Source of the DNA: Octopus vulgaris
Taxonomy: Eukaryota
DNA: 64,000 nucleotides
Assembly: GCA_951406725.2 (NCBI GenBank)
Contig: OX597816.1
Span: 142,414,001 to 142,478,000, forward strand
Direction: 5' to 3'
Positions 1 through 64,000 of the stretch are shown piece after piece. The position numbers and the translations under genes were made by a program. Under the pieces are notes generated by a model, which saw only the letters and a list, made by a program, of their open reading frames with translations, made no database searches and was not told where the DNA came from. How positions within the stretch are numbered: the stretch's first letter is position 1; each line of letters starts with the position of its first letter.

Positions 1-1626
1 GTGTGTATGTTCGATGAAGACATTGTGTTGTATGGTAAAATATAAGTTAACTGCTCAGCTACAGATCAAGTAATGTTAAAAAAACCTCAACAGCCTGCAA
101 TCTCTCTCCCCCTCATAGACTGCTTTGAAATTTTGCAATTAGCCAGTTGTAAAAAACTCTTTAAACCTACCAAATGAATTCATTAAAACATTAATAGTGT
201 GTTAAAATTAATATTATATGAATAGAAATTTATATCATGTATAAAAAAAGTTAATATAGATTAAAATAGTGTGTCAGAATATTGTTTACTCATCTCAATA
301 CCAACCCGCCCCAAACTTCCCACATTAAAGTGTTCGTAATTTAATTAAAATCTGAACAAAAATCTCATTAATACATCAATGCTAATATGCATGTTTTAAT
401 GTAAGAATATTTTATTAAGTTTTATTCCAAGCACCAGCTTAAAGATACCAATAAACAAACAAGAAGTTTGAGCTGCAATTATTTGACAAACTCCCTTCTA
501 ACTCTTGGTTATTTTGAAAATTAATTGAAACACCTAGGCACCATATTCTTGTCAGAAAGTCGATTGCAAAAGTGTTAAAACACTTGCTATATTTTATATC
601 AGATGCCTATTTTTCTGCAGATTTTATCTTTTTCCATCCTAAAATTGTCATTAACAAAATATTGATCTCATTGATTGATAGATAAATAGATAGATAGATG
701 GACAGACTGGCAGGTAGGCTGACAGATGGATAGGTGAACTGTCAATGATATGATACAAAAGTATATGTACAAACTGACAGATTATCAAAATGGTAATGTT
801 ATTCTAGAATATTCCTTTTTAAAAACAAAAATAAGAAATTTCATTGAATCAGGAGAATAACTTTGAAAATCGTAAAATATGTATTAAAAAAATTAGTGTT
901 TTTGAAAAAAATTTTTGCTTCCAAAATAAAAATTAATACTTTCAATATTTTGCCCCTTTGTAACATGTTGACCAAATGCATGTGACAAATAAAATATCTT
1001 TTACTTTGCTCCATGTTTGTGGAGTAATTCAGCTGTAAATAATTTTTTTTATTTATCTGTTAATAATTAATTAATGAAACACACATTGCTAATTGTCTTG
1101 GGTTTGATGAATTTATTAATCACAAAATCTGCTTGATACGTCTCAACAGATAGAAATTCTAAATGATTTTAGTTTCTTTCTGCATACTGGTCTCTCACAC
1201 TTTCTCTTTCACACTCTCTCTCTATCTGTCTATCTATCTAGATATATATATATAAAGGATAGATTCTAGTTTCTATTAGACTTGATAAACTAGTCTATAA
1301 ATTAAAACTACCCCCCCCCCCCCACTAGTAAATCTGAATAACATATATAATCAATGATAAGCAGTGTGTTCCTTTGAAAAATCTCAGTTACAACTGTGAT
1401 GTTGATAAAACATGTTCTTTGTCTATCTACTTATTCTCTTTGTGATTTTGAATAAAAAGAAAACTATACAAACTAATCCTTTGAATTTAACTAAATTCTA
1501 TATTTTTATGCAGCTGAAGATTCCTCTACATTTTAAATTGATGTAATGTTTGCATTGTTCAATTAAATAGAGTCGCATGAAACAATCATACTGCATTACC
1601 TCTGGATATCCTTCTTGCTTTTTTTG

Positions 1627-1666
<40 letters not shown>

Positions 1667-1760
1667 TACACACACATATATATGTGTGTGTGTGTGTGGA
1701 TCAAAACAATTTGATCCAAATTTGTTGGTACTCTTGAGTTTCAAGTGTGATGCTAATCGT

Positions 1761-2768
1761 CAGCTCGGCAACCCCAACTGCCAGCTCTGCCTCCACGAAA
1801 AACTGCATATCCTCTAACAACCCACAGTATCCATCAACAAAAAATATGATTTATTGTTTTGCTGTTACCAGAGATATGCCCTTGTGGCAAATTTCAGGCC
1901 TCTGACTGGCAACAACCTGGATATGCCACTTTAGCACCAGCTGTTACTCTGCACCGCCTGCACCAAGGTCACTGCTACCAACCAACCCCATGAGCAGGAC
2001 TGCCATTTACCAATCCCTAACATTTAGCAATCCCCAATGCATGCCAATCTCCAACACTTACCAATTCCCAATGCTTGTTTTGCATGTGTACACTCATATG
2101 CATATGTGTTTGTGTGCATGCATGTGTGTGTGTGTGTGTGCATCTATGTGTGTGTGTCCATGTGCAGATGCGCATGCATCAATATACACTTGCACGCAAA
2201 ACTATATGAGCATGTCTGCACACCCACACCCAGAACACCTACTTCCTCTCATCACTCCTATCACTCCCTCCCTTCATCGTCACCCACTCCCTCATTACCA
2301 ACCCCACCATCCCTTAGACCCCCACCCTTGCTTCCCCGACTCACGCCTCCCCATACCACACCACCCCATGCACACTAGCACTGACAACTTCCCAGCACCT
2401 ACATCATCATCCATGCACCTACACATGCGCACACGTCAAGGTCACCAGCCCTCTTCCACATGCACATACACGCTGTCACATACACACGCATGCACACCTT
2501 CGTTTTGGGATCACCACTACTTTATTATCTCCCCTCCTTCCTTGCTCTCCTGTGTAACCCCTCTGTTCGGCATTTGCCATGATAGATCACTAGCCACTAA
2601 ACCTTTTTCTATTTTCTCTTCCTGTTTATTTCTGTGTTCCTTTCTGTTGAAGAGCATAGGCTTGGAACATAAAAGTCTTTCTCACTTCTCGAGTGTTAAA
2701 CTAAAACATCTATTTGTTGTTTACACACCTGTCTTCGTCTTTTGTTTTTTTATAAATTCTCACTATAG
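1761..2768 (+). mobile_element. Penelope-like element 3' remnant (GIY-YIG C-terminus, 3' region and decayed hammerhead-type terminal repeat)
   Basis: 1761-1900 translates to QLGNPNCQLCLHEKLHIL*QPTVSINKKYDLLFCC, resembling the CxLCLxEK..LNKR.EL..C end of Penelope GIY-YIG domains. 2644-2675 reads CTGTTGAAGAGCATAGGCTTGGAACATAAAAG, a decayed hammerhead-like motif related to 41683-41713. Confidence 0.6.
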
Positions 2769-3137
2769 AACTATATACCTGCACATGCTGCCCCTTCCTA
2801 CTTCCTTCCAACAACTTGACTGACTTCTAATTGCCATGTGGTCTATTTCCTGGCCTCCACGTGGTCAATATCCTGTTTGCCATGCGGTATCTTCCAACTA
2901 ACTGTTACCCATATACCAACAACAAACCATGACACCACATGACCTTCCTCAACCAATCGCAGCCCACCTTACAGTAATAGCAATCAACTTAAGTCATTCG
3001 AATTCAAATGGCTGACAACATCACACTTGAACCTCAAGAGTACCAATGAATTTGAATCAAACTGTTTTGGTCCCAATAAATTGCTTAAGAGCCCTTCTTT
3101 TGTTTGTCCACTCACTTGTAGATATATATACACACAC

Positions 3138-3189
<52 letters not shown>

Positions 3190-3204
3190 ACATGTATGTG
3201 TGAT

Positions 3205-4675
3205 TACCACTGGGATAGATAGTTTTAATCAAATTATATAGGAATGTGTCACATCCAGTGACTGATGCAGAAGTATCATCTTAAATTGCTGCTACAAAGA
3301 GAAAGATGCCTTAAAGAGAACTAACTATAGCAGAATCAAACTACTGGATCAAGTTATGAAGATCTCTGAGAGAGTCCTAGATGGATGCAGTTTGTGTGCA
3401 TGTCCAGACAAGGTACTGCAGATGCAGGCTTCCTTTTGAGGCAACTTCAGGAGAAATACTTGGCCAAGAGTAAACCACAGTGCTTGACATTCATTGTCTT
3501 TGAGAAGGTATTTGACAGGTTGCCTTGTTTAGTAATTTGGTGGTCACTAAGGAAATTAGGTATAGATAGATTGGCTTGTGAGAGTGCACAAGTTATGTAC
3601 AAATATGCAGTAAAGTGATAGTCAACAGCAATTTCTGTGACAAATTTGACATGAGGGTAGGATTTCATCAAGGTTCATCCTATTCACCATGGTCCTACAT
3701 GTCATCAAAGAGGACTTTAAGACTGGCTATCCATAGAAATACTATATGATGATCTAGTTCTCATAATTAAATCTTGAGGGGAATTAAAGAGGAAATTGCA
3801 GGCATGGAAACTAAATCTAAAATTTGAGAGGCCTCATGGTAAACTTAGCAAAGTCTAAAGTTTTAAGTAGGAAATAATATAGAACCCTGGTAACTTTAGA
3901 GAAGTGGCCTTGCTTGACAAACAGAAAAAGAATATATATAAACTCCATACAATGTATCCAATGTAAGCTATGGACACACAAGAGATGTAGTGGAATCACT
4001 GGTAGACTAACAAAGAAAGTAAGCTTCATATGTGACGGATGCACTTGAGCAGTAAGTTCTCTAAGCATATAAAAAATAAATTCTCTTAAATGCCTGAATG
4101 ACTCACTTGAAGTAGTCAATAACTCAAGTTGCCTTAGAGACATTAGCATCAGAGGTCAGATGTGGCTACCCCAATGAGTTGGAAAAGTTCAAGTAAAATC
4201 AGGTTGGAAAAACTTCTACTGCTACTAACTACAAAGGTCTTTTTCCTTCAGAGTGAAGGGCAAATTTTATGATGCTTGTTTTAGAACTGCAATGCTGCAT
4301 GGTTGTGAGTCATGAGCTTTGAATATAGAGAATTTGAGAAGACTGCAAAAAAAAATAATAAAGCTACCATGCCCTGTTATAAATGACAAAGTACAAATGC
4401 ATTGAGAGAAAAACTAGGCATAAGTGGCATCATGTGTAGTTTGCAAAATAGGAAACTACTGATATTGTCATTTGATGTATATGGATAAGGACTGGTGTGT
4501 ATAAAGAAGTGTTGCTCACTTAATGTGGATGGCTCTTGTAAAGGCGGGAAACCCAGGAAGACATGGGATGAAGTTGTGATGGCTAATCTCAAGACATTGA
4601 AACTAACATAGATGACAAAGGAGCAGAATGACTGGCAATAAGCAGTCCTTGAGAACATCCTCCCACCTCAGTGAA
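3205..4675 (+). mobile_element. Decayed RTE-clade LINE (reverse transcriptase to 3' end)
   Basis: Frameshifted RT motifs: DAL..NY..IKLLDQVMKI.ERVL, MQF...GTADAGFLLRQLQEKY, FEKVFDR.P..VIWWSLRKLG, YDDLVL, Cys-rich CIQCKLWTHKRCSG, and C-terminal GKPRKTWDEVV. Many stops. Confidence 0.9.
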
Positions 4676-5519
4676 ACCGAGTCTGGAAGCATAATGTGTG
4701 TGCGCGTGCACATGCATGCATATGCGCATACATGGACAGTTGCATTTCCACCCAAATTCTCTCCTCCAGATATTCTCACTACCTGTCATCTCTCTAATTG
4801 CACTATTCTGCTGTTGTAATTAAATGTTAACAGAACTGCATACTTCAACTTTTCCCTGATACTACTGACCCTTATTACTACTCAGAACCCTTTCACTTGT
4901 TATCCATCTTTCATTCTTAATACTGTCTTCTTCACCTACAGTTTACATTGATCCACCTCCTGACCCACCAAATTCCCTCTCCCCTAGCATATATCTTTCT
5001 TTTATTCACTACATCTGCCCCACACTTTTACAACTTACCCAACCACATCATTTCTCTTCACCTCACTCCCTTTTCTACACTGTCAGTCATCTCTCTCAAA
5101 CCTCCACTAACTCATCTACCATTGGTCACCCATTAACTCTATACCTGATTTCTACAGCTGTCACTTTCTCTTCCCTCTTTTCTACCTCTCTTATCCTCCC
5201 ACTCAACATTTGTTCATAATATTCATCCTTTCACCCATTCCCTATCTCTTATCAGTTTTCACTCTCCCATACACTCTTTCAACTACTACCCACGTACTCT
5301 TTCTGTTCTACTCACTTCATATCTTGATGGTCCACTATTTTCACCTCTTTCCTGTTTCACTCCACCCACTCCTAGCCTCTTCACTATAACATGAGTAGTT
5401 GTATAGCTCTCCCACTATCAGAGATCTGTTCTGTTCTGGCCCCTTCCCTCACACTTTAAACCCTTCGTCCCATAGCAAAAGGCCACTTGCTTCTCTGCTG
5501 TAACCCCACTCAGTCAAAA

Positions 5520-5730
5520 GAGATCTTAGTCTTGTAGGCTACATAGCCACCTCACTGGTGTTGGTGACACAAAAACAGCACCTAGTACACTTCGTAAAGT
5601 GGTTAATGTTAGGAAGACTATCCAGCTGCAGAGACTATACCAAAGCAGACAATTGAGCTTGATATAGTCTTTGAACCGTTGGATCCTATCAAATTATCCA
5701 ACCTATGCTAGTATGGAACATGATGATGTT
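5520..5730 (+). mobile_element. 3' fragment of RTE-tail non-autonomous element (family of 33285-33915)
   Basis: GTTAGGAAGACTATCCAGCTG and CCAACCTATGCTAGTATGGAA...(GAT)n match the tail at 33776-33915. Confidence 0.6.
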
Positions 5731-5988
5731 GACGTGTGTATGTTTCTTCTTCTCTCTCTCTCTCTCTATCTATCTGTCTTTCTCGCACACATATTTTATA
5801 TTGTATTTTGTGAACAATGGCATTCTTCATTAGTCTCCTATGGAGTAATCACTAGCCTCACTACATTTTACAGTGGTGAGAGTGACAAGAGATTACTGGA
5901 ACAACTTTAGCAGAACAAATATCATATAAGAGATGTTTATTCAAAAGCACCATTTTATCAGTTCTATCACCAATATACATTGCCAATT

Positions 5989-6024
<36 letters not shown>

Positions 6025-6025
<1 letters not shown>

Positions 6026-6168
6026 TTAATGGGTTTCTGCATAATTTCTGTTTGCTAAATTTGGTTGACTCAAGGCTGTGGTGCAGATTCTTACCTAAGG
6101 TGCTATGTAGTGAGATTAAACTCAGAGCCATGTGGTTACTAAGCAAACTTCTTAGCTGCATAGCCATG
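6025..6168 (-). mobile_element. Partial tRNA-derived CORE-SINE (family A)
   Basis: Reverse complement of the family A head (GGCTATGCAGCTAAGAAGTTTGCT...CACCTTAGGTAAG). Confidence 0.65.
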
Positions 6169-6443
6169 CAAGGATATGCTCTCCCCCTCTCTCTCCCCTC
6201 TCATACACACACATGCACAATACTTACCTTTTATTAAAAGTTTATTAGATCCTATAAAAATGAATGACCTCTATGTAGACAAATACGCATAAACATTATT
6301 ACCACTTTGTAAAATGTAATAAAATATGAATATATATCATTATACCAACAGTTATCATTAAAGTTATGATTATAGTGAAATGATAATATTGGCGATTAGT
6401 TACAAATAATAATTGGTACATTTTCAGTTACTAGAACAATCAT

Positions 6444-6503
6444 TATGGTTATAGTTGTAGGCAAGGATATTGCTATGGTTATAGTTGTAGACAAGGATAT
6501 TGC
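6444..6503. repeat. 30-bp direct tandem duplication
   Basis: TATGGTTATAGTTGTAG(G/A)CAAGGATATTGC twice. Confidence 0.9.
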
Positions 6504-6749
6504 AGTAATAACAGTAGAATAATTGCAAAAAGTGATACTGCATTAACCATTAGTGGAAATAGTTTTGAATAAAATAGTATTTATTCTAGGTTTAGGAGAC
6601 TGAGGTTTTGATCATAATACTGCTGATGATCATCATCATCCTCATTATCATTTCCATCATTACTACCTCGGCTACTATTACAGCCAGTATTACCATCCTC
6701 ATCACCAGATCAATTTTTATCATGTTGGCATGGACTGTGCTGCCATACA

Positions 6750-6782
<33 letters not shown>

Positions 6783-8989
6783 AACCTTGGCTGATGAAGT
6801 CTACTCCTACTTCCCTAATCAAAATACACACAAAAAAAATGCAATTGAATCAGTATAAAAGGAGTTCTTAGGAGGTAGTCAAAATATTTTATGTAGTAAC
6901 TTGACCTGTTGGAAATTAAAAAAACACCAAAATAACTCTTCAGTAAAACCCTATCATTTTTTTTTTTTTTATATTAAAAGAAAGACACCTTTAGATAATG
7001 ATTTTAGATATACTTTGATAATATACCAGCTAAAACACCTTTGATCATCAGTCTACTCAATCAGAGCTGAGAAACAAAAGAAACAGTATCAGCTAACCTG
7101 TTTTTCAGTTAACATTTTACTGGATATCACTTTGACTTGAAAGTGGATCAAAAGTCATAGCTGAATATATTTTTATAACAAGTTTATTACTTTCTTTATC
7201 TATCAACATAATAAACTATAAATGGCTGTTAAATTCAAGAAATTTTATTTCAGATCAGTTATGAAAATCAAGGTTCTTCAAACGGTTGTCATTAACTTCT
7301 TTGCAATATTTTGTCCTTCCTAGAACATGTTCAATGACTGATGCCTAAATTCATTAATGAATCTGCAATTCCCTGCAAAATAGTTTTTGCTCTATGACAC
7401 TTAATTTCAGTTGAAGACTTAAAACAAAATCAACAAGTATTTCTAGCAATGCAGGATACACAAGTTGAAAGACCCAGTTTTTAGTGCTCCTAATCATGTA
7501 ACATATAATAATGAATTGGTTGATCAAGACTTTTGAAATCTATTTCATTATTTGCTTCATATTTTGACAGAAAAGTATATTTTTGCCCAACAAAGACAAT
7601 TTAAATCTAAAGGAAGAATAGGGTTAAAAAACCCTCAGTCTTCAATAAAGTGACAGTATTAATATTAAAATCATGTATATCATGATTAAAATTCCCTATA
7701 ATGCTCTACAATGGTTGTGCTACTCTGCTCTAATTTTTTATTCTCAGTTTAGTATTTACAAACATACAGCATTAATAGATTACATTACCTTACTAACTAC
7801 TGTTACAGCTTATATCATCAGTTCTCTATATATTCTCATCATTTCTTTACTATCCTGATACTTCCTTGCTGTCATCAGCTATTTATGTCTTTTCCATGTT
7901 CGCACAGTTTTGATAAACCTTATAATTATGGCCTTTGTTATCTCGCACACACACATGCACACACACAGCAACAGAGAAAACAAAGCAACATTGTTGCTGT
8001 GTATGTTATGTTTGATATAGTTTACTAAGGATTGCTTTTATTATAGCCATAAAGGTCAATAGTTTACTATGGATTGATGCCCTTCCAATCACCAACTAAA
8101 TGACAGCATAAGCTAGAAGCATTTTATGGTACCATCAGCACTAGAGAGGTTGCTCCCTCTAACCTACATTGCATTTACTTGTTCCTTCTTTTGGTGTTCT
8201 TTTCTTCCATTCAGTGTTGTTGCTAATCTAGATAGATAGGTTGCCTCCTCTGCAGGTTGTAGCAGAGACTTCATTTCATTCATGGAATTAGAACAGAATT
8301 CTGCTAGGCTATTGAAGGGCTCCAATCCCACCTAAATAGAGAATATGACTTGAGATAGGGTACCATCATTACTCAAGTAAGATTGAACACTTAATTATAT
8401 ATGCTAAAGATATAAGGCAAGTGAGCATTGTCTGTATTATGCAAAAAAAATGTAGAGCCTCACAATGGTATTCTGAAGCTGTTTCCATGCTACTAGAATA
8501 AAGGAGTCATTCAGCTTATTATTGGAGAGATTGTGATGGTAGGTGTCTATTTTATGTAGTGAACATTTAATATATTATTGGCATTTGGGCCTGCATTGTA
8601 AAGTTGGGTGATAGAAGCTTGAAGGTCAGCAGGAATAGAAATTTATATCTGTGTGTTTCTATAACAAGGAAACTAAGCAATGGAATAAGTCAGAATCAGT
8701 TTGAAAATAAATTTTTTATCTTAGCTTACAGGTCTTCTCTACTTTTGTTTTGTTTTTTATTGTTTAAGTTTTCAAATCACAGACCTCTGAAGCCATATCT
8801 TTGGCAATTTGCAAAGATGCCAAGACATAGATAGGGAAGAAAGGAATAATGAGAACCTATTATACAAAAGGTTATGTTAAAAAACAGAATATGAAAATTG
8901 GTTTTAATTTAAAGTTAACTAATATTATTTAAAAATCTTAATCTGGTAGTCTTGCCTACACTTCTATGTATATATTTAAATGTGTGCTT

Positions 8990-9150
8990 GCAGGTATGGC
9001 TGTGAGGTAAGAAGCTTGCTTGCCACTGTCTGGTACCTTGGGCAAGCATTTCCTTCAATAGCCTCGGGCCGGCCAAAGACTTCTGAGTGGATTTGATACA
9101 TGGAAACTAAAAGAAGCCTATGATATTTGTGTGTCTGTGTGTGTGTGTGT
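8990..9150 (+). mobile_element. Partial CORE-SINE family A
   Basis: GGCTGTGAGGTAAGAAGCTTGCT head, CCTTGGGCAAG core and GGAAACTAAAAGAAGCC, running into (TG)n/(TA)n. Confidence 0.8.
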
Positions 9151-9151
9151 G

Positions 9152-9191
<40 letters not shown>

Positions 9192-9242
9192 AATATGTAT
9201 ATATGTGTGTGTGAGTGTGTATATATATATATATATTGTCTT

Positions 9243-9630
9243 GGGAGACAATGGAGTTGCGCATAAACTAATCCAGTTTGGTTTTTACACTTCATGTCCT
9301 CTCCAGTTTTGTGCAAGCCTGTAGATGTAGGAAAATCTTGGGTAGCCTAATCGTCAGGATTCCTCTCTTGACCTTGCTGACGTAGTCCAAAGGAGTGCAG
9401 AGCATTATGTTTGTCACCAGCTTGGTTGCAGGAGCTGCCGGAAGAGTGTTGAGTCGAACACTAAACCACCCACGGGGCTCCACTCTGGATTTCTTTGAAG
9501 GTTGTCTCCTTTCTGCAATCCTGGATAGGGGCCCATACAGGGTACTGTTAGACGAAGCCAGCTGAGCCCAGGACTCATGTCAGGCAGGGTTGACACTCCC
9601 AGAAGTAGTGAAGAAAATTGCTACCCACTA
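9243..9630. mobile_element. Unclassified GC-rich repeat fragment, possibly a LINE 5' UTR
   Basis: Sharp GC-rich island between TA-rich tracts with no credible ORF. Family not identified. Confidence 0.35.
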
Positions 9631-9646
9631 CCTAAATATATGTATA

Positions 9647-10029
9647 CTAGCAGTATCGCCCGGCGTTGCTCGGGTTGTAAGGGAAATAACTATATAAGCA
9701 TTTTTAGAGAGTTATAGCCAAAAAATGCATTAAAAATTGAAAAAAAATTAAGGTAAATATTTTTTAAATCGTTGACACATCGTAGATATTTTTAGAGAGT
9801 TACTTCCCTTATATAAAAGCGAAAAAAATGCATTAAAATGGAAAAATATGATGGTAAATTTTTTTTAAATCGTAGACTCATCGTAGACGCACACTAATAC
9901 CCAGAAGGGCTCGATATGAATCACGACTATAAGATACCCGCTTTTGGTTAAACTGCACCGCAAAATGTGGGAGTAGTTAGGAATCTAAATCGTAGGAGAC
10001 AGACACACAACTTCACTCTTATATAAAGA
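9647..10029 (-). mobile_element. Non-autonomous Helitron (same family as 42072-42464)
   Basis: Minus strand starts TCTTTATAT and ends CCCGAGCAACGCCGGG hairpin + CGATACTG-CTAG. Inserted between A and T. Near-identical to the + copy at 42072. Confidence 0.9.
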
Positions 10030-10429
10030 TGCTTTTTTTTTTCAGTCATAGAGTTAGATTTATGAAGGTCTTCAGTAGAAAATCCTTCGAATTCTGACTC
10101 GCTGCTTGATATAATGAAATTCGTATCCATTTTTTGTCAGAATTAAAAATTTTGAAAACACAATAGGAACAAATTTCGGAAAAAAATCTCCCATAATTCA
10201 CGGAATTAAAATTACACTTCGATTTTTGTACAAAACTGTAGTTGAAGTGTTTACGAAGTATAATACGTGTTTTCACGAATGTACTAAAGAGATTTGCTCT
10301 GATATTCTCATTTAAATATGAATAGGTAAATTCGGGCGGCTTGGTAACTATATATAAGTGTCGTCTGTTTATACATAAACACTGTTTCATACTGCAATTA
10401 TATATACATATATCTATATATAATATTAT

Positions 10430-11219
10430 ATAATAAAATATATACAGAGTAAAATAAAAACCAATTTACCTTTTCTGTCCTCCGTGTGTCTTTGCAAATG
10501 TGTTGGAATGATAAGTGAGTTGTGTTTTTGCGCCTTTTTTACTAATAACAAACACACACGTGTTTGTATGTAGTTGTATGTGTATGTAGTTGTATGTGTA
10601 TGTAGTTGTATGTAGTTGTATATGTATGTGTATGCGTGTGTGTGAGGAATGACACACACACACTCACGCACGCACACATGTACATCAATGCTTTCGGAGT
10701 GATATGTTAAAATATTGAGTTTTCTCGAATTTTGTCTTAATTGGGGGTGAAATTGAAAGAAATATATTATGGCATGAGCGAATGGAGTACTTTGAAAAAT
10801 CTTAGGTAAATTCTAATTGAAGAAGTTGTGTGAGGATTAAATGGTTATGTATTTATTTGTTTCTGTTTGCTGTGTTTTTTTATTTTTTTGAGTAGTGGTT
10901 TAAACACTTTCAGTTTAGTCTTCCTCAAATCAATCACTCTGTCGCTATTTACTTTCATTTTATTCGTTGCCCACTGTGTGTGTGCGTTTGCATGTGGTGT
11001 AAACCAGACTAAGAAAAGCATTTGACACACACACCAGAATGTGAGTTTTCTGTAAATTTTGCTTAATTGGAGTTTAAATTTTAAAAACTGGACCTGGCAT
11101 GACGCGATGCATTGTACTCTTAAAACTGCTAGGTAAATTGTAATTGAAGAAATCCTATATTGTAGATTTGTATAACTCCCAAAGGGAGGCAGATAAAATC
11201 TGCCTTTTATAATAAGAGA
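10430..11219 (-). mobile_element. Helitron-like element (5' part) with internal duplication
   Basis: Minus strand starts TCTCTTATTATAAAAGG. 10715-10825 and 11042-11152 are diverged repeats of each other. No 3' end recognised. Confidence 0.5.
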
Positions 11220-11770
11220 TATATTATATAAAATCTGTTCTGTCTGTGTGTGTGTCTTCTAGGATCTCGGGCATCCTCCATCCGATTGTGCTCAAATTTG
11301 ATATGTAGATACCGACAGTATCAGGGCGTGTATAAGTCTTTAAAAAATTACAAAAATCGATTCCAGGTGAGAATGCGATCAATAAAGCTGTGGAAACATG
11401 CATTTGTACATGCATGTACATCAGCTGTTGCGATCGATACTACACGTACACAAGAAAAATGCACATGCAGTTTGTGCAAAAAAAGCCGGCTGGTTTGAAA
11501 TAATGCCACAAAATGCAGTATATTTAAGAAACCAAAAATGTAAGATGCAAAAGAGATATTTTCTTCAAACTTGGCATGAAGGAAGGAAAGACTATTTGGT
11601 TTCTCCAGAAGTTTTTTTTTTTTTGCCTTAACTTCGTTTAACAAAACCAAATATTTTATTGAAATAAAGGCATGCTTAATTATTTTTTAATGAAAAGAAA
11701 ACACTGATTGCTTTTTATTCAGTGGATATGATTCAGCACCGTCCATTGGACAGGTGGGGCATTTTGCTCA
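11220..11770 (+). mobile_element. Non-autonomous Helitron-like element, copy 1 of tandem pair
   Basis: T(A)TATTATATAAAATCTG..TCTGTCTGTGTG start. Ends CAGCACCGTCCATTGGACAGG..GCATTTTGCTCA (decayed hairpin + CTAG). Confidence 0.7.
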
Positions 11771-12176
11771 TCTATTATATAAAATTTGTTCTCTTTGTCT
11801 GTGTGCATGTATTCTAGGATCTCGGGCATCCTCCATCCAATTGTGCTCAAATTTGATATGTAGATACTGACGATATCAGGGCGTGTATAAGTCTTGAAAA
11901 AATTACAAAAATCGATTCCAGGTGAGAATGCGATCGATAAAGCCGTGGGAACCTGCATTTGTACATGCAAGTACATCAGCTGTTGCAATCTATACTATGC
12001 ATACGCGAGAAAAAGTCTATCTTTATTTCTTCTTTTGCTGGTGTCTCAAATTTAGGTTAAATTAGTGTTTCTCAAAGGGGAGGCCTATGGGATGATCGGA
12101 CAAGTTGTTTTGAGAAAATTTGGTTTAAATGTTTGACAACTCAGCACCGTCCATTGAACGGGAGGCATTTTGCTTG
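11771..12176 (+). mobile_element. Non-autonomous Helitron-like element, copy 2 of tandem pair
   Basis: TCTATTATATAAAAT start. First ~240 bp homologous to copy 1. Ends CCGTCCATTGAACGG hairpin + GAGGCATTTTGCTTG. Confidence 0.75.
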
Positions 12177-12429
12177 TGTATATATATGTATGTATGTATG
12201 TGTGTGTGTATGTGTGTATATGTATGTATGTGTGTGTATGTATGTATATATATATATATATATGTAAGTATTTGTATGTTTGTATGAATGTATATATGTA
12301 AGTATTTGTATGAAGAAATGGAATAGTCCAGATGGTGGTGTGCACATACCGTTTACCACAGCTTTTACATTAGATTATCTGCTAATTAGCTAGCATTAAG
12401 TATCTATATGAAGTTTGGCTGTATGTAAT

Positions 12430-13280
12430 GTCTGTTTTCTCGAACAGCCGCTTCTACTGAGTACTGCTGTTGGTTTATTTCTTATACATAAAGGACTATA
12501 GCTTCAACTGTGTACTGCTTTTTGATTCACCGTAAGGTTTGTTGTTATTATTATTACTGTTTAACTATTGTTATCACATTTGTTGGTTCCTCGTAAGGGA
12601 AACATTGTTGTGTTGCATTTGTTAAATAATTGTAAACTGTAACCCTCCCCCTTTGGGAGAAGGAGCTTTGGTTATTGTTTAAAAATTGAATTGTGTTCCT
12701 GTTTGGGGAAATTGATAATATTTTCACCGTTTACACGGAAGCATTTTTGTTAGAATGCCTTCGATAGAAGAAAGTCCAAAAATGAATTTCGCTGCAGCTG
12801 TCGGCGAGTGTGAACTCATTAAAATTAAAATGGAAGAAATACAAACCTATTTCGGATTGATCACCGACAAAGACAGTGAATCTAGGATAACACCACCAAA
12901 CGAAATAAAAAAATTAAATCAAAGAAAAGACTATTGTCTATAAAGTATACAATGTAGAGACAAAAAAAAGATTTGAACACCTGGAGGAAAGCACCATCGT
13001 AAAGTGTCTTGGTGCGACTATGAAAGATATCTAACCAGAGGCAGTAAATTTGCCACAATAAAAGCAAGGTTCGAGTCAACGGAGTGTGCAAGGGAGTACT
13101 CGACTCGAACCTTGCAAAGCGGAAATATTTTATTTTCACTTTTATATCTGGGACGTAGGACGACCCAGATAAAAATTTAAAATGTCCCCCCAGAAGTAGA
13201 AGTAGGCTGGATTGTAGCCATACCTCTATACAAGAGGGAGGACAAGATACAATTGATCGAAATTGCAAGAGACGGGCCTA
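12430..13280 (+). mobile_element. Possible 5' end/ORF1 remnant of a LINE
   Basis: CpG-retaining segment with ORF MPSIEESPKMNFAAAVGE... (FAAAV resembles the SYAAAV motif of LINE ORF1 N-termini), broken by stops downstream. Confidence 0.3.
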
Positions 13281-13739
13281 CAATTTCAGTCTGTTATATA
13301 TTTTGAGTATTGTTATCACTAGCGATATCAAGTTATAACTTTGTATTTTGTATTTTATGTGTAGATGTATATATATAGATGTACATGTAATATGTACACA
13401 TATATACATGCACTAGCACTATGACCCAGCAACGACAGGTCATAATGCTAGTATATATATATAATTCTTTGTCTGTCTGTAGTAATTATTGTGGCATTTG
13501 CTGTTAAATTACCAGTTCCATACACATGCTTCTATTTCATTCATTTGCTTATATTTGGTTAATTTACACTGAATACAAAAATACAGACTACTGTATACAT
13601 ACCACGCGGTAAGATGTTATGCCTTATTTTTACAAGTAATTCATTACTACATATTCTCATGGGACTGCATAGGCTCACTTTATGTTTCTTAGTCTACAGC
13701 CACACTAGCAATCCAATGTCAAACCTTCGCCTTCTGCAG

Positions 13740-13892
13740 TTTTGCAAGAGTTCACTTCGTCGTTGCTGTCTCCCATTGCAGCCCATTTCCGGAATGGACC
13801 CATTTCTGTACAATATCTCCATTACACCTCCATTCATTTGACTGTCGACCATACGATGGGTCATGTTAGACACAACGCTGACTGCCTCAAAG
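13740..13892 (+). CDS. Candidate internal exon (phase 1-1, GC donor), possibly part of the last laminin-G domain of the Neurexin IV/CASPR gene
   Basis: Acceptor CTTCGCCTTCTGCAG (alternative in-frame acceptor before 13782). Donor AAG|GCGAGT. CpG-rich open frame ..AHFRNGPISVQYLHYTSIHLTVDHTMGHVRHNADCLK, with weak resemblance to the NGQPHSV....TIFLKLDH segment of CASPR2 (recalled). Confidence 0.3.
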
Positions 13893-14149
13893 GCGAGTAT
13901 ATCCGCTAACAGCTTTTTGGTAGATTCAAAATTTACATACCTTCCCCCCACTCGCAATTTTCCATGATAGGTTAGGGCATGAAATCCTCCAAATGGACGT
14001 ATTACATGTCACTTAGTCGAATTAGACCCTCATTTACTCCACAAATGTTTTGTTATCAATGCTGTACTTTCCCATATCACCTGTTTCAACATAATGTAAT
14101 ATACAAGCTATACCATTTTAATCCCAAGGAACACTGGGTATCTCTGCCA

Positions 14150-14156
14150 GTATATA

Positions 14157-14190
<34 letters not shown>

Positions 14191-14420
14191 CATATGTATG
14201 TGTTATATATGTACATATGTATGTGTTATATATGTACATATGTATGTGTGTATATATATATATATGTGTGTGTGTACATGTATATATATGTATGTGTGTG
14301 TGTGTACATGTATATATATGTATGTGTGTGTGTGTACATGTATATATATGTATGTGTGTATATATATATATATATGTATGTATGTGTGTACATTATACAT
14401 GTATATATATGTGTGTGTAT
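14150..14420. repeat. Compound (TA)n/(TG)n/TGTACA low-complexity tract
   Basis: Alternating purine-pyrimidine repeats. Confidence 0.95.
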
Positions 14421-14434
14421 ATCTCTTTTTACAG

Positions 14435-14799
14435 TTTTATTTGTTTCAGTCATATGACTGTGGCCATGCTGGAGTACCGTCTTTAGTCGAGCAAATCGAT
14501 CCCAGGACTTATTCTTTGTAAGGCTAGTACTTATTCTATCGGTCTCTTTTGCCGAACAGCTATGTTATGGGGACGTAAACACACCAGCATCTGTTGTCAA
14601 GCGATGTTGGGGGGACAAATACAGACACACAAACATACATATACATATATACAACAAGCTTTTTTCAGTTTCTGTCTGCCAAATCCACTCACAAGGCTTT
14701 GGTCAGCCCAACATTTGCCCAAGGTGCCACACAGTGGGACTGAACCCGGAACCATGTGGTCCGTAAACAAGCTACTTACCACACAGCCACTCCTACACC
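14435..14799 (-). mobile_element. CORE-SINE family A, near full length
   Basis: Reverse complement of the copy at 17097-17484, with head, core and tail. Confidence 0.9.
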
Positions 14800-14847
<48 letters not shown>

Positions 14848-14980
14848 CACACACATATATACATATGTTTATATATGTGTGTATATATATATATATATAA
14901 TGTGTATGTATATATATATGTATAATGTGTGTGTATATATATATAGATAATGTGTGTATATATATATAGATATAGATATA

Positions 14981-15032
<52 letters not shown>
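14800..15032. repeat. (TA)n-rich microsatellite block
   Basis: Visible dinucleotide runs. Confidence 0.95.
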
Positions 15033-15036
<4 letters not shown>

Positions 15037-15960
15037 TATTATTTTGTATGTACCTATACTGACAATTTGTCATGATATATTTGTTGTTTAGTCATAATAT
15101 TGCATATGTATAATGTAATATTATTCTTGATATTTACGATTATGTCTTAGTTTATTCTCAGTACAATATTCCCATATGTTGTTTGTATTTTCATCCACTC
15201 TTTTTCAGCTGTAATGTAGCTGGGACTGCAGTATATAATGTGTCCTTATTTGTAAGCAGTGTTTGTTTTGAAAGAAATTAGTTGTTATTTCTTTCAACCA
15301 GAATGACCATGTAGAGACATTCTCATTGATTCAATATTTTCTTCATATGTATTCACAGTGTATCTTGTCTCTTCAACATTTCACATCCAGCAGATCTAAC
15401 CTTAAACCACTTGGCCAGTATCCAAACTGAAATTCCAAGATAGTTAGCTATCTCTTTAGATATCACACCATTCATGTATTGGTGTATCATGATGCTTTAA
15501 CTTTTCTGTTGTCGTCAGCTACTGATATTGACATTTACAACTTGTGCACAGTGATATAACTACTGTAAATGCTGCACTTGTATGCATATACACAGCTATT
15601 GCATAGAGTACTCAGATACACACATTTGCTCAAACAGGGGCACACACACACACACACACAAGCGACAGGGACACTCCTATGCAGATACTAATGCAGGGGC
15701 ACACACTGTGATAGTAACAGAGCTGATCATTGAATTTTTGTTCTTCCTGTCAAACATGGTTTCCAGTGCTCCTCAGAGTAAATCCAATTAAATATTTAAA
15801 TTTAGTAAATTAGTTTTGTTTTAACCTGTTTTGTCACCTTTGTTATTTTCTTGCCAATTATTCTCTCTCTTTGTTCCACTTCTGTTGTTGCTACCATATA
15901 TTTGTTGTCTTTTATCATCTCAGTCATGTTTCTTGATCACAACTCTTTTATTGCCAGCCT

Positions 15961-15998
<38 letters not shown>

Positions 15999-17096
15999 TA
16001 CTATAATGGCAGCTATAATGTCATTGATATCGTTAATGCTGTTGTCACTCTTGTGGTTTAGCACGAGACCAGCCCCAGTCGAGTAAACTTATACTCAAAA
16101 GTATTCCATGTACAACTATCCCATCTTATTGTCTATCAAACTTCCTTTCTTTAAGACAGATGGGATTTGAGGTAGATATAGCTTCTAGTTTTGGGAGATT
16201 CAGCAACCATGTGGTAGCTGGTTCTTGTTAGTGTTGTGGTTGTTAGTGATATTGTTCAACCTTGATTCAGGTACCTATGATGAAAAACATTTCAGTATTG
16301 ACCCTCCTGTCTTTTGTTCCGATACACTGCATCTAAAGTTATGCTATCTATCCAGTGTCTGCTATTTTTAATATGCAAGACGCACACATCTGCACACACA
16401 CACACACATACACTCATTGCTTCCTTACATAACTTCTAGCTAAAATATCAATAGATGAAATATTTCTGTCAGTTGACTTGAACTCCTTGAAGCTGACAGA
16501 GGGTGAAAACAATGCTTATGAGTACTAATGGTTGGTGAGTGGAAGTTTTTCAGTCACTTGGGAAGACTTTGGGAAATGGTGCAATCTATCTAATTTGGTT
16601 GTGTATGTTTAACAAGTGATCAGTCTCAAATTGTAATTGACTCTTGAGATAAAAGTCAGACAGACTAGAAACATAGATTTTTGATTATTTGTGAGATAAC
16701 TAAGAATAGAGCAAATACAAATCAATTAGTATGTTTACATTTGTAATGAACCTTTATTACAGTAACAGTTGTTTTCATAATTAATCCCCAGATCTTTGAA
16801 ACATTGGACATAAAAGTCTGGTGTTCAATTTCACCTGCAATTGTTTAATTAATTTGGTCATTCCTTGCAATCTAAAGTACATAGTTTATTGAAACTAATT
16901 GCTTTTAACAACATGATGTAAAGTAATTGCTTTATCTGTAGACATAATACTTCCTAGTTATAGAATGAAATGGGACTGTGTGACTGAAGAGAGGATGAAT
17001 ATTGATTTTAATGATACAAAATGGTCCTAGCTAGGGGCTCAGACAGATTTATAGATTTCAGAACTTGTGTGATGAAAATAAAATAATCATATTATA

Positions 17097-17484
17097 GGCG
17101 TAGAAGTGGCTGTGTGGTAAGTAGCTTGCTTACCAACCACATGGTTCTGGGTTCAGTCCCACTGCGTGGCACCTTGAGCAAGTGTCTTCTACTATAGCCT
17201 CAGGCTGAGTGGATTTGGTAGATGGAAACTGAAAGAAGCCCATCGTATATATGTATGTGTGTGTGTATATATATATATATGCTTGTGTGTCTGTGTTTGT
17301 CCCCCCAACATCGCTTGACAACCGATGCTGATGTGTTTACATCCCCGTAACTTAGTAGTTAAGCTAAAAAGAGACCGATAGAATATGTACTAGGCTTACA
17401 AAGAATAAGCCCTGGGATCGGTTTGCCTGACTAAAGGCAGTGCTCCAGCATGGCCAAGTCAAATGACTGAAACAAGTAAAAGAG
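17097..17484 (+). mobile_element. tRNA-derived CORE-SINE family A, full length (octopus OR-type SINE likely)
   Basis: A-box TGGCTGTGTGG, B-box GGTTCAGTCCC, CORE-like CCTTGAGCAAGTGTCTT, central microsatellite, tail GTGCTCCAGCATGGCC..GTCAAATGACTGAAACAAGTAAAAGAG. More than 12 related copies in the window. Confidence 0.9.
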
Positions 17485-18287
17485 TGAAATAATAATTTCT
17501 AACATGGGCAAGCTTGCAGAAGAGTGCAACTTCAGTATACTACTGATACTGTTTCATCATACTATCATGAAAGTTAAAGTTGACCTTGGTGAGATTTGAA
17601 CTCAAAGCGTAAAGGCTTACAACTCAACACTGCAAGATATTTTGTTGCTACCCTAACCATTCTATCATCCATGTTAATGACGTAAGATATCAACATTCAA
17701 GTAGAGCCAAGAAAATCCACTAAACTATGCTATTCTGGGAATTTGTCTACAGAATATTCTAGAGAAATCATTATATTAGTGATTCAATAATTGAATGTGG
17801 ATATTACTGATTGTTCTAATTCCCAATAAATACTAGTTATGATAACGATAAGGATTTGTTCAATTATCATATTATTGATTGCAATATATCATAGAAAAGG
17901 CTGTGATATAGTCTGAATCTCACTCAATTTCATTTCTACAATTGCTAACCACACCATTTAGACAGGTCAATAATATGTTTCAGTCTAAATCAAATCTAAT
18001 CTCAATATCAAGCCAAATTGTTTTGACTCACTGCATTCCAATGTCTTTTTTTTTCTTTTGTCACCCAGTAACTTATATTAATGCATTTCAGGTCATCCTT
18101 CAATAATTTCTACACTTGATCACTGCAATCTGTCACAAACTTTTATTCATTTCTGTCTCTCTCTCCTCACCATCCTTTTTATTTATCTCATAATTTCAAT
18201 CCAATAGATCCTGACTTTGTTCTAACTTAAAATGATATTCAATCTGTCTCTTTGGTAGGTTTTTTATTTAGATTTCCTGTCATTTAA

Positions 18288-18386
18288 TCTTAACCACTAC
18301 GCCAAATGCCCATGGGCATTTGGCGTAGTGGTTAAGAGCACGGTTTACTAACCCCAGGCTTCCAAGTTCGATTCCAGGCAGTGACC

Positions 18387-18423
<37 letters not shown>

Positions 18424-18612
18424 TAATAACAATAATAATATCGAAAAATACCTTAGGAATGAGAACTCAGGTTTGAAATTTCCCCCAAGACATCTGATGA
18501 AGGCTTGGAGGGTATATCAGCCGAAACATTGTGCTAACAACAAACAAGATGAGGATAAATATCTGTCAAATGTAAACAATGTACATAATTCCTCATCTCT
18601 TAAATATAGAAC
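18288..18612 (+). mobile_element. tRNA-headed SINE-like element with (AAT)n linker, hammerhead-type tail and inverted 5' duplication
   Basis: A-box TGGCGTAGTGG (18321), B-box GTTCGATTCC (18366), (AAT)n 18389-18440, CTGATGA-AGGCT..AGCC-GAAAC at 18494-18527, perfect palindrome 18288-18337. Confidence 0.75.
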
Positions 18613-20129
18613 AATATAAACTGAAGCAAATTTTTTACTACCTATTTGGTTTCCAGTGGTACTAGCTGTGAAGATATATTACAACCTAACTTTCTGAGAA
18701 TAACATATATATTTAATCATGTATGTGTGTGTGTGTGTATTTAACCTTCTTTAAAATAATTTCTATCTGTCCTTTGGCAGTATAGAAGCAAAATGTTTCC
18801 GTGTACTGTCCTAACATTGCAATCAAGACTCTAAAATATAATTTTTGTTCTATTTTAATAACATTTTTAAATGAACATGATGTTTATTGGGCTCTGGGAT
18901 TAAATTGGAGACTGGAAGATATATCGAAAATGTAATTTTTCTATTTTTTCTTTTTTTTATGTTTAACATTTCTGACTTGTTGCTTGCCAAACTTTTTAGG
19001 ATTCTGCTTGCATAAGTTGTTTGCCTTAGGTCTTATATGATATCACCATAGTTTGGTATAAGCTTTTCTCAATCATTAGATGTGCTAAATGTAAACATTG
19101 GTATTCTTGGTAGAACTGTATGTGTGTATATATATATATATATATATGTAAATATGCACTACTTTTTCCAAGTTTTTGTTTTAAATTTATCTAGCACTGT
19201 AATGGAAAATCATTGCAATAATCAGATATTAAGACAAAACACAAAATTACTGAACAAAAGCATCATTTAACAAATGTTGGCTGAGAGTACCTCATATCAC
19301 ATATTGAAAAGATCTTTTAAACATCTAGGCAACACCTCAGTTTTCAACTACAATATCATTCTAGAAAGATTATTCCTCTTAGTCCTTGACTACAAATATC
19401 CAGTCACATCTATACCACCTTAGAACATCAGTACATCACCACTCTCCAAACACTAACCTACATATTCAGTTCAGCCACATCTGAATCCCTCCAGAATGCT
19501 GCTTCAAGAGAGCCTGAGCAAGCAAGGGAGCAATGATCCAATGAAGGAACATCCACATAGTCACTAGATCCACTAGAAATAACAGCCAAATCCCCCTCTA
19601 AAAAAAGGACTCATTAAAGGAATGTAGTCCTATACACAGATGTCTCAAAAGTAAATAGATACCTTCATTTTTATAAGTTTTTGATATTTGCTGATTGAAA
19701 AAGAGGTTTCCTTCTAGCTGCTCTGCAAGTTAATGGACATACCTTACAGAAGTACTCTGTCTCATTTGGTGTTGCTCTGCAACATCAGCTGCCTTACAAG
19801 TGGGATAATTTCCAACAGCCCACCTGACAGCCTGGAGACACCTGTCAAAGGGCCCAGGTTGACTTGAACAGAATGTTGTTGATTCCTTTTCCTTTGTTGG
19901 TGAATTGTACAATCATTGTGTTGACTGTGACAGGAGGAATCCCAAGGTTATGTGCAATCTTACACTGGTTATGTCCACCCTCAGATTGAACATACAATAT
20001 ACTCTCTCTGAAAATCAAGCATCTCTTTTGCTTCTGGTGCTAACAAGTTTGAAGCACCAGGTAGTGTCTGCACAGATAAAACTTTATAATCCTTTAGTGT
20101 TCAGATTACTCCATCAAATGTAATGCATA

Positions 20130-20300
20130 TTCATTCACTCTTTTAAATTAATCATACATTATCTTGTAGCTTTGAAATTTTTATCATGTGATTGTTTATA
20201 ATCTGAATGGCATTGTTGGGTAGGTGTGAGAGGCCAGCTCTGGCCAGTTTGAACATAAAACAGATAGAACATTTTGGGCTGTTTAAATGCTAAAGGGATA
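20130..20300. mobile_element. Partial copy of TTAA-flanked MITE (family of 44731 and 48076)
   Basis: CCAGTTTGAACATAAAACAGATAGAA...TTTAAATGCTAAAGGG shared with the other copies. Confidence 0.65.
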
Positions 20301-21039
20301 ATGAGAGGTATCTGTTTACTTTTAAGGTGCATTTGTATACACAAGATGTGTTGATCTTGGCTGGAATAATTTTGATCTATCCTCAAAACAGCATCTCTCA
20401 TACTTAGTCCAGATATATCTCCAAAACTGTAGAAGAGAATGACGATTTTAGGAATGTTGTTCATTTAGTAAGAGGCATGTCTACAATAGCATTGGCATCA
20501 GGGAGAGGTGTGGCCATTATTTCTAACTTCCATATTGTGACTAAGTATCTGCAAGCTTATGCTATTTAGGCAACTGTAATTTTCATAGTGTTCCTGTTAA
20601 AAATCTTATGTTTTGGTTTCAAGGTAAAAATGTACAATTATTAGGGTTAAAAAAACCTTTAAATATATTAGTTGCTACATTAATACTGATCAGTGGCTTG
20701 ACCTGCACAGTATTTCTGCTCTTATTTCTGTTATTTCTAATAGAGATTGACTCCCTGTTCAGTTTATTTATTCCACTCCTTTTACTCTTCCATTTTGTGT
20801 GTATGTACACAAGAATGGGAATAAAACATTGTACTTATCATTATATTATGTTAACATCCAAAAATTATATATGAACACAATGTGCTCACCCACTAACATT
20901 TATACTTGAATGTATGTATGTATGTATGTATGCATGCATGTATGTATGTATGTATGTATATATGTGTATTTGTGTATATGTGTGAATGTGTTTGTGTATT
21001 TGTAAATGCAGATTAATATCTGTACACAAAAGGCAAAAA

Positions 21040-23610
21040 ATATTTCTTCTAAACATCAGAAGGCTGTTGCACATCAATTGTAAAACAAAAATCTCATTCT
21101 TGAGAGACCTTGCTGCATACAATCAAGCTCAATGCATAGCACTTGTAGAAATGCATCTCAGCCCCGATATAGGAGATGCAGAAATACACATACCCTAATA
21201 TGTTGTCATACACTCAGATAGAAAAGAAAGGAGCCATGGTGGAGTTGTTATGTACATCCAAGAGGACCTCACACCCCAGGTCCTGCTGTCGTATTCAAAT
21301 TCAGTGTGTGACGCTCAAATTGTACACATAAGACAACTTAATATTGTCATATGTACTACATACTGCTCACCGGATGCTCTAAATCCTACAGGTAAGTCTG
21401 AAGACTGCCTAGCAAAGATAGAAGTTTTCACCAAACTGGAACAACACATCAGTGTATTCCTTTTGGGTGACTTTAACTTCCCCAATGTGGGATAGCCGGT
21501 GGAGGCCAGATGCTCCCAGGAATGACACACCACCAGCAAGCACAGGCAGAGTCCCTGCTCCACCTTGCCAATACTTCTTTCATGGAACAAATTGTGCTGC
21601 AACCATAATATACTGGATATCTGCTTTACAAACAATATGGATATTATCCATAATGTTAAATTGACACAATGCTAGTCTCGGATCACAGCATAATAGAGCT
21701 GTCTATGTATGGACCAAAAGTCCCTGCATATGTACAGCCTATATGAAGCCCCCAAAATCTCTTCAAGCTGAATTTTCATAAAGCAAACTGGAAGTTGATT
21801 GAGAAAGAGATCCTCAAACAGGATTGGCCTAAATGTCTCTCCACACGAAACATTGACATGAAATACAAACATTTCATGTCCATAATGCAAGCCATATGTG
21901 ACAAATTTCTCCCAGAGCACAGGGCCAACACACACAAAAACAGGATCCTTAGCAAAAGGAAGATTCTTATGAGATAACAGACAAAGATTGTGAACCACCT
22001 GAGCAAGCATCCCAAAAGTGGTAAGAAGTGACACCTGGAGAGAGTGCTGTTGGATATTGAGAAAAATCTGCATCAGTCTCATGAAAAAGTGAAAGCAGAT
22101 AAGGAAGCATGGGTTATAGAAAATATCAAGCTAAACCCAAAAACTTTCTTTAATTTTGCCTCAATACACCACAAGATAGGACCCCTCTTGAAAAAAGATG
22201 ACTCCCTCACAGGAAACCCAATGAGGATAAGTGAAATACTGAACAAACAGTTTCAAAGTGTGTTCACTACACCTCTAGAACACAGGCAAGTGAACAAACC
22301 AGCAGAATTCTTTGCCTTTTCACCTGTAACCAAAGAGGCAAAAATTAATTACATCAATATTAAAGAAGATGTAACAATGGCTATAGATGGGGTTGATGCA
22401 AACTCAGCTGCTGGCCCAAATGGATTCCCAACAATCCTTCTCAAATCGTGCAAACGAGCCCTTGCACAATCACTCCAGCTTCTTTTTCAGAGCTTTCTTG
22501 TGAATGGTAAGCTCCCAGACAAACTGAAGGAAGGAATAATATGCCCTACCCTTAAAGGAGGAAGCAAAGCAGATCCTAAAAATTATAGGCTTATCTCTGA
22601 CCTCACACATCAGCAAAATCATGGAACGAATAGTCTGCAAGAAACTAATCACATTCCTTGAAGAAAGTGACTTGCTGACCCAGCATGGATTTCGACTAGG
22701 TAGAAGCTCTAACACAGCTCTTGCTACATTATGACTGGGTATTAAAACAATTGTTAAATGACTCAAGTGTGAATGTGATATGTCTCAACTTTGCAAAAGC
22801 CTTTGATAAAATCGACCATGGTATGTGTCACAAACTGCATGATCTTGGCATAGTTGGAAAACTTGGAGAGTGGCTACATGACTTTCTAAATGATAGACAT
22901 CAGACAGTGGTGGCAAATGGAGCCACCTCAAAGAAAACAAATAGCAAGTGGTGTTCCACAGGACACTGTCTTAGGGCCCTCTCAGACATGCCCTCAGCTG
23001 CTCAGATAGGCATCCTTGCTAGCTATGCAGATGACACAAAAGTCTGTCATACTATACAAAATCCTGGAAATGTTGCGGATCTGCAATGGGAGTTGAACGC
23101 AATATATAGGTGGACTGAGGACAACAACATGCAGTTTAATGCAGACAGGATACACTGGCATAGGAGGGATTGCAATCCCTGAATCAAAATCAGTGCATGA
23201 CCTGGGCATTGACGTGAGCAATGATGTATCTTTCCAATTGTATATTACCAATTTGCTAATAAAATGTAGACAGCTAGCTGGATGGATCCTCTGAACTTTA
23301 AAAACAAGAAAAAAGAAGACGATGGTCCTTTGGAGGCATACATCCTCAGCTACTTGGACTACTGCTCACAACTATGACCACCACACAAGATAAACTTAAT
23401 GACAAGGCCCAAAGCAGCCCAGCGAGGCTACACAGAACATTGTCTCTGGGAAAGACAGAGAGTTAGGGCTCTTCTCTCTAGAGCAAGGGTGGGAAAGATA
23501 TGCAGTAATGTACATCTGGAAAATCCTTGAGGGCCTCATGTCAAACTCAGGCATTGAGAGTTGTACCGGTAGCAGAATAGGGCGTCACTGCACAGTGCTA
23601 GGGGTCCCGG
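21040..23610 (+). mobile_element. Decayed CR1-like LINE ORF2 (APE endonuclease + RT)
   Basis: APE: FLLNIR..,CIALVEMHL, SDRKERSHGGV, LLGDFNFP. RT: SAAGPNG, NYR.IS, QHGFR.GRS, FAKAFDKIDH, GVPQD.VLGP, YADDTK, ERY..MYIWKILEGL. Frameshifts and stops throughout. Confidence 0.92.
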
Positions 23611-23614
23611 CTTT

Positions 23615-24420
23615 TATGGAGTTTGGCAAAGATATACCAGACATGGAAGCAGAGCTTGGAATTGATAAATTCCAAAATAAACTTAGCTAGTAGGGAAAAA
23701 GTTAAGGCCCTGATATCATTAGGTAAATGGTTATGCTTCATATGCAAAAAAGTGGTTTGCAGAAACTCCATATGGAGTGTTTACGCTGGCTAACAGAGCA
23801 TTTAGATTTTATGGTGGCAGTTGTGCAGGAGTAATTCCTTCAAGTGTACAGAATTCTAACTAAAAGTTAATTGCTTCTGATACCTAGGGAGCTTAATTAG
23901 TGGATGTACGGAAAATGTAGAAGCCACAGTTACACAGGATAGCAAAGTTAAGTGTGCTATTATCTCTACTAGGAACTGCTTTTCACAGTGAACGCCTGTC
24001 TATGTTGCTTGTGTATGCACTACACTGTTTCATGATTGTGAACTGTGAGGCATAAACGCAGAAGATTTACAATAGCTGGAAAGAAATGAAGTATGCATGA
24101 CCCACTAGATGTGTAATATTAGTGTGCAAGAATGACAAAGTACAAATGAGCTGAGAGAAAAACTGGATAGGAAAGGAATGTAATGTAGTGTGCAACAGAA
24201 AAAATGTGATACATGTAGAGGATTTCAGTTGTATAAAGAAATGCTTTGAAGTGAAAGGAACCTGTGAAAGAGGAAGTCTTAGGAAGACATCGAATGAAGT
24301 GGTAAAGATTGTAAATGAACCACAAAAAGAAGATAACAAAGAATAATTATGATTAGCAGGCAACTTGCAAAGCTGAAGACAATGTGCCCACCATGCAACC
24401 ATAGTAAAATGGTCATTAAT
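23615..24420 (+). mobile_element. Highly decayed RTE-like LINE 3' fragments
   Basis: Patchy similarity to 3890-4660 (GAGAAAAACTGG, ATAAAGAAATGC, AGGAAGACAT..ATGAAGT). Confidence 0.55.
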
Positions 24421-25230
24421 ATAATGCTGATGGAGTTTCGAATATACCACTGGGTCCTGAGTCTCTAGCTCACACACACACACACCACACACCACACACA
24501 CACTATCCAATTCATTGTATCACGTTGCTTGTGTAATAAGCAATGGCATCTGATCTGTGTGCACTCAGTCTCTCCATCACCCATTATCATTATCTTCCCA
24601 CCTTCAGCCATCATCTCCATCACTCATCCTCTTTTCTTCCTTTGATCACAAAGCCTGTGTAATGAGGGATAGCATCAGATCTGTCTACATGCATTAGTCC
24701 CCTCTGTCATCCTTTACCACTAACCATCATTTCTCCTCTTCCCAGCCCCACAATCAACACTTAGTTGTGTGTATATATGTGTGTTTTATGCACGCACACA
24801 CCACACATGTGCATGCACAAAGGCATGCACACAAGCACAATTAAAAGAGAGCTTTTCATTTCTACTCCAAGCTAATACAGACTACACAGTGATGTCAATT
24901 TAGATAATCCTCTCCTTCTTAATAACAAGTCTTTCACTGCTGTGTAAATATGATACCTACATGGTGTGATTTGCCTGCATGCACAACAAATAGTCCAGGA
25001 AACGCCTGAACTTATCACCTTTGAATCTTTGTAAATTTTCTCTTGTATTTTTTTTTTGTTTCTTTATATTTCAAAGATGATATATGAGAGATGTAACTAA
25101 ACACAGCAAGGCATTTGTATGTGTGTGTGTGCAATTACTGCAATTTATGGCATCATTTTAAATTATGTAGTTACAATTGCTTTGTAACAATTAAAAATAA
25201 TAGCATAAATTCCAGTTTCTGTATTAATGT

Positions 25231-26170
25231 ATACGAGTGTGGGCTGAGAAGTACATAGGTTGACTATGAAGGAGTGATGCTAGGGCTGTGAAACCTTGCA
25301 TGCATTAATTTCAACTCTTCTTATTAATAACTTCATTGTTTCTTACCAGATAAAATGACATCTGGCTGTTCAAAGAAGACTTCAAAGGTAACTAGTAGTA
25401 ACTTCTCTTGAAAATGAACAAAATTTGGCATTGTACTGTTACTAGGTACCTGCTGAAAAACAGTTTAGCCCTCAAGGACATTCATGCTGATCTAGTTGCT
25501 ACATTAGATGACACTCTAGTTTTATCAACAGTACATAAATGGGCAGCTGAATTTAGAAGAGGAAGGGAGAGTCTTGAAGATGACCCAAGATCTAGATGTC
25601 CTGCAACTGCCACCACCGAGGAAAACATTGATTGTGCTCACCACATGGTAAGAGCCGGCAGGTAATTGACTATAAATCATATAGCCAGTTCTATTAGCAT
25701 ATCCCGTGAGAGAGTCGAGAATATTCTGCACAATGAACTTGGCATGACAAAGGTTTCTGCTCAGTGAATGTTACATCTTCTGACACTTGATCAAAAGCAT
25801 CCCTGGAAAATTTGACATTGTTTGAGACAGATCCAGCTGGTTTCCTTGAATGGTTCCTAAGCCAGGGTGAATGTTGGGTTCATCACTTTGAGCCATAGGC
25901 AAAGAGGCAATCCATGCAGTGGAAACACTGCCCACTCATTCCAATGAAGGTCATAGTTTTTTCATGTGCAGGGACGATGATGGCCTCAGTTTTTTGAGAT
26001 GCAAAAGAAATTGTGTTTATTGACCGTCTTCAAAAGGGCCACCTCATCATAACTGAGGCAGTTATGAAACGCTCAGGAAAACTCAGGGGTTTTGTTTCAT
26101 CAGTACAATACTCCAGCACACAATTCATTGGTTTTGATGGCTGCTGTGCATGACTGGTTTTGAACTGCTT
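25231..26170 (+). mobile_element. Decayed mariner transposon
   Basis: TA-CGAGTGTGGGCTGAGAAGT TIR-like start. Transposase motifs KDIHADLV, VHKWAAEFRRGRESLEDDPRSR.P, KVSAQ*M.HLLT (WVPxxL), ECWVHHFEP, MQWKH. Confidence 0.92.
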
Positions 26171-26269
26171 CTTAGAACTACATCTGACCTATGCAGGCAT
26201 GGAAAAAGAGGGCATTATGATAATGCTGATGGTGATGATTATGTACATGAAACTCACATCACCCAAACC

Positions 26270-26720
26270 TTGTTGAGACCAAAATTGACAGTACTCAGCA
26301 AAGGGAGGGTGGAGGAAAAAAGCTAAGTACCAAGAGTTGGTGGAGGACTACCACAAGAACCAGGTGTTTGCTTAAGAAGGCTGGAAGTTGAAAGTTTGTA
26401 GGTCATTTCCTGAGAAAAAGGCTTGGGGACTCTGAGCATTACATTAATGAACAGAAGAGTCATCAAGAACAACACAGAGATTACTGAGAAGCCCTATTTA
26501 GATGGTCCTCACTGAAAAGAGGTGATTGGTGGGGTTAGACAAATGCCACTTAGTGACATGGAAGCTTAGGTTTGATCAACTTAGGTCAAGTCACCTGAAA
26601 GTGAGTGTTGTAAGACCTGAAATACAGTAATCCTTCACCATATCGTAGTTCACCTATTGCAGGGGTTTCTGGAAGATAACACCCGCAATAGTCGAATTGA
26701 TCATGTGTCCAAGTACTGTT
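26270..26720 (+). mobile_element. HERO/R2-group (restriction-like endonuclease) retroelement 3' remnant
   Basis: Translates in part to EEK(K)AKYQELVEDY, then decayed GW..VE.CR.F and E..EK...W..LKR-like motifs. Confidence 0.5.
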
Positions 26721-27088
26721 TCAGTAGATGTATGTAGAAGTGTATGTACGTGTGTGCATATAATTTACAAGCATAACAAAAGTGTGTGTATATGTATATT
26801 GCAAAATTTACAGGCATTCAGTCATCCATGCAGATACATAGATTTTGTTTTCTTTTTAATATGGTTCATGTAAATATAATAATCCTGTTCTGACACTCCA
26901 GTGAATGTTCAACTCTGCATCACTGCATTTACTTCTCCTGACCAGTGTGTTTATTTATTTTGAAGCCCTTCATAGTGTCATGTAACCTCATGTATTCCAA
27001 AATCGAGACAATTACCAACATTCCCAAGTAGTTCACTTGAAAATTGTGGAGGTCCTTCCCATGTGAAACCATTGGTTGTTTTCTTAAT

Positions 27089-27089
<1 letters not shown>

Positions 27090-27187
<98 letters not shown>
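27090..27187. repeat. Compound (CA)n(TA)n(GA)n microsatellite
   Basis: Three perfect dinucleotide runs joined directly. Confidence 0.98.
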
Positions 27188-27607
27188 ATCAAATTGATTT
27201 AATGCAGTTCTTGTTCCAACACTCCATGCTTCTCATCTGGAAAGAAAACGAGAATATAAAAAGAATATGACAATTCTGTCAGGTATTGCAACCACCACAC
27301 ATACAGTTTCAGCAATGGAAGAATCATTAGAAAGCTGGTTTCTTTGGTTCCTTTGGAAAATTACCCGAATCACACACACACACACTCACAGCAACCACAA
27401 ACCTGATGTGTCTATTCATCTCTAACAGTAGAGAGCAGCCACCATATTTCATTCCATAACAGCTACCTCTGAAGAGTGCAGTTACATAATCAGACTGTTA
27501 CCAAATACTCCGTTGAACTGCTAGTGTGAAACCAATCAGTAAGATTGACTGTAATGGATATATGATACTGTGCACATCGATTAATGTGTGTACATATATA
27601 TATATAT

Positions 27608-27822
27608 AGTTACTCAAAACACGAAAACACAAAGAGAAAACAACAATGTGAGGACATGGAACAAGTATAGTGCTATTGGACGCTCAGGAAAGGAAAAAAA
27701 AGGAGGATTTGGAACAAGTATAGTGTTATTGGACGCTCAGGAAAAGAAAGAAAGGAGGAGGATTTAACATTTCGAGCAGAGCTCTTTGTCAGAAACATAG
27801 GAAAAGGAAAGATCCAAGGAAG
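27608..27822 (-). mobile_element. Hammerhead-bearing non-autonomous element in (TA)n (family of 41600-41815)
   Basis: Reverse complement reads GTTTCTGACAAAGAGCTCTGCTCGAAATGTTAAATC, homologous to 41679-41713. Internal duplication of GGAACAAGTATAGTG.TATTGGACGCTCAGGAAA. Confidence 0.8.
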
Positions 27823-28415
27823 ATATATATATAATTCTTATACATTATTTTATAGTTTCTTTTTAGGGAGGGAAAATATTACCTGAATCTCTGATTCACT
27901 TATAACAAATAAAGATGAGAGAAAATAAAGAAATATTCTTTCTTACTGCTTGTTTGTTGCTGTTGTGTTTAATCACATACACACACACAAGCAAACTTAT
28001 GTAAAAAAAAAGGTTTCAAATATGACTATCCCATCTTTTTTTTCCAGACTTAGCATTTACAAAACTACACTATCCAGTGTGATTTTGAGAAAATTTGGCT
28101 GCTATTTCTAATATAACAGCTTCTTTGTTGTTTTTCGCTTAGGTGGTGATGTTTGGCCTCAGCTCTGATGCAGCAGAACTATCATCAAATGTGTTCCAGC
28201 TGTCCCCAGCCCATTATTATTTCAGAAATAGTGCATATAAGACTACATTATCCAGTATACCATTTTCTTTCTTTTTTCTAAGATGGTAGTGTGGGGTTGA
28301 GGGAGATGTGCATTTTATTTCTAGCATGTTAAACAACCATGTTGAGAATGCTTCATCAGCTCATTGTCTATTTTCTTTTGTTATTTTACTTTTTAACTTT
28401 ATGCCTGGATTCAGA

Positions 28416-28458
<43 letters not shown>

Positions 28459-29187
28459 ACACATACGCACATAACACACAGATCTATTCAGAAAGACTTG
28501 TATGTATGTATGCTTGTATGTATAAATACATGATTGTGTGTGCATATATATATATATATATGCAGTGTATGTGAGTACTTATATAAATATACCAGTGTGT
28601 GTGAATGGCTGAATGATTCAATTTGCAATCATAAGTTCCTAGTATCAATACCACTGCATGGCACCTTAGGCAAGTTTCTTCTATCATACTCATGACTTGA
28701 CCCAAACCTTATGAGTAAAATTGAATTGAAACTGTGTGGAGTTAGTTGGACTGTAACTGAAATTCTAAGAACCATCCTTGTTATACAGCATGTCATACTC
28801 ATTCTACTTGAGGATTACATGCATGGTACAAATGTGTGTTGAATATTCAGTTACTTCCACTATATAATTTCAATAAGCAAGTAGCTCTGTTGACAGAACA
28901 TCTGGAATACTCATTGTTAAAACAAACAAATTGTTTACTATGATTTCTTTTATTTACCTATACAAATATATAGATGTGTACATGTATACATTTGACTGAA
29001 TGGAAATAAAAGGTTCTATTGCCTATGTTACAAATTAATGATTAGTTGTAGCAAGAGCATCATCCAACTGTAAAAACAATTGGATCAAGGGAGCTTCTTA
29101 CTGGTTGTTTGACCTGCTAGAAATAGTAACCAAATCTTTCAAATCATACCTTACTGTTTGTTTTAGATATGAAAGGACACCTTAAAT

Positions 29188-29671
29188 CAGTGGTTCTCAA
29201 GCTTTTGTAGCTCAGAACTTCAGGATAGTACTCCATCACAAAAGTCTGTTTTCAATGGCTGTTGTGCATGACTGTGGCTTTGAACTAAGTGATTAGCCTG
29301 CCTATTCTCCTGCCCCATTTGAATGGTGTCTTACAAATGTTGCTGTTTAGATATTTGATTGGATTAGTATTCACTAAGATAAACTTTGATAGAAATTACT
29401 AAAGAAGGTGAGAAGTTTTAAAATTATATTGGTCAAATTTTTGTTTAAAGATAACACAATTTCCTGTTAATCCTCTAATCTTGACAAAAATTCTTTAATG
29501 TATTTAAAATATAAATATTGTACTAGGTTTTAGTAAAAACCACAACACCTCTAAACATTCAGTGCCCTCCACCATCTACCTGCCTCATAGTACTGTTTTG
29601 ATATTTGCTTCTTCTATGTGAATTTACAACATACCAAGAGAGCACTGCCAACCAAGTTAAGAACCACTCTG
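29188..29671. mobile_element. hAT (Charlie-type) MITE with 8-bp TSD, containing a mariner fragment
   Basis: Termini CAGTGGTTCTCAA / TTAAGAACCACT(CT)G. TSD CCTTAAAT at 29180-29187 and 29672-29679. 29221-29312 resembles 26101-26167. Confidence 0.8.
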
Positions 29672-30255
29672 CCTTAAATAATTTATTTCTAGATATATTC
29701 TGGCCTTAGAAAAAATAAAAAAGAAGAATCATGACTGAAGCATCAATCATTATCTATTCAATCAAGATTGATTCTTGTCTTAAAATACATTAGTACAAGT
29801 AAATATCTAACCTATGGTTGTATGGTAAAACTGATATAAAACAGTCATATATAATTTACATACTAATATGTATATGCCTATGTATATACATAGACTTGTG
29901 TGTGTTTGTATGTGTGTGTGTGTGTGAGAGAGAGAGTTGTAAAATATCAGTCCCCTACCTCCTGTTTCCTTCAGTACATGTTCTTGTGGCCACTGTTATC
30001 TTCATCAGAACTTGAACAAATTAATAAATGATGTAGAAAAATATATTTTTTGTTGCTGTAACGTACCATGTGACTTGTATTTTACGTCTGCAAGCCACTT
30101 GTACTAGCCATGCATTCATTCTATAAAATGATTTCAAAAAGAATTTCAGAATATAATGACAAGATATAAATTCTGTCTTGTATAAAATTTATATAGAATT
30201 CACATTTTGTTCAGATCACAATTTCAAATCATTCTCTTCATGTATACATGTACCC

Positions 30256-30290
<35 letters not shown>

Positions 30291-32084
30291 CAAGTTATTC
30301 AGAAAGGACCAGGTAGTGTTCATGACTTTTGCTGTCTCCTCCCAAATTCTGTAAACCAATGTTTCCCACAAACACATGAGTTAAGAGGAAATCAGTTGTC
30401 TGGTACAACAGTTTGAAACTGAGCTTCAGTAAATGTACCTAAGAACCAAGGAGTATTAAACTAGTTAAGTTACATAGGAGTAAAAAAAAATGCATTTCTA
30501 ACACAACCACATATTTTGGGAAACACATTGTCAGACTAATATTTGTTTGGTAGTTACTTTACTGCCCAAGAAAGAATGTATGGTAAATTAATCCTGATGA
30601 CTTTTGAACTCACAATGTTAAAACATGTAACTAAAATCTGCCCTTCAGCATCCAAGAATGGCTAACAGCCTATTGGTAAGTTCAGAAGTGCCACCATCCC
30701 CTGTATAAAAGTTATAAGGAAGGATTACAGAAGTCAGCTTTATTCCTTTTTCTTCAACTACAACTTGTTGATGAGACCTTCCAATTATGAGGCTTTAAAA
30801 AAGACACTGATGACAGGGTAGCTAACTATTGGATATACAACAAAGTTGTAAATGAGTATTTCATACCTATTGAGCATCAGGTTTACTAGTTTACAGCAAT
30901 AAACCACCAACCATCCTCTGCTTAGACATAAATCAGTTCTCTCCATATGCATCAACATGTCCTGCATTTAATAGATGGCTTATAATAACAATAATAGATA
31001 TGTATTATAGCTATTATAGTTCTCTCCAGATTTTTTAATCTCTTTCCTACAAGTGCTGAAATTTTACCTCAATTGTTTTAACAGTAAGTTTACAAGTTTG
31101 GTCTTATGAAACTCCCTTTAAAGGTCATCCAGAACCACTCCTAGTATTTTGTTATAGTGCCAGGAATATCAATGCTATTGGCTTCCACAGTAGATAGATG
31201 GCATTTATTAAATTGTGCACTTAACAAAATAGAACTATCTTGTCATCTGAGAAGCCAGCATATTATTTTTACTATTGTGCTTCATTGGTGTTGGCTCGAA
31301 TTTTGTGGCATATGTAAACTTCAGGTGCAAAAGAAAAAAGATCTGTTTCTAAGTAGTGATGATATGTAAGATATTGGTAATTTATTGATTAAACAAATAA
31401 GAAAGGTTACAGCTAATTTGTGAGTTAAGATTGAACTTCTCTTGTTTTCTCTGGAAAGTGATATCGTTACAATCAGATTAAAATCAATAATACTATTTAG
31501 TCATGAAGTGAACAGCTATGATCAAATGCAAAGTTTGTTAACTTCATTGAAGTTACCTGTTGGATTCCTCTCAAGTGAAGAAAATTACTTTGAAACCAGG
31601 CAAATTAGCCCATTACTTTGTTCCAGAATGACCCAAGACTTCAAATTGGGTTACTTCTTTCTAAAATTCATACCATAAAAGTTTATTATAAAAAATAAAA
31701 AATTGTTTCTGGGTTTGCAATTTTTTTTTTAATTTCAAACTACCAGGCATGGCTGTATAATGAAGAATTTCACTTCCCATCTCTTGGTTTTGGGTTTACT
31801 CCCACTGAGTTGTATCTTGAGCAAGTCTGTTCTACTATTGTGCTTCATTGACTGATCAAAGACTTGTGAATGGATCTAGTTGACAGAAAGTGAAAGAAGC
31901 TTGCTTTTTAAATGTGTGTGCATATACATGTGTGTATGTGTTTATACCTCGTTGTCTTAACATCACCATCATACAAGTATGGAAAAGTAGGCATTAAAAC
32001 AATAATGATATCTCAGATATACTCATTTAGTCTCTGTCTTATTATCTACTTTTGATTATGTCGCCATTTTTGTCTTTGACGGCC

Positions 32085-32345
32085 ACTACCTGCCTCCACT
32101 TTTTGTCTGTTAGCAGATAAGATTGAGAAAACAGTTGTATGGCGGCACTGAAGTGGCAGCCTGAGGGGAAAAGAGCAGTAGGGTACCCTAAAACCACATA
32201 GCAAGGGACCATTGACAAGGAAAGGTGACGAGAAAGGTGGAGAAGCCGGAATGAGACCAGAACAGTGGCAGAAATCAGAGCTTGTTGGAGAGATTGTGTT
32301 GCAGTTTCATGTGCCTCATGGCATGGAGAGAAATAACTAACCAAA
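32085..32345 (+). mobile_element. RTE-like LINE 3' end fragment
   Basis: Translates ALKWQPEGKRAVGYPKTT*QGTIDKER, matching the RTE C-terminal W.P.GKR..GRPKTTW motif. Confidence 0.7.
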
Positions 32346-33284
32346 TAACTTTTATCTATGATTTGATAAAAAAAGATAGGGTAGAAGGACTAAATGAATT
32401 ACAGAGATTTTTAATACTGCTTTTGAATATTCCAAGTTCCAATACAACTGTCAGTTTCACTTTTAATCCTGCCCAGGGTTTATAAACTAAATTTGTTGTC
32501 TTTCCATCTGAAAGTCAGCCATGACAAAACAAACCTACAATCAAAGACATTCCAGCCATAACTAAACTGTCTTTTATTTGGATGTAATGTAGTTAGAAAT
32601 ACTTTTAGTGTTTCCTTCCCTTGAGATTATAGATGTGATTTTAAAGGAGATTTGACTACTGTATCCTTCAGCTCAAGTAATTGTATAAAATATTTTGTTA
32701 GCTTGTTCTAAATAATAGTATACTGCAGTCAGTTTGATCCACTCCACCCTCACTCTAAAAAAAAACAAAGCAAATAATACTTTGGTCGGTTCCTGTCTAA
32801 TTAAAACCATTATCATTTTTTAGAAAGGTATTTTGCTCTAAAGTATAACATTTACATTGTGATATATTCACTCCTTCATATCTACAGTCTTCAGTTCTTG
32901 GAGCTGTAAATATATCTTTTATCTTTTGCTGATTTTAGTCTTTGGACTGTGGCGATTCTGGAGCACTGCCTTGAAGGGTCCATGCAAGCAAACCAACTCC
33001 AGTACATATTTTTCTAAGTCTAGTACCTAGTCTATCAGTTCTTGCTGGACTGCCAAGTTATGAGGACAGAAACAAATCAACACTTGATGTAATAGGACAA
33101 AATATGTACAAGAATGGATACATATATTCACTCACACACACACATATCCCCTACATTTTGTATATGGATACATCGTAGGTGCAGCAATACCAATAAGCAA
33201 TGAAAATGTGTAGAAAACAGCTTCCATCACATTCCAGGTAGAGGTGGTGAAGCTATCTATAAACTTCGAATATTGGGCCTCACC

Positions 33285-33915
33285 GACTGAGACCTTTGGA
33301 GCTATGTTGTGCTTGAGAATTCCTAGTAAGCCTAGGGAGACCGTAACTGTGGCCTATGCCAGTGCAGCATAACCAGCCCATTTAAGAGTACACTTCAATC
33401 ATTGAGCAATAAGCTGTGCTTGCAAAGACCTGTTGAGGCAAGTGAAATTGTTGTTGTAGCTGATGACAGTACTGCCTGATTGGCACCTGGTGACATGTAA
33501 AAAGCACCATTTGAGCGTGGTTGATGCCAGTGCCAGTGGTATGTTAAAAGCACCATTCAATCGTGATCATTGCCAGTGCCACCTGATGGCTCACGTGCCA
33601 GTGGCACATAAAAAGCACCATTTGAGTGTGGTCGATGCCAGTGCTGGTTGATTGGTCCCATGCGGGTGGCATGTAAAAAGTACCATTCAAGTGTGGTTGA
33701 TGCCAGTACCACCTGACTGGCCCTTGTGCTGGTGGCACGTAAAATGCACCCACTACACTCTCGGAGTGGTTGGCGTTAGGAAGGACATCCAGCTATAGAA
33801 ACTTTGCCAGATTGGATTGGAGCATGGTGCAGCCTTCTGGCTTGCCAGCTCTCAGTCAAACTATCCAACCCATGCCAGCATGGAAAGTGGACGTTAAACA
33901 ACAATGATGATGATG
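33285..33915 (+). mobile_element. Non-autonomous element with RTE-type tail and internal ~60-bp tandem repeats
   Basis: About 5 diverged units of GGTGGCACGTAAAAAGCACCATT.GAG.GTGG..GATGCCAGTG, then GGCGTTAGGAAGGACATCCAGC and CCAACCCATGCCAGCATGGAAA..GGACGTTAAA(GAT)n. Confidence 0.75.
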
Positions 33916-35049
33916 TGTATGTACACAAACACACCTATGCATAGACAGTATTTACTCATGTTTAAGGTTTTTTTTTCCTTTTTTTTAACATGACTTCTGT
34001 AAAAATGAATTCGGAGTGGTGACTTATATATGTACCTCAGAAAACTTGTTTAGGGAATTTTATCATTGTCACAACCAGCCACTATAATAAATGCTGAACC
34101 ACTCAGTTGCACATTACAATCGGATACAGTGATTCTGAATAAATACCTGTAGTTATCACTATGTGCAAGGAAACCAGAGAATTCTTTTTATATAAATCTA
34201 GTTTTTTGAGCTTATTGACTAGCCTTAAGCATCTTAGGGAAGAAATCAGTGGCTCTGGTGATACAGTGAAGTGTCTGGGTGGAGACTGGATGATGATGAG
34301 TTAAAATAATCGCAGAAATGTTGATGGGAGAGATGACAGCAAAAATTGAAAGAAACATTTTTGGAGAAATAAGTAAACACTGAAAGGGTGAAGGTCAAGG
34401 CAGAATAGAAAGAAAGGAAAAGGGTTTATTTGTGAGCTTGTCTGTTGGATGATAAATGTTTGAAAGAAATAGGTTTTTATAAAAGGAGAAAATCTTACCT
34501 TGTATGAAAGATTGTCATAATGGCTGCTACTGGTATAAAGAGAATTAATCAAACTCTACTAATATCATTAGACATGCAACATAATTTGAAAAGCTTTAGT
34601 TCTTGTCTCATCTTCCTTATAGACTTGGATTATAAATTATTTCAAATTTTTTTTATGCAAAATATTTGCTCTGACTTACAAATAAATATTTGTGTGCATG
34701 TATGTGTATGTAAAGGTACTTTATGATTAAGGTATTGAGCTCACAGTCATATAGTAGTAGGCTCCATTCTTGGACTGAACAGTGTATTGTTTTCTTGAGA
34801 AAAGCAGTTTATTTCATGTTGCTCTTATCTACTAAGTCATAAATGAATACCACCCCAGTGTTGGTGCAGCTTTTTCTCCCTCTGGCTGTCATTTCTTAAG
34901 CATTCTTCTCGGTCAACAATTTGGAGGAGTGAGAGGGTGTTATAGCTACATAGGATTGTGTAGGCTCCGAAAACAATTAGCAAAAGCAAGGTACATGCTA
35001 CAAATTTATACACGCTTGTGAGTGATGGCTATGGTTTATATATATACTA

Positions 35050-35745
35050 TTTGTCTCAGGTTTAGATTGTAGTCATGCACATTGGGGCACCATCTTGAAG
35101 GGTTTTGTCAAATAAATCAACCCCAGTACTTATTTTTAAAGCCTGGTGCTTATTTTATCAGTTCCTTTTTGCTGAACTGCTAACTTAAGGGGATGTGAAC
35201 AAACCAATACCAGTTGTCAAGCAGTGATGATAACAAATACAAAGACATACACACATTGATATACATATAATAAATAATTATAGCAACAAAAGTGGTATTA
35301 ATTCCAAAAGTTAATATTTATCCCCACTTAAAAGTAGATGTTTTAGAACACATAGAGTTACCATGAGAGAACTTTTCATATTTGCTTTTGGTGCATATAA
35401 ACATTCTTGTTTACATTGCTAGTGGGAGATAAATCACCCACCATTGCCACTGCAAAGACTACTGGATCATATGATTTGTGCTACCATTGACAGGGCCAGG
35501 GAAGGCTGAAATCAAGAGTACTCATATGCACCAAAAGCCAATATGAGAGATTCACAACATCCACTTTTAAGTGGTGGTAAATTCAAATATGTAATGACAG
35601 GCTTTTTTCAGTTTCCATCTATCACATTCATTCACAAGGTTTTTGTTGGCCCAAATTATAGATGACACTTGCCCAAGGTGCCATACAGTGGGACTGAACC
35701 CAGAACCATATGATTTGGAAGCAAACTTCTTCCCACACAGCCATA
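35050..35745 (-). mobile_element. CORE-SINE family A interrupted by a palindromic insertion
   Basis: Tail at 35050-35250, head and core at 35595-35745, unrelated inverted-repeat element between them. Confidence 0.75.
35313..35583. mobile_element. Palindromic MITE-like element
   Basis: CCACTTAAAAGTAGATGTT pairs with AACATCCACTTTTAAGTGG. TCATATTTGCTTTTGGTGCATAT pairs with ATATGCACCAAAAGCCAATATGA. Confidence 0.65.
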
Positions 35746-35997
35746 TCTATAGCATAGTTAAGTGTGAGCCCTTACTATCTATAAACTACCAAAATCTTTA
35801 AATTTGTGTTTATTCCAAAGTTGTGCTTGTTTAGTATATGTTGAAACTAAAACAATTGCATCATAGTAGAATCTTTTTATCCTTTTAAAACACATGTACT
35901 ATTATAGTCACTTCTCTTTAATTTATAATATTCATATATGCATTCATTATTAAGAGTATATTAAGTAATAATAGATACATTTGAAAAAACTTGAATA

Positions 35998-36105
35998 ATA
36001 CTAGCTATGGCGGTACATATTCAAAAATTGGAATGATACAGAGAAGATTAGCAAGACCCCTGCACAAGCATGACACACAAATACGTGAAGCATTCCATAT
36101 TTTTT
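35998..36105 (+). pseudogene. U6: U6 snRNA retropseudogene (full length)
   Basis: ACATATTCAAAAATTGGAATGATACAGAGAAGATTAGCAAGACCCCTGCACAAGCATGACACACAAATACGTGAAGCATTCCATATTTTT aligns to U6 end to end. ACAGAGA box and AGC triad retained. Several changes look like CpG decay. Confidence 0.95.
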
Positions 36106-36160
36106 ATAAACACGGTGCTCCAGCATGATCACAGTCAAATGACTGAAACAAGTGTAAGAG
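36106..36160 (+). mobile_element. 3' tail of SINE family A (or its partner LINE) fused to U6
   Basis: GGTGCTCCAGCATGATCACAGTCAAATGACTGAAACAAGTGTAAGAG matches the tail at 17439-17484. Confidence 0.9.
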
Positions 36161-37402
36161 AATAATAATAAAACATCGCGTTTTAAATGTTAATATTTAA
36201 TGTAACTCTACCATAATGTAAATATGTTTATTATTATCATGGGCACTGTGCTAAAGCATAGTGTCCATGAACTAAAATGAATCAAAAAGATTATTATTAA
36301 ACTTCAAATCATAATAGACTTGCTGTAGTTATTTCTCAAAGTATAAAACTTTTAAGTACTTTCACCTAAGAGTCAGTCCCCTGTTCAACACAGTTTGGTC
36401 ATGACTGGAAGATTACCCAAATGCTGTTCCCTAGATCTAAATGTAAATCTTTAAACTATTTAATACCTGTGTATCCACATGTTGCAGATGAAATCTAATA
36501 TTAACTCTCAGATTCTCATTTCTTCAGGAAACATGGAATATATACCTGCAATGTACTAAGATATGTTGAATAGTTTGCAATGTATGTGGTACATTTTAAT
36601 GGCTACTTCCATTAGATACCCAATAATTTCTGTAATAAATAGGATTTTATATCTTCTATATATTTCAAACTTAACAATATAAATGCTATATACTGATATC
36701 ACTATTAGCAATAAACACACACACACATAATGAAAAATGTTCAACTCTGACCTTCAACATTGTTAAAGAAATATTGATATTTTCAATGTGGTTCAGCAGT
36801 TCTAAATTAGATTACTTTAGAAATGTTTGGTGTTCTTTGAAGCCTTCTTCTATAATCAGCTGCTACTTGTTATAGGTTTCCATCCACAAACCAGTCTTCA
36901 TCATATCTTCTTATTTTCTGCTTTATTCTTCTCTAATGTGAATCAGCTAATAAATTTTTTTTTAATCTTGCCCACACACTTATATGCGCTACATATTCAT
37001 ATATAAATAAATATCACATATGCATCTTAGTACATATATGTATGTGTATATTGATCTAACTGGAAGATTGCCCAAATGTTGTTGACTAGTTAAGAAGTTT
37101 GCTTCACAATGATAAAGTCTTGGGTTTGATCCAATTTTGTGACATCTTGGACAGATCTCTTTTGCTATACTCTAGGATCCACCCAAGCCATTTCAGTGAT
37201 ATTAGGTTGTCAGAAAGTGTAAGACTGTTTTTGTCATTCAAAGGACTGGCTTTGTCACATTCTAGCTTTAGCCCTCAACTCCTGATGAAGTAGCACATTA
37301 TAAACCAATTTTTGCCTTTTATTGCAGCTGCTTGCCAAAACTTAGGCCTCTGCTAATGACTTCCCTGTCTACTCTTCAACATTATCTATCAATTTTTTCC
37401 TC

Positions 37403-37687
37403 TCTTTTACTTGTTTCTGTCATCTGACTGCAGCCATGCTGGAGCACCACCTTTAGTCTAACAAATCAACCCCAGGACTTGTTCTTTGTAAGCCTAGTAT
37501 TTATTCTATCGGTCTCTTTTGCCGAACTGCTAAGTTGCAGGGACGACGTAAACACACTAGCATCGCCCAGATATACATATATACGACAGGCTATAGTAGA
37601 AGACACTTGCCCAAGGTACCACACAGTGGGACTGAACCCGGAACTATGTGGGTTGTAAGCAAGCTACTTACCACACAGCCACTCCTG
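37403..37687 (-). mobile_element. CORE-SINE family A with internal deletion
   Basis: Reverse-complement tail, core and head present. Confidence 0.88.
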
Positions 37688-37699
37688 TTGACTTCTTTT

Positions 37700-38150
37700 T
37701 CTTTCCATCTCTACATTTCCTTAAAAAAAAGTCTTTGCAAGGCCACTGAATTTTGCCATTCCATCTCAGCTTATGCTTTTTTCCCAGTTAGAAGGTCTTC
37801 ATGCAGATCATTGTAATGCTAGAAGGTTTTGTGGCCCTTGTTATTTGTGATATAGTCAAAGTAGGAAATCTTGAAGATGTTGCAGTAGCAACTCATTTCT
37901 AGTACCTATATCTTTTCCTGTCTCCTGCAGTGACAGTGTATGCAGAAGCCTGGTCTTGCTTTTTGTGGTACTGGTTCTATCTTTCTATTTTGACTTCAGT
38001 TTGGTTTGTGTTGTTATTGTCTGTATAATTCTTGCACAGATTTCTCTTCCACCTGATCCTCCAGCTATTCGAACTGCTGCACATTATCATACTGTGCTTT
38101 GCCCATTGTGACAGAGGATTATGCTAAGTATACAAGCATATTCAGAATAC
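37700..38150 (-). mobile_element. Decayed RTE-like LINE fragment
   Basis: Minus strand gives EMSCYCNIFKIS (FEMxCYRRIL.I-like). Confidence 0.4.
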
Positions 38151-38289
38151 TTAACCAACTACAATGTTCATCAAAACCATCAAAGGAACCATTTACAGTG
38201 TGTGTGCCAGTGGCATGAAAGTAACACCTATTACATGCTGTAAGATAGTTAGCCTTAGGAAGGCATCCAGCCATAGAAACCATGTCATA

Positions 38290-38351
<62 letters not shown>

Positions 38352-38735
38352 GTATACTGTTCTACTGCACAACATTACCAAACAAAATCAGATAGGAAAA
38401 TACTACAGAAAAATACATACTTTATAAAATTACATACAAAATTCAATTTATCATGGAAATCCTATTCATATCGCAATACAATCCCAAAACTAACATTGAA
38501 ACACGCATCAAAAAATTTACATGCAGTTAGAATTTGACCATGACTAATGAAAACAGGACTGTTGATGCATGAAGCTAACAGTTAAAAACATTCTTTGGAA
38601 TGGAAGTGTAAACAAATTCTACCAGTTTATAAGAAACAACACAGACAGAAAATATATTCAGTTCTTAAAAATGAAACTGTGAAGGTTGCAAAATGGCAAA
38701 TATGAATTTATGAACCCTTTTTGTTCCAAACCATT

Positions 38736-38792
<57 letters not shown>

Positions 38793-38829
38793 ATATATAT
38801 ATATATCATTACTTAACAACTGAAACACG

Positions 38830-38906
<77 letters not shown>

Positions 38907-39010
38907 TTGTATATGCATTAGCACTCCATTAAATCATCCATAGATTTCTATGGTAAATACATGTAATATGCTGACAGACAGAATTTCCCAACATCTGCCA
39001 GTGAGCTGTC

Positions 39011-39060
39011 CTCACTGATGAAGTCTGCAGAAATAGCTGAAACTAAACATTTAGTCTGGG
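39011..39060 (+). ncRNA. Type I hammerhead ribozyme motif
   Basis: CTCA-CTGATGA-[AGTCTG..TAGCT]-GAAA-CTAA(ACAT)TTAG-TC-TGGG: complete core, stems I-III and a GUC cleavage triplet. Confidence 0.65.
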
Positions 39061-39260
39061 TGATTTTTAAGTCGGAGATATGGCAATTACAATCCCTGTC
39101 AGTATGTGTGTATACATTTGTGTGCTTCCTACAGCATTTAGAGTATTTAAACTCTTATTTCTAGCAAAGTAGGTGTCTTGGCAACCTCAGTCACATTTAG
39201 TAACCATTGAATTTTTTCTTTATTGTATTACATCGAGCTTAGCTGTTTATATTAATCATA

Positions 39261-39293
<33 letters not shown>

Positions 39294-39837
39294 GTTTGAA
39301 AAATCTAAAATAAAAAAGATAAAAGTTGGGCATAGCTGTATATTTGATGAGACATGCATATGTATTTTGTATGTATGTATGACTCTGTATGTGTGGTCTC
39401 TTAAGTTTGGTGTTTTCACTGTATGTAGCGACTTTAGTTAAGTCATCTGGGGACCAGTCTGACTTGCTTGAAAAAGCAATTGCATGGAGTTAAATAGACT
39501 TCAAAGTAACAGGTCACTAGACCAACCCCCCAAAAAAACTACTGCACTCTATGGTTGTCTTGAGTATTTCTTCTCCAGATCATTACCTAACGACTGAAAC
39601 ACTCGCATACACACACTAGAAGCTCTGGGGTAGTTTGTAAGGGCAATGCACAAGCACTCAGCTCTGAGTGCACTACATCTTATAGCAAAAACAGCTGTAA
39701 ACTTATGAAGCTTACTACATTTTCCTTGTCATTTCTTCAAATTTCATACTGTGCTCTATACACACCTAGTTCTTTATTCTGAATCATATGTATACTGAGT
39801 TCTAATACCAGATTATTAGTTTCACTATGCCTGAGTA

Positions 39838-39871
<34 letters not shown>

Positions 39872-39876
<5 letters not shown>

Positions 39877-40771
39877 TACATATGTGGGAAATTCTGTGGG
39901 TGTGTTCATGGAGTTGTTAGCTAACTCCTCCTACATAGTTTTATCAATTTTGATGAAACTTGACACATCAGTAGAACTCGTGTCTGGAAACCTCATGGCA
40001 TACTCAGATTGTTGAAAAAAGTCGATAGTAGGGCCCCTGGAAAGGATCCTTATATTATCTAATATATTTCATTTTCACAGCCAAGGGAAATAACCCATAT
40101 GCCCAGATTTTAGCAGCCAAATGAAATGACCCATTCATTTTCCTAAATCATTTGGTATAAATCAAATTGAGTATGCTTATTTCTTAGTATTTGAACTGTT
40201 GGAGTTATTTTCGCAATTTATCCAGTACTACCCTTAAACAGGTAAATAGTATTTTCCTAAACATTAGATCCACTTATTTCAGTTAGTGACTCATTCACGA
40301 ATATACCAACACTAGTATCATTGAGGGTAATATTCTCTGGGAATGCACAAAAGCCCTTTTCAGAGTTATTTACTTTGAATTGTTATTATCTCATATCTGA
40401 GTAGCCTGTTATTACATAACATGCTTCACAATTTTCGTATACATATCTTATTAGTATTTCCTCCTAAGTTCTATTTTCTCTGGGAATGCTTTAAAGCCCT
40501 TTTTATGGCTACTTTATTTGAATTCTTACTATCAAGTAACAAATTCCATGTTATTACATAACTGACTTCATAATTTGGGTATTCATAACTTATTGGGAAT
40601 TCCTAAAAACAAAATTCTGTATAAGACAGTTTGGTATTCTCTGTAAATGCACAAAAACCATTTTAATGGCTACATACTTTGTATTGCTGTTATTGGATTA
40701 GCAAAACAATTATGAGAATGGAACCAAGGGATAAGCCCCACTTTCCCAGGAATTACTGGGTACATCAGCTA

Positions 40772-40772
<1 letters not shown>
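39872..40772 (+). mobile_element. Non-autonomous Helitron with internal ~150-bp tandem repeats
   Basis: 3' hairpin CCCAGGAATTACTGGG + TACATCAG-CTAG|T, embedded in (TA)n. TTCTCTGGGAATGC..AAAGCCCTTTT recurs at ~40333, ~40476 and ~40637. Confidence 0.8.
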
Positions 40773-40815
<43 letters not shown>

Positions 40816-41599
40816 ATTGAAATATCACTAACTCTGCAACCACAACTGGGTATTAATACCTTTACACAATAATGTGTTTAAGACACAAAAAATAATGTTA
40901 GAGCTTGTCAAAATTTTTGGTTTTGTTGTTTTCCCATTTGTTTGCTAAAATCATAATTATCTGTGAAAGATGTATGCTCAGTTAAAGCACTCTAAAATGT
41001 CTTAGTATATGAAATACATACACTAAAGAAATAGGGAAGAATATCACATATTTTGAATGTGACATATGGAATAACTGTATAGACTATTTTGCAAATGAAA
41101 TTGGGTTATAAAGAAGGGAGTTTCCAGAGCTGTTGTTATTGTGAAAAAAAAATTGGGTTGAAGGAAGGGAGTTTCCAGGTTTGTTAATGTAAGAAAGAAA
41201 GGGTGTTGAATGAAGTGAGTTTTCCTGATTAATCTCACCGCTTCTTTGACTTCTTTAGGAAGGTGATAGCTTTTATCAGATTATTTTCATGACTGATAGA
41301 AGTAACCTAGAGAAGGTAAGCCAAGTGCTTATGAGTTATAATTTCTAATCTACCACATAGGTAGTGCTCATCATCTTAGTGGTCTTAATAGCGATGATTA
41401 ATTCTATTGCAGTAGAATTATAACCTAAGCTTTGCTGATCAAAGCCAACAAAGGAACTATTTTAAGTGTGTGTGTGTGCACACCAGTGGTACAAAAATAG
41501 TACCTATTACATGCTGTAAAATGGTTGGTCTAGGAAGGGCATCCAGTCATAGAAACCATGCCATATGTATGTGTATGTATATATATATATAATATATAT

Positions 41600-41814
41600 A
41601 TGTGACCGCATGTGTACCGTTGGCGATTTTTTTTTTTTTTCCTCCGTCTTCCCTTCTCTGGATCTTTCCTTCTCCTATGTTACTGATGAAGAGCTCCGCT
41701 CGAAACGTAAAACCCTCCTTCTTCCCTCCCTTCCTGAGCATCCAATAATACTATATTTGTTCCATGTCCTCGCGTTGTTGTGTTTTCTCTTTGTGTTTTC
41801 ATGTTTGGATTAAC

Positions 41815-41815
<1 letters not shown>
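41600..41815 (+). mobile_element. Hammerhead-bearing non-autonomous element (Penelope terminal repeat/retrozyme-like) in (TA)n
   Basis: GTTA-CTGATGA-A-GAGC(TCC)GCTC-GAAACGTA-AAAC at 41679-41713. Flanked by TA repeats. Second copy at 27608-27822. Confidence 0.8.
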
Positions 41816-41884
<69 letters not shown>

Positions 41885-42005
41885 GTTGTCAAGTACGAAA
41901 TTTGTAGAAAAAAGAAAGTTTGCTAATGTTTTATAAATACAAGGAATAGTTATATTCCTCGAAGTATGCTGTCAAAGTTTACCTTACTACAAATTTCATC
42001 TTGAT

Positions 42006-42071
<66 letters not shown>

Positions 42072-42072
<1 letters not shown>

Positions 42073-42464
42073 CTTTATATATAAAAGTCAAGTTGTGTGT
42101 CTGTCTCCTACGATTTAGATTCCTAACTACTCCCACATTTTGCGGTGCAGTTTAACCAAAACCAGGTATCTTATAGTTGTGATTCATATCTGGGTATTAG
42201 TGTGCGTCTACAATGAGTCTACGATTTTAAAAAAAATTTACCATCATTTTTTTTCCATTTTAATGCATTTTTTTCGCTATTATATAAGGGAAGTAACTCT
42301 CTAAAAATGTCTACGATGAGTCAACGATTTTTAAAAAAATTTACCATAATTTTTTTTTTCCATTTTTAATGCATGTTTTTGCTATTTTTTGGCTATAACT
42401 TTCTAAAAATGCTTATATAGTTATTTCCCTTACAAACCCGAGCATCGCCGGGCGATACTGCTAG
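42072..42464 (+). mobile_element. Non-autonomous Helitron
   Basis: A|TCTTTATATATAAAAG start, CCCGAGCATCGCCGGG hairpin, CTAG|T end. Homologous to 9647-10029. Confidence 0.92.
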
Positions 42465-42476
42465 TATATATATATA

Positions 42477-42661
42477 TAGAACAAGTAGTAAGATAAATTT
42501 TATTCAACACATAGATACTGAACAGTATATATATAAAGGATAAAATCTTTTTAAAGCAGAAAAATTTGTCAGCAGCCAACCATGAGGACAAATTTTATCC
42601 TTTATATATATACCGTTCAGTATCTATGCGTTGAATAAAATTTATCTTTCTACTTGTTCTA
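42477..42661. repeat. 70-bp inverted repeat with 45-bp spacer
   Basis: 42477-42546 vs 42592-42661, 3 mismatches by eye. Confidence 0.92.
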
Positions 42662-42747
42662 CAATATATTTCAATGCCTCGAAAACAAACTTATTTGTTT
42701 ACATATGGTGTAATATATGTATGTGTGTATATATGTGTGTATATATG

Positions 42748-42810
<63 letters not shown>

Positions 42811-44730
42811 TTTTCTATGATCATTCAGTTTTTATTTTACTGTATGCTTCCCTGAACTACAGGACTTGAACATGCAATTCTTATCTGAAAGATACAGTAT
42901 ACTTTTGACTTTTGTTTTTTTTAACCTCATCTACTTGCCAGCTGTGATCATGTTGCCTTTTCAGATGTAGTATATCTGGGACTATATTATCATATGTGTC
43001 CTTCTTTTCTAAGATGGTAAGATGCAATTTGAGGGAGATTTGACTGATATTTCTAGTACGTCAAGCACGTAGAGACTTGTCATTAGCTTGTCATAATTTA
43101 ATGTTTATGTAGATAGTAACTATAAAGCGTCAGAATTTCGTGTCTAAGCCTGAAGTTATTACAGCTTTTCACATTTGTTTCTCTCTCAGAACTTTCTCAT
43201 CGATCATGAAGAATGGTTCCTAAATCTTACGTGCTTCATAATCACTGAATTTTCACAAAAGCTAATTTTCCAAGGACTCTTTCATTCTCTAATGTCTTTT
43301 ATATCGGTTTTATTAATTTTCCAGTTTGCTTATTAGTAAATGTGGTTGCTATTCATTCTATATTGATTCATTCATCATGTTACACAGCTGCAGACAACAG
43401 CCTTGGTGATTCTCCTTCAGTCTTTCATTACACTAAGAGTAGCTTACCTCTCTGTTAAGATTAATGCTATACATAGAGCTTTTATCTTAAATCATCATCA
43501 TTTTAATATAACTACTGCAAGTAACATTTCACTTTCCACTTTCCATGCTTGTATAAATCAGATGAGTCTGTTTGACCACATGTCTTTATGTTCCTTAAGC
43601 TGTTGATAATTAACTCCCTCAATTTTACTTCTTCAACTATCCTACTCCCATCCCTTCCTTTTAATATGTATATCATCAATCACTTGTCTTCAGGCTTTCT
43701 TCACTTGGCTTCCCTTTGCCTAGTTCTTTGTCTTTTCATCAGCACTCTCCTTTCTGTCAGACAATCCATATCTTAGTGGACAGAATCTAACACCTTTCTT
43801 CCAATTATTAATATTATTTTTTATTATTTCATTATTAGTTTCTGTTTTGTTTTTGAAGCATTTATAGTCTGTCAATTTTTGAAACATTTATAATCTGTCA
43901 GAAATAAGAAAATAGCTTTCAAAATTAATTTAGTATAGAATGTTTTGATGATAAACTTTTGTCTGGATAAATGATAGATGGAAGGTGTCATTGTGGTTTA
44001 ATTGGTGAAATGTTCAAAATTGCCAAAATGAAATTAGATTGTAATTTGTTGAGAATGTAATTTTCTTAACCATTTTAGGAATATCGATGGAAATATCTGT
44101 ATTCTTCCCAACTTACTGATAGAAATCATGCACAACATTATTTTTTTGTACACTTACGTATTAAATAAGACATTAAAACATTTTCTGATCATAATCACTT
44201 GTTTTAAATTTTATCTAGTTTCAAGGCTTCTGCTCTGTGAAACAGAGATTTTCTCTTCAACTTGATATTTTGATATTACCTTAATTACTTAGAAATACTC
44301 AACAACCTACAGACAACAGAGATGTAAAAAAGAATGTGTTTGGGGTTTTTAAAAAAGTAGTTTGAACTAATGGTGGTGAGTGCATATAGTAAGAGTTGTA
44401 AATTAAATTTCTAAGACATCAGGTCCTTGGAGTGATGTTTTGCAGTATCTGTTATAGCTCTTTGCATTGTGACAGCAGCATCTGCAATGACACAGATAGC
44501 AACTGTACCAGTCCAAGTCAGCAGCCTTTTCCTCAGATAAACACCACTAGAGAGGGGACACTTAGCATGGGCAACTGCTAGTCATCTTCAAAAAATCTTG
44601 TCTAGGCTTGTGTATACATTTGCAGCTGCATGCTCACCATTGACTAACAGTGCTCCTATGCTTAATGACTTGATGACTATTGAAAGAAAGTGAGAATGTT
44701 AACCTATTTCTTCAAATAATTAATATTTAA

Positions 44731-44942
44731 CCCTTTAGCATTCAGATTATTCAGTAATGTGTAATGCTTATTCATGTTCTGAATTAATCATGCATTATCT
44801 CATTGCCTTGAGATGTTGATGATGTGATTTTTAATTCTTAGAATGACTTTGTGGGGTCGTGTGAGAGGCTGAATCTGGTCAGTTTGAACATAAAACTGAT
44901 AGATTATATGTACCAGTTATGGTTGGTTTAAATGCTAAAAGG
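44731..44942. mobile_element. TTAA-flanked MITE (piggyBac-like termini)
   Basis: TTAA|CCCTTTAGCATT ... AATGCTAAAAGG|TTAA. Confidence 0.8.
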
Positions 44943-45614
44943 TTAACCTTTCCCTGAATATTTTTAAATACTACCAAAATTTCAAATCAGCATGGAAGTT
45001 CATAGTTCAGTAAGCATTTTCAGAACTTGTTGCATTCAATTCATTGTCTAGTCTGTACATATCCAGGGAGTTGTTAATAACAGCAAAACAGATGAGAAGA
45101 ATTTATTATTGAGGAACTGCTTCAATTGTCATCATTTATTAAGCTGGAATGTAATTGTTGCTACAGATATTTGCTGGTGCATCATCATCATCACATTAAC
45201 TTTTCCCAATCTAGCATTGGTTGAACAAAACTTCTGATGCCAAACCTTACCTATTGCCAAGTAAGGTCACATGTCTTCACAACATCAAACTGTCAAGCTG
45301 CTGGACTTTTTGTTTAAGGGGAACATAAACACATCACTGTTGCCCAGGCTCTGTCAATGTAAAGATAAACACACATACAAGCACAAAATATACACACAAG
45401 CACACACACCACACACACTAGGCTTCTATTTTCTGGTTTCTATTTGCCAAATCTTACTCAAAATGTTGAATAACTCAAGGTTACAGCTGAAGATACTTGT
45501 CCAAAGTGCCATACAGTTGGATGGAACCTGAAGCTACAGAGTTGCAAAGTGAACCTTTAATCACAGTCATATTTGTAACTATATAGTGCATATCAATGTC
45601 TTATTAGTAAGACT

Positions 45615-45835
45615 AGTGACAAGCTGACAGAATCATTAGCACCTTAGACAAAATGCTTAGTGGCATTTCTTCCAAGTCCTTACATACTGAGCTCAATTCA
45701 CACCAGGATCAACTATGCCTTTCATTTTTTTGGGGTCAATAAAATAAAGTACCAATCAAGTACTGAGGTCAGTGTAATCAACTTGCCCCTTCCCTTAAGA
45801 TTGCTGCCCTTGTGCCAAATTTTGAAAGCATTATT
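45615..45835 (+). mobile_element. SINE family B (solo copy)
   Basis: AAGCTGACAGAATCATTAGCA..GCCTTTCAT..GGGGTCAATAAAATAAAGTACC..CTTGTGCCAAATTTTGAAAGC-ATTATT. Confidence 0.8.
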
Positions 45836-45931
45836 AGTTGAAGAGACAGTGATTTTAGAATAGTGTGCACGTGTAATACCAAATATTCTTGAGTAAGCAA
45901 TCACTATGCACTTAAAAAAGGCAGGCTGTTA

Positions 45932-46107
45932 GTTAGCTATAGCTGTGTGGTAAGAAGCTTGCTTCCAAACCACATGTTTCCAGGTTCAGTCCCACTGCAT
46001 AGCACCTTGGGCAAGTGTCTTCTACTATAAACTTTGGCCAACCAAAGCTTTGTGAGTAGATTTGGTAGATAGAAACTAAAAGAAACTTGTCATATATATA
46101 TATATAT

Positions 46108-46141
<34 letters not shown>

Positions 46142-46303
46142 CTACATCCCCTGTAACTTAGTAGGTTCAGCAAATGAGAACAGAATAAATACCAGGCTTA
46201 AAAGAAAAGTCCTGAGGTTGATTAATTCAACTAAAAAGATTCTTTAGGGTGGTGTCTCTGCATGGCTGCAGTCTAATGACTGAAACAAGTAAAAGATAAA
46301 AGA
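45932..46303 (+). mobile_element. CORE-SINE family A
   Basis: Head, CACCTTGGGCAAGTGTCTT core, microsatellite and ATGACTGAAACAAGTAAAAGA tail. Confidence 0.88.
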
Positions 46304-46984
46304 TATTTCTAAGTGGTTTCAGTTTCACCCTGTATATGAGCAGAGAGTATGTACAGTATATCATGAACTAGAAAGATTTATATTTTTGAAGATTTTTTTG
46401 TGTTTGTTTTGTGAACAAGATATTTGGAAATTAAACAAGACAGGTGTTGGACTTGATACATTGGTACAGCTGAATTTTTCTAAGTTGTGCTGGTTGTTAT
46501 ATCATTTGTGTGCTGTATGATGTACATCATTGGTTTACAGTATTTTAATCTTAACTGTATGATTGAGAAATAGTTGGTTTTGTGTGGTACTGTTTTAATT
46601 TAGACTAGGCCAGAGGTAGTTCATTAAGCAACTAGGTATGATCCAGGAGTTCCTTACTCCAGTATATCATGCTTCCACTTAGCTGAGGACTGTACTGTAC
46701 ACTCTGACATTCACTGGTCTATCATATCATTCCTTCTAAGAAGGAATAGCAAATTGGAATGAAATACATTTGTTTTACTCAATGAAGTTGTTTCCAGAGC
46801 ACAGTTTCAAAAAATGTCTTAATTATATTTGAATTTATTTTCTCTTTGTATAGTTGATGCTAAGGAGGCAGGTGTAGGAGAGTATAAGTATGCTGAAAAA
46901 GTGCTAGTCTTCAAATTTCAAGGACTGCAATAATAGAGTTGTCTACATGTTGGATGAAAGCTTGTTGGCAGAGAAAAAAATGTA

Positions 46985-47032
<48 letters not shown>

Positions 47033-48075
47033 ATTATTTCATTTTTACATTAGCTTTTGCCATACTGGTATCAGCTTGACAAATCTTATTGAGACACCCA
47101 GATACCTTTCCTGTTGCAAAACTTCATTCATCTTGTAAAGTATTTTTTTCCCCTGGTCTTTACACATTGAACCACATGAAACTTTTGAGCTACAGGACAT
47201 ATTTTTCACAGGTGATATTAATAATACCACAGTTGCTCACATGGCACCAGTATGAAGACTCAGAAACAATCATATATTTATACACACACACACCTCCATA
47301 CAGTTTCCCTCTACCAAGTTTCATCCACAAGGTGTTAGTCATTTCAGTGATCTAATTGCAAACACTTGTCCGGGGTGCCACGTATTCAAATGGAATCTAC
47401 TTAGTTGCAAAATGAACTTTGCAGCCTTCAACTTTTTCTATCTCAAAGGCTTTTTCAGCCTAACATTTGTGTTATTATTTAAAATTTTATGTGATGTAGC
47501 TCAAAAGTCAATGTTCCAAAAGAGAATTAGTTTGTGTTCTCTCATAACTTTATAAAATTCTTGTGATCTTAATATACACACACACACACACGTATATAGT
47601 AATAATAATAGTAATATTTTCTTTATTAGCCACAAATGCTCAGAGAGCTAGAAAAAATATGAAGTAATATTAAAGGCTCACAAAGACATCTAGGGTGAGA
47701 TGAAGAAGTTATACAAAGACAAAGGGGCGAATGAAAGATGTTATATATTATTGGATGAATTAAAAATTTATAAGACACAAAAATTGACATAATTTTTTTT
47801 TTTTTAGAAAGCATGATAAAACAATAATTAAAACAAGATCTTTATGTAAAATTTAAATCTCCACCTACATTAACTAGGGTACCCCACTTCCCTAACAATA
47901 CCTGCTTCATCATATTATTGGAGATTGGTAATTTCAAAATCTTCTGTGATGAGTTCTTGTGTTATATTAGGCAAATGAGAGGACATGTCTTCTGGATCAT
48001 AGAAATAAAATACTTCATGATGTCTGTCAAATTTGAACTAATTTATTTTAAAACAGCATTTTCCTGCTGCTTTAA

Positions 48076-48296
48076 CCCTTTAGCATTTAAACCGGCCATA
48101 TCCAGCCAAAAGTATTCTGCTTGTTTTATGTTCAAACTGGCCAGATCTGGTCTCTCACACCAACCCTACAATATTGTTTTAAAAATTAACAGCTACCTCA
48201 TCAAAATCTCATTGCTACAAGATAATGCATGATTAATTCAAAACAATGTGGATGAAGAAGCATTTATTTTGGTAGAATAATGCAAACACTAAAGGG
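48076..48296. mobile_element. TTAA-flanked MITE (piggyBac-like termini)
   Basis: TTAA|CCCTTTAG ... CTAAAGGG|TTAA. Opposite-orientation homologue of 44731-44942. Confidence 0.85.
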
Positions 48297-50590
48297 TTAA
48301 ATGGGATGCCATTTCTTTCTCAATCCATACTTCATTGGAATATCCTTCTATAGATGGTATAAATGTTTTATTAGAACTTTGATATTCATGCAAATGATTG
48401 CGAATTTCATTTCATTCAGGTAAAATAAACTAGTTCCATCCTGCTCAGAGGTCTTTGGTTCTCCTTCATGAGAGTTGGTTCTTCCTCAGCAAAGACAGTT
48501 TCTTTTCCATGGGGTTGTTCTCCACTTCACAATGTTTTTAGCTTGGGTGGTGACATTCATTGGCTCTTTTTCAATTCTTGTTTGTTTTGCTTTGCTTTAT
48601 TTTTAATGTTTGTTTTTCCCCATCAACCTCTGGTTCTCATCTTCATAAATGAATGGCTGATGCTGCTATGAAGTGGTACTTCCTGATAGTTTCAGGTTTG
48701 TTGTTCTTGCAGTGGTTCACGTCTCCTTGACTTTGTTGTTTGTGGCTGAGGTCTCATAGCTCACTCCTGGTAATGCCAACTTGCAAGTTGTGCCTGGTGT
48801 CACTCCAGGACTAACAACTTCCATGATTTGTTGGTTATTGTGTTTGTTCTTTGAGATTTTCTCTGCAGAAAGCTTTTAATTGAACTTTGGTACCAGATGT
48901 TCAACCAACTAACAGCCAGGCTGTATACTTTGGATGCTGAACTTTAAGGTCCTCCTATCAGCACCCTATGCGGGACATAGTTCTGGTATTGTTTTGTGAC
49001 TTTGCAAGGTCATGAGGTCGTGTATATCCATGGTGATCCCACTCAACCAGTATCATCAAATGATACATCAGCACTGACCACCTACCCATATTCTGCTACA
49101 AAGATGACTGTTAGCCAAGGTGGTCATTATCACTGGTGTTCCTGACACTGTCCTTTGTGCTCCTACTTTCTAAATGCTGTGGGACCAGCAGATATGAGTA
49201 AGTGTATTGCACATTATTTTGCCATGCACTTTCACTTCATACTTAGTCTTAAAGATGACATATATAGCACCATATGCCCCCCTCTTACCTTGTAAGATAT
49301 TCTGCTTGAAATGTTTACCGGGTTGTCACTAATTCATGTTTCAATGGCATTAAATAATCTATTGTGTGCTTGGTCATGCATAGAAGATGCTCACAATACG
49401 ACCATTAGGGCATGGCTTAAGCATACAGGGCTCAATAAGCCTAACCAACTTATAGAAATACCAACCCAATAACATGCTAAGAACAGGTGACAGTCAAGTT
49501 CCATGATCACTGAAGCCTGTAGGCAAAGTATATGAAGAAATGGCTGAATATTCCACAGTTTAGATCCATTGTCAAGATTGCAGAGCAAGACAGTTGTTGG
49601 TCTTGAATCTGAGTCTTAACCAGTCATCTGGTACTTTGTTTTTAACTGACATATAGACTAATTGGTAATCTGTTGTTTGAGACTAAACTAGATTAGTTCT
49701 GTATAGTTACTGATGTCTAGGTGACCTGATTTGTAATCTTAAACTGAATTTAAGTTGATTTGTTACTTATTCATGATACTTAATTGAACTGAGGTTATGG
49801 ATGCTATACAGTGTTCTTCACAGGAACATAACAGATTTGAACTCGCTTCAATCATCCTACCTCTATTTGATCATTTTACAATGCATACATGTGCACATAA
49901 ACACAATTACTGCCTGTAGACACAAACACACATGTGCACACGCATACAGCAAGTACATTTAACACCCACACATGCACCCTCATTCAACATATACAATTCA
50001 ATATACACATGCACACACATACCAATATGGAAAATGGATGTTAAATGATGGTGATTACAATGACACATGCACACACATTCACTACATACACATTGCATAC
50101 AACATTACTCCATCATTATCTCAGTTACAAAGTGACATTCAAGCTATTAATGTTTAGCCCTTGGTGAACATTGATTAAGCAAACCTATGATCAAATGCAT
50201 TCCACTTGTAACCATCTCATGTTTCTCCTATGTGGGAGAATCTAGGACCATATTATCTGGAATGTTCCTTCTTAAGATTGTAGTGTTTAATTTTAGAAAG
50301 ATTTTACTGTTGTTTCTGAATTGTCGACTGCAGAACTCATAGTGTTCCTGATGATGTAGCTGTTGCTGTTGGTGGTATTGGTTGTGGTGGTGATAGTGTA
50401 GTGGAGATATTGAAATTAGGGTGTTGGTGGTTGAGTGCAATATCTTGATAATTCCAATGTATTAAATGCTTTATGGTATCCTGTCTCCTTGTTGCCTTTA
50501 GTTTGTTCCTACGTTCTCAGCCATGAAATTAACATGGAAAGAATATTTCTATTTTTTCCCGTTTTTGCCTGAGACTTTTCTTTTCTCCAT

Positions 50591-50624
<34 letters not shown>

Positions 50625-51550
50625 TCATGTAGTTAAAAATCTTGTTTTGGAACTAAATCGTTTAATAGTTTACTTACACTGTGTGGGCACTATTTGGTGT
50701 CTTCAACAATAGCTGTGTATAAACCAAATCCATACAGATGAAATTTGGTAAATGGAAACTGTAAGAAGCCTGTTTTATGTGCATGTGTGTGAGTGAGCAT
50801 GTGTTTGTTCATGACTGCCCTGTTGTCTTGACATGTATAGACTAATTGTAAATGATAGTCATCATCATACAACCGGTGTTATTTCTTTGCAGTCTTCCAT
50901 GAAAATATGTTTTGCTATTGAGCTGCTCATTGTTGTGGGGAAAATTTTTACTGTAATCATTAGCTAACTAGAAAACAACATGAAATTTGGCAAAGGGAAG
51001 GGTTTCCAGCTGTAGAAGAATCTGCCTCAACAAATTTCATCTAACCCATGCATGCATGGGAAAGTGGACATCATCATCATCATCATTATTATTTTTATTA
51101 TTATCAAGGCAGCAAGCTGGCAGAATTGTTAACACATCGAGTGAAATGCTCAGTGGTATTTCATCTGCCTTCATATTCTGAGTTCAAATTTCGTCGAGGT
51201 CAACTTTGCTGTTCATCCTTTCAGGGTTGATAAGTTAAGTAACAGTGAAACACTGAGGTTGATGTACGTGACTCATCCCCAAAAAAAGTTGACCTTGTGG
51301 CAAAATTTGAAAGCATTATTATTATTATTATTATTATTATCATCATCATCATTATTAAGGCAGCAAACTGGCAGAATTGCTAGCACACTGGATGAAATTC
51401 TTACCAGTATTTTGCTTGTTGCTATGTTCTGAGTTCATATTCTGCTGAGATCAGCTTTGCCTTTCATCTTTTCAGGGTCAGTAAATTAAGTACCAATGAA
51501 ATTCTGGAGTCAATATAATCGATTAGTCCCCTCCCCAAAAAGTTCAGGCC

Positions 51551-51584
<34 letters not shown>

Positions 51585-52470
51585 CATCATTATTATGTAA
51601 GGCAGCAAGCTGGCAGAATCATTAACATAGTGGACAAAATACTTAGTGGCATTTCATCCATCACTGCATCCTGAGTTCAAATTCTGCCAAGTTTGACTTT
51701 ACCTTTCAATAAAATAAGTATCAGTTGAGCACTTGATATAATTGTCTTAACCCCTTCCTCAAAATTGCTGATTCTGTGCCAAAGTTTGAAACCACCATCA
51801 TTATTATTTGAGTTGGCAGAATTGTTAATGCACCAGGCAAAATGCTTAGTAACATTTCATCCAGCTTCATATTATGAGTTCAAATTCCACCAAGGTCAGC
51901 TTTACTTTTCATCCTTTTGGAGTCGATAAAATAAGTACCAGTTGAGTACTGGGCTTGATGTAATCAACTTACACCCTCCCCCGAAACTGCTGGTCTTGTG
52001 CCAAAATTTGAAATCATTATTATTATAAAGAAGGTGGCAAGCTGGCAGTATTGTTACCTTATGGGAGAAAATGCTCAACAGCATTTTGTCCAACTTTACA
52101 TTCTGAGTTCAAATTCTGATAAAGTTGACTTTGCCTTTCATTCTTTCAGGGTCGATAAAATAAGTACCAGTTGAGCACTGAGGCTGATGTAACTGACTTT
52201 CCTCCTGCCCTGAACTTGCTGGTTTTGTACCAAAATCTGAAACCATACTAGCAGAATCATTACCGTGCCAGGCAAAATGCTTAGAAGCATTTTGTTCATC
52301 TTTACATTCTGAGTTTTTAAACTCCATTGAAAACAACTTTGCCTTTCATCATTTTGGGGTCAATAAAATGAGTATTACTTGAGTAATGGGGTCAATGTAA
52401 TTGACCAGTCTCCTCCCCCCAAATTTCAGGCATTGTGCCTTTAGTAGAAAGGACTATTGTTATTATTATT

Positions 52471-52942
52471 GAGAGAGCAGTGCATGCTATCAAAGTGACA
52501 CTGGGGTAAAATATACGAAGCCCAGTATACCTATCATGACTACCCATATGATAAGGGTACATCAGCACATGCATCACAACCATATGTGCATGACATGGTG
52601 ATCTCATATCAAGATAAACAGCACATGACCTTGCAGGTGGGGCCCAGTTAAAACGGTCCCTGAATAAGGGTTGTTGAACAAAATACCAATGTTTCCAGAG
52701 ATGAATTATTGAAATCCCAAAAAATTCCTCTCAGCACATGGTTACGATGCTCCCCCACTACTCTGCTCATGATCAGAGATGCATATATCGACAGCCACTA
52801 AGGGTTATGCTCAACTGGTTAAGGTAAAGCAACTGACAAGCAAATCTGGTATTGAGCAGAATATTTGCTGTAGCCCATCTTTTATACCAAGACAAAACAA
52901 TGTACATGATAACACTTCCAATCAGTTAAGATCAGAAGGGCC
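52471..52942 (-). mobile_element. Non-autonomous element in (TAA)n, copy 1 (with deletions)
   Basis: Homologous to 53025-53580 and bounded by TTA repeats. Strand inferred from an (AAT)n tail. Confidence 0.8.
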
Positions 52943-53024
52943 ACTATTATTATTATTATTATTATTATTATGCCTTGTGCCTATAGTAGAAAGGATTATT
53001 ATTATTATTATTATTATTATTATT

Positions 53025-53580
53025 GAGTGAGAGAGCAGTTCATGCCATCAAAGTGACACTGGGGTAAAATATACGAAGCCCAATATACCCATCATGACTA
53101 CCCGTCTGATAAAGGTACACCAGGCACATGCATCACAACCATATGTGCGCGACATGGTGATCTCATATCAAGATAAACAGCACATGACCTTGCAGGTGGG
53201 GCCCAGTTAGAATTTTCTTCAGGTTGAGTAGCCCATCCCGCTCAAACGGTCCCTGAATAAGGGTTGTTTAAGGATGTTGAAAGAACCACCCATGTTTCCA
53301 GAGGTGAACTATTCAAACCCCAAAGAATCCCTCTCAACACATGGCTATGATGCTCCCCTACTACTTCTGCTCGTGATCAGAGATGCACATATCGTCAGCC
53401 ACTAAGGGACATGCTCAACTGGTTAAGGTCAAACAACTGACAAGCAAATCTGTGGTATTGAGCAGAATATTTGCTGTAGCCCATCTTTTATACCAAGACA
53501 AAACAATGTACATGATAACACTTCCAATCAGTTAAGATCAGAAGCCATGAGAGCCACTGCCTGGTACTGCATCAGGGCAT
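53025..53580 (-). mobile_element. Non-autonomous element in (TAA)n, copy 2 (more complete)
   Basis: GAGTGAGAGAGCAG...GCCTGGTACTGCATCAGGGCAT on +, with (TTA)n on both sides. Confidence 0.8.
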
Positions 53581-53820
53581 TTTATTATTATTATTATTAT
53601 TATAGCAGTGAGCTGACAGAATTGTGAACATGCTGGATGAAATGCTTAGCAGTATTTCATCTGCCACTATGTTCTGAGTTCAAATTCCGCTGTTGTCGAC
53701 TTTGCCTTTCATCCTCTCGAGGTTGATTAAATAAGTTTCAGTTACGCACTGGGGTTGATGTAATTGACTTAATCCCTTTCCCCAAATTTGAGGCCTTGTG
53801 CTTCCAGTAGAAAGGATTAA

Positions 53821-53856
<36 letters not shown>

Positions 53857-54737
53857 GGTGGCAAACTGACAGTAATTTTACCTTGTGGAACAAAATGCTC
53901 AATGGCATTTCTTCTGCCAAGGTTAACTTTGCCTTTGATCCTTTTGAGGTTGATGAAATAAGTACCACTGGGGTTAGCTTAATTAACTAGACCTCTCTCC
54001 CAAAATTTCAGGTCTTGTACCTATAGTAGAAAGGATTATTATTAATATTATTGTGATAATGATGATTACTGCTTAATTTGATGATATTTAATGGTGTTGG
54101 TATTGTTACTGATATTCTTTATATATAAAGTGGGATAAAAGATGAGAGAGAGAGAGAGAGATACAGGGTGGGATGACTGATAAGGACAGCAAGAAAATGT
54201 ATGTGAAACAGATGATGATGTGGAGGAGGAAATGGTGATGTGGAAGATACAAGTGGGAAGAGAAGGTAGGAAAGATGGGAATAGAAGATAAATAACCAAA
54301 TGGAGAGAGGAGAATGGGGTGCATTGAATGTAAAATCAATTCTGTTTTCAAAGAATTTATGGAGATTGATAGTCTTTATCCTTCTTCCTGTTACTGCTTA
54401 CTTTGATAAGTTCTGGAATATTTCTTTAGAAATTTAACCATTTTTTTTCCTCACTGAAAAAGAAAATACCTTTAAAAAATTAGATGCATTTTTCTTCCTG
54501 TCTTCAAATTTTTTGAAATTATTTTCTCAGTATTATCTGATTTGAAATAATTCAATAAATTCCTTGATTTCCAATAAATGATGTTTTCAAAATTTAAATT
54601 TCAAATATTTTACCGATTTTTCGCTTCTACCCAGTAACCCTACAACTCACTCCATTCTTTGATTTACTATTTTTGTTTTAATTGTATTTTCCTCCCTATT
54701 TATGAAGACAGCAATCTTACTGTAAATACTTTGTGTA

Positions 54738-55075
54738 AGCACAGTCATTGTTATGTGGTTAAGAAACTCACTTTGCAACCATGTGATTTCAGGTTTAGTC
54801 CCACTGAACAGTATCTTGGGAAAGTATCTTCTACTATAGCCCCAAGCTGACCAATGCCTTGTGGGTGAATTTGATAGATGGAAACTGTGGAAGTCCATCC
54901 TGTATATATGTGTGTGTATCATCTCCTCTTTTTGACAGCCCATGTTGGTTTGTTTACATCTCCATAACTTAGCAGTTTGGCAAAAAAAAAGACCAATAGA
55001 ATAAGTACCAAATTTTACAAATAAGCACTTGGGTCAATTTGACTAAAATCCTTCAAGATAATGCTCCAGCAAGGC
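54738..55075 (+). mobile_element. CORE-SINE family A (diverged)
   Basis: Head, core and tail up to GCTCCAGCA. Confidence 0.8.
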
Positions 55076-55179
55076 TGGTAATGTGAGACACTGCTTGCAT
55101 GACAGTGACACTCATTTACAATCATCATATAATGTCAAGGAAAGAAGACAGTAACACACACATTTATGCACATACACAA

Positions 55180-55315
55180 CTGGCTTCTTTCACAAGGCTT
55201 TGGTTGGCCCTGGGCTATAGTAGGAGACATTTGCCGTAGGTATTATGCAGTGGGACTAAACCCAAAACCATGTGATTGAGAAGCAAACTTCTTACCACAT
55301 AGCCACACCTGCACC
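55180..55315 (-). mobile_element. CORE-SINE family A, 5' part
   Basis: Reverse complement of GGTGCAGGTGTGGCTATGTGGTAAGAAGTTTGCTT. Confidence 0.8.
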
Positions 55316-55602
55316 TATAACATTTCAGACATTTTCTTGTTTCTTTCCTTCACTAACAAAAGGCCTTGCCTGAAATGTCAGGAGTAAACCTCTCAACCAG
55401 TTCTTCATACAAACAAATTTCAGTTTGTGAATTTTATTTATGAATTTCACTAATATTGACCTCTCTGGTTACCTTGGCTTGTAGCCCCAACCAGCCTTCT
55501 AAACTTGGTCTTGGAGGTTAATGTTGTTAATAGTGAATTTAATTTGTAGTCTTGAAATGGAGCACTAAAGAAAATGTTTCAGGATTAGGGTTTTATTCTT
55601 TC

Positions 55603-55996
55603 ATTCTCTTACTTGTTTCAGTCATTTGACTGTGGCCATGCTGGAGCATTGCCTTAAAGGGTTTTAGTAAAAGAAATCAACTTCAGGACTTATTCTTTGT
55701 AAGCCTAGTATTTATTCTATCGGTCTTTTGCTGAACCACAAAGTTATGGGGACATAAACACGCTAACATTGGCTGTCAAGTGATGGCTGGGTGACAAACA
55801 CACATATAAATACATACATACATATATATATATGTACACAATGGGCTTCTTTTACTTCCTGTCTACCAAATTCGCTCGCAAGGTTTTGGCCAGCCCGAAG
55901 CTATAGAAGAAAACACTTGCTCAAGGTGCCACCCAGTGAGACTGGACCTGGAACTCTGTGGTTGGGCAGCAAACTTCTTGCTACACAGCCATGCCT
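55603..55996 (-). mobile_element. CORE-SINE family A, full length
   Basis: Reverse complement of the full consensus. Confidence 0.9.
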
Positions 55997-56766
55997 GTGT
56001 GTATACTGAATTGACAGTCTGTAGAATAATGTGCAGGTTATTGTTTTATCCCACTTGAAAAAACCATATATAAAATCAGCTTTAATTTTGGGTAGTTTGT
56101 GTTGCTATAAACAATTCTATATATGCTGCCTAATTATACCTGAACCTAAAACTATTCATCATCATTTGAACTCATGTTCTTTCATGCTGGTAGAGGTTAT
56201 TTATTCACCTAAAATTTTTATCTCAAATATGAGGTATGTCATCTTAAGCTCTAAACTCACCACACTTCACTATGTCTTCAAATATTTAGTTCTATGAGAC
56301 AGTGTTTATAGTAGATATTGCGGTTATTATTTTAATTAAATTTTAATATAATTCTTCCTTTATATTGAAGACTGTTTCACTTAACAATGTAAAGAAAACA
56401 AAATAACTTATTTGGTCTGGGCAGTCTTCTTTACAACAGAATTATTTTTCTTTTACATTTTACAAATAAGAATTGGGGAATTCATTTCAGAAAGGAGCTT
56501 AACATTGGCGTTGTATTAAATATTTTACTACACCCTTCAGAAAAATAAATATTATTTTGAAAACAACTAATAATATAGGCGATTGAAAAATTTTTAACTC
56601 TAACTATTGTCTGAGTTTTCTTTTCATTTTTTGCTTTTTTCACTCTCTTTAGATCACTTTGCAATTTGTTTTAAAAATTTGACATAGATGTAAATAGTTC
56701 TGGAAGAAACACAAATTTTCACTAGATGATAGTAAGTTTTTATTAATTTCTGTTCTTCTTTTGTAG

Positions 56767-56919
56767 GCGAAATTCGCGAGGATATGTGTGGTTTTGAGGA
56801 AATCACACAAGCTCCAGATCCTGTTGAATCACGTCCGTTTGACCAAAGTTTGGTCAATATTACCTACCCTAGCACACGAGACAACGGCATGGCACTATAT
56901 GAAAGAGTTGTGATAGGAG
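56767..56919 (+). CDS. Nrx-IV: Internal exon of a Neurexin IV / contactin-associated protein (CASPR/CNTNAP) homologue: end of last LamG domain, juxtamembrane stalk, start of TM helix
   Basis: Acceptor TTCTGTTCTTCTTTTGTAG, donor GAG|GTGAGT, 153 bp, phase 1-1. Translates (G)EIREDMCGFEEITQAPDPVESRPFDQSLVNITYPSTRDNGMALYERVVIG(G). Resembles recalled Drosophila Nrx-IV LTEDFCGVEPVTHPPIEIETRP and ends like the CASPR2 AIIG|G junction. Confidence 0.8.
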
Positions 56920-56978
56920 GTGAGTTCACTTTTGATTATAACCATTGCAAAACATTTTGATTTCCCAGCTAGCTTCTA

Positions 56979-57154
56979 GACCACTCTGCTGACCTCTCCA
57001 AACCACTCTGCTGACCTCTCTAAACCACTCTGCTGACCTCTCTAAACCACTCTGCTGACCTCTCCAAACCACTCTGCTGACCTCTCCAAGCCACTCTGCT
57101 GACCTCTCTAAACCACTCTGCTGACCTCTCTAAACCACTCTGCTGACCTCTCTA
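56979..57154. repeat. 22-bp minisatellite x8
   Basis: Unit AACCACTCTGCTGACCTCTCYA, 8 near-perfect copies, decaying copies to ~57220. Confidence 0.97.
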
Positions 57155-59661
57155 AATCACTCAGCTAATTAGCTGAACTCTCTAAGTCACTCAGTTAATC
57201 ATTAAGCCACTCAGCTGACCCCCACTAGGTGATGCAGCTAATTTAAGCCAGTCATTTGCCATCTTTAAATCAGTTTGGTGACTTGCCTGAATCTTTCAGC
57301 TGATCCATATTTCTGCCAATCCCTTCATGCAATGACTTTCCTCAAATGATCCACACTTGCTTCAGTTATTACTATATAAGTTACAATAACTGATTCTTTT
57401 CTTCAGGACACTGACTCCATTTCTAAGTTTTTGTTAAACTATCTTATTTATCTCAATATCATTACATGCTTCAATGTTCTGTAGTTTTGGGGAAAATTTT
57501 TCTTTTTTCTTTTCCTTTTATTTTGTATAAAATTTAGGGCCATTAATCATTCTGTACTAATCTAAACTGTCAGCTTTTATCCACTTTACTACTTCAATAT
57601 GACACCCATAGACTTTGGTATTCTGCTTTGAAATTATTCATTGAAGAAAATTCCTAGCACATTCAGTTCTATACCAAAGAGAATAGAAAATATTAAAATG
57701 AAGCTAGCTTGTATGAATTATTAGTTAGGTTACAAATAGTTGCCAACATATAAAGTTTGCAAAACTCTTGATATGTAGAATAATGGTTTTACTAAAAATC
57801 CATCCAAAGTGATTTTGACTTAAAATATTCATACCTTCATCTCTTTTTCGGTATTTGTTGTGTCTCTGATTGATGAGATCTATGGTAAGTAGATCTTCAT
57901 TCAAACACTTAGGTGTGATTGAGTACTCCAGATATACTACACCTAGTGAGGGATTATACTGCCTTCTTTGACATACAGTAATTCATTGTATAGGGTGCAG
58001 AGTGACCTCTCTGAATGGCCACTATGAAAGTGAAGAAGTGAACAAGATAAATTTGGTTCAAGCATCTTGTTTCTATGCACTGTCCCACTTTTCTGTGTTT
58101 TTATGCCCATGTCAAACTTGATAGAGTAACTCTATGATTGAAGATATTCCATAACATCTTTCTTTCTGATATAATGTCTTTAGACTATTCCATGTATTCT
58201 TCCTTTTTTTAGAGAGAGAGAGAGAGTAATGTATCATTTGAAGGAGATTTGGCTGCTGTTTCTAGCAGGTTAAAGCCTCTCTAGTAACTCCTTCATACTA
58301 TCATTGGTAGTTAGCATTAGCATTCCAACATGGTGTTTGTAGCTGAAAAAGCTACTGATGCCACTGCTATTTTTGTTTTTATAATTGTCTGGAGTTAATG
58401 ATAGAGAGAACATTTTAGAATGTTAATAAAATTTACAAATATAAATAAGTTTGTATCTCATAGCAGGGTGAATTTTATATACCATGGCAAATTGTGAATT
58501 TCATTTGCTGATATTTGCTAATGCAGACCATTACTAATATCTTCTGACTTTTATTTAGTATTTTTAGAAAGATGATATAGTAGCATTCTGGAGTGTAGAG
58601 ATATCTTTTTGGTTTTGGTGATGACTGTGTATATGCTGGTAAGGATTGTGATGGTTGGTGTTTGCATAGCAATAAATTGTGTCCTTCACATGTTTAGGTA
58701 TCCTTTCATTTAAGTGATTTTGTTTCATTATGTATATGGTATGTCCTATGATGTAGTTTCATTCTGCCCCGTGACTTAGTTCCAATACACCCTATGACAT
58801 ACCTATGATATAATACAATATAATACTATTTTGCCCTATGACACAGCTTTACCCTGCCCTGTAATGTAGCTTTACTCTGCCTTATGTAGCTGCACAATGA
58901 CATGGCTCTATTCTGCCTTATGATGTGACATACCTCAATTCATTTTATGTTGTACCTCAATCCCATCCTATAACCTACCTACATTCATTTTCCCTCCACT
59001 CCATTTTTTCCCATTCAAATTTTCTTGACATCTTTCAGTCTACACCTAGTCTAGGCATAACATACACATTAGACATATCTGATGTACACTGTATTCATAT
59101 AATGTACACATGCACATTACATATGTCATGTTTACATTACACACTTGATGAATCCATGGCTCATCAATGCATGCTCATTACACATCTGATGCACAATACA
59201 TCTTAAACTTCATCATTTACAGCCCTTACGTTAATATATCCTGTTTTCACAATCATATACACTCAGATGCAATAGCACACATTTAAAGCCAGCTTCCATT
59301 TGTCAGTATTACACAGAACATCAGAAATATCAAAGCAGTTTGATTGTGTTTAAAACAAAAATTACTACTTTATATCACAGCTTGATGTTGTTTATATCTT
59401 TTTTAATGTTAAGACTGACAGTATTTCTGTTCTGTTTAGTGATGATGACTAATTCTGATACTTCAGCTATAATTAGTTTGTTATATTTTTTCTGTACATA
59501 GAGCTAGCATAATGGCGTTATTTACTTTAAAGATGTGTATATTGATGATTAAACATGATTTCCATTTATTTTGTCATGATTCAACTATATATGATGAATT
59601 TTAAAAAAGCCTTTTAGCTTTTAAATTATCTAGTTTAAACTTGAAAATTTTAATTATAATT

Positions 59662-61050
59662 CAATTATTTATTGACAGTATTAATAAAGTCACAAAAATT
59701 AATGTCACTCCATTTAAAAACATTGAAAAATTTGTTTAATTTTATAAGACTAACTTTTAATTATTTAAGTATATCACCTTGGTATATGTTGTGATGGGTA
59801 AACAAAGGGACATGATAGAAAATTGTCCAAACTGCAAAAGCTGAAATGGACTTTCAGGCACAAAGCTACTACAGATGAATACTTAATAACTGCTTCTTGT
59901 CATACCTTGAGCACTTGGTAACTATTCTGATCATCTTTGATTAAGATAGCCCATGAAAACCTACTGAAACAGATGGACCAGTGCATTTATCATGTGTCAG
60001 TGAAGGAGAGGAAAATGACTGCCATTGAATTTTGAATTAATTTAACCTTTTGATATTAATCTGCCTAAGACTACACCTAGTTCTATGATACAAACTTCAG
60101 GTTTTAAAGTAGTCTAAATTAAAACCTTCCTTCAAAATTTCATATCAATTTATGTTCCAAACAACAGTTTTATTACTACAAGGTTATTTTACTAAATTCT
60201 TCATTATTTTCAAAGTTAATTAGAATGAAGTTGTATTTTAACAGAATTCAATAATAAAAGATTAGTCAAGTGAACTGATGTCATTGGTATGAAAATTTAC
60301 TAATTTGGGCTTATGCGACATTGCATATAAAAAAAATATGTACATTTGTCTGAATATGTAACATGCTTCCATTCCATTTAGTGAGAAGCATAAGAATTGA
60401 ACATTTTCAGGCTAGTCAAAGACTTATACTTGGATGTATCAAAATTAATTTCTTTAGCTCTGACAGCCAAGTGTATGGCCATTGTACGGGAGAATTTTGG
60501 CCAGACTATGTAAGTCTAACAATTCAAGTATAGTGAATGTAACTATGTCTTGAAAAGAATCATTCACATACATCAAGTCTGTCATCATGAACAGAACAGT
60601 CTATCGGGAGTTCTTAGAGATATCATATGCCAAGAGTCATTTGAGCTAGTCATGGATTTTTCAACATGACAACAACCTGAAGCATACAAGTGGAATAATC
60701 AAGGAATGCTACAAAAATAAGAAAATATGAGTGCAGCAGTGTCCTACAAAATCCCCAAATTTAAATTTGATGGGAAACATATGAGCTAGATATTAGTTGT
60801 CAACAAAGCAAACCAGGTATTGAGTGATTTCTCTAATCATATAGCCATAAAATGTGAAGAAATTTAAGATAATGAGCCTTTCAACTTACAGATTTAATAC
60901 CTTGTGTTGCCATTTTGTGAAATTTGGGATAATAATACCATACGATTTTATTCTTCTCTATCAGTCTGGTTGAAAAAATTATATTTTTTAACTGTTTTTA
61001 AATTGACATCCATTGGGTGGGTGTCCAATACTAATACTGTCAATAATTGT
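59662..61050 (+). mobile_element. Decayed Tc1-like transposon with a MITE-like insert (~60041-60265)
   Basis: WIFQHDNNLKHTS (FQQDNDPKHTS) at ~60653, then decayed PxxSPxLN. Imperfect TIRs ATTGACAGTATTA / TAATACTGTCAAT. Confidence 0.65.
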
Positions 61051-61627
61051 GTTAATTCAAATGTTTTTCAATTTTCTTATTACCATAAAGAAATTATTAT
61101 CAAGCTAGTACAAGCTCATCTAATTAACAGGCATGTTATCTTGAAGTTTAGTGACAAGTCTCCTCAAATCTCAATCTGTGTTGTGCCAAGTGCACCATTT
61201 ATTAATGAAATGATTATTGTCTTAGTCTTTCACAGTCTCTTCAGCTCTCTGGCTAGATCCTGATATTTCTCAATTTTTTTCAATTTCTTTGATATCATAG
61301 GGAACTGCTAAGTTTATGATCTTACCTGTTTGTTTTATGTTTTGTACTTTATAATCATATCTGGTCTTCTTGCATCGTAGTATGATTGGTCTTTATGAGG
61401 AATTCCCATAAAAACCTGTAATTCTCATTCTGTCACCACCTCTGGTTCAAGTTCACACTCTTTCTCCTGTTATTTCAAAGGTACGCACTTTGCTAACATT
61501 CAAAGCACACTTATACCTACACAGTCATGCCTTCACTTATACTTTTTTTGAGCTAGCTTACTGCGCTCACTCCAAAGATGATTGATACTTTTGTTTCCTT
61601 TCCTGCAGAATCTTCAATACACAAGTC

Positions 61628-62150
61628 AAAATGCTAAGCAGCATTTCACCTGTCTTTACTTTCTGAGCTCAAATTCTGCCAAGGTTGACTTTGCCTTTCA
61701 TCCTTTCAGGGTCAATAAATTAAGTACCAGTGAAACACTGGGGTCGATGTAATCAACCAGTCCCTTCCCCCAAAATTTCAGGCCTTGTGCTTTTAGTAGA
61801 AAGGATTATTATTATTATTATTATTACTTGAGGTTGACTTTCAGAGTAACTAAAGTAAATATCATTGGTACATTGAGGTGGGTGTAATCCCCTAAAAATT
61901 GTTGGCCTTGTACCTAATTTACAGTTGTCAAAGTTTTGGCCAAAATGCAATATAATAAACTTACCCTCTCTTTTGAAAGTTATGGCCTTGAGTGAAATTT
62001 TGAAACCAAGATGGTGACCTGGCAGAATCAGTAGCACTCCAGGCAGAATGTTCGGCATCATTTCATGTCTCTATGTTCTGAGTTCAAATTCTACCTCTTT
62101 ACATTCTGAGTTCAAATCCTGCTGAAGTTGTCTTTGCTTTTCATCCTTCT
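61628..62150 (+). mobile_element. Small cluster of family B SINE copies and fragments
   Basis: GACTTTGCCTTTCATCCTTTCAGGGTCAATAAATTAAGTACCAG with an (ATT)n tail, followed by further fragments. Confidence 0.8.
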
Positions 62151-62934
62151 GCAAACTAAAGTTTCATTTTTTACAGCGGCCTCAATTGAATTAGTTTTAA
62201 TGCAAAAAAAAAAAGAAAGAAAGAAAAGGTGAAATCACTTCAATTGATAAAAAAAATAACTGCTTCCCCGAGTGCAGTATTTTAACCAGTAAATGTTTTG
62301 ACCTGAATGGCACAACATAAAGTAACCATCTTTCATACATTGTCACAATATAATTTACACAAGTAATGAATTCTAAAACAAAAGAAAGAAGGCAGTAATG
62401 TAAAATGTTCCAAAGCCACAACCATTCCCATTCAACCTAACTTAAAATGTTTTAACTCCTCATCACATGCCATGTTGTATATGGCACATATTGATTTTTA
62501 CATTATTCGTTACAAGAAGTGATATTTAAAAGTTTAAAATAACAAATCATTTCTCTAGTCTTGTATGATCATGATTTCAATTTTTTTTTTATTCACTTTG
62601 ATTTACAAGATAAAAAAAAATTTTGCAATCTTGTGTTCCTTCAAAAAATGTGCTGACCGCTGTAGAAGTGTATGAGATTGTTAATAAATTTAATATAGAG
62701 GAACATAAAAAAATACTATTAGAAATAATTTTGTACTGTAACATCAATTCAATGGCAATATTATTTTCATAATTTTTGCAAGCAAGAGAGACAACCCCCT
62801 ACATACTTCACTTTCCTTAAAACTCTTTAGTGAAGCTTAGACTTTTCCACATAGCCAATTTAGTAATGAATGCATCATTTAATAGTTGTAGAACAGAGTG
62901 TATAATGGTGTTAGTTGTAGATTAGTAATATATG

Positions 62935-63240
62935 GCAGTCTGTTGGCTATGATAAGGGTTCCAGTTGATTCGATTAACAGAACAGCCTACTCATGAAATT
63001 AACAGAGAAGTGACTGAGCACTCTACAGACATGTACACCCTTCATGTAGTTTTCAGCATGACACAGGATGTGACAATGCTGGCTTTTTGAAATACAGGTG
63101 CACCTCACTTTTGCCAGCTGAGTGGGCTGGAACAACATGAAATAAAGTGTCTTGCTCAGGGATTCAATGTTACACCAGGTATTGAACTCATGATGAAGGT
63201 CATATGCAAATACCCTAACCACTAAGTGATGTGCCTTCAC
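62935..63240 (-). mobile_element. tRNA-derived SINE family C
   Basis: Minus strand: GTGAAGGCAC..CTTAGTGGTTAGGGTA (A box), GAGTTCAATACC (B box), CCTGAGCAAGACACTTTATTTCA core. Diverged relative at ~34715-34990. Confidence 0.75.
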
Positions 63241-63298
63241 AGATTAATAATATATAATAGTATATTGTAATAAGTAGTATATAATAGTTTATTGGTGT

Positions 63299-64000
63299 AT
63301 GGAGGTGGTATCAAAAAGTTCCCAGACTAGTTATTTTTAATAAACAATAATTTTTTACTTGAAGTTTTAACTTCATCTCTTTCAAAATAGTCACCTTGTG
63401 CAGCAATACACCAGTCTCAGTATTCCTGCCACTTTTGGAATCTGGCCTGGAAGTTGTTTTCCATAAGCAAGCCAAGGACCTTCTCCGATTCGTTCTGGCT
63501 CTCAGCAACAGTGTTAAAACAGTGACCTTTCAGCTGCATTTTCATCTTGAGGAAGAGATAGAAGTCTGCAGGTGCTAAATCTGGCAAATAGGGTCGGTGC
63601 AGAAGTGATACCATGTTGTTTTAGGCAAGTAACTCATGAATGAGGAGAGCTTGGTGACAGGGTACATTGTCATAGTGAAGAATCCAATTTTTCACGTTCC
63701 ACAGATCCAGTAGCTTTTGCCAAATATCCTCCCTCAAATGCTTCAAAACTTCATTGATTGTCCTCTAATGATCTTCATGCTCAAGCTGATGAATTTTCTC
63801 CACATTTCCAGAGATGATGATCAGGGCAGGTCTTTCAGGTCACACATCATCTTCTAGGGACATTTTCCCGCTTTTGAAGTGCCTATACCACTTGAAACAT
63901 TGTGTATGACCTATTGCCTCATCATCATAAGCTTGACAAAGCATGCTCAATGTCTCTGTAGCAGATTCCCCAAGTTTAACTCGAAATTTCATGTTGGCTC
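63299..64000 (-). mobile_element. Decayed mariner transposon (3' part, runs off the window)
   Basis: LLHRPYLPDLAPADFYLFLKMK.QLKG..F (YSPDLAP motif). TIR-like GGAGGTGGTATCAAAAAGTTCCCAGACT. Confidence 0.9.

Follow-up and report, generated by a model that had tools for sequence, protein, structure and literature searches.

The window, by which we mean the whole 64-kb stretch of DNA analyzed here, harbors at 35998–36170 a full-length U6 snRNA copy joined to the 3′ end of a SINE, and this locus reads as a U6 chimeric retrogene. The genome holds more than 100 separate fusions of this type, with U6, U2, unfinished tRNAs and 5S as heads, and we consider it probable that template jumping during target-primed insertion made them, the window locus included. 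Distinctive here are a near-fixed boundary on the partner, a wide range of sense-strand heads, a (probably) invertebrate host and joins at natural 5′ ends. New SINEs are believed to originate from small RNAs that gain a LINE tail by template switching, and failed intermediates of this process are rarely seen; for U6 chimeras, ligation and switching are debated. In this genome, at least 21 tRNA–tail fusions, a 5S–tail fusion and a SINE head found on two tails all have the boundary where the dominant SINE acquired its own tail, and heads and acceptors are mostly poor RtcB substrates, which makes this set a clean test case for switching outside of mammals.

The chimeric locus in the window

SINE-1, SINE-2 and SINE-3 and tails A to D are working labels of the present analysis. 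The features of the locus are as follows.

35993..36000 (+): likely 5′ copy of the target-site duplication, 8 nt (direct repeat); its last 2 nt overlap U6 positions 2–3
35998..36104 (+): U6 snRNA pseudogene, full-length and processed, from gene variant V2 (Rfam RF00026, 93 bits)
36100..36106 (+): junction of six T (the U6 oligo-U end) and one A foreign to both partners (sequence reading)
36107..36160 (+): tail A, i.e., the SINE-2 3′ module and the start of its terminal repeat (sequence comparison)
36111–36130 (+): hairpin 1 of tail A
36132–36145 (+): hairpin 2 of tail A
36160..36167 (+): likely 3′ copy of the target-site duplication (direct repeat), the "(AAT)n" of the earlier note

The earlier note described a complete U6 with its oligo-U end, and the match to RF00026 at 35998–36104 (+) confirms this, as it covers model positions 1–105 of 105 with 93 bits against a cut-off of 44 and is the sole Rfam RNA found in the 64-kb window. 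The oligo-T 3′ end of U6 is intact and lies directly upstream of a retroelement 3′ end in the same orientation: the six T (36100–36105) are followed by the extra A (36106) and then by TAAA and the tail (36107–36160), which begins 4 nt above hairpin 1. Also as described earlier, this 54-nt tail is that of a local SINE; six further SINE copies in the window have a matching 3′ end (E 3e-16 to 3e-3), and the majority sequence of 30 genomic copies departs from it at 7 of 54 positions. A U6 chimeric retrogene that entered by one insertion with a partner unlike L1, as the earlier note proposed, is supported, and the partner ends in short tandem repeats.

The window U6 differs from variant V2 (L030) at 11 positions and from V1 (L152) at 15, and is among the most diverged copies, with 9 differences over positions 22–105 where 46 of 55 scored loci have ≤5. 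The 300 nt upstream of it have no match to the promoter region of L030 or L152, and the upstream box and TATA common to these two gene-like loci are absent. Because of the 11 differences from V2 and the missing box and TATA, the window U6 is a processed, promoterless pseudogene, and the locus by itself is a dead one. L030 belongs, with L023, to a tandem array of V2 U6 genes (G000:C1, 139.42–139.43 Mb) and L152 is a V1 gene; all three have the same upstream box at about −77 and a TATA at about −29. The remaining variant, V3, is found only in retrocopies among the loci read.

The 8-nt word GAATAATA is present twice, at 35993–36000 and 36160–36167, around U6 and tail together. We regard it as a likely rather than a proven target-site duplication, because 4% of 205 mismatched control pairings also contain a direct match of ≥8 nt; a candidate for the duplication that the earlier note proposed to look for thus surrounds both parts, at a length that controls reach at this rate. 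The SINE-2 family terminates in (TAAAAGAG)n-type repeats, and for this reason the AATAATAAT that follows the window tail is probably part of a target-site duplication and not the terminal repeat of the family, contrary to the earlier reading of an AAT run as the SINE tail repeat. Among 58 tail chimeras, 17 lie in microsatellites and were set aside, and 17% of the 41 scored show duplications of ≥7 nt versus 6% of 205 controls. In three chimeras with 5′-truncated heads (L148, L240 and L241), head and tail together are flanked on either side by (TA)n. Long duplications flank two copies in which a U6 head precedes a full SINE (17 nt in L127 and 12 nt in L133, by eye), whereas bare-tail chimeras have short ones or none; from these lengths more than one LINE machinery may be involved.

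The surroundings of the locus contain an older minus-strand fragment of a SINE-2 head (35587–35749) and a small inverted repeat upstream (35316–35546), both unrelated to the chimera. Window positions 33530–33750 hold 3.4 copies of a 65-nt repeat that is part of another SINE-like family, which also partners U6 at internal positions.

Recurrence and independence of the fusions

An exact pattern of U6 end, gap and tail has 43 matches in the 2.8-Gb genome and 0 in a reversed control, so the U6–tail junction is not a chance arrangement; the recurrence across the genome that the earlier note had raised is borne out. The exact U6 3′-end pattern has 183 matches genome-wide, and misses decayed copies, the window's own included, as well as rows with a C at one downstream position. 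The first 100 of the 183 matches listed (contigs 1–10) were classed by eye, with the sequence of 95 read, and group as follows.

Join at the boundary of tails A to D: 32/100 rows
Join at the SINE-2 5′ end: 23/100 rows
Join at the SINE-1 5′ end: 8/100 rows
Join at the SINE-3 start: 1/100 rows
Join at base 1 of another U6: 2/100 rows
Join inside SINEs: 10/100 rows
Join at the last bases of SINE-1 (probable): 3/100 rows
Join inside another LINE: 1/100 rows
Partner not identified: 1/100 rows
Lone full U6 copy in a (TA)n microsatellite: 1/100 rows
U6 genes: 6/100 rows
Fold-back-type U6: 12/100 rows

U6 3′ ends joined to a repeat or to another U6 thus account for 80 of the first 100 listed (of 183). 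Most of these chimeric rows (66 of 80) join at an end-like point, i.e., a SINE or U6 5′ end or a tail boundary, and 14 of 80 join away from an end. The 32 tail-boundary rows correspond to 26 events once a six-copy segmental duplication and one tandem pair are allowed for. The SINE 5′ ends were set independently from stand-alone copies (n = 57 for SINE-2 and n = 23 for SINE-1), which start at the same positions as the U6 joins.

We compared 66 tail loci, a selected and not random set of best matches and pattern matches from which 8 locus identifiers of the segmental duplication were dropped. These harbor 56 distinct linkers, with T-runs 3–9 long, and only two pairs (L012/L028 and L258/L260) share both linker and hairpin-2 sequence. 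Among all loci read, V1, V2 and V3 are each found with tails A, B, C and D, i.e., in all 12 combinations. Since every combination of variant and tail occurs and 56 linkers are found in 66 loci, the U6–tail chimeras are shown to have arisen as independent events; six identical copies on contig C1 share flanks and are a segmental duplication. The earlier note held that identical junctions would imply an amplified family and variable ones independent chimeras, and the outcome divides along the junction itself: the partner side is nearly fixed and shared, while variants, tails and linkers vary, an outcome foreseen by neither alternative.

The fold-back-type loci (L164, L177, L168, L200, L183, L160, L187 and L188; G000 contigs 3–10) consist of an inverted U6 followed by a U6 3′ part, with arms that share ≈80–200 nt of one AT-rich 3′ flank and, in three loci, are 56 nt apart. 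Dispersed loci of this type share flanks (77% for L177/L188 and 85% for L160/L176), which hints at a separate U6-plus-flank element or at recurrent palindromic duplication.

The tail module, its boundary and other captured heads

Tail A is present in 60,800 exact copies in the genome; of 30 sampled, 29 are found within SINE-2 and one behind another SINE head. Tail B has 3,091 exact copies and lies directly 3′ of an RT-coding ORF at L123.

L123:730–2262 (−): RT-coding ORF of the LINE upstream of the tail (RVT_1, E 1.7e-31)

An RT-coding ORF directly upstream is shown for tails B and C, and related tails end four further LINE families (L203, L116, L062 and L104). No LINE ending in tail A was found among the 30 sampled tail-A copies and 30 more from a filtered set, nor was a LINE found ending in tail D. 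The search for the parent LINE suggested by the earlier note thus succeeds for related tails (B and C) and not for tail A itself, and we infer the enzyme for the window locus from the related LINEs. We tentatively take the tail-source LINEs to be of the CR1 group from their ORF2 motifs and repeat-type tail; Pfam and Atlas assign the LINE RT only to RVT_1, and the exact LINE protein is absent from the protein collection searched. The window carries, at 22458–23609 (+), a decayed, frame-broken fragment of a LINE ORF2 that is piecewise 34–70% identical to the L123 LINE. A 10-nt word at the end of the L123 ORF (stop-codon region) recurs identically close to the 3′ end of U6; no junction was seen that uses it, and the identity is probably a coincidence.

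The tail module (≈55 nt; 55–60) folds as two hairpins. In a pairing test on 14 related rows, in which the structure was picked from the same sequences, 94.6% of cells in the alignment are paired and 0 of 500 shuffles reach the score; in hairpin 2, two pairs change on both sides between families. Above this fold the partner begins within very few bases: 59 of 60 scored U6 junctions keep ≤4 parent bases above the hairpin and 46 of 60 keep 3 or 4, the scoring being confined to tails with known parent sequence and thus omitting six tail-D loci. Extra bases are found at 43 of 60 junctions and none at 17 of 60, and these "extra" bases may in part be unknown parent variants, read-through or later decay. 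T-runs are 4–6 long in 48 of 66 U6 loci. A partner start that is nearly fixed while U6 variant, tail family and linker all vary points to a mechanistic hotspot.

The same boundary is found where tail B stands by itself. Among 30 unselected tail-B copies, 18 break 2–5 nt above hairpin 1 (L089 being counted by a 3-nt exact match), one breaks at ≈15 nt and 11 run ≥70 nt into the LINE, consistent with the 28 of 86 tail-B copies that keep 13 exact upstream bases (by eye). Five of the 18 boundary copies are headed, two by U6 and one each by an intron-bearing pre-tRNA, a tRNA-like piece and a SINE. Bare tails comprise ≈60% of tail-B copies versus ≈1% of tail-A copies (for the latter, 425 filtered matches, of which 30 were sampled and roughly half of these judged bare by eye), a contrast that is not accounted for by a hairpin-set stall alone.

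A self-cleaving ribozyme at the tail boundary was considered and rejected: neither the window nor any of 11 loci has such an Rfam family above the gathering threshold, and the LINE 3′ region yields only two weak, unrelated Rfam matches and no ribozyme family. The hammerhead and HDV ribozyme cores do not fit the boundary by eye. At three loci (L171, L049 and L246), the 5′ junction carries short tandem repeats of the first 10–30 nt of the SINE, tail or tRNA, as repeated re-priming would leave.

The boundary also accepts heads other than U6. A pattern of tRNA loop, gap and tail has 21 matches (control, 0), with heads of Leu, Ser, His, Asn and Arg types, assigned with ARAGORN together with inspection by eye; at its relaxed setting, ARAGORN miscalls some of them. 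All 21 are in sense orientation; 20 carry short trailers and no added CCA, about four retain intron sequence, five are 5′-truncated and in 16 a run of ≥4 T precedes the tail. Loci L231 to L251 are pre-tRNA–tail fusions with intact tRNA heads. One 5S copy lies on tail A; a partly guessed 5S-end pattern returned 0 matches and is no measure of 5S numbers. U2 was searched as a control in which no chimera was expected, and 10 of 11 distinct pattern matches are chimeras (control, 0), six on a tail and four at a SINE 5′ end (two of the four being a duplicated pair). Since U2 is joined in 10 of 11 matches, and at the same points, the notion that capture is confined to oligo-U pol III RNAs was rejected. 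The 30 best U2 family matches read as genes, and one of 18 lower matches (on C6) is a chimera. An Rfam scan of 40 loci (34 bare or near-bare tails and six tRNA-headed) revealed one further tRNA and no other RNA head.

Composite loci are also present: L126 is U6-U6-tail, and L125 is tRNA-Lys, U6 and then U6 1–41. In L172, the partner of U6 is the 3′ portion of a further LINE family, whose different tail also ends the triple chimera L126. One tRNA-derived SINE head is found on tail B and on tail A with the same boundary (L089, L110 and L208), which suggests independent tail capture or a swap.

Probable template jumping, its alternatives and known systems

In the mechanism that we favor, the LINE protein would bind the two-hairpin module as a handle and copying would start at an AT-rich target. 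The LINE reverse transcriptase would copy the module up to a stopping point, which may be the tail boundary or the natural 5′ end of SINE or U6 RNA; after adding zero to a few untemplated bases, it would take an abundant nuclear RNA as its next template, beginning at the free 3′ end. At the window locus, the enzyme likely stopped a few bases above hairpin 1 and jumped onto the 3′ end of U6, within a single insertion. For the tail boundary, a true RNA end and a stall of the enzyme are almost equally probable, with a slight lean to the former. The finding that one boundary carries U6, U2, pre-tRNA, 5S and SINE RNA heads supports template jumping. Against it count the T-runs of 4–6 in 48 of 66 loci and the 17 of 60 clean joins, as RtcB products would show, the 14 of 80 rows joined elsewhere than at an end, duplications at tail chimeras barely above control, the lack of a LINE found with tail A and the bare-tail share of ≈60% (B) versus ≈1% (A).

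Those same T-runs, clean joins and off-end rows would suit an order of events in which RNA ligation comes first, with RtcB joining U6, by its 2′,3′-cyclic phosphate, to a 5′-OH fragment released by cleavage immediately above the hairpin, before retrotransposition of the product. This route is demonstrated for U6/L1 in human cells in the relevant part of PMC6789731, where RtcB is described as requiring a cyclic-phosphate donor and a 5′-OH acceptor. U2, trailer-bearing pre-tRNA and 5S at the same junction points are not expected donors, however, nor are the first bases of a SINE or U6, which 34 of 80 rows join, expected acceptors. According to established end chemistry, pre-tRNA trailers and U2 end in 3′-OH, and the intact 5′ ends of pol III transcripts and of U6 carry no 5′-OH. 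Because U2 and pre-tRNA donors and intact SINE and U6 5′ ends are ill-suited to RtcB, we rank template jumping ahead of ligation as the most likely mechanism; the extra bases at 43 of 60 junctions and the lack of a ribozyme family match in the LINE 3′ region or window add to the case that ligation is an improbable source of these chimeras, although a minority of U6 cases, the window locus included, may have come about by it.

Two independent insertions, in which a bare tail landed later at the T-rich end of a U6 pseudogene or pol III gene, would be helped by the abundance of bare tails, by their preference for AT-rich sites and by target-site duplications that are generally weak. Yet 80 of 100 listed U6 ends are chimeric, against one lone full copy among the 100, which sits in a microsatellite; joins are also made to U2 ends, which are not T-rich; and a single direct repeat surrounds both parts in the window. 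Truncated heads share a single (TA)n tract with their tail, which supports a single insertion, and we hold separate insertions to be very improbable. The slimmest chance falls to the U6-headed SINE family, amplified from a master chimera, that the earlier note offered as the other reading. The 43 exact junction matches and the two pairs with common linker and hairpin-2 sequence would fit such a family, but the 56 linkers in 66 loci and three U6 variants on four tails in all 12 combinations do not, the window copy lacks a promoter and the six identical C1 copies share flanks as a segmental duplication does. The passages of PMC4494074 on this point describe the U6 promoter as external, so that a retrocopy would not readily become a master, and state that snRNA genes have no reported internal promoter; an amplified U6-headed SINE is largely refuted. 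Fusions made by the route favored here, template jumping, do not amplify: U6 and U2 are captured without their external promoter, and in most tRNA heads a T-run terminator remains before the tail.

Chimeras of U6 with non-L1 partners are not new, as platypus U6-L2 and U6-Mon-1 and lizard U6-L2, -RTEX and -AnolisSINE2 are already described in the section of PMC4476161 on chimeras. In these, as in the present set, U6 in sense orientation heads a short 3′ segment of a stringent non-L1 LINE, or of the SINE that belongs to it; the target-site duplications are short, those here being likely ones, and the chimeras are ascribed there to template switching. They differ in that almost all of their U6 heads are 5′-truncated whereas many here are near full length, in that this section describes no fixed partner boundary whereas ours is nearly fixed, and in their vertebrate hosts, the host here being probably an invertebrate; the same section suggests that switching might be limited to U6 and U6atac, whereas U2, pre-tRNA and 5S are also captured here. 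Mammalian U6/L1 chimeras, in the passages of PMC6789731 and PMC11838501 that concern them, share with ours a full-length U6 ending in 4–8 T, in the same sense and upstream of a retroelement 3′ end, and an origin in independent events. Their junctions are described as variable with no preferred site, while the boundary here is fixed within ≈4 nt; their L1 partner has a poly(A) tail and long duplications, while ours ends in short tandem repeats; and RtcB ligation is demonstrated for them, while extra junction bases are common here. By its partner tail and junction, the window locus appears not to be of this mammalian type. Human tRNA/L1 chimeras, as given in PMC11838501, are mostly antisense halves, in contrast to the sense precursors with trailers found here.

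The WEIRD-MGL/Mg-SINE chimeras of Magnaporthe, as characterized in the relevant part of PMC2104539, are also chimeras of a non-mammalian LINE, with preferred switch sites and double jumps (compare L126). There, a short sequence motif marks the 28 switch sites found in 33 elements, whereas we find one structural boundary per family that takes up nearly all joins, and hairpins are predicted upstream of their switch site, whereas ours lie in the part already copied. Crocodilian SINEUs likewise have an snRNA-derived 5′ part on a retroelement tail; the account in PMC4494074 treats them as amplified families with U1/U2 heads that are explicitly not sums of independent chimeras, whereas the present set is such a sum. 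The R2 reverse transcriptase jumps from the 5′ end of a template to the 3′ end of another RNA and adds bases, according to the pertinent passages of PMC8594491, which show this in vitro; the LINE here is of another group. In the portions bearing on this subject, PMC4758252, PMC5786205 and PMC10294476 propose template switching for SINE module exchange, or treat mollusc LINE content, and contain no such chimera set, and the annotation passages of PMC13282606 list "U" and "U-L1" SINE classes for octopus without analysis. Largely open-access main texts yielded no report of such chimeras from an invertebrate or cephalopod, and a prior description is possible. The host is putatively a cephalopod, judging by the earlier note and by the likeness of its SINEs.

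A further proposal, which we put forward tentatively and as more doubtful than not, is that the 55–60-nt tail is a free RNA, the protein-bound 3′ remnant of LINE mRNA decay, that is retrotransposed alone and enables jumps onto abundant nuclear RNAs. Decay from 5′ to 3′ would halt 3–4 nt above hairpin 1, and such a remnant would account for the 3–4-nt overhang and for ≈60% bare tails of a pol II LINE versus ≈1% of a pol III SINE. If true, this remnant makes up most LINE copies, and the genome is a dated archive of proto-SINEs in which the 60,800-copy SINE was born at the same boundary. A T-run before the tail would stop pol III, and its presence may decide the success of a SINE; four tRNA-headed loci that have no T-run of ≥4 before the tail (L235, L236, L237 and L249) are candidate SINE seeds.
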